DNA from: Eubacteriales bacterium
GTDB lineage: Bacteria > Bacillota > Clostridia > Oscillospirales > CAG-272
Assembly (NCBI GenBank): GCA_045656745.1
Contig: JAZORT010000022.1
Span: 13,784 to 77,783 of the forward strand
DNA length: 64,000 nt
Reading direction: 5' to 3'
The stretch's first letter is position 1; each line of letters begins with the position of its first letter. Below are positions 1 through 64,000 of this stretch, one piece after another. The translations under genes were made by a program, and so were the position numbers. The notes beneath the pieces are model-generated. The model was not told the DNA's origin and made no database searches. It worked only from the letters and a program-made list of their open reading frames with translations.

Positions 1-607
1 GATCCTTGAAAACAAGGGCATCAATAGTGAAATATTTATCGTAAAGGGGTAAAACGCGCGACTCCTTGATTATAGGCAGCTTTTGGTCGGAAAGAAGATT
101 GCCGTAAAGAACATAGGAAGAAAGGGTCTCCTCCTCGGGGAAGATAACATCGTAATCCTCAATTCCCTCGGGGGTATAATATCCCTCGTGAGCGCCGACA
201 GAAAAATACATTTTTCCGTCTGTCAGATTTTTAACCTCATATTCGGTCTTGAGTGACTTTTCGCTCAGGGAATATTTTACTCTAAACTCGTAGTCAAAGG
301 GATAATTCTCCTTTGTTTGCTCGTTTGAGCGGTGCAAAAGAGTTACTTCTTTGTCGGTAAGCGACTCCACCTCGAACATTGTAGTTTTTGCATAACCGTG
401 CTTAGGCAGAGTATATTCCTTGCCCTCAAAGGTGTATCTGTCATCGCGAAGTCCTCCGCAGATAGGAAACATTATGGGTGCGCTGGAGCGCCAGACCTCG
501 GCTCTGCCCTCCCAGATATATTCATTACCCTGGCAGAAGAGGCTCTTCAGCTCTGCGCCAAGCTCGTTTATCTCAACCTTTATAAATTCGTTTTTTAATG
601 TAATCAT
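1..607 (-). CDS. aldose 1-epimerase (mutarotase-like) family protein, C-terminus cut by window edge
   Basis: My own minus-strand translation from the ATG (CAT at 605-607) gives MITLKNEFIKVEINELGAELKSL..APIMFPICGGL..YTLPKHGYAKT..FSVGAHEGY. The ORF is open to the window start, so it is absent from the ORF track. The + ORFs 332..671 are its shadows. Confidence 0.7.
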   Translation of the reverse strand, partial: MITLKNEFIKVEINELGAELKSLFCQGNEYIWEGRAEVWRSSAPIMFPICGGLRDDRYTFEGKEYTLPKHGYAKTTMFEVESLTDKEVTLLHRSNEQTKENYPFDYEFRVKYSLSEKSLKTEYEVKNLTDGKMYFSVGAHEGYYTPEGIEDYDVIFPEEETLSSYVLYGNLLSDQKLPIIKESRVLPLYDKYFTIDALVFKD

Positions 608-765
608 AAAACAGCTCTCCACATTATTTTTATATATTATAAACTATAACCTTGGGGGAATGTCAAGATGAATTTAAAGCTTTTTATCTATCTTGAAGAA
701 TTTATCGTTAATACTGACAAAACAAAAACGCTCTCTGTATAAAAAATACACAAAGAGCGCATAGA

Positions 766-1323
766 TTATAAATTACATCCGTCACAAAAAGCCGTTCCAA
801 CAACAGCTCCAAGCTCGATATATTTTTCGTTTGAAGGGTCGAATGTTATGGGGCGAAGCTTCGCAGGATCAATTGTCCCCTCGGCAGAAAGAACGCTTTC
901 ATCGGCAGAAACATTAACTATTTCACCGAAAAGACGGCAAGAGACCGGGTCATAGCTTATAAGCTTACACTCCACCGCCATAGGAAGCTCCGAGATAAGG
1001 GGCGCGTTAACATAATCCGATTTAACCGCGTGAAATCCCGCGCGGGCAAACTTGTCGGGAACATCGTTACCCGAAACAACGCCCACATAGTCACAGGCTT
1101 TAACCTGCTCTGCAACCGCCATGCTAACGGTAAAAGCTCCACTCTTCAAAATATTAGAGGTTGTCTTATGCCCTGCGCTGATGCATATCATTATTTCGGT
1201 TTCCTCCGAAAGACCGCCCCAGGCGGCATTCATCGCGTTAGGCACTCCGTTTTCGTCATAAGCCGCAACGATAAAAACGGGTTGCGGGTACAAAATAGGC
1301 TTTGCGCCGAAATTCTTTCTCAT
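766..1323 (-). CDS. flavin reductase-like FMN-binding protein
   Basis: 185-aa ORF with ATG preceded by GAGGAAG. PILYPQPVFIVAAYDENG..NAMNAAWGG fits the flavin-reductase-like split-barrel family. Confidence 0.7.
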   Translation of the reverse strand: MRKNFGAKPILYPQPVFIVAAYDENGVPNAMNAAWGGLSEETEIMICISAGHKTTSNILKSGAFTVSMAVAEQVKACDYVGVVSGNDVPDKFARAGFHAVKSDYVNAPLISELPMAVECKLISYDPVSCRLFGEIVNVSADESVLSAEGTIDPAKLRPITFDPSNEKYIELGAVVGTAFCDGCNL

Positions 1324-1335
1324 ATTATCTCTTCC

Positions 1336-1932
1336 TCAATTCTGAAGATTTATTTTTGATTCTATAAAATAGGTAGCCTCGCTGTCCGCCGTTGAAAGAG
1401 CGAAAGCAAGGGGAAACATCTCAAAAGCTGCAGAAACATTCCTCGGGTCCTCGGTAGAAGAATAACCCATGTGGTATCTAATCGCAAACGCCTCTTCCCT
1501 TGTAAGCTTCATATAGCCCGAGATAATATAAACGCTCTTCTCACCGTGTCCGTAAGGAAGCTTATCGTCATATTCAAAGGTGTCAACCCTTTGCCAGGTA
1601 CCCTTTTCGTCCTTAACATTACGAAATCCTTTTTTATAAACATTTACCTTGCAAAGGTCGTGAAGAAGCGAGACGATAGCAATGCTTTCGTCAGAATACT
1701 CAAAGCCGAAGTTTTCCTTAACTCTGTCAGACTCAAGATATGATTTTAAGCACTCGTAAACATTGATCGAGTGGTCGCAAAGACCGCCCTCGTAGGAAGA
1801 ATGAAACCTAGCGGATGCGGGAGCTGTGAAAAAATCGGATGCGGGAGAAAGCAGATATTCAAGAAGCTTATCCGCGCCCTCGCGGGTTATACACTTGTTA
1901 TAAATCTCGATAAATTTTTCTTTTGCAGTCAT
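1336..1932 (-). CDS. HD-domain phosphohydrolase
   Basis: 198 aa. ARFHSSYEGGLCDHS and LLHDLCK give an H...HD metal motif. The start overlaps the upstream gene's stop (ATGA). Confidence 0.7.
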   Translation of the reverse strand: MTAKEKFIEIYNKCITREGADKLLEYLLSPASDFFTAPASARFHSSYEGGLCDHSINVYECLKSYLESDRVKENFGFEYSDESIAIVSLLHDLCKVNVYKKGFRNVKDEKGTWQRVDTFEYDDKLPYGHGEKSVYIISGYMKLTREEAFAIRYHMGYSSTEDPRNVSAAFEMFPLAFALSTADSEATYFIESKINLQN

Positions 1933-2720
1933 CTCATTACTCCATTTTCTTTTAAATACTCTACACTGCTTTCAAGTCCCGCGATAGTTTTTACCTCAAT
2001 AAGGCAAGTATCGCCGCATTTTAACATCGAAAGCTTTTCCATAACGCTGACCTCACCCTCGCCGTAAGGAAGATGTGCGCTCTTCCCCTTTGCGTCGTGA
2101 AGATGCATGTGAACAAGCTTTTCGGGATACTCATCAAAGACGTGGCTATCCGTAAATCCAAGGCAAAGCTCGTGTCCCGTATCAAGAGTCAACGCGAACT
2201 TTTCACTCGCCATAAATATTGGAAGAACCTTTAGCTGACTTTCGGTAAAGGGGTTGGAATCAACGTTCTCAATAGCAATTTTGAGAGGCGCGTCACCTAT
2301 CTCTTCTTCACACATTTTAATAAACTGCCTAACTTTATCTATGTAATTATCAAAATAAACATCGCTGAGCAATATCACCTTGCCAGGTAAAGTAACATAA
2401 ACGCCTTTAAGCAAATGCATATTGATAACGGGTATATTTACCTTTTTTGCAAAGCGGATTGTGTCACGCATTACATCAAAATAACATTTTGAAACCATGT
2501 CATTAAAATCGAAAGGATTAAGCATTTCATCCGCGTGGATAGTATAGCTTATGCCGTCCTTTTCGGTTATTTCAATCAACTTTTTTGCATCAAGCGCGCT
2601 CGGCAGATACTGAGGAAAGCTCATATTTATTTCAATAAAATCAAGCCCGTTTTTTTTTGCAACATCGCGGCACTCAAAAATATCTTTACACTCAACAAGA
2701 GTAGGCATTCCGAATTTCAT
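1929..2720 (-). CDS. sugar phosphate isomerase/epimerase (xylose-isomerase-like TIM barrel)
   Basis: The track ORF starts at GTG 2729, but AGGTG-N6-ATG favours 2720 (MKFGMPTLVE). DFIEINM, TLDTGHE and HMHLHD are typical of the family. Confidence 0.7.
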   Translation of the reverse strand: MKFGMPTLVECKDIFECRDVAKKNGLDFIEINMSFPQYLPSALDAKKLIEITEKDGISYTIHADEMLNPFDFNDMVSKCYFDVMRDTIRFAKKVNIPVINMHLLKGVYVTLPGKVILLSDVYFDNYIDKVRQFIKMCEEEIGDAPLKIAIENVDSNPFTESQLKVLPIFMASEKFALTLDTGHELCLGFTDSHVFDEYPEKLVHMHLHDAKGKSAHLPYGEGEVSVMEKLSMLKCGDTCLIEVKTIAGLESSVEYLKENGVMR

Positions 2721-2747
2721 TTTTTTCACCTTAAATGTTTTTTATTT

Positions 2748-2776
2748 ATTTTATCACAAAATCAAGTTCTAGTCAA
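2748..2776 (-). promoter_or_regulatory. sigma-A type promoter of the 2720..766 operon
   Basis: The minus strand reads TTGACT-N17-TAAAAT (plus-strand AGTCAA 2771-2776 and ATTTTA 2748-2753). It lies 12 bp from the insertion boundary. Confidence 0.5.
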
Positions 2777-2787
2777 GATATTTAGGC

Positions 2788-2802
2788 CTAAAAAAGCGCC
2801 CC
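2788..2802. repeat. left copy of 15-bp direct repeat CTAAAAAAGCGCCCC (target duplication or att core)
   Basis: An identical 15-mer is at 15541-15555. The two copies bracket the AT-rich element. Confidence 0.75.
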
Positions 2803-2828
2803 TCTAAAGTTTATAATGTTATTTGCAA
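2803..2828 (+). repeat. left terminal inverted repeat (IRL candidate)
   Basis: TCTAAAGTTTATAATGTTATTTGCAA aligns 16/26 with the reverse complement of 15515-15540. The 11-nt core GTTATTTGCAA (2818-2828) is perfect and sits 15 nt from the direct repeat on both sides. Confidence 0.6.
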
Positions 2829-2866
2829 GGGAATTTCCTTTGCCGATAACATTTTTCTTTTTTCTT

Positions 2867-2884
2867 CCCCTCTGCGCAGAGGGG
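2867..2884. terminator. perfect 18-bp palindrome, bidirectional terminator-like
   Basis: CCCCTCTGCGCAGAGGGG is flanked by a T-rich run upstream and GTGGAAAAAGAAAA downstream, just inside the left end of the element. Confidence 0.4.
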
Positions 2885-3017
2885 GTGGAAAAAGAAAACT
2901 CCCACTTTAGCAAGGGTATAAATTCTTTTTATGCCCTTGCACCCCCTTGATACAATGCCGTATAGGCTTGTAAATATAATTTTATGGCAAATAGCCAAGA
3001 AAGTGAGGCACACTATT

Positions 3018-3248
3018 ATGATGTGTAATCTTTACAAAAAAGAATCGTCCTACAAGGACAAGACTTCGGGAGAGGAGAAAAAGGCAACGAGATTTTACCT
3101 TGAATGCGGTAGCACTCTTGTACCTATTGAGCCTACATACTTTGAGGATCCGCAGACCAAGAGAGATGCACAGTATTCGAGCCGTAAGGCAGTTATGAAG
3201 GCTTTCGCAGCAGACCTTCCCGCAAAAGAAGGCAACGTACACGCATAA
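3018..3248 (+). CDS. hypothetical protein (76 aa)
   Basis: Internal ATG of track ORF 2931..3248, preceded by GTGAGG. MMCNLYKKESSYKD... has no recognisable family. Confidence 0.4.
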   Translation: MMCNLYKKESSYKDKTSGEEKKATRFYLECGSTLVPIEPTYFEDPQTKRDAQYSSRKAVMKAFAADLPAKEGNVHA

Positions 3249-3260
3249 GGGGGTAAGATT

Positions 3261-3467
3261 ATGTTTATCAGACTTCCTACACCCAAAGGTGATTACTGCG
3301 TAAATCTCGCAAAGGTTCTTTTCTTCTATCCTAACAAAGAGTGCACACGTTTTGAAATGGAAGACGGTACAATTATTGACTTCAAGTTGAAGATTGATGA
3401 CGTACTTATACTACTATCTGAAGTAGGTTTCCAAATTCCGCACTACGCAAAAGACGAAGAAAAATAA
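3261..3467 (+). CDS. hypothetical protein (68 aa)
   Basis: ATG with AAGGGGG RBS. No recognisable motif. Confidence 0.5.
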   Translation: MFIRLPTPKGDYCVNLAKVLFFYPNKECTRFEMEDGTIIDFKLKIDDVLILLSEVGFQIPHYAKDEEK

Positions 3468-3473
3468 AAAGTA

Positions 3474-3630
3474 GGTGTAAATGGTGTATTCGGTGTATTT
3501 CACCGAGTACACCGCACGCCAATAAGCTCGGTTGCAATCTAATTAAATATATAGAGGCTATCGGGCGCTGAGGGCTTGTCCAGCGCCTCGGTGTATTGGT
3601 GTATTTGGTGTATTTCTAAAATCCGGTGTA
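3474..3630 (+). promoter_or_regulatory. iteron cluster plus hairpin: candidate double-strand origin / Rep-binding region
   Basis: There are seven direct GGTGTA(TT) copies (3474, 3483, 3492, 3590, 3598, 3607, 3625) and one inverted copy (TACACC 3508-3513). They flank the hairpin GGCGCTG-N10-CAGCGCC (3564-3587), immediately upstream of the rep genes. Confidence 0.65.
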
Positions 3631-3666
3631 AATCCGGTAAAAATACTTTCGCAGGGGGGTAAAAAT

Positions 3667-3999
3667 ATGCGAAACAATAAATCTTTACGAGTTTGTCATA
3701 TCGTCATTCCTGAATGGCGACTTCGTGTTAACATTGAAAAAGTAATAAAGTCAAAAGAATTTATACAGAGATATGTCTGTGTAAAACATAGCGGTGAAAG
3801 CATAGAACCGCATTATCATATTCATTTGGATATGAAACGTAGATTGCCTGTCGTTACTATAGCAAAGTGGTTTGTTCTCCCTACATCATCTATATTCGGT
3901 GTTTATTCTTCTGTTGATGATATTCGGTATATGTTAAAATCCAAAGAAGGTCAAGAAAACACCTTGATTTGTAGTTGCTATGAGAAAAAAGCATTGTGA
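3667..3999 (+). CDS. stand-alone RepB-like HUH nuclease domain protein (110 aa)
   Basis: EPHYHIHLDM (HUH) and DDIRYMLKS (Tyr motif) are paralogous to the N-terminus of the next ORF. GGGGGG RBS. It overlaps the next ORF by 20 nt. Confidence 0.65.
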   Translation: MRNNKSLRVCHIVIPEWRLRVNIEKVIKSKEFIQRYVCVKHSGESIEPHYHIHLDMKRRLPVVTIAKWFVLPTSSIFGVYSSVDDIRYMLKSKEGQENTLICSCYEKKAL

Positions 4000-5134
4000 G
4001 GTAGTTTCTAATGTTTCCCACTTAAAAGTGGATATACAAGCGGTCATACGTTCCAAAAAGTCTATAAAACAATGGGCGTACATACTGCACGATAAAGACG
4101 ATACAGAGCCACATTACCACATATATCTTAACTTCGGTAAAACCTCGGTAGAGTTTGCCGACGTTGCTTCGTGGTTTGGTCTTGACGAAAACTTTGTAAA
4201 CAAGGTCGAAGGCCGTAAGGTAGATATGCTTATGTACCTTACGCATTCGAACGCAGGGCAAGAGCATAAACATCAATACTCACCAAAAGAGGTTGTAGCA
4301 AACTTCGATTTTGAAAGCGAAGTTGCTGTATCTCAAATACTTGGTAATTTTGAGCAGTTTTCTTATGCTCAACAGCTCGAATACATAAACTCGCTTTCGA
4401 TAGAAGAAAAAACGAAAGCACATTCAAAGTTAGACAAGCTCTGGAAGCTTCATTGTCAATGTCTTGTGTTAAAGCCCGACAGACAAATTGAAGTAATGTT
4501 CATTCACGGCAAAGGCGGTACAGGAAAAACCTATTACGCAAAAAAGCTACTTGCAAAAATGGGTTACGATTTCTGTGTTTCCTCTTCCTCGAATGATCCT
4601 TTCCAAGACTACATGGGTCAACAGGCAATTATACTTGATGACTTACGTGACAAAGCATTTGAATTTGAGGACTTGCTAAAGCTCCTTGACAACGATACTG
4701 CATCTTCCGTAAAAAGCAGATTTTCAAACAAGGTCTTCAACGGCAAAATTATAGTAATAACGTCAACCGTTCCTCTTGCCTTTTGGTACAGAGAATATCA
4801 ATACAACAAGTCAGACACCCTGCAACAGTTATACAGACGTATAACATCTTACGTTGTAGTAGACGAACAACACGTAAGTGTGTTTGATGAAATAGACTCT
4901 CGCGGACGTCCCTCGGGGCTTCCAAGAGTATTCAAAAACGAGGTACAACAGTTAAAAAGCCAAAAGCCGAAAAGAACCGACTTCGGGTCGGTCTTCGGTG
5001 AGATGCTCGAAGATGCGTTTCCCTCTTATATCTCCGAAATCGAACGAAAGTTTGATAATACACATTCAATAAAGGAGCAATACCAATGTCAAAAGAACGT
5101 GACCCCACTTCAAAAAAATGCAAACACGGAGTAG
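3980..5134 (+). CDS. rep: rolling-circle replication initiator: pMV158-RepB-like HUH nuclease fused to SF3-type P-loop helicase
   Basis: ILHDKD, EPHYHIYL and MLMYLTHS..KHQY match RepB motifs (LHDKD, HYHVLY, YLYLTHE, KHVY). Further on are Walker A GKGGTGKT, Walker B AIILDD and motif C IVITST. Confidence 0.8.
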   Translation: MRKKHCEVVSNVSHLKVDIQAVIRSKKSIKQWAYILHDKDDTEPHYHIYLNFGKTSVEFADVASWFGLDENFVNKVEGRKVDMLMYLTHSNAGQEHKHQYSPKEVVANFDFESEVAVSQILGNFEQFSYAQQLEYINSLSIEEKTKAHSKLDKLWKLHCQCLVLKPDRQIEVMFIHGKGGTGKTYYAKKLLAKMGYDFCVSSSSNDPFQDYMGQQAIILDDLRDKAFEFEDLLKLLDNDTASSVKSRFSNKVFNGKIIVITSTVPLAFWYREYQYNKSDTLQQLYRRITSYVVVDEQHVSVFDEIDSRGRPSGLPRVFKNEVQQLKSQKPKRTDFGSVFGEMLEDAFPSYISEIERKFDNTHSIKEQYQCQKNVTPLQKNANTE

Positions 5135-5793
5135 AAGACGTTGTATCGGTAGTACTTGCTATAGGAATTAGCGTACTTTCGATAGGTCTTCTCTTCTCAA
5201 TCTTCAAGCCCGGGGACTCGGGCGGTGGCTTTATAATAGCCGAGGGTTCAATAGGCGGGTCTGTAACCGTTGGAGGTCTTCTTGATAAAGAAGAGGACAA
5301 AACAGATGATACCACATCAGACACCGACAATACTACACCCGATACGGATAACAACGGAGCTGACACAGATAACGACACCGGAGAAGGAACTGACACGGGA
5401 AATAATGATAATACAGCCGATACAGATACAACACCCGGTGAAGGTACTGAAAACGATTCTGATACAACAACGGATAATGGAACTACCACAGATCCAGGAG
5501 AAAATGACACCGATCCCGAAACACCATCAGAGGGTGAAACCGTTTCCGAAATTACATTTACTATCGAAGAACTTGGTGATTTTACCGCAACTGAGGGTAT
5601 GACGTGGAGAGAGTGGTGTTCATCAGACTATAATACCACTGATACTATGTGTTCAACTTGGATGTCTAATCCTGAAAAGGAAATAGTAGCTTTTCAGGGT
5701 AATAATGGCTGTCCTCTTTATATGTCCGGTGCTGATGATGTCGAGGTTCATCCTGATGATGTAATTGTATCCGGTGCATCGTATTATCGTTAA
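5086..5793 (+). CDS. membrane-anchored protein with T/D/N/G-rich disordered linker
   Basis: AAAGGAG RBS. N-terminal TM VVSVVLAIGISVLSIGLLFSIF, an acidic Thr/Asp/Asn-rich stretch of about 85 aa, and a Cys/Trp-containing C-terminal domain. Confidence 0.65.
   Translation: MSKERDPTSKKCKHGVEDVVSVVLAIGISVLSIGLLFSIFKPGDSGGGFIIAEGSIGGSVTVGGLLDKEEDKTDDTTSDTDNTTPDTDNNGADTDNDTGEGTDTGNNDNTADTDTTPGEGTENDSDTTTDNGTTTDPGENDTDPETPSEGETVSEITFTIEELGDFTATEGMTWREWCSSDYNTTDTMCSTWMSNPEKEIVAFQGNNGCPLYMSGADDVEVHPDDVIVSGASYYR
5284..5538 (+). repeat. cryptic low-complexity coding repeat (T-D-N-G rich)
   Basis: Degenerate GAYACNGAYAAY-like units encode DTDNTTPDTDNNGADTDNDTGEGTDTGNNDNTADTDTT... Confidence 0.6.
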
Positions 5794-5812
5794 AAATAAG
5801 GAGCAACAACCT

Positions 5813-6031
5813 ATGGCAAAATTCAAAAGCAAATTTTCACGTGCGGAACGGCAAGCTTACCACTCCGGCAAGGGCTATGCCGTAGCACATAGAAAAAGAG
5901 GTATCAACTTTAAGTTTGAGAACCTCAAACGCTCATTTGCAAGAGGCTATAATAAAGGCCTCGAAATGATGAAGCGTAATCCGTTAAAATATGGGGCACT
6001 CCCCAAGAAAACAAGAAAAAAGAGAGGTTAA
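5813..6031 (+). CDS. small highly basic protein (72 aa), possible nucleic-acid-binding
   Basis: AAGGAG RBS then ATG 5813. MAKFKSKFSRAERQAYHSGKGY...KKTRKKRG is rich in K/R. Confidence 0.55.
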   Translation: MAKFKSKFSRAERQAYHSGKGYAVAHRKRGINFKFENLKRSFARGYNKGLEMMKRNPLKYGALPKKTRKKRG

Positions 6032-6037
6032 ACACAA

Positions 6038-6940
6038 ATGAAACGTTTCAGATTTAACAAAATTAAGTGGGACAAGATATTGTCCGCAGCACTTGTAATA
6101 GTGCTTCTTGTCGGCTGTGTAGCCGGACTTGCAGCAATATTCACTAAGAAAACAACCGATGTATCAGACTTCGAATTTAAGAAGGGCGCTCTTGATTCCG
6201 CAGGTTTCTATGTAAAGAGCGATACTTCCATTTACACTAAAGACCTTATCGAATGTCAGGGCCTTGTAATTGAGCCTGACTTCGAGGCAACAGGCGAATA
6301 TCAGGTGTTCTATTATGGCGCAGATAAGGCGTTTATCGGTTCAACAGAAATTTTTGACGCACACCTTGACGGTCTTTATGAAAAAGGTAATACCTTTGCT
6401 TTTGCTAAGTATTGCCGTATTGTAATTTCACCCGATACACCTACCGACAATGACGGTTACCCTGTAGACGATTGGAAGATTCACTTCTGGGATGTTGCAG
6501 GCTATGCAGACGATTACAAGATTTCTGTAAACAAGAAGCAAAAGTTCTCTTTTGAGAAGGCTCTTGAATCTTGCGTAAATGTTGCAAATGTCCTTGGTGA
6601 AGGTGTTTATATGGAAGAATTTGAGTCTGCGGATAGCGGATTGTACTTCTTCGACAAAGTAGATGTTTCAAATGCTAACACCCTTATTATGAAAGTTGCT
6701 ACGGAATCGTTGAAAAATACCGTTACATATAATGAAGTATATGCTTTCCCTATGCTTTATGATGGTGAAGATATGACCGTTCTTAGCAGAGGTGATTTTA
6801 ACGGTAATGTTATTAATTACACTATTCTCGAAAGTAATTCCGAGTTTACTTATATTTCTTACGATGTTTCCGCAATTTCCTCTATTATAGGTTGCGTAGA
6901 TAGCGCTTCTGCTGACATTCTTGAAATCTATGTTCAGTAA
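6038..6940 (+). CDS. putative lipoprotein or signal-anchored protein (300 aa)
   Basis: The N-terminal hydrophobic segment ends in the lipobox-like LLVGC. No recognisable domain. Confidence 0.6.
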   Translation: MKRFRFNKIKWDKILSAALVIVLLVGCVAGLAAIFTKKTTDVSDFEFKKGALDSAGFYVKSDTSIYTKDLIECQGLVIEPDFEATGEYQVFYYGADKAFIGSTEIFDAHLDGLYEKGNTFAFAKYCRIVISPDTPTDNDGYPVDDWKIHFWDVAGYADDYKISVNKKQKFSFEKALESCVNVANVLGEGVYMEEFESADSGLYFFDKVDVSNANTLIMKVATESLKNTVTYNEVYAFPMLYDGEDMTVLSRGDFNGNVINYTILESNSEFTYISYDVSAISSIIGCVDSASADILEIYVQ

Positions 6941-7000
6941 TTACTATTGATTTGTCTTTAATTTTGTGATATAATTAAAGAAAAAAACGGTGATTCAAAG

Positions 7001-7897
7001 ATGAATAATCAATACGTAAAATATACTATAGTTTTTCTTGAAATTATCCTTTTATTTTCTTTAGTTGTATGTTTGCTTCGCTTTAATGGTTCTGTTCCCG
7101 ATGAAGACCTCGGAAGTGATATTACAGATGTTCCTTCCGAGGAACCTTCACCGGATGATAATACTGCCGAAAATCCCGATAATATTCCTTCCGAGGATGA
7201 AAATCCGCCTGTAGATGATGTACCCACAGAGGATATAACACCCACACCCGAGGTTGTAGACTTCTCCAAGATGTCATACGTGGCTTTTGGAGATAGTATA
7301 ACTTGGGGTTGGGTAAATTCTTTGCAAATGGATTTTCCTTATCCTAATTTAGTTGCTGAAAAAATAGGGTTTTCTTCTGTATATAATGCAGGAGTTCCCG
7401 CAGGAACCTTGGGTGTAAATAATGTGGGATTTCCGTGTGTTACAGATGCTATATTAGCATCTGAGGTTCAATACGATATTATCAGCGTTATGCTTGGTGT
7501 AAATGATTATTCCGTATCCGTACCTCTCGGAGATATTGATGATAATACCAAAGATACTGTTTATGGCAGTTTGAATTTAATTGCCGATCATTTATCAACT
7601 TATTCTCGGGATTCTTTTGTATTTTTTATGACTCCATATAAGTGCAAGCTTACTACGGGTACATATAAGAATAAAAACGATGCAGGATATACGCTTGCTG
7701 ACGTTGTAACCGCCATAAAAGAAGTTGCTGCTCTGTACAACATTCCTGTATTGGATATGTTCAACGAGGGACAGTTCGAGAAGGAAATGTATAATTATAA
7801 TAGCGACGGTGTTCACCCCTCGCAAGAGTTCATAAGAGAATATACAGCACCACAAATAGAAGCATTTATAAGACAAAACTATAGTAATAAGAGGTAA
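7001..7897 (+). CDS. membrane-anchored SGNH/GDSL hydrolase (esterase)
   Basis: N-terminal TM, P/E/D-rich linker, then VAFGDSITWG (block I), MLGVNDY (block III) and DGVHPS (block V). Confidence 0.8.
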   Translation: MNNQYVKYTIVFLEIILLFSLVVCLLRFNGSVPDEDLGSDITDVPSEEPSPDDNTAENPDNIPSEDENPPVDDVPTEDITPTPEVVDFSKMSYVAFGDSITWGWVNSLQMDFPYPNLVAEKIGFSSVYNAGVPAGTLGVNNVGFPCVTDAILASEVQYDIISVMLGVNDYSVSVPLGDIDDNTKDTVYGSLNLIADHLSTYSRDSFVFFMTPYKCKLTTGTYKNKNDAGYTLADVVTAIKEVAALYNIPVLDMFNEGQFEKEMYNYNSDGVHPSQEFIREYTAPQIEAFIRQNYSNKR

Positions 7898-7901
7898 AAT
7901 A

Positions 7902-15532: not shown

Positions 15533-15540
15533 CATTCGCA
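15515..15540 (-). repeat. right terminal inverted repeat (IRR candidate)
   Basis: The reverse complement TGCGAATGTCAAGTAGTTATTTGCAA shares the 11-nt core with 2818-2828, at the same 15-nt offset from the direct repeat. Confidence 0.6.
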
Positions 15541-15555
15541 CTAAAAAAGCGCCCC
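15541..15555. repeat. right copy of 15-bp direct repeat CTAAAAAAGCGCCCC
   Basis: Identical to 2788-2802. Confidence 0.75.
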
Positions 15556-15571
15556 AAATTACTTGAGGCGC
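15543..15571 (-). terminator. rho-independent terminator of the DUF11 gene (insertion target)
   Basis: The minus strand reads GCGCC-N13-GGCGC followed by TTTTTT. One stem arm and the T-tract are part of the duplicated 15-mer. Confidence 0.7.
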
Positions 15572-15587
15572 AAAAGTTTTGCTGAAT

Positions 15588-16436
15588 TTAAACGGTTCCG
15601 GTGATAGTAACTACCGCAACGCCGGGTGTAATCGAAATAACGCCCGTTATGGGGTCGCGCACATAGGTTGCCGCAGGAACGGTAACGGTGCCGTCGAGAG
15701 TTGCAAACTCGCCCGTCGCTGTATTATAAGTGTATCCCGTTCCTTCAACAAGCGCAATACCGTCAAGAGTAACGGCAATATTATTAAGGATAGGGTCAAA
15801 GGTATCGTTAACAATAAGGTTGTCGGTTGCTACAACGGCAGAGTTGCCGAGATTCTGGATAACAATTGTATAGCTTATCTCGCCTGCGCAACTTATGCTC
15901 CGAGGGCAAACCGACTTTGCGATAGTAAGCTCAGGCTCTTCTCTTACGGGAACTGTTGCGCTGTCCGAAGCCTCACAACTACCGCCGCTTAACGTTACGG
16001 TATTGGTTATAGAAGAACCTGCCTCAATAGGCGCCGTAGAGTTCGCGCGTGTCTCGTAGATAATCGTTAAATTCGAGCCTGCGGGAATCGTAAAAGGTCC
16101 TATTGCAAGAGTGTCACCCACCACAACGGCAGGAGCGTTCTGAAGAACGCCGTCAAGATAGTACAAAACAGAGCCGTCAACATAAGTCAGCGGAATAATA
16201 TTCTGTGTACCCACCTCAAAGGCACCGAGATTATCGGTCAGAGTTACTCCGCTATACTCGCTCAGTCCAGAATTAACAATTGAAATTACATAGGTAACTC
16301 CCTCGCCCTGCCCGTATTCGGATGTTGCCGCAGTTTTGGTCAAGGTAAGAGCTGATGTGATTTCACCCGTAGTTACATTCGAGTTTATAACGGCTCCGCC
16401 AAGGTTAATAGATGCCTGGTTATAGAAGGTTGCCAT
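15588..16436 (-). CDS. DUF11 (conserved repeat domain) protein, no signal peptide
   Basis: Two repeats of the LT(I/L)(A/T)K...G..I.Y.I.I.N.G...A..V...D type. The protein is T/V/G-rich and beta-rich. Confidence 0.6.
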   Translation of the reverse strand: MATFYNQASINLGGAVINSNVTTGEITSALTLTKTAATSEYGQGEGVTYVISIVNSGLSEYSGVTLTDNLGAFEVGTQNIIPLTYVDGSVLYYLDGVLQNAPAVVVGDTLAIGPFTIPAGSNLTIIYETRANSTAPIEAGSSITNTVTLSGGSCEASDSATVPVREEPELTIAKSVCPRSISCAGEISYTIVIQNLGNSAVVATDNLIVNDTFDPILNNIAVTLDGIALVEGTGYTYNTATGEFATLDGTVTVPAATYVRDPITGVISITPGVAVVTITGTV

Positions 16437-16520
16437 TTTTTTGCTCCTATTTTTTTGTTTTCCGAGCGCTATGCACGCTCTTCTACCATTATATTACAAA
16501 GGAGCAAAATTCGTTATTTT

Positions 16521-17021
16521 TTAAAGCTCCAGCGTCATTATAACTGCGCCGAAGTATTCGCCGTTTATCTTAAAGAATTTGTCAACCTCGCCTTTTTTCA
16601 CAAATCCGTATTTTTTATAAAGAGATATAGCGCGCTCGTTATCAGCTCTCGCCTCAAGATATATAAGCTCAATTCCCTTTTCTTTTGCAAAATCTATCAT
16701 AATTTCCATAAGCCGCGAGCCAACACCCCTGCCCCAGTATTCCTTTAAAACGGTAATAGAAAGCTCGGAGCGGTGAGAAAATCTCAAAACTCTGCTCGCC
16801 TCAAGAGAAGCGTTTGCAATTATCTTATCTCCGTCAAGAGCAATAAGCATTATATCCTTCTTTGATTTTTCGAAGCGCTCGATAAATCTCCCCTCGCGCT
16901 CATCACTCATATTAAAGGTGTCTTTCCCGTATGAAAGAAAATCGGTCTCTTCGCCAACCGTTCTAACGTATTCGGCAAGAAAATGAGCATCCGCGACAGT
17001 TGCCCTTCGGTATTCGAACAT
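16521..17021 (-). CDS. GNAT family N-acetyltransferase
   Basis: The track start is GTG 17030, but ATG 17021 has an AAGGAAGTG RBS. WGRGVGSRLM matches the acetyl-CoA binding motif. Confidence 0.8.
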   Translation of the reverse strand: MFEYRRATVADAHFLAEYVRTVGEETDFLSYGKDTFNMSDEREGRFIERFEKSKKDIMLIALDGDKIIANASLEASRVLRFSHRSELSITVLKEYWGRGVGSRLMEIMIDFAKEKGIELIYLEARADNERAISLYKKYGFVKKGEVDKFFKINGEYFGAVIMTLEL

Positions 17022-17223
17022 AAAAATCACTTCCTTTATATTTATAAAAATATTATATCACTAAAGCTTTGGCATTTCAATAAAAATTACATTTATTTCC
17101 TATTATATTTCTTGAATTGCGTGATACAATAATAACAGAGTCAAGGGAAAACGCCCGAAAGGGTGAATTCCTTTCGGGCTCGATGATATAGATTTTTTTA
17201 AAAAACAAGGAGATTAAATTCTT

Positions 17224-17412
17224 ATGGCTAAGAATAATGAAAAGAAGGCAGCTCTCGAAAACTTTAAGATGCAGGCTGCAAACGAAGTAGGCGTTACCCT
17301 TAAGCAGGGTTACAACGGCGACCTCACCGCAAAGCAGGCTGGTTCTGTTGGCGGACAGATGGTTAAGAAGATGGTTGAGTCCTACGAGAACTCTCTCAAG
17401 ACCAACGGCTAA
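17224..17412 (+). CDS. alpha/beta-type small acid-soluble spore protein
   Basis: 62 aa. KMQAANEVGV...LTAKQAGSVGGQMVKKMVE is the SASP signature. AAGGAG RBS. Confidence 0.9.
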   Translation: MAKNNEKKAALENFKMQAANEVGVTLKQGYNGDLTAKQAGSVGGQMVKKMVESYENSLKTNG

Positions 17413-17547
17413 TTAAAAGCGGTTAAAAACCTTCTCCTTTCCGAAATGAAAGTAATTTTAAAGTCGTCTTTGAATACAGTTCCCGATGACGGCAGTTTTC
17501 CGAAAACGGCTTTAAAATTACAAAAAAGCTTATAAAAATAACTAAAA

Positions 17548-17590
17548 CCTCCCGCGGTAGATGCTGATGTTCTACTGTGGGAGGCTTTTT
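17548..17590. terminator. terminator between convergent genes
   Basis: CCTCCCGCGGTAGA...TCTACTGTGGGAGG followed by CTTTTT. Confidence 0.6.
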
Positions 17591-17631
17591 ATTAAAATGT
17601 TTGTTTTAGGGGTTTTGTTCAAAATTCAGGT

Positions 17632-18882
17632 TTAGTCATTTTTTAAAAACAGATTATTCGCCTTTATATACATATCCTTGCAAGCATCCCATGCGGTGCT
17701 TTTTCCGGGAGCGTGAGTTGTGGTGATAACGCTGCCCCAAAAACCTTTTTCATTAAAGTATGACATTTGCATATCGATCATTTTCCAGAAATGCTCGGAA
17801 TCCCGCTCAAAGGTCAAGGTCGGCGAAGCACAATATGTAGCTCCCTCTCCCATAACGATTTTACTGCGGGGCGCTACCTTTTTATGAGTCTCTATAATAG
17901 CGTCGATTCCTGCGTGAAGCTTTTGAATATAGCGCTCGAAATTGTTTTTCAATTCATTGTCAAGCAGCTCTGTGAGCTCATCCTCTTTATTCTCATCAAT
18001 AGACGCGTAGAGGCTGATTCTGCTCGGCCAGTCAACGCCGGTACGAAGAACACCCATCTCTTTAACTATATCCGACACCGATACAAGCTCGTCCCTCAGA
18101 TAATACCTTGTGTCTTCGGGAACAACTATCTCCTCAAGACTTCTGCACACAATGTCCTGCTGGAAGGCATCGTATAACGACCAGGCGTAATAGTGATGAA
18201 AATCCAAAACATCGATATTCCTCGGTATAATTTCGGGATTAACTCTCGGAGTCCAGGTATCAAAGGCAAACAGTATATCGGGATGCGCCTTCTTTAATTT
18301 GTCTATTTCTTTTTCGTGTAACGCTCTCAGCTCTCTTGCTTTATCGTCCGCAATACCTCGGTATTCTCCCGCAAACGGAAGTCCGTCAAATTCATTGAAG
18401 ATTTCGGCAAAGGCGATTATATCGATCAACCCTTCTCTTCTGAGTACATCAAGAATTTTTGAAAGCTCGTCTGCAAAAAAAGACATTTTCTCTTCCGTTG
18501 AAAGATCAAACAGATGCTTTTTGTCCTTTTCCTCGCAATACCAATTTGTATGAAGGAAGAACCAGCTTGAAATTATCACCCTTACATTCTGTTCCTTAGC
18601 GGCTCTGCAGATTTTTAAAAGCCGTTCAAGAATATTCATTCGCTTTCCGTCCGCAATACCTTTGGATGTGGTATATTTCGTGTACTTGCCGAAAGGTTGA
18701 GAAATCAAAACATCGTCTCTTACATTTCCTTTTTCGTCCCATAAAAGCCCTGCACCATCGTCTATTCTAATGCAGTTAAAGCCTCTTTCAACAATCTCTT
18801 TTATTGACTCATCGAAGTTGTCCTTTTCTTCAAACACCATCCACGGATGAAAGCAAATCGCAAGTTTTCCTTCGTTTATCAT
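17632..18882 (-). CDS. glycoside-hydrolase-like (cellulase-like TIM barrel) protein
   Basis: 416 aa. The GFNCIRIDDG..LW and NEFDG patterns resemble GH5/cellulase-like families. No signal peptide. Confidence 0.5.
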   Translation of the reverse strand: MINEGKLAICFHPWMVFEEKDNFDESIKEIVERGFNCIRIDDGAGLLWDEKGNVRDDVLISQPFGKYTKYTTSKGIADGKRMNILERLLKICRAAKEQNVRVIISSWFFLHTNWYCEEKDKKHLFDLSTEEKMSFFADELSKILDVLRREGLIDIIAFAEIFNEFDGLPFAGEYRGIADDKARELRALHEKEIDKLKKAHPDILFAFDTWTPRVNPEIIPRNIDVLDFHHYYAWSLYDAFQQDIVCRSLEEIVVPEDTRYYLRDELVSVSDIVKEMGVLRTGVDWPSRISLYASIDENKEDELTELLDNELKNNFERYIQKLHAGIDAIIETHKKVAPRSKIVMGEGATYCASPTLTFERDSEHFWKMIDMQMSYFNEKGFWGSVITTTHAPGKSTAWDACKDMYIKANNLFLKND

Positions 18883-18896
18883 TTTTTATATTCCTC

Positions 18897-19697
18897 TTAT
18901 CTTTTAATGTGGAATTTGTAGTCCTCGGTCAATTTAAGAAGGTCGATTGCTCTTTCTATCGCGGGTTTTGTCATATCAAAGTGCTCGGGGTGGTGTGCGT
19001 CGCTGCCGCAATAGAATTTACACCCGCAGGCCTTGGCGATTTCATAAGGAAGCACGGCAATGCTTGTATCCTCGTCGGGAAAATCGAAAACATGCGCGTT
19101 AAGCTCAATTCCGATTCCGACCTCTGCCGCTCTTTTAAAGAGTCTTTCCATTTCCTTTTCGGGAATAAGCTTTAGAACCTCGAGATATTCTTCCCTTGTG
19201 GGAGCGATTAGGCTGCAGGTAAGGTGCGCCAAGCCGATTTTATAAAACGGAAGGTCCATACCGAGAAGAGCATCGAAGCGCTTAACCCAAAGATTTGCCC
19301 TTCTTTCATAGGAATTAAAGTCCTCCAGCGAAATGGTGAAATCGTCCATATGGAGATGTGTTGTGGGAACAACAACAAAATCGAGTCTATCTATGCACTC
19401 TCTTGAAATACCTAGTCTGAAAAACTTATCCATCTCGGTTTCGCAGCCAAAAATAAACTCAATCCCCTCTGCTTGCGGCAGCGGCTTTGCCTGAGAGATG
19501 TGGTCCCAATTCTGTCTTTTATACCAAGAAGAAGCGCCTTCTACCGCATCGTCCCAAAAATGGTCGGTAATACATACGGTTTTAAGGTTATTTTGCTTTG
19601 CATACTGCAATATTCTCTCGTTTGTCTGCCCTGCATCATTTGAGCAAGAAGAAAGCTTTGAGTGAATGTGAAAATCGTGATCGTATATGTATCTCAT
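18897..19697 (-). CDS. PHP-domain metal-dependent phosphoesterase
   Basis: DFHIHSKLSSCS at the N-terminus, with TDHFWD and GSDAHHPEH later. AGGAG RBS. Confidence 0.7.
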   Translation of the reverse strand: MRYIYDHDFHIHSKLSSCSNDAGQTNERILQYAKQNNLKTVCITDHFWDDAVEGASSWYKRQNWDHISQAKPLPQAEGIEFIFGCETEMDKFFRLGISRECIDRLDFVVVPTTHLHMDDFTISLEDFNSYERRANLWVKRFDALLGMDLPFYKIGLAHLTCSLIAPTREEYLEVLKLIPEKEMERLFKRAAEVGIGIELNAHVFDFPDEDTSIAVLPYEIAKACGCKFYCGSDAHHPEHFDMTKPAIERAIDLLKLTEDYKFHIKR

Positions 19698-19707
19698 TCT
19701 TATGCTC

Positions 19708-20397
19708 CTATATGCTTACTTTTTCCATATAATCCAAATCCCCGTCTTTACAAAGGCGTATTACAAAATCAAAGCAGTCTACCCTTGTGCACATATAAAA
19801 ATCATTTTCGGGAAAAATGTCGTTTTGAGATTTATCGAAGAATTTTGCGCCTTCGGTGGTTTTAAGTTTTTCAATACCCGCTGACAAATCAAACTCTTCT
19901 CCGAGGAGAAGGCTTTTGATATATTCGGCGCAAAGAGTATCCTCGTCGGTAGGATACTCACCCGCATAACCCATACAAACAAGCGAAATATCCACAGCGC
20001 CGCTTTTCTTTATATATTCGGCGGTTGCTTTCGCGTTAACAAGGCTTCCGCCTAAAATTTCGGCAGCATTTTTGGCATTGGCAACGCCCTGCGTGCCTGC
20101 ACTTGTGGTATGAATAACAGTTTTACCCTTTAAATCAAGGTCACAAAGTCCCGAGGGCGAGTTGCCGAAATCAAAGCCCGGAAGGATTTTTCCGTATCGC
20201 TCACCCGCAAGAATCATTTCAGGATTTTCTTCCTTTAAGCGGTAGGCAACGGCACTGTCCCCTACGGGAATAATCTTTTTTACACCCTTAGAAAAGCAAT
20301 AAGCCTCCACCGAAAAAGCGCGGAAAACATCTATAATAACGGTAAGTCCCGTAGCCTTTTTTGCGCCTTCTACGGCTTGGAAAATTTTAATGTCCAT
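19708..20397 (-). CDS. 2-phosphosulfolactate phosphatase (ComB) family protein
   Basis: VIIDVFRAFS, GERYGK..PGFDFGNSP and HTTSAGTQG are typical of the ComB family. Confidence 0.7.
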   Translation of the reverse strand: MDIKIFQAVEGAKKATGLTVIIDVFRAFSVEAYCFSKGVKKIIPVGDSAVAYRLKEENPEMILAGERYGKILPGFDFGNSPSGLCDLDLKGKTVIHTTSAGTQGVANAKNAAEILGGSLVNAKATAEYIKKSGAVDISLVCMGYAGEYPTDEDTLCAEYIKSLLLGEEFDLSAGIEKLKTTEGAKFFDKSQNDIFPENDFYMCTRVDCFDFVIRLCKDGDLDYMEKVSI

Positions 20398-20433
20398 TAA
20401 AAAACCTCAAGCAGTTGCTAATATTATGGCAAA

Positions 20434-21591
20434 TTACTTAACCGAAAGAAGCTTGTTTATAACCTCGTCAAGCTCGACTTCTGTCCTATCGGGAGACAGA
20501 GGAATTGTTACCGCACGCGAGAGAATGTCGAGAGATTTAGGACACATATCCTGTGTATAATCGGGGATAATATTACGGTTTGCCTCAAACTTAAACGGGT
20601 CCATAAGAGGGTTAAGATGACCGCGCTTTTGCATAATAGCCTCCCAGTCCGAGTAAACATGTCTTGAGCTGTTTATAAGGATGCTTCCCGCGCCTTGCTC
20701 GGTAATCTTCTTCGCCTCTTCGGCGCTGCTTGCAATTATCTGAATTTGCATACCGAGGTCGCCCTCAAAATCGTTGGTGTAATTGATTTTATATTTCGCA
20801 GAAAGTCTTTCTGCCATGTATTTTTTAGCTTTTTTCAAATCTTTCTTAATTCCGTCGAGCTTTTTAAGCTGCTCACGAAGAATTGCAGATGTTATCTCGT
20901 TGGTACGGTATTCGTTTCCGCAGAAGGGAGGAATTGTTACACCGTCAAGCTGATTCCCGAAGAATGCAACCGCGCTTGAATCGTGATAAATAAGAGCCTT
21001 TTGATAAAGGTCCTTATCGTTTGTAACAAGAGCGCCGCCTTCGCCGACGGATATGATTTTAAAGTAATTATAGCTATATGCGCCCGCATCACCCCAAGTG
21101 CCGAGCTTTTTACCCTTATATTCACCGCCCATTGCCTGGCAGGCGTCCTCAATAACCTTTAATCCGTGCTTTTTGGCGATTTCGCATATTACATCCATTT
21201 TACAAGGCATACCGAGCATATGAACGGGCATTATTGCCTTTGTATAGGGGGTAATTTTCTTCTCAATATCATCGGGGTCGATAGCCAAGGTTTCGTCAAT
21301 TTCGGCAATAACGGGAATAGCACCTACCGAAACAACAGAAATTGCCGATGCAATGTATGTATAAGCAGGCACGATAACCTGATCACCCGGTCCTATGCCC
21401 GCAGCGGTAAGAGCCGATACTAAAGCCGCGTGTCCTGAGGTCATAACAAGCGAATGCTCGGTATTAAGGTAGGCACAAAGGTCCTCCTCTGCGTGCATTG
21501 ATTCCTGACACGCCTTGTTTACTTTGAAGAGATTTCTTGAGCGGATAACTCTCTCCACCGCATCTATTTCTTCCTGACCGATTCTATACAT
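20434..21591 (-). CDS. DegT/DnrJ/EryC1/StrS family PLP aminotransferase
   Basis: GGAGGA-N7-ATG at 21591 (MYRIGQEEIDAV). The family pattern is SGHAALVSAL..GDQVIVPAYTYIAS..YSYNYFKIISVGEGG. Confidence 0.8.
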   Translation of the reverse strand: MYRIGQEEIDAVERVIRSRNLFKVNKACQESMHAEEDLCAYLNTEHSLVMTSGHAALVSALTAAGIGPGDQVIVPAYTYIASAISVVSVGAIPVIAEIDETLAIDPDDIEKKITPYTKAIMPVHMLGMPCKMDVICEIAKKHGLKVIEDACQAMGGEYKGKKLGTWGDAGAYSYNYFKIISVGEGGALVTNDKDLYQKALIYHDSSAVAFFGNQLDGVTIPPFCGNEYRTNEITSAILREQLKKLDGIKKDLKKAKKYMAERLSAKYKINYTNDFEGDLGMQIQIIASSAEEAKKITEQGAGSILINSSRHVYSDWEAIMQKRGHLNPLMDPFKFEANRNIIPDYTQDMCPKSLDILSRAVTIPLSPDRTEVELDEVINKLLSVK

Positions 21592-21609
21592 TATAAATTC
21601 CTCCAATGT

Positions 21610-22347
21610 TTATATTTTTTTCAAATAATCAGCGCTTATTTTAATACTGTCGAGGGCGGAAATGTCACATTTATCCTGCTCAACAACAAAGTATTCAACA
21701 CCCGCATCATACGCAGCATCCATAATAGTGTCAAAACGAAGATTTCCCTCGCCTATCTCGGCATAGGTAAGTCCGTCAAAGGTCATTTTTGCATCCTTTA
21801 AGTGAAGAATCTTAATTCTTCCTTTTAGTTTATCTATATAATACTTAATGTCCGCACCGCCGTACTGAATCCAATATGTATCGGGCATAAAGTACGCATT
21901 AGGGGATGTTAAGCCGTCAATAAGCATATCGTAGGCGGTTTTTCCGTTTTCCATTCTTATAAATTCTCTTGCGTGGTTATGATAGGAAAAGCTGAGTCCG
22001 TGCTCCGAAAGTCTGTCTGCAAGAGCGTTTGCCTTTTCGATATACTCTTCAACCTCCGATGCGCTTTTAAAGCTTTCGCTTACACCGAGGTCAAATGCGC
22101 CGATAGCCTTATGCACTCTCACCGCCTCGTCAAAATCGGCAAGAAAATGCTCAATAAAGCCGACAGAGCCGATAACCTTAAGACCGCACTCCTTTGCGAG
22201 AAGTCCCGTCCGCTCAATTGTAGCAAGGTCGCCCGCCACCTGAACGAAATCATAACCAAGCTCTTTTACAAGCTTCATCGCTTCCTTTGCGCCCTCGCCC
22301 GAAAGCTCAGCGCGCAGTGTATATAACTGCAATCCGAATTTATCCAT
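21610..22347 (-). CDS. sugar phosphate isomerase/epimerase (TIM barrel)
   Basis: QLYTLR.., SYHNHAREF, HLKD and VVEQD are typical of the family. Confidence 0.75.
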   Translation of the reverse strand: MDKFGLQLYTLRAELSGEGAKEAMKLVKELGYDFVQVAGDLATIERTGLLAKECGLKVIGSVGFIEHFLADFDEAVRVHKAIGAFDLGVSESFKSASEVEEYIEKANALADRLSEHGLSFSYHNHAREFIRMENGKTAYDMLIDGLTSPNAYFMPDTYWIQYGGADIKYYIDKLKGRIKILHLKDAKMTFDGLTYAEIGEGNLRFDTIMDAAYDAGVEYFVVEQDKCDISALDSIKISADYLKKI

Positions 22348-22461
22348 ATTAACAGTTGCACCTCCCTTTGTTATGCTTTTATTTTAGCATCAAACAAACG
22401 CAAACTCAATCCCGCTTTTTGACATTCTTTACCCAAAAATTCATTTTTTCTAAAATGCTTA

Positions 22462-22490
22462 TTGACACACAAAATCCTTTGTGATAAAAT
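22462..22490 (+). promoter_or_regulatory. sigma-A type promoter of the AraC-family gene
   Basis: TTGACA (22462-22467), 17-nt spacer, TAAAAT (22485-22490). Confidence 0.55.
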
Positions 22491-22509
22491 AGCCTTGAGG
22501 TGAAATATT

Positions 22510-23328
22510 ATGATTTATCAAACATTGCTTCCCGCCGCAAACCCTTATGTTGTATACACTTTATCGAGTGCGCACGGATTTCCCATACACAAGCATCACG
22601 AAATTGAGTTAATATATTCCCCTGCAAAAACTGTGGTAGAGCTTACTCTCGGTGACGAAAAGCATTTAATTTCGGGCGGTGAGGTTGCCGTTGTCGGAAC
22701 ACTTACTCCCCACGGAACAAGCACTTCGGGTGATATGTGCGAAATAATGGTGTTGGAGCTGGGTCCACTATTTCTCAAGGAGCATTTTCAGGCAATGTCG
22801 GACCTTGACCTTTCTAACCCGAAAATTGATCTTTCCGCCGATGATGAGCCGACAAAGGACCTGAAGCGATGCCTTGATGATATTTATGCAATGTATCTTA
22901 GCAAAACGAAAAAGGACGAGCTTCTTATCATAGGTAACATATACCGCATTTGCTCGGATATTATAAAGCTTAAATCTTCAAATCAGGCATCAAAGCCTAA
23001 AAAGGATGCAAAAAAGCTAAAGAAAGCCCTAAACTATATTCACACAAATTACGCAAGCAAAATAACCCTTGACGAAACGGCGGATATGGTCGGTTACAGT
23101 AAGGGAAATTTCTGTAAGGCGTTTAAGTCCGCTACGGGCCTTAGCTTCCATACATATCTTAATAATTACAGAATTACCAACGCCTGCTATCTTCTCACAA
23201 ACACCGAAATGTCTATCGGAGTTATTGCAGAATCGGTTGGTTTTTCCGAATTTAAAACATTCTGCCGAGTTTTTCGCTCCGTTGTGGGCAAAACACCCAG
23301 TGAATACCGCTTGGCAAACGGAGTGTAG
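22510..23328 (+). CDS. AraC family transcriptional regulator (cupin + HTH)
   Basis: The C-terminal ITLDETADMVGYSKGNFCKAFK...GVIAESVGFSEFKTFCRVFR is a double-HTH pattern. Confidence 0.85.
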   Translation: MIYQTLLPAANPYVVYTLSSAHGFPIHKHHEIELIYSPAKTVVELTLGDEKHLISGGEVAVVGTLTPHGTSTSGDMCEIMVLELGPLFLKEHFQAMSDLDLSNPKIDLSADDEPTKDLKRCLDDIYAMYLSKTKKDELLIIGNIYRICSDIIKLKSSNQASKPKKDAKKLKKALNYIHTNYASKITLDETADMVGYSKGNFCKAFKSATGLSFHTYLNNYRITNACYLLTNTEMSIGVIAESVGFSEFKTFCRVFRSVVGKTPSEYRLANGV

Positions 23329-23421
23329 CTTTTGGCGCTGAAAAGAAACAAAAAATAAACAAAAGAGCTAAGATGAGTTTTTTTAACATCTTAGCTCTTT
23401 TTCCGCCCGGCAGGCTAAAAA

Positions 23422-24732
23422 TTATTGAATAAGTCTATCTTGCTTTGCAAGTACGAAGTGAGAAAACAGTGCCGCCCCAAGCAAAACAACAAAGGATATT
23501 AAGCCGACAATCTGTTGGGGATAGAAGCTCAGGCCAAAAATGTCGTAAACACCGCCCGAGGCAGCCGAAACCACCTTACTTCCCGCAAGCGTTGCACAAA
23601 ATCCAAGCACACCGCTTATACTGTTTTTTATTGCGGTTGCTTGCACGAAATACTCGGCGTTTACACAGCTATAGGTTATGTTAAGCATATTTCCGCCAAG
23701 TCCGGCGTTGCTTATATTATAAAAGGCTGTATAAAGAATTATCATAAATCTTGAAGAGGGAGTCGTAAAAACAACGCAAAGAAAGGCTGCCGCCGAAAAA
23801 ATAAAACCAACCTCAATTCCCCTTGCAAAGGAATATTTGTCAGAAAAACGGCCGAAAATTCTTGAAGTAAACATTCTGCAAAAATTGCCGAAGATGTTTA
23901 TTATTTGGACGAGCAAAACTGTATACCCAAGCTCACCTAAACGGTAGGTTCCGAGAAATCCGACGGTAAGATACAACCCAACCTTCCATAAAACAGAAAC
24001 GATCAAAACGTTTATAAAGTTTCTGTTTCCGAAAATGTTATGTAAAACCTCAAGTAACGGTACCTCTTCTTCAACCTCGTCGCTCGTATTTTTCACATCG
24101 TTTTTTATACACATTAAACAAATAAAATCACAAATGCAAAAAATAAGAATTCCCGAGGCGCAAAAGATAAATCCGCCTGCAAAGTTGCCATCCGCTTCAA
24201 ATTTATCAACCACGAAGCCAACGCCGAGAGTCATAAATATACCGCACGCCAAGGAGATCATTTCTTTGATAGCGGTAAAATCGGCTCTGTGCCTTGGATG
24301 CACGAAAGAGTTTCCCCACTTGAAGATTATAGAAGTAACGAAGTAGTTTCCAAAATAAGCGAGCAAAACGCCCGAAACGACCAAAACCTTTTTATAAGGC
24401 AAAGGAATTGGCAAAAACGGCAGCAGATAAAGGCACATAAACACTATCTGGCTCATGGTATGGAAAAGCGTAACGAATTTTTTTGTGTTTTTTATCTTAG
24501 AAACGACAAAAACCGAGAAAAACTGAAACAAAAAAGCAAGAGAAACGAGTGATGAAATAACGCCGATCAGCGAATCGTCAAGACCTATATGCTTTAATAG
24601 ATTAACGAGAAAAGCGTCGGTAATAAACAACGTAACCATATACTCAAAGGTACATTCCATTGCGTACGCTTTACGCGACCGCTTATAATCTCTTGAATCA
24701 AATTTCTTATCAAAATCTGCAGTAACATTCAT
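23422..24732 (-). CDS. MFS/GPH-type transporter
   Basis: 436 aa with about 12 hydrophobic helices. Confidence 0.6.
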   Translation of the reverse strand: MNVTADFDKKFDSRDYKRSRKAYAMECTFEYMVTLFITDAFLVNLLKHIGLDDSLIGVISSLVSLAFLFQFFSVFVVSKIKNTKKFVTLFHTMSQIVFMCLYLLPFLPIPLPYKKVLVVSGVLLAYFGNYFVTSIIFKWGNSFVHPRHRADFTAIKEMISLACGIFMTLGVGFVVDKFEADGNFAGGFIFCASGILIFCICDFICLMCIKNDVKNTSDEVEEEVPLLEVLHNIFGNRNFINVLIVSVLWKVGLYLTVGFLGTYRLGELGYTVLLVQIINIFGNFCRMFTSRIFGRFSDKYSFARGIEVGFIFSAAAFLCVVFTTPSSRFMIILYTAFYNISNAGLGGNMLNITYSCVNAEYFVQATAIKNSISGVLGFCATLAGSKVVSAASGGVYDIFGLSFYPQQIVGLISFVVLLGAALFSHFVLAKQDRLIQ

Positions 24733-24771
24733 ATCAAAAAATCAAACACACAAAGAGTAAACTCTATTAAT

Positions 24772-26226
24772 TCAAAGCAGAAAATACAGAAGCAATGCAA
24801 ACGCAGCCGCAAAGAGCGTACTTAAAAAATTGACCGCGTCATTATTCACAAAGCTTAAACCGCGATACTTAACACAAAGCTTTTCGCAATGGCTTTCACG
24901 CTCGATTACCCTACCGCAGACCGTGCATTTATATTTAACCTGCAAAAGTGAGCCGAGCATGCTGTCAAATATACCGCCCATAAAGCCGGATGAGCCGATT
25001 ATTAAAAATTCAAAAAGCCCAACACCGTCAAAAAGCAACGAAACAGAAGCTATTACAAAGGATGCGGCAAAGGAAGCACAGGTGCCAATAACAGACATTC
25101 CGCCGCTTAGCCCCCTCTCGCATCTTTCACCGCGAAAAATGTCGTAAGCGAGGGGTGAGAAGCTGCCAAGCCCCGAGGCAACCGTATCGGCAAATGCCTC
25201 CGCCATAGATGCAGCAAAGACAATAAGGAATACATCCGCCGAGCTTATAAAATAAAGAACTGCCGAAACGAAAGCAACTCCTCCGTTTGAAAACACCTGA
25301 ATCATATCTCGGCAGTCACCGCGTTTTTCAACGCTTTTATCATTCTGCCCTGCTTTTTTACTATGTTTTTTAATTTTATCAACTGCGATGCTGCCGCAGA
25401 AGAATGTTATCAAAACAATGAAGCCAATATTTTTAAACGCGAGAGAAACCGAAAGATCAAGCACTACGGCAAGTATAATTCCACCGACAGTAAGCGCGCG
25501 CTTGCGGTAGGAGAGCGCAATAATTATCGGGGTCAAAAGTATCGGTACAAGGAAGGAATTTATAAAAGGAAGATAGATTAAGGCGAATGTAAGCGAGGCA
25601 ACCGAAAGGGTCAAAACTATATTATCAAGTCCGCGCGAAACAAAAAGCTCAATCTCGGTTGCAAAGAAGGCTAACACAAGAGCCTGCCAAAATGCGATTT
25701 CAAAACCGTAAATTTCTCCTAAAACGAGAGGTACCGCAAAGCATATTAAAAAGCAGCTAAGCGAGCCAAAGAGAGTTTTTGAGCCAAAGACGAGAGGATT
25801 TCTTTTTTTCAAGGTCTGCCCTACCACCGCGGCAAATCCGTCACCGAGGGAGGTGCAAAAAACGCTTACTCCAAAGGGTAAAATAAATCTAGGCTCAAAG
25901 TAAGAAGCAAGAGCGAGCACCGTCATTGCAACAGCGTAATAGACCGTACCTGGAGCATTATCGCCATCCGAGGACATAGCGGGCAAAAGCTTTGCCTTAT
26001 AGTCGATGAAAAGAAGTGCGGTAAATAAAATACAAACCGCCAGGAAATGAAGAGATGTGCCAAAGAATTTATAAAGAATGACCCATTCAAATCCTACGAA
26101 AATATGCACGAACTTTCGCGTGTATTTCTTAGCAACACCGATTTTGTGCAAAACCAGTGCAACAAACACACATAAAAGAACATACAATATACTGAAAATA
26201 TATCCTTTTAATATCATAAAAAACAC
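24772..26226 (-). CDS. polytopic membrane protein (phytol/dolichol-kinase-like half + DUF92-like half + C-terminal Cys4 motif)
   Basis: 484 aa and very hydrophobic. CTVCGRVIERESHCEKLC lies near the C-terminus. The start is ambiguous (GTG 26226 or ATG 26217). Confidence 0.4.
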   Translation of the reverse strand: MFFMILKGYIFSILYVLLCVFVALVLHKIGVAKKYTRKFVHIFVGFEWVILYKFFGTSLHFLAVCILFTALLFIDYKAKLLPAMSSDGDNAPGTVYYAVAMTVLALASYFEPRFILPFGVSVFCTSLGDGFAAVVGQTLKKRNPLVFGSKTLFGSLSCFLICFAVPLVLGEIYGFEIAFWQALVLAFFATEIELFVSRGLDNIVLTLSVASLTFALIYLPFINSFLVPILLTPIIIALSYRKRALTVGGIILAVVLDLSVSLAFKNIGFIVLITFFCGSIAVDKIKKHSKKAGQNDKSVEKRGDCRDMIQVFSNGGVAFVSAVLYFISSADVFLIVFAASMAEAFADTVASGLGSFSPLAYDIFRGERCERGLSGGMSVIGTCASFAASFVIASVSLLFDGVGLFEFLIIGSSGFMGGIFDSMLGSLLQVKYKCTVCGRVIERESHCEKLCVKYRGLSFVNNDAVNFLSTLFAAAFALLLYFLL

Positions 26227-26325
26227 TCACAAACCGTATTTAACAATATTATACTCTTTTTACTCTTTGCAGTCAATAGAAAAAAATAAAAGAGCGCATT
26301 TTAATTAAAATACGCTCAAATATTC

Positions 26326-26664
26326 TTATTGCTCGGTATTTTTCTCGCCGGATTCCTCTTCATCACCGTCGGGATTGAGGTTTTCCTTACCGGGGATAAC
26401 GATTCCGCGAGTCATAGCTCTGATGTTTTCCTCAGTCTTTTTATCGATTATTTTCTGCTTTGCGGCCTTAGAAGCGGCAATGTCGGCATTAATCTCATCG
26501 CTGACAGTTCCGTCAGAAAGGGTCAAAAACTTCTCAAAAATATCGGGATAAACAAAGATCTTCTCGCAACTTTCAAATTTTACGGTAATGTACTGTCCGT
26601 TCTTCGCTACTATTTTACCGTCACCAAAGGCTTTGTGCTTTACTTCAAGATTTTCAAAAATCAT
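26326..26664 (-). CDS. hypothetical protein
   Basis: GGAGGTG RBS then ATG 26664 (MIFENLEVKHKAFGDGKIV...). Confidence 0.5.
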   Translation of the reverse strand: MIFENLEVKHKAFGDGKIVAKNGQYITVKFESCEKIFVYPDIFEKFLTLSDGTVSDEINADIAASKAAKQKIIDKKTEENIRAMTRGIVIPGKENLNPDGDEEESGEKNTEQ

Positions 26665-26905
26665 AGGCACCTCCGATTTTTTATTTTTCCAAAACCAACC
26701 GCTTTTATTCTATCTTATCGGCTGTTACAACTATAATATTACAAAAGCTAAAATTGGTTCTTCCATTTCAAAACGGCGTAATTATAGCAGATATTTGTGT
26801 CTAAAGTATGAACATACAATTATTTTTTTAAGTTATTTAAAATTTCTTTCAAAATTAACAAAAAAAACACAAAATAAAGTACAAAATAGCCAAAAAAACT
26901 AAGGC

Positions 26906-28234
26906 TCAGGCATTTTTCGCATGACAATCCTGACCGCAAATTTCGGCGTGGCAAACATGGTGCACGGTACAGTCGCGCTTTTCCAGCATGTGCTTTGCAT
27001 AGAGAGCCTCGGTAGCAAAAGCAAGCTTTGTAACCACGTTTTTGCGGTTTTTGAAGTAGCAATAGAATGAATCGTCCTCGGTTGAAATATCAACGCAGTC
27101 ATCGCGCTTTATTCTAAACCAATCATACTCAACATGGAGGCTGTTTGTCTGCAAGGGGTTACGGTTTATAACAAATTCCTTGCCATTATGGAATCCCTTT
27201 ACAGTAAAGCCAAGCTCGGGGTCGTGGGTCAGCACTCCGTCACCAAGCTTAACAAAGCCGTTGCACCTGGGCATTGAGTAAATCTCTACCTCGTCCTCAA
27301 AGCTATATTCACCCTGGGAAACCTGCTCTTCAACAAGCTCGCGCTCCCAATCAAACCATTCGGGAACAGTTTTAAAGCGGGTTTCGCCCTCGTTTGCCTG
27401 AATAAAGCCGTCCTCACGGAGAGTCCAGCGCTTACCGCACTCGGTACAGAATATTTCGGCGCCCGAAGAGTCCATTTTTGACTCCGCAAGGCAATGGGGG
27501 CAGGTATAAAGTATCTTGTGAAGTCCCTCTGCCCTATATTTTTCCTTGATAAGAATGCCGTTTTCAATCTGATACTGATAATCGTTGTAATAAAGAGCTT
27601 CTCTGATTTTTTCGTTAATCTGGTCTACGCTCATTTCATCGATTTCTTCAGGAGTTAAAATCTTTGTTAAGGTTGTATGCAGGGGCACCTTGCGCTTTCT
27701 TCTGAAATCCCAGGCGGGAGAGTGAAGATAATTGCCTCTGTGAACTACGGCAACAACTGCGACGCGGTTTTTCTTAACCAGCATACCAAGCGACTCCGGG
27801 ATATAAGAAATCACGCCTGCGGGCGAATATCTTGCCTCAGGGTAAAGTCCGAGAACATCACCGCGGGAGAGCACCTTTTTAATCGACTTCACAAGGTGGA
27901 TATCCATAGTGAATTTTCTTGTGCAGATAGCGCCTATCCACTCCATAAGCCAAGCGCGCTTGTGGTAGCCGTCAATATTTACAACATTATTGACTCTGTG
28001 AGGCCAGGTGCCAAGCGCCGCAAGCTCAAAATCAACGAACGACATATGATTTGAGAGCATAAAATACGGCGGCTTTAACCCCTCCATATTTATCTTTTCA
28101 ACCTTGTGCTTTTTGAAAAACAAAGAAAAGAACGATAGCACCCAAATAAGTCCCGTAAGGTACAAGGGCTGTCTTATAGGATACTTTGCGGTTTTGTATT
28201 TACGCTTGTTTTTATAATTTGGCGGTAAATTCAT
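26906..28234 (-). CDS. PlsC-type lysophospholipid acyltransferase with zinc-ribbon C-terminal region
   Basis: NHMSFVDF is the HX4D motif and YPEARYS is motif III. CPHCLAESK...CTECGKRW is a Cys4 ribbon. Confidence 0.7.
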   Translation of the reverse strand: MNLPPNYKNKRKYKTAKYPIRQPLYLTGLIWVLSFFSLFFKKHKVEKINMEGLKPPYFMLSNHMSFVDFELAALGTWPHRVNNVVNIDGYHKRAWLMEWIGAICTRKFTMDIHLVKSIKKVLSRGDVLGLYPEARYSPAGVISYIPESLGMLVKKNRVAVVAVVHRGNYLHSPAWDFRRKRKVPLHTTLTKILTPEEIDEMSVDQINEKIREALYYNDYQYQIENGILIKEKYRAEGLHKILYTCPHCLAESKMDSSGAEIFCTECGKRWTLREDGFIQANEGETRFKTVPEWFDWERELVEEQVSQGEYSFEDEVEIYSMPRCNGFVKLGDGVLTHDPELGFTVKGFHNGKEFVINRNPLQTNSLHVEYDWFRIKRDDCVDISTEDDSFYCYFKNRKNVVTKLAFATEALYAKHMLEKRDCTVHHVCHAEICGQDCHAKNA

Positions 28235-28397
28235 ATAATACTCCTCTCCGTCAACAAGGGGGTTAAAAACTCAATCCTTGACATTATACAACATTTTGTA
28301 AACAAAATCAAGTTTTTTTCTTAATTTAGATTAATTTTGTTGAAAATTTATTAAAAAAGTGATAAAATATATTAAAATCGAAGCTAAAGGTGAAAAA

Positions 28398-29348
28398 ATG
28401 ACTGCATTATACCTTTCCTTGTCAATTCTTTTGTTTCTGATATTCGCGGCTCTCACCGCCGCCCTTATCTGCTTTTTCAAAATCTTTTATGCCCCGAAGA
28501 GAAAGCCAAATCCCGACGGTAAAATTCAAATTCCCGACGGTGAAATTTATGAAGTCCACAGACCGCAGCTTGAAGAGTGGATTAAAATGTCAAGAGAAAA
28601 GCCCCACACCGACCACGAAATCAAGTCCTTTGACGGTCTGACTCTTCGAGGAAAATTTTATGAATATTCCCCTGATGCGCCGATTGAGCTTATGATGCAC
28701 GGCTATCAGGGCAACGCCGAGCGTGATATGAGCGGCGGAATATACCGTAGCGCACGCCTCGGGCACAGTGCTCTTGTGGTTGACCACAGAGCCTCGGGAA
28801 GAAGCGACGGCAGCGTTATCACATTCGGCATAAACGAGAGCCGTGATTGTATTTCCTGGGTCAATTATATTATCTCAAACATTAACAAGGATGCAAAAAT
28901 TATTTTGACGGGCATTTCTATGGGTGCTGCAACCGTGCTTATCACCTCGGGAAAAGAGCTGCCGAAAAACGTTGTCGGCGTACTTGCAGATTGCGGCTAT
29001 ACCTCGGCAAAGGATATAATCAAAAAGGTTATAAGAGACATGAAGCTCCCTGCTGAGCTGCTCTACCCCTTTGCAAAGCTTGGCGCAAGGCTCTTCGGCA
29101 GATTTAACCTTGACGAAATCTCGCCTATCGAGATGGTAACGCACTCAAAACTGCCGACAATATTCTTCCACGGTGATAACGACCTCTTTGTCCCCCACTA
29201 TATGAGCGAAGCAAACTTTAAAGCCTGCGCAGCGCCGAAAAAGCTCGTCCTTATAAAAGGCGCAGGCCACGGCTTGGCTTTCCCTGCCGATGAAGAATAT
29301 TACATAAAGGAAGCTCGTGAATTCTTTAGAGAGCATATTGAATATTAA
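28398..29348 (+). CDS. alpha/beta hydrolase with N-terminal TM
   Basis: AAAGGTG RBS then ATG 28398. GISMGAA is the nucleophile elbow, and GDNDLFV and GAGHG are also present. Confidence 0.75.
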   Translation: MTALYLSLSILLFLIFAALTAALICFFKIFYAPKRKPNPDGKIQIPDGEIYEVHRPQLEEWIKMSREKPHTDHEIKSFDGLTLRGKFYEYSPDAPIELMMHGYQGNAERDMSGGIYRSARLGHSALVVDHRASGRSDGSVITFGINESRDCISWVNYIISNINKDAKIILTGISMGAATVLITSGKELPKNVVGVLADCGYTSAKDIIKKVIRDMKLPAELLYPFAKLGARLFGRFNLDEISPIEMVTHSKLPTIFFHGDNDLFVPHYMSEANFKACAAPKKLVLIKGAGHGLAFPADEEYYIKEAREFFREHIEY

Positions 29349-29543
29349 ACAAGAATGAGGGGTACTTTTTGCAAAAAGTTCCCCGTTCCCCTTCAAAAAC
29401 TCCTGTGAAAAGGAGTTTTTACCGCAATATCCGTTTACAAACAACAAAGGCGAGTCCGATTTGGACTCGCCTTAAAACATATTCCTGCTATGAAGTTTTT
29501 GCGGAGCATTTTTCAAAAAGCGACACTTTTCTCGTTACTCAAC

Positions 29544-31193
29544 TTAGAACTCAATCATTGACTCATCCCAGATTTCGGGAGCTTTGAAGCCGAGCATATT
29601 AACGGTGGTTGCCGCAACATTAGAGAGGCCGAAGCTATCACTCTGCTTCAAGGTGTACTTATCAGCGGTAAAGTTATCATAGATAATGAAAGGAACGGGG
29701 TTAAGGGTGTGAGAAGTCTTTGCCTTGAAGGAGCCGTCCTTGCCTACCTTGGGAGCTCCGGTCTTTTTATCAAGCTCGTACATTTCGTCAGCGTTACCGT
29801 GGTCTGCGGTGATAAGAGCCGCGCCCTGCATTTCGTCAACAACCTTAAGAAGTCTTGCGAGCTGAAGGTCAAGAGCCTCCATAGAGCACTGGGTTGCAAG
29901 GAAGGAGCCGGTGTGGCCTACCATATCTCCGTTGGGGAAATTAACGCGGAGGTACTTATATTTACCGCTTCTGAGGCACTCGATGAGCTTGTCGGTGATT
30001 TCTGCGCACTTCATCCAAGGTCTCTGCTCGAAGGGTACAACGTCGGAGGGAATTTCGATATAGGTCTCAAGCTCCTCGGAGAACTTGCCCGACTTATTAC
30101 CGTTCCAGAAATAGGTAACGTGGCCGTACTTCTGGGTTTCGGAGATTGCAAGCTCGGGAACGCCTGCCGCAACAAGGTACTCGGACATTGTGTTTGTAAT
30201 CTCTGGAGGAGAAACGAGGTAACGGCTGGGGATATGAAGGTCGCCGTCATACTCGAGCATACCTGCGTAAAGAACTGCGGGAACTCTCTTTCTGTCAAAC
30301 TTATCAAAATCAGCGCCGGACTCAAAAGCCTTAGAAATTTCGATAGAACGGTCGCCGCGGAAGTTGAAGAATATTACGCTGTCGCCGTCATTAACGGTAC
30401 CAACGGGTGCGCCGTCCTTTGCAATAACGAAGGGAGGAAGGTCCTGGTCGATAACCTTAGTTTCGTTTCTGTAAGTGGTGATAGCCTCCTCTGCGGATGC
30501 AAAATATCTGCCCTCGCCGAGAACGTGAGTTTTCCAACCAAGGTCAACCATTCCCCAGTTAGCCTCGTATCTATCCATTGTAACCTGCATACGGCCGCCG
30601 CCGGATGCGATGCAGATATCAAAATCATCAGAACGAAGAGAAGCAAGGAAATCCTCGAAAGGAAGAACATAGTCAAGCGCGCTGGTCTCGCCAACATCGC
30701 GTCCGTCAAGAAGAATGTGTACTCTTACTCTCTTAACGCCCTCTTCCTTAGCCTTTACAATAAGAGCCTTGAGGTGGTCGATGTGGGAGTGAACATTTCC
30801 GTCAGAGAAAAGACCAAGGAAATGAAGAGTAGAATTGTTAGCCTTAACACCGCCAACAAGAGTTGTCCAGGTTTCGGATGCAAAAATCTTGCCCGACTCG
30901 ATAGACTGAGAAACAAGCTTTGCGCCCTGAGCGAATACCTGACCCGAGCCGAGGGCATTGTGTCCAACCTCGGAGTTACCCATATCGTCATCACCGGGCA
31001 AACCAACGGCTGTGCCGTGCGCCTTGATGGAAACGGTGGGATACTTGCTCATTAACATATCAAGAGTGGGGGTGTTTGCCGCCGCAACCGCGTTTGCACC
31101 GTTGCTCGGAGCAATGCCTACGCCGTCCATAACTATGGTAAGAAGCGGGCCCTTTACGCCCTCGAATTTAGTGGATTTTTTAAGTTCTGCCAT
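29544..31193 (-). CDS. gpmI: 2,3-bisphosphoglycerate-independent phosphoglycerate mutase (long form)
   Basis: MDGVGIAP, DDDMGNSEVGHNALGSG, DGRD and ADHGNADEM are all present. Confidence 0.9.
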   Translation of the reverse strand: MAELKKSTKFEGVKGPLLTIVMDGVGIAPSNGANAVAAANTPTLDMLMSKYPTVSIKAHGTAVGLPGDDDMGNSEVGHNALGSGQVFAQGAKLVSQSIESGKIFASETWTTLVGGVKANNSTLHFLGLFSDGNVHSHIDHLKALIVKAKEEGVKRVRVHILLDGRDVGETSALDYVLPFEDFLASLRSDDFDICIASGGGRMQVTMDRYEANWGMVDLGWKTHVLGEGRYFASAEEAITTYRNETKVIDQDLPPFVIAKDGAPVGTVNDGDSVIFFNFRGDRSIEISKAFESGADFDKFDRKRVPAVLYAGMLEYDGDLHIPSRYLVSPPEITNTMSEYLVAAGVPELAISETQKYGHVTYFWNGNKSGKFSEELETYIEIPSDVVPFEQRPWMKCAEITDKLIECLRSGKYKYLRVNFPNGDMVGHTGSFLATQCSMEALDLQLARLLKVVDEMQGAALITADHGNADEMYELDKKTGAPKVGKDGSFKAKTSHTLNPVPFIIYDNFTADKYTLKQSDSFGLSNVAATTVNMLGFKAPEIWDESMIEF

Positions 31194-31226
31194 TTTATAT
31201 TTTGCCTTTCTGCTTTAAATTATCTC

Positions 31227-33221
31227 TTAAATATCAGCATCTTTGATATACAGATGACCGTAATCGGTAATAAATCTTTTTCTCTCCTGGAGAGCATCGC
31301 CGAGAAGAACATCAAACATTTTTGCCGTTGCCTCGGCATCAGTGGGAGTAACCGCGACAAGTCTTCTCGTTTGCGGACACATAGTGGTGCGCCACATCAT
31401 ATCAGGCTCGTTTTCACCAAGTCCCTTCGAGCGCTGGAGAGTATATTTTTTGCTGCCGAGCTTTGCCAAAATCTCGGTTTTCTCCTGCTCGTTATAAGCA
31501 AAGAATGTCTCGCCACCCGAGGTGATCTCGAACAAGGGTGACTCGGCAATAAATATCTTTCCCTTCTCGATAAGAGTGGGAAGAAGGCGGTAAAACATCG
31601 TAAGAAGCAGAGTTCTTATCTGGAATCCGTCCTCGTCCGCATCGGTGCATATTATAATTTTATTCCACTTAAGCAGGTTGTAATCAAAGGTTGCAAGATC
31701 GCTCTTTTTACCCGTTTTTACCTCAACGCCGCAACCGATAACCTTGAGAAGGTCAACGATAATATCACTGGCAAAAATCTTTTCGTAAGAGCTCTTCATA
31801 CAGTTAAGAGTTTTACCTCTTACGGGGATTATAGCCTGAAAATCAGCGTTTCTGCCAAGCTTACAGCTGGTCATTGCAGAGTCACCCTCTACGATATAAA
31901 CCTCTCGAATGGCGGGATCCTTAGAGCCGCAAGGAACGAACTTTTCAACTCTGTTGGAAACGTCCATTGTGCCGGTAAGCTTTTTCTTAATATCTATCTT
32001 TGTCTTTTCGGCAGACTCGCGCGCTCTCTTGTTAACAAGAACCTGGTTTGCTATGGTGTTTGCAGCGTTTGCATTCTCGGTAAGATAGATTTCAAGATTG
32101 GTTTTTATAAACTCGGTAAGAGCCTTTTGAATAAAGGCGTTGGTTATAGCCTTTTTCGTTTGGTTTTCGTAAGAGGTCTGTGTTGAAGCAGAGTTTACGA
32201 TAACCGCAAGGTTGTCCGCGATGTCGGCAAAGGAGATTTTAGACTCGTTTTTAGTGTACTTATTCTGCGCCTTGATATATTTATCAATAGCGTAGGTAAA
32301 AGCGGCTTTAACCGCCTTATCGGGCGCACCGCCGTACTCGAGGAATGAGGAGTTGTGGTAATACTCCGCCGTTCCCGATTTTGCAAAGCAGAAGGTAACC
32401 TCGGCTTTAAGCTTATAGTCGGGCATATCCTCTCTGTCGCGTCCCTTTGTTTCAATCTTCCAGATAACGGGAGAGGTTGTTGTAATTCCCTCGGTTATCT
32501 CGGCAATATAGTCCGCAACGCCGTTCTCGTAATAATATTCGCTCTTTTCAAACTTGCCGTTTTCCTGCTCAACCTCGAGAACGAACTTTATTCCCGCGTT
32601 AACAAACGCCTGACGGCGAAGGGTTGCCGAAAGAAACTCCACGGGAATGTCAATTTCCTTAAACACCTTGAGGTCGGGGCGCCATCTAATGACAGTACCT
32701 CTCTTTTTCATTCCCTGCTGAATATCAACAACAGAAAGGTCACCCACCGGGTTTCCCGACTTAAACTTCATAGACGAAAGAGTTTTGCCGTTATAGGACT
32801 CAACCGTCATAAATTCCGAGGAATACTGTGTTGCCGTAGCGCCAAGACCGTTAAGACCCAGCGAAAACTCGTATGCCGAGTCGCCGTCGTTATTATCGTA
32901 CTTACCGCCCGCGTAAAGCTCGCAGAAAACAAGCTCCCAGTTCCATCTTTTCTCTTTCTCGTTATATCCGAGAGGAACACCGCGTCCGAAGTCCTCTACC
33001 TCGATAGAAAGGTCGCGGTATTTCTTTACGAAAATTTTATCTCCGTAGCCCTCACGCGCCTCGTCAACCGAGTTTGCCAATATTTCAATAAAGGAATGCT
33101 GGCATCCGATAAGGTCGTCAGAGCCGAAGATACCCGCCGGTCTTTTTCTTACCCTATCAGCGCCCTTTAGGCTTTTTATACTTTGATCGTCGTATTCTTT
33201 TTTGTTAATCTTAGTTGCCAA
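31227..33221 (-). CDS. type IIA topoisomerase subunit B (ParE/GyrB family)
   Basis: GHKL and Toprim patterns (EILANSVDEA, LYIVEGDSA-like YIVEGDSAMTS, DADEDG). The track start is 33248, but AGGAGG-N7-TTG favours 33221. Confidence 0.85.
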   Translation of the reverse strand: MATKINKKEYDDQSIKSLKGADRVRKRPAGIFGSDDLIGCQHSFIEILANSVDEAREGYGDKIFVKKYRDLSIEVEDFGRGVPLGYNEKEKRWNWELVFCELYAGGKYDNNDGDSAYEFSLGLNGLGATATQYSSEFMTVESYNGKTLSSMKFKSGNPVGDLSVVDIQQGMKKRGTVIRWRPDLKVFKEIDIPVEFLSATLRRQAFVNAGIKFVLEVEQENGKFEKSEYYYENGVADYIAEITEGITTTSPVIWKIETKGRDREDMPDYKLKAEVTFCFAKSGTAEYYHNSSFLEYGGAPDKAVKAAFTYAIDKYIKAQNKYTKNESKISFADIADNLAVIVNSASTQTSYENQTKKAITNAFIQKALTEFIKTNLEIYLTENANAANTIANQVLVNKRARESAEKTKIDIKKKLTGTMDVSNRVEKFVPCGSKDPAIREVYIVEGDSAMTSCKLGRNADFQAIIPVRGKTLNCMKSSYEKIFASDIIVDLLKVIGCGVEVKTGKKSDLATFDYNLLKWNKIIICTDADEDGFQIRTLLLTMFYRLLPTLIEKGKIFIAESPLFEITSGGETFFAYNEQEKTEILAKLGSKKYTLQRSKGLGENEPDMMWRTTMCPQTRRLVAVTPTDAEATAKMFDVLLGDALQERKRFITDYGHLYIKDADI

Positions 33222-33428
33222 TTGCGCCCCTCCTAAATAATTTTCCAAATTACATTATAACATAACATATAATATTTGTCAAGCAAAAAACTCAAGCAAA
33301 AGGTTGGTTCATCCATCAATATCAATAAATTTTACGACGATATAAAACGGACGCGCGATTGACCGTTGACATCACGTTAATATAATGCTATAATTTATGG
33401 TATCTTATTAAAAACGAGGGAAGCTTTT

Positions 33429-34253
33429 ATGAAAGAACTTGAATACATGGCAGAGCTTGAAGGCGAAAAAACGCTGAAAGAATATCTTCCCACCCTTGGA
33501 CTTTCGGTTACTCTTATTCGAAAGATAAAGCAAACGGGGATTTTCGTTGACGGAGTCCCCTGCACCGTAAGAGCCAAGGTAAGACAAGGCTCGAAAATCA
33601 GGCTTATGCTCCCCGAGGAAAAAAGCGAGGGCATACCCCCGATGGATATACCCCTAAATATTGTTTACGAAGACAAAAATCTTCTTATTGTCGATAAACC
33701 GAAAAATATGCCCACCCACCCGTCAAAAGGAAACAATCTGCCCACACTCGCTAACGGAGTAATGGCAAAATACGGCGGTGATTTTGTCTTTCGCTCTATA
33801 ACAAGGCTCGACCGAGACACCTCGGGGCTTGTGCTTATTGCAAAGGACCAAATCACCGCAAATCTTCTTTCTTTGGAGATAAAGCAAGGCAGAGTGTTTA
33901 AAAAGTATTTGGCTCTTGCATCGGGACATCTCGAAAAAGACCACGAAATTATTGATGCGCCCATACGCAGAGAGCGCGAGGGAGAGATGAAAAGGATAGT
34001 TGCCCCCGACGGAAAACGGGCGGTGACAGAGTATTTTGTAAAGCAAAAAACAGACGAAAATACCCTTTGCGAAATAGTGCTGCATACGGGCAGAACTCAC
34101 CAAATAAGAGTCCATTTCGCCCACATCGGACACCCCCTGGTCGGTGATTTTCTCTATGGTGAAAGAAGTGACGAAGGCTATTTTCTCCGCTGTATAGAGC
34201 TTGGATTTACCCACCCCGAAACAAAGGAATATATATCTGTAAAGGTTGATTAA
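33429..34253 (+). CDS. RluA-family pseudouridine synthase
   Basis: S4-like N-terminus, with RLDRDTSGLVLIAK and GRTHQIRVH. Confidence 0.85.
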   Translation: MKELEYMAELEGEKTLKEYLPTLGLSVTLIRKIKQTGIFVDGVPCTVRAKVRQGSKIRLMLPEEKSEGIPPMDIPLNIVYEDKNLLIVDKPKNMPTHPSKGNNLPTLANGVMAKYGGDFVFRSITRLDRDTSGLVLIAKDQITANLLSLEIKQGRVFKKYLALASGHLEKDHEIIDAPIRREREGEMKRIVAPDGKRAVTEYFVKQKTDENTLCEIVLHTGRTHQIRVHFAHIGHPLVGDFLYGERSDEGYFLRCIELGFTHPETKEYISVKVD

Positions 34254-34257
34254 AAAA

Positions 34258-34290
34258 CGGCAGAAAGCAATGTGCTTCTGCCGTTTTCAC
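34258..34290. terminator. bidirectional terminator
   Basis: CGGCAGAA-N10-TTCTGCCG, with an A-run before it and a T-run after it. Confidence 0.65.
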
Positions 34291-34291
34291 T

Positions 34292-36304
<2,013 letters not shown>

Positions 36305-36508
36305 CTATCCTTTAAGATTTATTTACTTAAATATTTTACCATAATATAACTCTTTTGTCAACAATTCTAATGTTGAATAATATACACAAAAATATTGCAA
36401 ATTTTCTTCCAATCTCCAAAAAATCACGCAAAAAATGATTTTTCGCCCCATATTGACATTCATCGTTTTTTGAGTATAATTTTAGGTGTGATTTTTTGGG
36501 AGGTTTTT

Positions 36509-37405
36509 ATGAATATTTTTGAAAAAAAGACACCTAGGGACAAATTTCTCTACTTTCTTTTCTTAAATCTCGGAATTTTGTTTATGGCCGTGGGCATCTA
36601 TTTCTTCAAGGTGCCAAACAACTTCGCAACCGGCGGCGTCAGCGGTATTTCTATTATTCTTGCAAACATTTTCCCCGTATTTACACAGTCGATTTATATG
36701 CTTATTATCAATGCGCTCCTGCTCGTTGTTGGCGCATTAATTCTCGGCAAAGAGTGTGGTGCTTTAACCGTCTACTGCTCTCTTATGCTCTCGCTTGAGA
36801 ACTCGCTTTTCGAGTTTTTAATTCCCCTTAACGCCCCACTGACCTCTTACCCCATTCTCGAGCTTGTTTACGCCGTTCTTCTTACGGGTGTGGGCTCGGC
36901 AATGATATTCAAGTGCAAGGCATCGTCGGGAGGAACCGACATTGCAGCGCTTATCCTCAAAAAATATACGAATATGAACGTTGGTACCGCGCTCCTTTGC
37001 ACCGATTTTCTTATCGCAGCGGCAACCTTCTTTAAATTCGACGGCGGGTCGGTTTCCCTCGCTCCCGAAACAGCCCTCTTCTCTCTGCTCGGTCTTTTTG
37101 CCAAGGTGTTCGTCGTTGACGATATAATCGACTCAATAAACCTTTGCAAATCATTTACAATCATTACCACAGAACCAAAGCTTATTAACGAATACATAAT
37201 CAAAACCATAAAGCACGGCGCAACCTCATTCCCCGCAGAGGGCATTTATACCGGAGCAAAAAAGACGGTTATCATCACCGTTTGCCGCCGATCCGAGGCT
37301 ATAAAGCTTCGTCATTTTGTTGAAAGCGTTGACCCCCACGCATTCATTATCATTACTAAAACCAGCGAAATTATGGGCAAGGGATTCAGGGACAATATTG
37401 CCTAA
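36509..37405 (+). CDS. YitT-family membrane protein (DUF2179 C-terminal domain)
   Basis: GGGAGG RBS then ATG 36509. GGVSGISIIL and SGGTDIAALI are typical of the family. Confidence 0.75.
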   Translation: MNIFEKKTPRDKFLYFLFLNLGILFMAVGIYFFKVPNNFATGGVSGISIILANIFPVFTQSIYMLIINALLLVVGALILGKECGALTVYCSLMLSLENSLFEFLIPLNAPLTSYPILELVYAVLLTGVGSAMIFKCKASSGGTDIAALILKKYTNMNVGTALLCTDFLIAAATFFKFDGGSVSLAPETALFSLLGLFAKVFVVDDIIDSINLCKSFTIITTEPKLINEYIIKTIKHGATSFPAEGIYTGAKKTVIITVCRRSEAIKLRHFVESVDPHAFIIITKTSEIMGKGFRDNIA

Positions 37406-37430
37406 AACTAAAAAAGAAAAACGGCAGAAG

Positions 37431-37459
37431 TTAAGAAAACTCTTGTTCTGCCGTTTTTT
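37431..37459. terminator. bidirectional terminator
   Basis: ACGGCAGAA-N6-TTCTGCCGT followed by TTTTT. Confidence 0.65.
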
Positions 37460-37471
37460 ATATGCCGTTTT

Positions 37472-38746
37472 TTACTTCAAATAATGCTCAACCGCGGCAA
37501 GTCTTACAGTAAGCGCAAGAATTGCGGTAGCAGTTTTAAGCTCCTCGTCAGAGGGATAGGTGGGCGCAATTCTAAGGTTTTCGTCCATAGGGTCAACGCC
37601 ATAGGGGAAGGTTGCGCCAACGGGAGTAAGAACGACGCCCGCTGCGTTCATAAGCTGATATACTCTCTTTGCGGTTCCGGGAATAACATTAAGCGAAACA
37701 AAGTATCCGCCCTTAGGCTCGGTCCACTGTGCAATTCCATAGCCGCGGATAGAGTCGAGAGCTTTAAGGGTTATCTCGAACTTCTTACCGATAAATTCCG
37801 CAAGCTTCATCATATGCTTGTGCACTGCGGCAGCATTTTCAAAATAGGCGGTGTGGCGAAGCTGATTAAGCTTATCGTAGCCTATGGTCTGCACACCGAG
37901 GAACTGAGAAATCTGCTTTAAGTTATCGGGAGATGCGGCAAGCATTGCAACACCGCCGCCGGGGAAAGTAATCTTCGAGGTTGAGGTAAAGTAGAATATT
38001 CTGTCGAGGTTGCCGTACTTCTCTGCCTCGGTGAATATATCAAGAAGGCTGTCGCCCTCTTCGCCAAGGTCGTGAACTGCGTAGGCGTTATCCCACATAA
38101 TTCTGAAATCGGGAGCGGCACACTTCATCGAAGCAAGACGGCGTACGGTCTCGTCGGAATAGGTGTTGCCCGAGGGATTGGAATACTTTGGAACGCACCA
38201 GATACCCTTAACAGTGGGGTCAAGAACAAGGCGCTCTACCTCGTCCATATCAGGTCCGCTCTCGGTCATCTTAACACTAAGAAGCTCGAAGCCGAAAAGC
38301 TCGGTCATCTTAAAGTGTCTGTCATAGCCCGGGGTTACACAGATCCACTTTCTTTTCTCTTCCTTGCACCAGGGGCGCTCAGAGCCGAGAACACCGAAAA
38401 TCATTGCGCGGGCAAGGGTGTCATACATAAGCTGGAGCGAGGAGTTTCCGCCAACGGTGATATACTCGGTCTTAATGCCGAGCATTTCGGAGAACAAACG
38501 CTTCATCTCGGGAATACCATCAAGGACGCCGTAGTTACGGCAGTCTACGCCATTCTCGGAAAAGCACTTTTCTCTCGGTCTTGCCTCCGAAAGGAGAGGA
38601 AGGCTGATGTCAAGCTGGTCGGAGTTGGGCTTTCCTCTGGACAAATCAAGCTTTAAACCCTTTGCCTTATATGCTTCATATTCTTTAACGAGGGCTTCTT
38701 TTTCCGAAAGAAGCTCTTCTTTTGTAAATTCGCTGTACTTTTTCAT
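37472..38746 (-). CDS. class I/II PLP-dependent aminotransferase
   Basis: 424 aa. The patterns are LSRGKP..DQLD, SNPSG and TSTSKITFPGGG (Lys for PLP). Confidence 0.7.
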   Translation of the reverse strand: MKKYSEFTKEELLSEKEALVKEYEAYKAKGLKLDLSRGKPNSDQLDISLPLLSEARPREKCFSENGVDCRNYGVLDGIPEMKRLFSEMLGIKTEYITVGGNSSLQLMYDTLARAMIFGVLGSERPWCKEEKRKWICVTPGYDRHFKMTELFGFELLSVKMTESGPDMDEVERLVLDPTVKGIWCVPKYSNPSGNTYSDETVRRLASMKCAAPDFRIMWDNAYAVHDLGEEGDSLLDIFTEAEKYGNLDRIFYFTSTSKITFPGGGVAMLAASPDNLKQISQFLGVQTIGYDKLNQLRHTAYFENAAAVHKHMMKLAEFIGKKFEITLKALDSIRGYGIAQWTEPKGGYFVSLNVIPGTAKRVYQLMNAAGVVLTPVGATFPYGVDPMDENLRIAPTYPSDEELKTATAILALTVRLAAVEHYLK

Positions 38747-38960
38747 TTTCTTTCCTTCTGAATTTCATTTTTGAATTATTTTAATCAAAAAAATTCGTTT
38801 TTTATTTCAAAATCCACTATATTATAGTATATTATGAAGTTTTTTTCAAGTGATTTTGCAAATTTTATCAAAAAACTTTCAATTTTTTTTAAAAAAATCC
38901 AAACAAGCGCAAAAAGCCCGAGATTTTTAAAAACTTTTTCTTTCCCCGCCCTAAAATCAC

Positions 38961-38989
38961 TTGACAAAGCGAGCATTTTGTTATATAAT
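38961..38989 (+). promoter_or_regulatory. consensus sigma-A promoter of proS
   Basis: TTGACA (38961-38966), 17-nt spacer, TATAAT (38984-38989). The leader is only about 40 nt. Confidence 0.65.
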
Positions 38990-39031
38990 TTATGCTGATG
39001 TATTATATATTGAAAGGACATTCACTGTTTT

Positions 39032-40483
39032 ATGTCAGCTAACAATCAGAAAGACAAAAAACTCGTTTCGGAAATTACCGCGATGGACGAGGACTTCGCA
39101 AAGTGGTATACCGATATTGTTAAAAAAGCCGATCTTATCGACTATTCCAGCGTTAAGGGTTGTATGATAATCCGCCCTTACGGTTACGCTATTTGGGAAA
39201 ATATACAGAAGATTCTTGATGCAAAATTCAAGGCAACCGGCGTTGAAAACGTTTATATGCCTATGTTTATTCCCGAGTCTCTTCTCAAGAAGGAGAAGGA
39301 CCATGTTGAGGGCTTTGCTCCCGAGGTTGCCTGGGTTACCCACGGCGGTGACGAAAAGCTTGCAGAGCGTCTTTGCGTTCGTCCCACCTCCGAAACTCTC
39401 TTCTGCGAGCATTACGCTAATATTATAAAGTCTTACAGAGACCTTCCCAAGGTATATAACCAGTGGTGCTCTGTCGTTCGTTGGGAAAAGACTACCCGTC
39501 CCTTCCTTCGCTCCCGTGAGTTCCTCTGGCAGGAGGGTCACACTATGCACAGAACGGCTGAGGAAGCAGAGGAAAGAACCGTTCAGATGCTTAATGTTTA
39601 CGCAGACTTCTTCGAGAAGGACCTTGGTATTCCCGTAATCAAGGGCCAAAAGACCGATAAGGAAAAGTTTGCAGGTGCTGAGGCTACCTACACCGTTGAG
39701 GCGCTTATGCACGACGGTAAGGCTCTTCAAGGCGGTACATCCCATAACTTCGGCAACGGCTTTGCAAAGGCGTTTAACATTCAGTTCCTTGACAGCGACA
39801 ATCAGCTTAAATATGCATACGAAACCTCTTGGGGCGTTTCAACCCGTATTATCGGCGGTATCATTATGACCCACGGTGACGATTCGGGTCTTGTTCTTCC
39901 CCCCTCTGTTGCGCCTATTCAGGTTGTTGTTGTACCCGTACAGCAGCACAAGGAGGGCGTTCTTGACGCAGCTTACGCATTGAGAGACCGCCTTACCGCA
40001 GCAGGTTACAGAGTAAAGGTTGACGATTCCGACCAGTCTCCCGGATGGAAGTTTGCCGAGTATGAGATGAAGGGTGTTCCCCTCCGTATCGAAATCGGTC
40101 CTCGCGACCTTGCTGAGAACAAGTGTGTTATTGTCCGCCGCGACAACAGAGAAAAGAGCTTTGTTTCTCTTGACGAGCTTGAGTGCGCGGTACAGAAGGG
40201 TCTTGACGACCTTATCAAGGCACTTTACGAAAAGGCTCTTGAAAACAGAGAAACAAGAACTTATACTGCGGCAGACCTTGACGAGCTTACCGCTATCGCA
40301 AACGAGAAGAACGGCTACATTAAGGCAATGTGGTGCGGTGACCTTGAGTGCGAGCTTAAGCTTAAAGAGGTTGCGGATGTAAGCTCACGTTGTATGCCCT
40401 TTGGCAAGGAGCCTATCGGCGACAAGTGCGTTTGCTGCGGCAGAGAGGCTAAAAAGCTTGTTTACTGGGGCAAGGCGTACTAA
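39032..40483 (+). CDS. proS: proline--tRNA ligase (archaeal/eukaryal-like short type)
   Basis: 483 aa. It contains [33 protein letters not shown], class II motifs, and a C-terminal Cys cluster ending in WGKAY. Confidence 0.9.
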
Positions 40484-40530
40484 TCTAACTTAACTTTTTT
40501 TGAATTTTTGCGGAAGGAGGGTGTGTCATT

Positions 40531-41388
40531 ATGTTATACGATCCCGGTGAAACAACCAGCTTTAGAGCCAGTGACGGCAATATGGTCAAAATCGAATATT
40601 ATAAAGAGCTTCCCTCTACCTCCGATCTTGCCAAGAATTATGCCGAGGCGGGAAAGCCCGACAGATATGTTGTTTTTGCTGAGAAACAGTTCTGCTCTTC
40701 TATAACCGGCTCTAAGGAGTCCTTTGCCAGCTTTGAGAGCGGTATATTTATGTCGATCATTCTCCGTCCCTCATTCTTCCCTTCTCAGGCAGGTCTGCTC
40801 GCTCCCCTTGCGGCAACGGCTCTCTTAGGCGCATTTGAGGAGCATACAACAAAGACGGCGGGAATTGGCTGGGTTTCTTCTATTATACACAACGGCAAAA
40901 AAATCGGCGGTGTCACCATTGAAGGAAAGCTTAACGACTTTTCCTCCTACGAATATATGATAGTTTCATTTGGTCTGCGTCTTGACAAGAATGTTTTTTC
41001 TCCAAGACTTACCGACCTTATTCGCAAGGTGTTTGATGACGAAAACCCCTCGGTCTCTATGCTTGTTGCAAGAACGGTGCTTAATAAATTCTTCACCGTT
41101 TATATAGATATTAAAAACCCCGCAAAGCACATGGACCACTACAAGCAAAAGTTCTGTTATTACGGCAAAAAGGTCAAGTATTTTTCAAACGGAAAGAAGC
41201 ACAGCGGTAGAATTACCGAGGTTGATAAAACAAACTGCACTCTGACCATCGTCGGCTCTGACGGAAAAAGCTTTAAGGTTACTTCTCCCTCATCGATTAT
41301 TATCCCGCAAAAGAACAGTCTTTTCGACTATTTAAACCGCTCCTTTGGCTCAAAAAAAGAAAAAAAGACTGCACAAAAAATTACATAA
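40531..41388 (+). CDS. biotin-protein-ligase-like (BirA family) protein, divergent active-site motifs
   Basis: The BPL fold pattern is present (STSDLAK..., IFMSIILRP, KKIGGVTIEG). The GRGRxGR loop and KWPND motif are not recognisable. Confidence 0.5.
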   Translation: MLYDPGETTSFRASDGNMVKIEYYKELPSTSDLAKNYAEAGKPDRYVVFAEKQFCSSITGSKESFASFESGIFMSIILRPSFFPSQAGLLAPLAATALLGAFEEHTTKTAGIGWVSSIIHNGKKIGGVTIEGKLNDFSSYEYMIVSFGLRLDKNVFSPRLTDLIRKVFDDENPSVSMLVARTVLNKFFTVYIDIKNPAKHMDHYKQKFCYYGKKVKYFSNGKKHSGRITEVDKTNCTLTIVGSDGKSFKVTSPSSIIIPQKNSLFDYLNRSFGSKKEKKTAQKIT

Positions 41389-41513
41389 AAACAAAAAAAG
41401 AGGTTAGCTCGTTACAATGAGTTTTCCTCTTTTTTTCTACATATATATTATATACAGGCTTTCGGTGCTGTTTTGCATACAGACTTATTCAAACAGAGCA
41501 CAAAAACTTATGT

Positions 41514-41551
41514 TAAAAACGGTCGGGAAAAATCCCGACCGTTTCATTTTT
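41514..41551. terminator. bidirectional terminator
   Basis: ACGGTCGGGA-N4-TCCCGACCGT is flanked by an A-run and a T-run. Confidence 0.7.
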
Positions 41552-41576
41552 ATTTAGCTGAAATTAAGCCTTGAAA

Positions 41577-44500
41577 TTATTCTTCTTCGGTGTCAGCAAC
41601 AACCGCCTTAGTATCGGTTGCGGGGCAATTATCGCACTTCGCAGTCTCGGTGCCAAGATAACCCTCGGTTGCATTATCGTCGAATACATAATTAGTGAAG
41701 CTGTGGTCGAGCATAGAATCCTCTACCTCTTCAACCTTGGTTGCCTCACAGTTTACACAAGTGTAGGTCTTGATTTCGTTAGTGGTGCAGGTTGCGGGAG
41801 TAACCTCAGGCTCGCCCCATTCGGTAGCGTGCTCAAGCTTTGTACCCTCGTTGATATCCTTCTTAACTGCACCGCAGGTCATAGCAACGGGGTTGCCCTC
41901 TTCATCAACGCCGGTATACTCTACGCAGCAGGTGTAAAGGGTGTAGCCGTCAGCAAGACAAGTGGGATCAACCACAACGGGATTCTGGTAATCGTGAGCG
42001 TTAGCGTCGATGTTCTCAACTCTCTTCTCTACTCTGGAGTTTTCGGTCTCAAGGAGAGTGGAGCAAAGGTCACCGAAGATACAAGTGCGCTGGCTCTCAC
42101 CGGTAGTCTGGCAGGTAGGAGCAACAGTCAATTCCCATTCACCGTAAACGTGGTTACATCTCTTAGCAACATACTCGCCGTCACGAATTGCAAAGTCACC
42201 CGAGTAGAACAACTGGATGCCGGTGCTGTCGAAATCAGCAGAGGTGTTAGCCCAAGAGGACTTAGAGTTGTTGATATATATTCTCTTGAGCTCGCAGTCA
42301 TCAAATGCGTTAGCATCGATGTACTGAACAGTGTTAGCAAGGAATACATATTCGATCTTATCGCAACGTGAAAGAGCGCCGCCGGCAATAACAGCAATGT
42401 TAGTAGTTGTTACGAACAACTGAGTATTTCTACGAGCAGGGTCAACCTTTACAAGGATACCGTCGAGAATAAGGAGACCGTTCTGGTAAGCATCGATAGC
42501 ATTAAGGAGACCGGTACCCTCGAGAGCCGACTCGGGAAGATACTTGATCTTGTTGTGAAGCTTAATTTTTTCGATACCTGCGTAGCCGGATACCATATTA
42601 GTACCAAGAGAGGTTATGTTTCCTGCAATAGTAAGAGAAGTAATGCTATCCTTTGCGGGATACCAAGGAGCATCGCTGGGAAGCACGAAGTTAGTCATTG
42701 TGCTGTCACCGCCGATGTAGAGATTGCCCTTATTGAAGGTCCAAGCAATCTTAGGAGTCTCAACAAGAGACTTTTCAGCATCGAGTGCGAACCAGAATGC
42801 ACCCTCAGCGTCGGTAGCTTCCTCAGCCTTAGCAAACACCTTAGCGTTACCAAGTCTAAGCTCGCTTATATAGTTGCCGCCATCATAATCAAATGCAGTG
42901 AAATCTGCACCCTCGTAATAGATGGAGTAAAGGTTTGTACAGTTGGAGAATGCGGTAGAATCGATAGAAACTACGGATGCGGGAATAACTACCTCGCTAG
43001 CGCCGGTACCGGAGAATACGTAGCTACCGATGTGCTTAACGCCGTCCTCGATAACGATAGACTTAACATCGCCTACTCTCTTAAGAGATCCGTACCAAAC
43101 ACTACCGGTTGCGCTTGCGCTGACAACGTCCCACATAACGCCCTTATCTTCGCCGGTGTATTCCTCGTTTACATAAACGGTAAGTGCGCCGGTAGCAGTT
43201 GTGAGCTTCCACTCTACACCGCCGCCGAGAACGCCGTTTCTAACGCCGTCCTTCTCGTTTGCACGAACACAGGTAACGTCCTTATCGTCCTCAAGAATAG
43301 TGCCAACATCAAATGCTGCGCCGCCTGCGGAGAAGCTTACGAAGCCGTATCCGTCAGGGTGCATGAGGTTTCTCTGGAACTCCATGTTAGCTTCGGAAAC
43401 AACACCCTCGAAGATGGGGTTGCCGTCTTCGTCGGTTACCTGCTCACCGGTCTCGGAATCAATCTTAGGAAGGATAGAAACATAGTCTTCTGCGATAGGA
43501 ATAAGGTTACCGGAAATCTTGTACTTGATTGCGTAGCTGTACTGTGCGGGGAACATTACTCCGTCACTTTCAACTAAGTACCAAGCAAGCTTATCAAGAG
43601 CAACTACGGTATCTTCATTCTTCTCTATGTAAGAATAAATGGAAGGAATCTGGTTGAACCACTCGTTGTCGATTGCAACCTTAACATTCTTATGGAAGTC
43701 CTCGGAGGAGCCCATGTAGTAAACCTTAGCAAGAGCGTGGGTTGCGTTAGATGAGCCGGTTCCGCCGGGATGGAATGCACCGTTAGCAACGGTGGTAAGA
43801 GATGCGGGAACAACGATAGACTTGATCTTGTTAGAAGCGTAGAATGCACGCTCTGCAATAACCTTAAGACCGTCGTTAAGAATTACCTGACGAAGCTGAG
43901 TGCCTGCGAAAGCATTAGCGCCGATGGTGGTAACATTCTCAGGAAGTCTAAGGATCTTGAAGGACTTACTGTCAGTCTCGTAGAATGCATAGCTTCCGAT
44001 CTCGGTAAGACCCTCGGAGAACTCAAAGTTCTTGAGAGAAGAGAGCTTAGCAAATGCGTTCTGACCGATATAAGTGATAGCATCGTCCATTACAACATCG
44101 GTAATATCATCCTTGTATGCAAACCAAGGAACATCAATTTCACTTCTGTTAGCGAAGTCGAACATCTTACCGCTACCAACAAGGTTAAGAACTACGGAAA
44201 CCTTAGACTTCTGAGTAGTAGCGTCGGTGCCGTCACCCAAAGCGTTCAATACTGCGTAAAGAACGATGTCCTCAGCGGGAGCTGCGGTAAAGTCATACGC
44301 CTCACCTGCGGGAGCCATATTGTCATAGTCCCAAGCGGTGTACCAAGCTGTTACACCGTAGCTGTCGTACTTGAGAGCATCCTTAGCAGCAACAAGCTCT
44401 TCGGTCCAGCCCTCTGCACCAACCTCAAGGAGTGCAAGAGCAACGTTAGTAGTAACATAACCGGACTTGCTTACTGTAACGAAGGTAACATAGTTTGCAC

Positions 44501-45125
44501 CCTCGGTACGCTCTTCGGGAGCGATTGCAGCGTCAGTCTGATAATTATATACGATATTCCAGTTGATGTCCTCACCTGCGATATCACCCTTATAACCGTA
44601 GAGGTTGATATCATCAAGGATTTCGCCGTCAAATGCGAAGGGATCGCCTACTGCCTTCTGGGGCTTAGACTTTCTGTCCCAACCGGTGCCGGTCTCTTCA
44701 TCCCACTCGGGATACCAAGACGCGAACTTGTAACCGTTGTAAGAAAGCTCATCCTTAGCGGCAAGAAGCGCATCAGACCAACCGTCGTTCTCATAAGGAA
44801 CGGTGATAGACTTAACGAGTACGCGCTCATTCTTGATCTGAGTTCTGTCATTCTCGTTAACTACCTGAGCGGTATAGCTGTAGTAGAAGTTAATTTTATA
44901 ACCGTCGATAGGTTCTTCGGGCTCTTCGGGAGTTACAGGAACATTAGAATCGTCCTTATCTCCAGAGGGCTTCTGGGTGTTGCCCTGGTCCCCACCGGGC
45001 GTCTGGTTAGTGCCCTGATCTGCTCCGGCGTCCTTGTCGTCGGAACTGTTGTTGCAGGCTGCGTATGAGAACATACAAGTTACCACAAGCATAACTGCAA
45101 GCAATACTTTAATCCAATTTTTCAT
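41577..45125 (-). CDS. large surface lipoprotein with Listeria-Bacteroides-type repeats, BspA-type LRRs and Cys-rich C-terminal repeats
   Basis: GAAGGAGA RBS then ATG 45125. The lipobox is FSYAAC. LRR_5-like units (ITYIGQNAFA, LTEIGSYAFY, VTTIGANAFA) are present. The C-terminal repeats are H.Y..W....PTC...G. Confidence 0.8.
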   Translation of the reverse strand: MKNWIKVLLAVMLVVTCMFSYAACNNSSDDKDAGADQGTNQTPGGDQGNTQKPSGDKDDSNVPVTPEEPEEPIDGYKINFYYSYTAQVVNENDRTQIKNERVLVKSITVPYENDGWSDALLAAKDELSYNGYKFASWYPEWDEETGTGWDRKSKPQKAVGDPFAFDGEILDDINLYGYKGDIAGEDINWNIVYNYQTDAAIAPEERTEGANYVTFVTVSKSGYVTTNVALALLEVGAEGWTEELVAAKDALKYDSYGVTAWYTAWDYDNMAPAGEAYDFTAAPAEDIVLYAVLNALGDGTDATTQKSKVSVVLNLVGSGKMFDFANRSEIDVPWFAYKDDITDVVMDDAITYIGQNAFAKLSSLKNFEFSEGLTEIGSYAFYETDSKSFKILRLPENVTTIGANAFAGTQLRQVILNDGLKVIAERAFYASNKIKSIVVPASLTTVANGAFHPGGTGSSNATHALAKVYYMGSSEDFHKNVKVAIDNEWFNQIPSIYSYIEKNEDTVVALDKLAWYLVESDGVMFPAQYSYAIKYKISGNLIPIAEDYVSILPKIDSETGEQVTDEDGNPIFEGVVSEANMEFQRNLMHPDGYGFVSFSAGGAAFDVGTILEDDKDVTCVRANEKDGVRNGVLGGGVEWKLTTATGALTVYVNEEYTGEDKGVMWDVVSASATGSVWYGSLKRVGDVKSIVIEDGVKHIGSYVFSGTGASEVVIPASVVSIDSTAFSNCTNLYSIYYEGADFTAFDYDGGNYISELRLGNAKVFAKAEEATDAEGAFWFALDAEKSLVETPKIAWTFNKGNLYIGGDSTMTNFVLPSDAPWYPAKDSITSLTIAGNITSLGTNMVSGYAGIEKIKLHNKIKYLPESALEGTGLLNAIDAYQNGLLILDGILVKVDPARRNTQLFVTTTNIAVIAGGALSRCDKIEYVFLANTVQYIDANAFDDCELKRIYINNSKSSWANTSADFDSTGIQLFYSGDFAIRDGEYVAKRCNHVYGEWELTVAPTCQTTGESQRTCIFGDLCSTLLETENSRVEKRVENIDANAHDYQNPVVVDPTCLADGYTLYTCCVEYTGVDEEGNPVAMTCGAVKKDINEGTKLEHATEWGEPEVTPATCTTNEIKTYTCVNCEATKVEEVEDSMLDHSFTNYVFDDNATEGYLGTETAKCDNCPATDTKAVVADTEEE

Positions 45126-45257
45126 TTTTCTCTCCTTCACGGGAATTTCCCTTTATATAAGGTAATATAATTTTAACATAAAAGTTAACAAATTTCAAGG
45201 ATTTAGAGTTAAATTTTGTCTTTTCTGCTTTTTGCACATTGAAAGGCGGTATTTTTT

Positions 45258-45902
45258 ATGCATATTCACAAAAGCCGACCCACTTTTTTGCCTATTTTGA
45301 TACTTGTCAGCAGATTTTTACCCGCATTTTTCTGGATTTTGATAATCTTTGGATTTGACGATTTTAATGTTGCGGCGCTAACACTCCTTTGCGTCGGTAT
45401 CCACGAGCTTGGCCACGGGGTGAGAATAAGGATAATTCAGGGCGCTCGAGCGGGGTTAAAAACAACACTTTCGGGCTTTCGAATGAGCAGGCAAAAGCAC
45501 ATATCCTACCTTGCTGATGCATCGGTATATTTGGCGGGTCCGATCTCAAATCTTCTTGCTATACCGATTTTCATTTCTCTGCCTTTTTTCTCCTATGAAA
45601 TAAAGAAGCTCTTTTTCGCCCTCAGCCTTGCGACCTCCCTCTCAAACCTGCTTCCCATAAAGGGATATGACGGCTATGGCATAATCTCTTCCCTCTCCTG
45701 CCACTTTGGCACAGAGGAGCGGGTTTTACCAATTCTTCGGCGCGTTTCTTTTGCGCTGATACTATTCCTTTGCCTTTTGAGCTTTTATATCGTCGCAAAA
45801 ATCGGCTCGTCTTATTGGATGGCGGGATTGTTCGTTATTTCTCTTATCAAAGAGATTGCCGAGAGCTTAAAAAACAATTTTCCGAGTTTTGAGGAGGTTT
45901 AG
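45258..45902 (+). CDS. small membrane zinc-metalloprotease-like protein (HExxH, M50-like)
   Basis: 214 aa with several TM helices. GIHELGHGV lies within a membrane segment. Confidence 0.5.
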   Translation: MHIHKSRPTFLPILILVSRFLPAFFWILIIFGFDDFNVAALTLLCVGIHELGHGVRIRIIQGARAGLKTTLSGFRMSRQKHISYLADASVYLAGPISNLLAIPIFISLPFFSYEIKKLFFALSLATSLSNLLPIKGYDGYGIISSLSCHFGTEERVLPILRRVSFALILFLCLLSFYIVAKIGSSYWMAGLFVISLIKEIAESLKNNFPSFEEV

Positions 45903-46018
45903 CGAGAAAAAAAGAGATTTCAAGAGGTTTTTTCATTTTTTCTCAAGAAAAACATAGCCAAACAGACCTAATCACGCCTAATTGCGAAAAAAAAAGAAAA
46001 GAATTTATCCCAAAACTA

Positions 46019-46047
46019 TTGCAAAACAAAAATGTTTTTGTTATAAT
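46019..46047 (+). promoter_or_regulatory. sigma-A promoter of pot operon
   Basis: TTGCAA (46019-46024), 17-nt spacer, TATAAT (46042-46047). Confidence 0.55.
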
Positions 46048-46127
46048 TAACGCTGTCGACAGATTTTCTGTATTTATGACAAATAAAGGCGGTAGTCCGT
46101 CTATGAAAGGACTTGAGATTTTATATA

Positions 46128-47246
46128 ATGGAAAAACTCATTGAGTTGAAAGGGATCTCCAAATCTTACGACGGAGAAAAGGTTATAGATTCGATGAACC
46201 TATACATCAGGGACGGAGAGTTTATTACGTTTCTCGGCCCCTCGGGTTGCGGTAAGACCACGACTCTCAGAATTATCGGCGGATTTGAAACGGCTGACGA
46301 AGGCAATCTTTACTTCGACGGCGCCGAAATAAGCGACGTTCCCGCTTATAAGCGCAATATTAACACCGTTTTCCAGAAATACGCCCTCTTCCCTCATCTT
46401 AATGTTTATGAGAATATTGCATTCCCTCTCAGGCTTAAAAAGCTTGATGAGGAAGAAATAAAAACGAGAGTGACCGAGATGCTTTCGATGATAAAGCTCT
46501 CCGGCTTTGAAAACAAGAGTGTAAGCACCCTCTCCGGAGGTCAGCAGCAGCGCGTTGCTATCGGCAGAGCGCTTATCTCCCACCCCAGAGTTCTTCTTTT
46601 GGACGAGCCTCTCGGCGCGCTTGACTTAAAGCTCCGCAAGGATATGCAGAACGAGCTTAAATCTATTCAGCAAGAGATAGGCATTACATTCATTTATGTA
46701 ACCCACGACCAGGAGGAGGCTCTCTCAATGTCGGATACCATTGTGGTTATTGCCGACGGTGAGATCCAGCAGATCGGTACTCCCACCGATATTTATAACG
46801 AGCCCAAGAATGCATTTGTTGCCGACTTTATCGGCGAGAGTAATATTGTTGACGGAACTATGCTTGAGGACAAGCGTGTTAAATTTTCTTCTCACGTTTT
46901 CGAGTGCGTTGACGGCGGTTTCGAGCCGGGCGAGGCAGTTGATGTTGTTGTCCGTCCCGAGGACGTTGACGTTGTTGAGCCTGAAAAGGGTATGCTTACC
47001 GGTAAGGTGACCGCAGTAACCTTCAAGGGCGTTCACTACGAGATAATCGTTGACATTAAGGGCTTTAAGTGGATGATTCAGTCCACCGATTACGTTGCTC
47101 CCGACGCCTTTATCGGTCTCTTTATCGAGCCTGAGGCAATACACGTTATGAAAAAGTCCAAATACTCGGGTATGTTCGGCGACTACTCCTCCTTCTCTGA
47201 CGAGATGGATTATATTTCCGACGCAGACGCAGTCGAAGAATTTTAA
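46128..47246 (+). CDS. potA: spermidine/putrescine ABC transporter ATP-binding protein
   Basis: [30 protein letters not shown] and a TOBE-like C-terminus. The start is taken at ATG 46128. Confidence 0.85.
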
Positions 47247-47283
47247 AGAAAGTTTGCAGTCCATCTGCTAATATAAATGTAAA

Positions 47284-48123
47284 ATGAACAAAAAACGCTC
47301 GTTAATGCATTCTATCGCAGCGGCTCCGCATATTTTCTGGGCGATACTGTTTATCGTTTTACCGCTTTTGATAGTTTTGTTTTACGCCTTTACCGACGAG
47401 ACCGGCGCATTCTCGCTCTGGAACATCGCGGCACTGAAGGATTATCTTCCCGTATTCCTTACATCCTTTGAGCTTGCGGTTATTGCTACCGTAATCTGCC
47501 TTTTGGTCGGTTATCCTATGGCTTACGCCATAGCGAGAGCAAAGCCCAAGCACCAAAAAATCTACATACTGATGCTTATGCTCCCTATGTGGACGAACCT
47601 TCTTATAAGAACCTATTCAATAATGGCGCTTCTTGACGACGGTGGATTTATTAACACCTGGCTTATGAATATTACCGGCTCTGAGGAGCCTATCTTCCAC
47701 TTTATCGGCACTAAGGGCGCGGTTATCTTCGGAATGGTATACGACTTCCTTCCCTATATGGTTTTGCCTATTTACACCTGCGTTTCTAAGATAGACAAGC
47801 ATATGTGGGAGGCGGCAAGCGACCTCGGATGCAGTCCCGTCAAGGTTATGACCAAGGTTATTCTTCCCCTTTCGACCTCGGGTATTATCTCGGGTGTTAC
47901 TATGGTACTCGTTCCCTGCATCAGCACCTTCTATATTTCGCAAAAGCTTGGCGGCGGTACCTTCGAGCTTATCGGTGACACCATCGAGCGCCAGTTTGTC
48001 AACGGTGCAAGAAACATCGGCGCGGCAATATCTCTCGTTATGATGATACTTATTCTCATTTCTCTTGCGATAATGAATAAGTTCACCGATTCTGACGGAG
48101 AAGACGGAGGTATCATCGTATGA
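47284..48123 (+). CDS. potB: spermidine/putrescine ABC transporter permease
   Basis: Six TM helices with an EAA-like loop (EAASDLGCSPVKVMTKVILPL). Confidence 0.8.
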   Translation: MNKKRSLMHSIAAAPHIFWAILFIVLPLLIVLFYAFTDETGAFSLWNIAALKDYLPVFLTSFELAVIATVICLLVGYPMAYAIARAKPKHQKIYILMLMLPMWTNLLIRTYSIMALLDDGGFINTWLMNITGSEEPIFHFIGTKGAVIFGMVYDFLPYMVLPIYTCVSKIDKHMWEAASDLGCSPVKVMTKVILPLSTSGIISGVTMVLVPCISTFYISQKLGGGTFELIGDTIERQFVNGARNIGAAISLVMMILILISLAIMNKFTDSDGEDGGIIV

Positions 48124-48938
48124 AAAAGTACGCTTGGAGAATATACCTCGCTATCATCTTTGCCATTCTTTATATCCCTATTATTACGCTTATTCTCTTT
48201 TCGTTCAATGCAGATTCAAGCACAGCGGACTTTGCGGGATTCAGCCTTCAGTGGTACAAGGAGCTTTTCTCCTCTAAAGAGACCTTTGAGGCTTTGAGAA
48301 ACACGCTTATTCTCGCTGTTCTTTCCTCGGTGATTTCAACCGTTATCGGCACCGCGGCGGCAGAGGGAATCTACAAAATGAAAAGCAAATTTGCCAAAAA
48401 GACGGTTATTTCAATAAGCAACATTCCTATGATGAATCCCGAGATCGTTACCGGTATGTCGATGATGCTCTTCTTCGTTGCCGTTGCGGGATTTCTCCGC
48501 CTTGAATACGAGACTATCGGCTTCTGGGCTATGCTTATTGCCCACGTAACCTTCTGTCTGCCCTATGTTATTCTCTCGGTGCTTCCGAGAATTAACGAGC
48601 TGGGCGACTCGCTTTCCGAGGCGGCGCTTGACCTCGGTTGTACTCCTATGCAGTCCTTCTTTAAGGTTAAACTGCCTAACATTATGCCCGGTGTTATCTC
48701 CGGTCTTACAATGGCGTTTACCCTTTCGCTCGACGACTTCGTTATTTCCTATTTCGTCGGCTCCTCAAACTTCCAGACTCTTCCCCTGCTCATCTACTCG
48801 ATGACGAAGAAGAAGGTTACCCCCGATATGTACGCGCTCTCAACGCTTATCGTATTCGCGGTGTTCGTGCTCCTGCTTATTTCCAATATGAAGCGCGACA
48901 AGAGTCTGCCCAAGAAGCAAGGAGGTAGAAAAAGATGA
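48120..48938 (+). CDS. potC: spermidine/putrescine ABC transporter permease
   Basis: EAALDLGCTPMQSFFKVKLP. ATGA overlap with potB. Confidence 0.8.
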   Translation: MKKYAWRIYLAIIFAILYIPIITLILFSFNADSSTADFAGFSLQWYKELFSSKETFEALRNTLILAVLSSVISTVIGTAAAEGIYKMKSKFAKKTVISISNIPMMNPEIVTGMSMMLFFVAVAGFLRLEYETIGFWAMLIAHVTFCLPYVILSVLPRINELGDSLSEAALDLGCTPMQSFFKVKLPNIMPGVISGLTMAFTLSLDDFVISYFVGSSNFQTLPLLIYSMTKKKVTPDMYALSTLIVFAVFVLLLISNMKRDKSLPKKQGGRKR

Positions 48939-50320
48939 AAAGACTTTCTGCCCTGATTTTTGTTGCTATTGCTTCAATTTTTATCCTTGCTTCCTGCAAG
49001 GGTAACGAAAAGACAATAACACTCAACGTTTACAACTGGGGTGAATATATCTCTGACGGCTCTGACGGAAGCTATGACACGAACGCAGAGTTTGAAGAGT
49101 ACTTTAACACCTATCTTTCCGAAAAATACGGCGGTGTAAAGGTTAAAGTCAACTACACAAACTACCCCACAAACGAGGATATGTACTCGAAGCTGAAGAG
49201 TGGCTCGGGCTCCTATGATGTTATCTGTCCCTCCGACTATATGATCGAAAAGCTTATTGCCGAGGACATGCTTCTCCCCCTTAACTGGGACGGTCTCAAG
49301 GGTGAGTCCTACCGCGAGAGCCTTAACCCCGATTACGTCGGTAATTCCTTCGACCCCGAGGATAAATACTCGGTTCCCTACACCTACGGTCGCACCGGTA
49401 TTATCTACAACACCACTATGGTTGACCAAGAGGATATTAACGGAAGCTGGTCGCTCCTTTGGAATCCCAAGTACAAGGGTAAAATTCTTCAGTTTAACAA
49501 CCCCCGCGATGCATTCGGTACCGCTATGTATTGGAAAAACATAGATATAAACTCTACCGATCCTGCCGACTGGGACGAGGCGCTCGAGCTTCTCAAGGAG
49601 CAAAAGCCCTATCTCCAAGGCTATGTTAACGATGAAATATTTGACAAAATGACCGGCGAATCCGCCGCAATTGCAACCTATTTCGTCGGTGACTTTGTTA
49701 CAATGTATTCCGAAAACGACGACCTTGCCTTCTATTATCCCAAGGAGGGTACGAACGTTTTCGTTGACGCCTTTTGTATACCCACATCTGCAAAAAATCC
49801 CGATATCGCAATGGAGTATATAAACTTTATGCTCTCCCCCGATACGGCTATTGCAAACGCAACCTACCTCGGTTATTCCTCTCCCTCAAGATATGTTTAC
49901 GACCCTGAGGGTGCGCCCGAATACGCCGAGTATAACGAGCAGTATTTCGAAAGCCTGGTTTACGACTTCTTCCTTGATGCAGAGGATGAAGAAAATCCCA
50001 CCGATGAGGAGATTGCTCTTGCGGAAGAAAAGGCGGAAATGATTTTTGCCCTGCTTTATGAAAGCGACCTTGATTTTGAGTATTCCCACAATCCTATATA
50101 CGAAAACTTCACCCCCGAGATACAGAGATACACAAACTCTCTTTGGGAGGAACTAAAGATATACGGAACATCAGACCCGTGGGTACACATTACAAGCGGC
50201 GCAATAATTTTAGGCGTTCTTTTCTGGGCAATCTATTCCCTGGTTATTAAGAAAAAACGCTCAAAGTTCTATCGTGTACGCGACAAAGAGCTGAAAAAAG
50301 CAAAAGCAGAAAACAACTAA
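48935..50320 (+). CDS. potD: polyamine-binding lipoprotein with extra acidic insert and C-terminal TM tail
   Basis: Lipobox ILASC. PotD-like pattern (NVYNWGEYI, VICPSDYM). The C-terminus has GAIILGVLFWAIYSLVI followed by KKKRSK. Confidence 0.75.
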   Translation: MKRLSALIFVAIASIFILASCKGNEKTITLNVYNWGEYISDGSDGSYDTNAEFEEYFNTYLSEKYGGVKVKVNYTNYPTNEDMYSKLKSGSGSYDVICPSDYMIEKLIAEDMLLPLNWDGLKGESYRESLNPDYVGNSFDPEDKYSVPYTYGRTGIIYNTTMVDQEDINGSWSLLWNPKYKGKILQFNNPRDAFGTAMYWKNIDINSTDPADWDEALELLKEQKPYLQGYVNDEIFDKMTGESAAIATYFVGDFVTMYSENDDLAFYYPKEGTNVFVDAFCIPTSAKNPDIAMEYINFMLSPDTAIANATYLGYSSPSRYVYDPEGAPEYAEYNEQYFESLVYDFFLDAEDEENPTDEEIALAEEKAEMIFALLYESDLDFEYSHNPIYENFTPEIQRYTNSLWEELKIYGTSDPWVHITSGAIILGVLFWAIYSLVIKKKRSKFYRVRDKELKKAKAENN

Positions 50321-50402
50321 ACAAAAAAAGAGAAAACCAAACGGCATATTTTTACCTCGGGCAAAAGCTCGGATAAAACGCCACAGCGGTTTTCTCTTTT
50401 TA

Positions 50403-51314
50403 TTATTTCAATACAATTTTGTCAACCTCGTCTGCGGTGGCAAAGGGAGGAATAAAGCTCTCGGAGGCGGTACCGCCCTCTTGAATAAAGGCGTTGGTTA
50501 TTCCGAGGCGCTCGGCGTAATCAACAAGCTGGGCGTATTCCTCTGAGCTTACCCGTCTGTTTAAGGGTGCGCTCATCCCCGCCATCGGGGTGTACTGATT
50601 CATAAGGCTTAAATAGATGTTATCGCCGTATTCGGAATAAAGATATTTTACTATAAGCTTTGCCTCGGCAACATGTGCGGGCAGAAGAAGAATTCGCGCA
50701 ATAACGCCCTTTTTCATCATTCCGTAACCGTCAAAGCTCGGCGCGGGAATCTGCCTTACCATTTCCCTGACGGCTTCTCTTGCAACTGCGGGATAGTCCT
50801 CGGCCAATGCCAATTTCTTTGCGGTTTTCGGGGTATAAAACTTAAAATCGGGGAGGTAAATATCCACAAGCCCCGAAAGAGTCCTAAGCGCCTCGGGGCT
50901 ATCGTAGCTTCCCGTATTATACACTATCGGCAGGGCAAGTCCCTTTTTCTTTGCGGTTATCAGCGCCTCTCTTACCGAGGGGATAAAGTGGGTCGGGGTA
51001 ACAAGGTTTATATTATGTGCGCCCGCAGCCTCCAGCCTTAGCATTGTATCGGCAAGCTCATCAGGCGAAAGCGCTTTGCCGTTTCTGCCTCGGGATATTT
51101 GTCTGTTTTGGCAAAATACACATCCTAAAGAGCAACCGTCAAAGAATATTGTACCCGAGCCTCGCTCTCCCGAAATCGGCGGCTCCTCCCACCTGTGGAG
51201 CGAATAATACGAGATATACATCTCGTTCAAAAAACCGCAAAAGCCTCTTTTTTCTTCTCTGTCAACAAGGCAGGAGCGGGCGCAGAGGTTGCATTTTTTG
51301 TATTCGTTTTTCAT
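50403..51314 (-). CDS. radical SAM protein (PFL-activase-like)
   Basis: CSLGCVFCQN is the CX3CX2C motif. There is also an N-terminal CNLCARSC..FCG cluster. Confidence 0.75.
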   Translation of the reverse strand: MKNEYKKCNLCARSCLVDREEKRGFCGFLNEMYISYYSLHRWEEPPISGERGSGTIFFDGCSLGCVFCQNRQISRGRNGKALSPDELADTMLRLEAAGAHNINLVTPTHFIPSVREALITAKKKGLALPIVYNTGSYDSPEALRTLSGLVDIYLPDFKFYTPKTAKKLALAEDYPAVAREAVREMVRQIPAPSFDGYGMMKKGVIARILLLPAHVAEAKLIVKYLYSEYGDNIYLSLMNQYTPMAGMSAPLNRRVSSEEYAQLVDYAERLGITNAFIQEGGTASESFIPPFATADEVDKIVLK

Positions 51315-51340
51315 AGCCGCACTCTCCTTTCATTTTGTTG

Positions 51341-51369
51341 TTGACACGGCAGTGTATATGTGGTATAAT
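51341..51369 (+). promoter_or_regulatory. sigma-A promoter with extended -10
   Basis: TTGACA (51341-51346), 17-nt spacer ending in TGG, TATAAT (51364-51369). Confidence 0.6.
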
Positions 51370-51397
51370 GTTTAAAAAAGCATTTTGGAGTAGAATT

Positions 51398-51886
51398 ATG
51401 GATAAAAGAGAAGGATACATATCCTGGGACGAATATTTTATGGGAGTTGCGGTGCTTGCATCACAGAGGTCAAAGGACCCATCAACTCAGGTTGGCGCGT
51501 GTATCGTTGACAACGATAAAAGAATAATTTCAACAGGCTATAACGGCTTCCCCCACGGTTGCTCCGACGACGATTTTCCCTGGAACAGAGACGAGAAAAA
51601 GGGAGAAACGAAATATCCCTTCGTTGTTCACGCGGAGCTTAACGCAATTCTTAACGCAGGAGGCAGACCCCTCTTCGGCTCTACCGTTTATGTTGCCCTC
51701 TTCCCCTGCAACGAGTGTGCAAAGGCAATAATTCAATCGGGCATCAAGGAGGTTATCTACCTTTCGGATAAGTACCACGACACTCCCTCCGTCATTGCAT
51801 CAAGGCGTATGCTCGAGTCCGCAGGAGTAAAGCTCACTCAGCTGAAGCCCACCAAGGCACAGCTTGTGCTCAACTTCAAAGAATAA
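51398..51886 (+). CDS. dCMP deaminase (ComEB family)
   Basis: WDEYFMGVA, HAELNAI and PCNECAK. ATG 51398 follows a GGAG RBS. Confidence 0.85.
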   Translation: MDKREGYISWDEYFMGVAVLASQRSKDPSTQVGACIVDNDKRIISTGYNGFPHGCSDDDFPWNRDEKKGETKYPFVVHAELNAILNAGGRPLFGSTVYVALFPCNECAKAIIQSGIKEVIYLSDKYHDTPSVIASRRMLESAGVKLTQLKPTKAQLVLNFKE

Positions 51887-51966
51887 TTTTTTAAAGCTTG
51901 AACGAAACTCACGTTCAAGCTTTTTTATTTGTTACAATTTGTTATCAGCAAACGAGAGAGCGCATC

Positions 51967-53115
51967 TTAACCGTCTATTCCGAAATATTCTTTAATATTT
52001 TGGGCGGTGGTAAGGAAGCTGCCCTGCACCATTCCCGCCTTTCCGCCTCCTCTGCCCGAGAGGGCGGTGTTTATTTCCTTAATCACCTTTGTAAGGTCTT
52101 GCGTATCGGAGGCCAGGATATACTTGTACTCGCCTTCGGCGCCCGAGAGCGCAACGGTTATGCCGCCTACTCTTTTTTTATACTCGTTTGCAAAGGCGCG
52201 AAGCTCGTCAAAGGAATAATCCTCAAGAATTGTAAAGGAATTGCCCTCGCAGGAGGGGAGAGATGAGGCTTCGGCTTTTGCAAGAGCCTCGCGGGTGTGC
52301 TTTAAGGCGTTTTTCAGCACCTCGGTGTCCTTCGTCAGCTTCTTTAGTGCCTCTGCGGTTTCGTGCTGGGGAGCAGAGAGAAGTGCCGAGATTTTAAGAA
52401 TATTTTCGTACTTTATTCTGTAATCAAAGAGGGCGCGCTTGCCTGCTGCCATCCAAATGCGGGTACCCCCTCTGTGCTTCATAAAATCAAGAATTTTAAT
52501 AAGTCCTATCTCGCCCGTCATTGAAACGTGGGGAGCGCAGCAGGCGCAGGCGTCAACGTCACCTACGGTAACTATTCTTACACTGTCGTCAGCCTCAATT
52601 TTTGACCTATATTCAAGGGTTTCAAGGCTTTTTGCACCGGGGAACTCGGCTTTAACTTTAAGGTTTTTAAAAACCGCCTCGTTTGCCTTTTCTTCAACCA
52701 AATCAAGCTGCTCTCGGGTGAGGATTGCGTTAATATCAAAGGTTACCTCGTCCTCGCCAAGGTGGAAGCCCACATTATCGTAGCCCCAAAGTGAGTGGAT
52801 TATACCGCAGAGAATATGCTCGGCGGTGTGCTGCTGCATTTTATCAAACCTTTCGTCAAAATCAAGCGTGCAATAGACCTCTCTGCTCTCGGGCGCACTT
52901 GAAAGAAGGTGGTAAACGACACCCTCGCGCTCAAAAACATCAAGGACTCTTATACCGCAGATTTCGCCCTTATCCGAGCTTTGACCGCCCTCCTCGGGGA
53001 AAAACGCGGTTTTGTCAAGCACGACCTCAAAGCCTCCCTCTGCCTCAGCGCAGGAAATCACCGAAGCATCAAAGCTTTTTATGTATGCGTCATCGTAATA
53101 GAGTTTTTTAGTCAT
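51967..53115 (-). CDS. AlaX-L-type alanyl-tRNA editing protein
   Basis: LDKTAFFPEEGGQ, HTAEHIL, CCAPHV and a DHHA1-like C-terminus (GRGGGKAGMVQG). Confidence 0.75.
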   Translation of the reverse strand: MTKKLYYDDAYIKSFDASVISCAEAEGGFEVVLDKTAFFPEEGGQSSDKGEICGIRVLDVFEREGVVYHLLSSAPESREVYCTLDFDERFDKMQQHTAEHILCGIIHSLWGYDNVGFHLGEDEVTFDINAILTREQLDLVEEKANEAVFKNLKVKAEFPGAKSLETLEYRSKIEADDSVRIVTVGDVDACACCAPHVSMTGEIGLIKILDFMKHRGGTRIWMAAGKRALFDYRIKYENILKISALLSAPQHETAEALKKLTKDTEVLKNALKHTREALAKAEASSLPSCEGNSFTILEDYSFDELRAFANEYKKRVGGITVALSGAEGEYKYILASDTQDLTKVIKEINTALSGRGGGKAGMVQGSFLTTAQNIKEYFGIDG

Positions 53116-53792
53116 CAGAGTTCTCCGTATTTTTCTTTATCAAAAAGCGACCAAGGGTATCCCGAAAGGTCGGGGAGTCTTTCGGCAGATATTTTCTTGC
53201 CGAAAAGCTCAAAAGAAAGTCTGTATGCAAAAAGCGCGGGCATTTTTGCTCCGTTGTCGCGGCTGCCGTACTTTCCGTCACCCGAGATAGGCGCACCGCG
53301 CGAGGCAAACTGTACCCTTATTTGGTGAAATCTGCCCGTTTTCAGCTTTACTTTAACAAGTGAGCGCTCGCCCTTTTCGGTTGATAGAGAAGCGAGGGTC
53401 GAAAAGTCAAGCTCGGCTTCCTTTACCCCTGCTCTGCTCCTTTCAACCACAAAGGCCTTAGAGAGTCTTGAGTCTTTATAGATAAAGTCTCGAAGAGTGC
53501 CGCCCTCAAGCCTTGAATCTATAACCGCGAGATATTCCTTGCCTATCCCCTCACCGCAAACAAGGCGGGACAGCTCGGCGGCAGACCTTTTATTCCTTGC
53601 AAAAACGAGGAGTCCGCCCACAACGCGGTCAAGGCGGTGGATAAGATAAAGCTCGGAGGGCTCGCCTGCCTCTTTAAGCGAGGAAGACGATAGCGTCAGT
53701 GCATCGGCATCACCGCTTTTATCCGATTGAGACGGAAGCCCCGGGGGCTTATAGATTATTACGCAGTTTTTATCCTTAAAAAGAAATTCCAT
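53115..53792 (-). CDS. RluA-family pseudouridine synthase
   Basis: HRLDRVVGGLLVFA and GRFHQIRVQ. Confidence 0.8.
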   Translation of the reverse strand: MEFLFKDKNCVIIYKPPGLPSQSDKSGDADALTLSSSSLKEAGEPSELYLIHRLDRVVGGLLVFARNKRSAAELSRLVCGEGIGKEYLAVIDSRLEGGTLRDFIYKDSRLSKAFVVERSRAGVKEAELDFSTLASLSTEKGERSLVKVKLKTGRFHQIRVQFASRGAPISGDGKYGSRDNGAKMPALFAYRLSFELFGKKISAERLPDLSGYPWSLFDKEKYGEL

Positions 53793-53842
53793 ATATCTCC
53801 AAATTTAATACGGGCTGCACACAAAGCGCGGCAGCCCAATTT

Positions 53843-54373
53843 TTATATCTTTTTCTTGATGTTTATAATGCGGTAGATTACGGGAACAAGAACCATATTT
53901 ACCGTAATTTCAATTAAGAAATTAAAGCTGATAAACACATTTATCACTGTTGAAAGATTGCCCTCGAAGAATATAAGCGAGCCAACAAGGAACACGCCAG
54001 TATTAACGACCGTTGCAACAGCTGCCGACAAAGCAACTGCAAAATATCTGTTAAATTTATTAGTAAGCTTATACGCAACTCCCGCAAGGCAACCTGCAAG
54101 TATACCCTTGACCAAAACGGTAACAACAGTACCGAATGCGTTAAAGGACATAAACGAAGCCGTTCCGGGGAGCATAAGAACCACCGCGCCGAAAACGAAG
54201 CCAAGCCAGCTTCCCGCGGAAGTGCCGCAAAGCGCCGCACCGATAACTATGGCAGGGACAGAAAGCGCAAGCTCAAAGGTTGCAATCCTTATGGGAATAA
54301 ACTGCAAAACAACGACTATCGCAGTCAAAACAGCAAGATAAGTCATTTTTCGAATATCGATTTTTTTGGTCAT
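53843..54373 (-). CDS. ECF transporter S component (substrate unknown)
   Basis: 176 aa with six TM helices. The N-terminus is IRKMTYLAVLTAIVVVL. AAGGAGG RBS. Confidence 0.6.
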   Translation of the reverse strand: MTKKIDIRKMTYLAVLTAIVVVLQFIPIRIATFELALSVPAIVIGAALCGTSAGSWLGFVFGAVVLMLPGTASFMSFNAFGTVVTVLVKGILAGCLAGVAYKLTNKFNRYFAVALSAAVATVVNTGVFLVGSLIFFEGNLSTVINVFISFNFLIEITVNMVLVPVIYRIINIKKKI

Positions 54374-54455
54374 AAGAAGCCTCCTTAAACTGATTTACGA
54401 ACACATTATAACATATAAAAAAATATTTTTCAATATTTTCGCAAAATAAAATGGT

Positions 54456-56282
54456 CTATTTTCTTTTACTTTTAACCTTAACGGCTTCCCCACCCAAAAG
54501 CGCAATCATTTTTACCGCCGTAATGTCAAAACCGTTTGCGCATACGGTAAGAGCCTTATCAATACTTCCCTCGGCTATAACCTTTACACGAAAGGCGCTT
54601 TCGGGAAGAAGTCCGCGCTCTTTCATTTTGTTAATATCAACCCTATCCCCCACAGAAAAGGCGCGGGAAATTTCACCTATTGAAACGGCAGCCAATGCAT
54701 CGCCCGAGGATAGAACAAAGCCCTCTTTTTTTATCATATTCTTTGCAAGCTTTGAGGACAAAAGACCGTCCGCCCCCTCAGCCGTAAGGGTGAAAAATCT
54801 GCTTTGAAGGCTATCCTCCGTATCAGCGACTGATGTGTCAGGATCGGGGGCTGTATCGGGGTTGTTTCTTGCACCGATGCTCTCAAGAATCTTATCCTCT
54901 TCAGCCGATTTAAAAACAAAAAATCCGGCAAAAAATATCAAAACAAAAACTGCCGCAGCCGCAAAAAATGCAACGCCTATCGAAGTTTTGTTTTTTGCGT
55001 TTTCGGCACTAAAATTCAGGCAGTAGTTTATATCTCCCGTTTTTGCGTAGAATTTTCCGTCCTCTTCAACCGTTTCGATGTATGGATTTTCGCCCTCTGC
55101 CGCACCGCTCACCGCAACGAATTTTCCGTCAGAAAATTCAAGAAAAAGCTCTCGCGGCTTTATCTCTACATCTATATTTTCAACCTCAAAAAATGAGTAG
55201 TCATCCCCCACTCGATAGGCAACAGAGAGGCTGTATTTCCCCGAGTCGCTCACCTCGCTTACAAGAATTTTCGGCTCGTAGGAAAAGAGTATTCCGTCCT
55301 TGTACCAGCAATAGGTCACCTCTCCCAGAGAGCCAAGGGGATGATAGATTTCCGAGGGGCAAATTTCGTGCTTTTTACCGTCATACACAAAGCTCAAACC
55401 GCTAACCGAAAGGCTGGGTTTTACAAGCGAAAATGCAGGGGTCAAGGTCATATCCTCGGTTGGCAAAACCGACAAGGAATAGATGTTTTCCCCGCTTCTC
55501 CAGCCGTCATGGGCGTAGCCGAGAGGAGCATCAAGTATAGGAAGCTCCACCACCTCGCCCTCAAAGGCACAGAGCGAATAGGACTCCCCATCCTCATTAA
55601 TCAGGGTTATTTTATAGCTGTTTATCGGGTTTGCGCCCTCATCATAGAGCTTTACGCAGGGGAAAAAGTTTTTCTCGTTTGAGATAAGGCTTGAAAGCGC
55701 GGTGCCCGAGGCTGCCATAATATCCAACGTATTATCGGAAATGTATTTTTCCCCGTCCCGCACAAGGCGAATATTCCCTGCACAGTAAATATCGTAAGTT
55801 CCGCCCTCAATAACCGACTCCGAAAGCACTGTGCAAAGGCTCTCTTTGCTATTTAATTTTACCGCAAAGTCCCCCGATGTCTTTACCCACGAGTCAATGA
55901 TTTCAAGCAATCCCGACTCAACCGTAATACCGCCTCCCGAAAACTCGGCATAGCACTCCTTTAAGGTAACAAAAGCGCCCTCGTTTAGCACAACCGCCCC
56001 CTCCTCCTCGAAAAAGATATTACCGAAAAAGGCGTATTCACCTCCCGAGAGGACAATATTTTCGTAAATTCTTACATTGTCAAAAAACACCTGCCGTCCC
56101 TGACAAAATCCAAGCGCTAAAGAAGCCTCGCCTCCCTTGTAAATTACCTCCTCGCCATCGTAAAGAATGTATTCACCCATAAATGTCTTTAGGCAAAGGG
56201 GCGTTTCTTCCGCGCCCTCCGCCCTTGCGCAAATCGGAAAAATAAGTAATGAAAGCAACAGTAAAACAAAAAACCTTTTCAT
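54456..56282 (-). CDS. secreted/membrane protein with cytoplasmic uL15-like C-terminal domain
   Basis: GAGGTG RBS then ATG 56282. Signal peptide ..ICARAEG. One TM (IGVAFFAAAAVFVLIFFAGFFVF). The C-terminus VDINKMKERGLL..RVKVIAEGSIDKALTV..FDITAVKMIALLGGEA parallels the uL15 C-terminus. Confidence 0.55.
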   Translation of the reverse strand: MKRFFVLLLLSLLIFPICARAEGAEETPLCLKTFMGEYILYDGEEVIYKGGEASLALGFCQGRQVFFDNVRIYENIVLSGGEYAFFGNIFFEEEGAVVLNEGAFVTLKECYAEFSGGGITVESGLLEIIDSWVKTSGDFAVKLNSKESLCTVLSESVIEGGTYDIYCAGNIRLVRDGEKYISDNTLDIMAASGTALSSLISNEKNFFPCVKLYDEGANPINSYKITLINEDGESYSLCAFEGEVVELPILDAPLGYAHDGWRSGENIYSLSVLPTEDMTLTPAFSLVKPSLSVSGLSFVYDGKKHEICPSEIYHPLGSLGEVTYCWYKDGILFSYEPKILVSEVSDSGKYSLSVAYRVGDDYSFFEVENIDVEIKPRELFLEFSDGKFVAVSGAAEGENPYIETVEEDGKFYAKTGDINYCLNFSAENAKNKTSIGVAFFAAAAVFVLIFFAGFFVFKSAEEDKILESIGARNNPDTAPDPDTSVADTEDSLQSRFFTLTAEGADGLLSSKLAKNMIKKEGFVLSSGDALAAVSIGEISRAFSVGDRVDINKMKERGLLPESAFRVKVIAEGSIDKALTVCANGFDITAVKMIALLGGEAVKVKSKRK

Positions 56283-56397
56283 ATTCACACCTCTTTTTTT
56301 CTATATTCTTGACAAAAGGGCGCAAATCTTTTCAAAAAAAGAGCCGACAAAGGCAAAAAATGCCCGTCGGACTCTGAAAAACGTTTTTTACGCTTGT

Positions 56398-56595
56398 TTA
56401 TTTCTCTTTATAATAAAGGTAGCAATGGCAGTAGCCCTCGTAATTTTCGTCAGCAATCTGCTCTCTGAATTCAAGGCACATACACTTGTTTTCCTCAACT
56501 CTTTCAAGCTTGCAGGGGCAGTAACCGCCGGTCCTTTTAAGACCCTCTTTTATTGCGTTAACAACCTCTTTATCCTCATTCAGTCTTATTTTCAT
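56398..56595 (-). CDS. ferredoxin-thioredoxin-reductase catalytic-subunit-like small Cys protein
   Basis: GGYCPCKL..NKCMCLEF..GYCHCYLY matches the CPC..C.C..F..C.C pattern. GGGAGA RBS then ATG 56595. Confidence 0.6.
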   Translation of the reverse strand: MKIRLNEDKEVVNAIKEGLKRTGGYCPCKLERVEENKCMCLEFREQIADENYEGYCHCYLYYKEK

Positions 56596-56738
56596 AGCCA
56601 AATCTCCCGAGAGTTTTTTCTTTATTATAACATCTGCGGGGCAGAATTTAAAGAAAAAAAGAAAATATTTACATTTTCTTAAAAAAACTCGGCAAAAAAT
56701 ATACTACAATAAAGTTAAATCAAGCAAAGGAGCCGAAA

Positions 56739-57449
56739 ATGTCTAAATTCACAATGAAAACCTCCGTTTGTATTCACGATGTTGACTACAACGGAATTGC
56801 AAAAACCTCGGCAATAATGAAATATATGCAATCGGCGGCGCAAATGCAGCTTACCGAGAACGGTATGTCCTACGATGCCCTGCGCCAAAGAGGGGTTGCC
56901 TTTATACTTTCCCGTTTTAAAATGGAGGTGCTGCGCCCCCTTACTGCTTACACTCCGCTTGAAGCGGTGAGCTATCCCGTCGAGAGCCGCGGATTTACAT
57001 TTCTGCGCTGCTACGAGTTAAAGCTTGGCGAAGAGACGGTTGCAAGGGCGGTTTCTGCCTGGGCGCTGGTAAACACCGACTCCCGCTCGCTTGTAAGGGT
57101 AAACGACTTTGACCTTGGTTTGCCCGTATTACAGCCCCTTGACCTTGCCCTGCCGAGGATTATTATGCCCTCGGAGATTGCAGATGTAGGCGGATACGGC
57201 GTTCATTACGGTGACGTTGACCAAAATATGCACATGAACAACACAAAGTACCCCGATATGTACTCGAACTTTTTACCCTTAAAGGATAAAATGATTTCAA
57301 AGCTGTCCATAAGCTACCTAAACGAGGCGAAAATGGGCGAAAAGCTTCGTGTTTTACGTGCACAAAAGGACAATATTTTCTATTTCCGTACCGTAAGAGG
57401 AGATTCAAAGACAAATTCCGAGGCAGAAATCGAGCTTTCGGACATCTGA
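56739..57449 (+). CDS. acyl-ACP thioesterase
   Basis: 236 aa with a double hotdog pattern (DVDYNG...; DVDQNMHMNNTKY). Confidence 0.75.
   Translation: MSKFTMKTSVCIHDVDYNGIAKTSAIMKYMQSAAQMQLTENGMSYDALRQRGVAFILSRFKMEVLRPLTAYTPLEAVSYPVESRGFTFLRCYELKLGEETVARAVSAWALVNTDSRSLVRVNDFDLGLPVLQPLDLALPRIIMPSEIADVGGYGVHYGDVDQNMHMNNTKYPDMYSNFLPLKDKMISKLSISYLNEAKMGEKLRVLRAQKDNIFYFRTVRGDSKTNSEAEIELSDI

Positions 57450-64000: not shown

Follow-up and report, generated by a model that had tools for sequence, protein, structure and literature searches.

The rep gene (3980–5134, + strand) of the 64-kb window, the whole stretch of DNA that was analysed, encodes a protein of 384 aa with no internal stop. It raises the question of what a bacterial protein that seems to combine a plasmid-type HUH nuclease with a virus-type helicase does for the DNA that carries it. 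A first-pass annotation had proposed a pMV158 RepB-type nuclease in the N-terminal half and an SF3-like helicase in the C-terminal half, and had seen in this fusion a link between plasmids and ssDNA viruses.

Domain organisation and active site of Rep

A Pfam scan of the whole protein matched PF01719 (Rep_OBD, also Rep_2) to residues 25–111 (35.7 bits, E = 1e-8) and PF00910 (RNA_helicase) to residues 174–263 (39.2 bits, E = 1e-9), above the respective curated cut-offs of 24.6 and 21.5 bits. Both halves of the proposed fusion were confirmed when profiled separately, with PF01719 found in residues 1–165 (37.6 bits, E = 2.9e-9) and PF00910 in residues 150–384 (35.6 bits, E = 1.4e-8). The N-terminal half was not assigned to a different HUH family (none at E ≤ 0.1 in the Pfam scan of the halves), nor did the C-terminal half score as a non-helicase P-loop. 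RepB of pMV158 (3dkx) was the only significant PDB family for the nuclease-domain profile (E = 6e-9), and the best PDB sequence matches of the helicase were the Reps of CRESS viruses. Residues 1–112 (3980–4315, + strand) are assigned to the nuclease or origin-binding domain on the basis of PF01719, the RepB alignment and a fold match to the RepB OBD. Residues 166–300 (4475–4879, + strand) are assigned to the SF3 helicase core on the basis of PF00910, the PCV2 and Vientovirus alignments, Foldseek and the invariant columns.

The residues of the nuclease were compared with those of RepB by profile alignment. ILHDKD (35–40), HYHIYL (45–50), MYLTHS (85–90) and KHQY (97–100) had been equated with the metal ligands and catalytic tyrosine region of RepB. 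The metal ligands do correspond, RepB H39, D42, H55 and H57 aligning with Rep H37, D40, H45 and H47, but the placing of the catalytic tyrosine in KHQY had to be revised. RepB Tyr99 (in LY99LTH) pairs with Rep Y86, and Tyr115 (in KHVY) with Y100; as Tyr99 is the nucleophile and Tyr115 merely hydrogen-bonds Asp42 (PMC5030251), the predicted catalytic tyrosine of Rep lies in MYLTHS. Y86 falls in helix 80–87 of the Rep model, and RepB Tyr99 is on helix alpha3.

In the helicase, GKGGTGKT (177–184), AIILDD (216–221) and IVITST (258–263) had been read as Walker A, Walker B and motif C. The first two readings stand, with G177–T184 and D220–D221 aligned with the Vientovirus and PCV2 motifs. Motif C (I258–T263) aligns as well, but the pairing of ITST with PCV2 ITSN places Thr263 at the sensor-1 position, where the usual residue is Asn; atypical sensor-1 residues have been reported for pCRESS7 (PMC8780604). 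The Arg finger R286–R287 is found in QLYRRIT, its LYRRIT context being identical to that of PCV2. Across 72 representatives sharing no more than 56% identity, the invariant residues are H45, Y86, H89, Y100, G177, G182, K183, D220 and R287, and conservation is 90% or higher at H37, D38, D40, H47, K97, D221, T261 and R286.

The AlphaFold model of Rep (pLDDT 90.7) matches full-length Vientovirus Rep over 322 columns (E = 1.4e-10). By Foldseek, it matches the ATPase of PCV2 Rep (8xms) with a TM-score of 0.74 and an rmsd of 2.5 Å, followed by weaker helicase matches to AAV Rep, enterovirus 2C, papillomavirus E1 and SV40 LTag; the match to the RepB OBD has a TM-score of 0.67, with approximately 20% identity in the structural alignment. 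Between the two domains, the model contains helices 111–118, 129–136 and 141–164. This helical linker, residues 113–165 (4316–4474, + strand), is a putative oligomerisation domain by analogy, as it occupies the position of the OD in CRESS and pCRESS Reps (PMC8780604). The nuclease domain thus belongs to the pMV158/Rep_2 family; the whole protein is not a classical RepB, as the latter is nuclease-only, lacks an ATPase and hexamerises through its C-terminal domain, whereas residues 166–300 of Rep form an SF3 helicase.

The architecture is widespread. A total of 1077 Rep homologues were found at E ≤ 0.001, and precomputed Pfam annotation placed both domains in 119 of the best 120 of these, with PF01719 only in the remaining one. 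Existing annotations of the relatives read 'hypothetical' or carry the mistaken name TsaE. For rep, dN/dS is 0.08 across the full gene and 0.018 in the nuclease domain, values that indicate strong purifying selection.

Relatives of Rep and the integrated element

Within the nuclease and SF3 helicase organisation, Rep carries a YLxH signature, Y86-L-T-H89. The 'YLxH supergroup' comprises pCRESS4–8 as defined by Kazlauskas, Varsani, Koonin & Krupovic 2019 (PMC6668415), in which pCRESS7 is the pCPa-like cluster, with pCPa, pAYWB-II/IV, pPARG1, p09PLY-1/2 and AciCAG-E1 as examples. When a plasmid collection was searched with Rep, the top 18 matches were all phytoplasma plasmids, followed by Staphylococcus plasmids at no more than 29% identity, in a collection that holds no pMV158 itself (NC_010096). 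The Reps of p09PLY-2, pAYWB-II, pPARG1 and pCPa are 34–37% identical to the window Rep over 78–91% of its length, and p09PLY-1/2, pPARG1 and pAYWB-II/IV stand under pCRESS7 in the table, tree labels or accession lists of the 2019 study (PMC6668415). Together with the YLTH signature, these nearest named relatives point to a Rep of pCRESS7 type in the 'YLxH supergroup'.

Neither CDE19587.1 nor any other pCRESS reference accession occurs among the database relatives of Rep. CDE19587.1 is the Rep of AciCAG-E1, from the gut MAG 'Acidiphilium sp. CAG:727' (FR898463:2638..14917), an intergenic element of approximately 12.3 kb with a 16-bp flanking repeat and an IS30-family integrase (PMC6668415). Compared with the sequence of CDE19587.1 as printed in the supplement, Rep shows long identical blocks, with some 61 of 84 nuclease-core positions identical by manual count. 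HUH plus SF3, which had been noted as shared with related plasmid Reps, is the exact architecture of the published 'YLxH supergroup' pCRESS Reps (PMC6668415). The bearing on the plasmid-to-ssDNA-virus link therefore holds, but not as a novelty, since both the architecture and AciCAG-E1 are already in Kazlauskas et al. 2019. The nuclease–helicase fusion and even this element family in gut bacteria were described then, and nothing new follows from the fusion itself.

The rep gene lies in an integrated element of 12,753 bp (2803–15555, + strand), bounded by a target duplication. Of the 15-bp direct repeat CTAAAAAAGCGCCCC, exactly two copies occur in the 64-kb window, against 0.03 expected, the left one at 2788–2802. 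A metagenome contig joins position 2787 to 15541, a joint that skips 12753 bases and retains one repeat copy; this represents the empty site and fixes the insertion at 12,753 bp. The gene order runs from small ORFs, the candidate origin, a mini-HUH gene and rep to membrane and secreted proteins, a TM and P-loop ATPase and an IS30-family transposase. The same order is kept in relatives whose insertions lie at different places in the chromosome, which, with the element bounds, bears out the earlier description of an integrated bacterial example attached to a membrane-protein module. Pumilibacter muris CLA-AA-M08 is a cultured carrier of the element family. The family is abundant, as rep is kept by gut Clostridia in at least 114 species-level genomes, and its biology matters for annotation of the gut mobilome.

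The IS30-family DDE transposase (14426–15532, + strand) is encoded at the right end of the element, as it is in relatives, and was recognised by HTH_38 (29.0 bits, cut-off 27) and a weak rve match; it is likely to be the integrase of the element. Rep could itself be an HUH transposase or integrase, like those of IS91, Helitrons, Replitrons or AAV Rep integration, or a conjugative relaxase, rather than a replication initiator. Such roles are known for HUH enzymes (PMC10288648), and neither a tyrosine nor a serine recombinase is encoded in the element. The 15-bp target duplication, the right-end transposase and the short terminal inverted cores visible in the end sequences nevertheless form the signature of a DDE enzyme and not of an HUH enzyme, and the candidate recognition hairpin of Rep is single and internal instead of terminal. 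The nuclease moreover is of Rep class (PF01719) and of no relaxase family, the helicase is SF3 and not SF1, and the nearest relatives are replication proteins of small phytoplasma plasmids. We thus consider a transposase or relaxase role highly improbable.

Of 80 related loci, many of them cut by contig ends, 36 encode downstream of rep a homologue of the 750-aa polytopic membrane and P-loop ATPase (10554–12806, + strand); conserved secreted or anchored proteins are further companions of Rep. Instead of a plasmid, Rep may replicate the genome of an unrecognised non-lytic ssDNA phage of filamentous or pleomorphic type, with the membrane proteins and the TM/P-loop ATPase exporting or wrapping ssDNA circles; this would change the nature of the element but not the role of Rep. 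In line with such a phage, a Pfam and PHROG search of the element found no conjugation genes, capsid, portal or terminase, its GDSL esterase matches phage tail-fibre families, and the catalogue of Roux et al. 2019 (PMC6813254) contains one Rep family of putative inoviruses that has an S3H helicase. Zot-bearing clusters appear among the neighbours of the ATPase in a language-model comparison, at scores of 0.81–0.83 that have the standing of a lead. However, the ATPase gave no Pfam Zot match at E ≤ 1, and neither it nor the other module proteins matched a PHROG. A scan of IMG/VR with patterns covering close relatives of Rep yielded no relative, and tblastn against a phage collection gave weak nuclease-domain matches only, to small 'Dulem/bajarodino' virus records. 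Kazlauskas et al. 2019 report no known virion proteins in pCRESS elements (PMC6668415). On this evidence the phage is a possibility to be kept in mind, though not a probable one.

A candidate origin and a second HUH gene upstream of rep

A candidate double-strand origin hairpin is located upstream of rep (3564–3587, + strand), with a 7-bp stem (GGCGCTG/CAGCGCC) and the nonanucleotide GGGCTTGTC (3572–3580) at and within the loop. It occurs once in the 64-kb window and folds as DNA with −9.4 kcal/mol (z −2.35). The hairpin is flanked by iterons on the + strand, with GGTGTA at 3474, 3483 and 3492 and an inverted copy at 3508 in the upstream cluster (3474–3513), and further copies at 3590, 3598, 3607 and 3625 in the downstream cluster (3590–3630). 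In 57 aligned loci, GGGCTTGTC is invariant while the stems covary: 53 distinct stem arms were found, and stems average 9.7 bp when formed from a locus's own arms but 4.4 bp when the arms are mismatched. Loop conservation and compensatory stem changes span Reps that are 52–95% identical to the window Rep, and relatives keep the iteron arrangement, with an iteron sequence that shifts with the Rep lineage. The loop GGGCTTGTC differs from the nick-site sequence of RepB of pMV158 and is likewise unlike the CRESS nonanucleotide. A literature search for the string returned unrelated primers and motifs only. Promoter-like sites between 2700 and 5300 were no commoner than in shuffles in a promoter and terminator scan.

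These observations bear on whether rep is still in use. The element might move solely as a large IS30-type transposon, with Rep a relic and both rep and its origin defunct. No circular junction was found among the joints listed from assembled contigs of four sequencing runs, most copies are integrated in long contigs, and internally deleted 2.2-kb derivatives exist. Against this, Rep is full length with all catalytic columns intact, and its low dN/dS, its retention across the Clostridia genomes, the invariant origin loop with compensated stems and the covariation of iterons with Rep lineage all argue for a functional replicon. We regard a defunct rep as very unlikely.

Between the hairpin and rep, ORF110 (3667–3999, + strand) encodes a helicase-less mini-HUH protein of 110 aa and overlaps the rep start by 20 nt. 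It is a diverged paralogue of the Rep nuclease domain, with 34% identity to Rep residues 6–95 (E = 1e-14), and its database relatives form six clusters, each of exactly 110 aa. The AlphaFold model (pLDDT 90.9) matches solely Rep/OBD domains. Equivalents of Rep H37, H45, H47 and Y86 are retained, Y88 being the counterpart of the catalytic tyrosine. Tyr105 was considered as the catalytic residue and rejected, because its codon shares bases with the rep ATG and a wider alignment pairs it with the structural F109. Nor does the A6G run in the overlap qualify as a conserved site of programmed frameshifting: locus L009 keeps the 20-nt overlap but reads ATGCGGAAGAAG, and the frame of rep is +1 with respect to ORF110 instead of −1.

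With a dN/dS of 0.24, ORF110 is under purifying selection. Its presence varies among near-identical elements, and ORF110-like genes occur in approximately 16% of related loci. In a tree with Rep nuclease domains, the mini-HUHs fall on very long branches in several groups, with at least two origins indicated by well-supported branches. No published account of the empty site, of the candidate origin or of a second, helicase-less HUH gene was found in the literature searched, and the main text of Kazlauskas et al. 2019 (PMC6668415) takes up neither origin features nor mini-HUH genes.

ORF110 probably serves as an accessory factor for origin binding or nicking and is translationally coupled to rep in this reading. 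A more speculative proposal, which we put forward with little confidence, is that a sizeable minority of pCRESS7 elements use a two-nuclease origin system, in which a fast-evolving mini-HUH encoded between origin and rep acts beside Rep. If so, the mini-HUH could be an origin-specific regulator or a second nickase, for example for copy-number control or for a switch from dsDNA replication to production of ssDNA for export by the ATPase module. Two nucleases combined with ssDNA export would make these elements bacterial ssDNA viruses with a CRESS-like Rep. Nuclease-only 'RepB-like' proteins would then have emerged repeatedly from Reps with a helicase, a point of relevance to the evolutionary direction assumed in 2019. 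Natural pairs of helicase-bearing and helicase-less HUH proteins at one origin could be useful.

Proposed mechanism and comparison with known systems

Taken together, the evidence makes it very probable that Rep is a pCRESS7-type protein that initiates rolling-circle replication of an integrative mobile element of 12.75 kb in uncultured gut Clostridia. In the proposed cycle, the IS30-family transposase would excise the element as a circle, after which Rep would bind its lineage-specific iterons and extrude the hairpin. Nicking of the + strand in or beside the loop GGGCTTGTC would use Y86 as nucleophile, with the metal held by H37, D40, H45 and H47, and would leave Rep covalently joined to the 5' end. 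The hexameric SF3 helicase of Rep itself would open the duplex for the host polymerase, where classical RepB borrows a host SF1 helicase. Once one round is complete, Rep would cut and rejoin at the regenerated hairpin, and circular ssDNA would be released.

RepB of the streptococcal plasmid pMV158 (3DKX/3DKY/8AMT) shares the nuclease family (PF01719), and its metal ligands, Tyr99 and Tyr115 all have counterparts in Rep. As the first-pass annotation had correctly stated, classical RepB has no helicase of its own: it is a protein of 210 aa without ATPase that needs a host SF1 helicase (PMC5030251), in contrast to Rep with its SF3 domain. The RepB origin combines a nick-site hairpin with direct repeats (PMC1851628, PMC5030251), which is the same logic as that of the candidate origin.

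An S3H helicase is present in iPF_00203, a Rep family of putative inoviruses described by Roux et al. 2019 (PMC6813254). Going by their description, the inoviruses concerned likewise place a bacterial HUH plus SF3 Rep beside a membrane ATPase of morphogenesis type. The ATPase of the element differs from these in its N-terminal membrane domain and in having no Zot Pfam match.

CRESS-DNA virus Reps (PCV2, 7LAR/8XMS; Vientovirus FB, 9PQQ/9PQJ) have a three-part layout like that of Rep, and the logic of a stem-loop with iterons at the origin is also seen upstream of rep. However, motif III is YxxK in CRESS Reps and YLxH (YLTH) in Rep, and the CRESS loop nonanucleotide is of NANTATTAC type as opposed to GGGCTTGTC. 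CRESS viruses have a capsid gene and a small circular ssDNA genome, whereas the element is 12.75 kb, lacks a capsid gene, is probably integrated by a DDE transposase and resides in a bacterial host. With neither capsid, small ssDNA circle, NANTATTAC nor YxxK, it falls outside the definition of Cressdnaviricota.

The closest likeness is to AciCAG-E1, which resembles the 12.75-kb element in size, flanking repeat, IS30-family integrase and Rep sequence. The phytoplasma pCRESS7 plasmids differ in being free and only 3–5 kb in size, with copy-control and SSB genes but without the membrane module, and the copy in the window has the mini-HUH gene in addition. While pCPa has no exact GGGCTTGTC, pAYWB-II and pPARG1 carry it in a hairpin upstream of rep, in common with the Clostridia element. 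A GGGCTTGTC hairpin that Clostridia elements have in common with phytoplasma plasmids, at a Rep identity of only approximately 35%, would provide a testable, defined origin for pCRESS7 Reps.

Domains and catalytic residues of Rep

The rep gene (window 3980-5134, + strand) is an uninterrupted open reading frame of 384 aa. The first-pass annotation had described its product as a pMV158-RepB-type nuclease fused to an SF3-like helicase, and the motif strings it quoted were all found in the Rep ORF, in the order and with the spacing stated. A Pfam search with whole Rep placed PF01719 (Rep_OBD, the former Rep_2 family of pMV158-type initiators) at residues 25-111 and PF00910 (the SF3 'RNA_helicase' family) at residues 174-263, both above the curated cut-off. 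When the halves were run separately, PF01719 was the sole match of the N-terminal half (E 2.9e-9), with no other HUH family matched at E<=0.1. PF00910 was the top match of the C-terminal half (E 1.4e-8), ahead of generic P-loop families. Neither outcome that would have spoken against the first-pass reading, a non-helicase P-loop in the C-terminal half or a different HUH family in the N-terminal half, was seen. The observation is confirmed and its interpretation supported.

An AlphaFold2 model of Rep (mean pLDDT 90.7), obtained with 72 diverse relatives as input, was compared with the PDB using Foldseek. Full-length Rep of the CRESS virus Vientovirus FB matched over 322 columns (E 1.4e-10), while the C-terminal half resembled the ATPase domain of PCV2 Rep (TM 0.71-0.74, rmsd about 2.5 Å) and the N-terminal half the pMV158 RepB OBD (TM 0.67). 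The CRESS Reps of Vientovirus FB and PCV2 are also the top PDB sequence matches of the helicase, and PCV2 Rep shares the Arg-finger context LYRRIT. Searching the PDB with the nuclease-domain profile returned RepB as the sole significant family (E 6e-9). In the profile alignment, the metal-site residues H37/D40/H45/H47 align with RepB H39/D42/H55/H57, as had been proposed, whereas the assignment of the catalytic Tyr to KHQY does not hold: it is Y86 in MYLTH that aligns with the RepB nucleophile Tyr99 (LY99LTH). The Tyr of KHQY, Y100, aligns with RepB Tyr115, which forms a hydrogen bond to Asp42 and has an architectural role (PMC5030251). Tarasova and Khayat likewise take the YLxH Tyr as the nucleophile (PMC8780604). 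Representatives at most 56% identical all keep Y86, H89, Y100, H45, the Walker A Lys, D220 and R287. Alignment to CRESS Reps places Thr263 in motif C, where the sensor-1 Asn is usual.

The integrated element and its second HUH gene

An exact 15-bp direct repeat (2788-2802 and 15541-15555) bounds the element, and one gut-metagenome contig represents the empty site, linking 2787 to 15541 with 12,753 bases missing. Relatives share one gene order: small ORFs precede rep, which is followed by a small basic protein, by secreted or anchored proteins, by a membrane and P-loop ATPase of 750 aa and, at the right end, by an IS30-family transposase. Their chromosomal insertion sites differ. Together these features bear out the earlier view that rep belongs to an integrated element with a membrane-protein module. 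The most widespread accessory gene beside rep, present in 53 of 80 loci, is a small ORF 5' of the origin (2931-3248; about 76 aa in relatives), for which a family search gave no match. A membrane-anchored GDSL/SGNH esterase (7001-7897) matches PHROG families labelled phage tail fibre or virion structural (E 1e-18 to 1e-21). The 470-aa protein and the ATPase are separated by a long non-coding stretch with a length polymorphism: at 10218-10420, contigs from two metagenomes lack 201 bases between direct-repeat copies (families D10 and D17) that are 201 nt apart.

Internally deleted 2.2-kb derivatives were seen on seven contigs from several samples (L011:1-2193 and L012:1-2108, corresponding to window 2955-4125 joined to 14715-15525). 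In these, rep breaks off after its first ~48 codons and is fused to the transposase gene, of which the 3' two-thirds remain; ORF110, the origin and the left part are kept. They may be non-autonomous mini-elements.

ORF110 (3667-3999, + strand, 110 aa) ends 20 nt within rep and begins at the RBS and ATG that serve rep in relatives without it. It is 34% identical to Rep residues 6-95 (E 1e-14), and all six of its database clusters are exactly 110 aa long. The modelled fold (pLDDT 90.9) has no matches other than nuclease or origin-binding domains of Reps. Counterparts of H37, of the HUH pair and of catalytic Y86 are retained; those of the acidic ligand and H89 are variable, and the K97/Y100 region is missing. 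The dN/dS was 0.24 for ORF110 (against an 80%-identical copy) and 0.018 for the Rep nuclease domain. Near-identical elements differ in its presence, including one with a 3658-3979 joint. A nuclease-domain HMM found comparable HUH ORFs of 108-145 aa directly 5' of rep in 13 of 79 species-level loci (about 16%), and in 18 of the 90 loci searched once the window and L009-L012 were added. These genes (L009:9688-10020, L010:1578-1910, L026:2415-2747, L038:9968-10306 and L033:9536-9967, among others) lie between origin and rep, encode no helicase, keep the HUH pair and the catalytic-Tyr equivalent, evolve fast, are very divergent and form long branches in the tree. Frameshifting at the overlap with rep was considered, but the A-run there is not conserved, and translational coupling is therefore more likely. 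ORF110 may act as an origin-binding regulator or auxiliary nickase.

Candidate origin and proposed replication

A candidate origin was located between a 68-aa ORF and the rep region. It begins with three GGTGTA iterons (3474-3497) and one in inverted orientation; a GC hairpin (3564-3587) follows, and then four further iterons (3590-3630). Among relatives with 52-95% Rep identity to the window, the apex nonanucleotide GGGCTTGTC is invariant in 57 of 57 aligned non-redundant loci; overall it occurs in 89 of 95 loci, almost always as a single copy on the same strand as rep. The stems comprise 53 distinct arms with complementarity kept, mean pairing being 9.7 bp within a locus versus 4.4 bp for arms from different loci. 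The flanking iterons vary by lineage (GGTGTA, TGGGCTAA, AAGGTGC/G/A, CGTATAAAA). The phytoplasma plasmids pAYWB-II (L093:3743-3773) and pPARG1 (L094:4102-4134) carry a GGGCTTGTC loop on an 11-12-bp stem about 250 nt 5' of rep, with GTAGTA repeats alongside; no exact GGGCTTGTC was found in pCPa (L095). Judged by sequence, the locus has the layout that a rolling-circle double-strand origin would show: a putative nick site that stays fixed, a stem with a structural role and repeats that give specificity. The main text of neither pCRESS paper discusses this origin; older phytoplasma plasmid papers, outside that search, may do so.

We propose that the DDE transposase would excise the element, and that Rep would bind the iterons, nick the hairpin, once extruded, by means of Y86 and a metal held at H37/D40/H45/H47, and unwind DNA with its own SF3 ring. 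Termination at the regenerated hairpin would release ssDNA circles, which might simply return to the dsDNA form, making the element a plasmid, or be exported through the membrane module, making it phage-like. The ATPase had no Zot match in Pfam, and a language model gave no more than lead-level similarity to Zot clusters. Among Reps of putative inoviruses, Roux et al. 2019 (PMC6813254) had already listed one family that carries an S3H domain.

Distribution and relation to published Reps

Relatives of Rep at E<=0.001 number 1077 proteins (90% clusters) and 2306 50%-identity representatives; both Pfam domains are present in 119 of 120 among the matches listed from the 1077. Some bear the JGI name 'TsaE', a P-loop mis-annotation. 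At least 114 species-level genomes carry relatives, nearly all of them gut Clostridia MAGs (Christensenellaceae, Oscillospiraceae, 'Eubacteriales'). For some carriers the MAG label reads Corallococcus or Bacteroidaceae (L044, L063-L065, P0152, P0159), probably through binning or labelling errors, as with 'Acidiphilium sp. CAG:727'. One Christensenellaceae contig (CAJUSA010000004.1; L027/L028) carries Rep twice, with equal scores and about 14 kb between the copies, which may represent tandem elements. One carrier is cultured, the mouse-gut isolate Pumilibacter muris CLA-AA-M08, and is a possible experimental system: its related element (L090, NZ_CALPCN010000001.1:42098-63162) encodes a Rep 59% identical to the window's and an ATPase homologue, and has a same-loop hairpin and iterons of the CGTATAAAA type.

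Two features deserve a second look by a specialist: the motif at the origin and the mini-HUH gene in tandem with rep. Bacterial Reps of nuclease-helicase organisation have been divided into nine groups, pCRESS1-9, and the YLxH signature is common to pCRESS4-8 and the helicase-less pE194/pMV158 Reps (Kazlauskas et al. 2019, PMC6668415). The window Rep has YLTH. A search of 72,556 plasmids gave phytoplasma plasmids as its top relatives (34-37% identity over 78-91% of the query); p09PLY-1/2, pPARG1 and pAYWB-II/IV stand under pCRESS7 in the table, tree labels or accession lists of PMC6668415, and pCPa, the cluster namesake, is also among the matches. The link to pCRESS7 is drawn by sequence, from YLTH and these nearest named relatives. 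Also under pCRESS7 is AciCAG-E1 of 'Acidiphilium sp. CAG:727' (FR898463:2638..14917, Rep CDE19587.1), an intergenic element with a 16-bp repeat (PMC6668415, Supplementary Table 1) and an integrase annotated as IS30 family (PMC6668415 supplement). CDE19587.1, as printed in Supplementary Data 3 of PMC6668415, is identical to the window Rep over long blocks, and about 61 of 84 nuclease-core positions match by manual count. The nuclease-helicase architecture and this element family have therefore been published before, under the term 'integrated plasmid', and the window Rep is a further case of a known kind rather than a new architecture.
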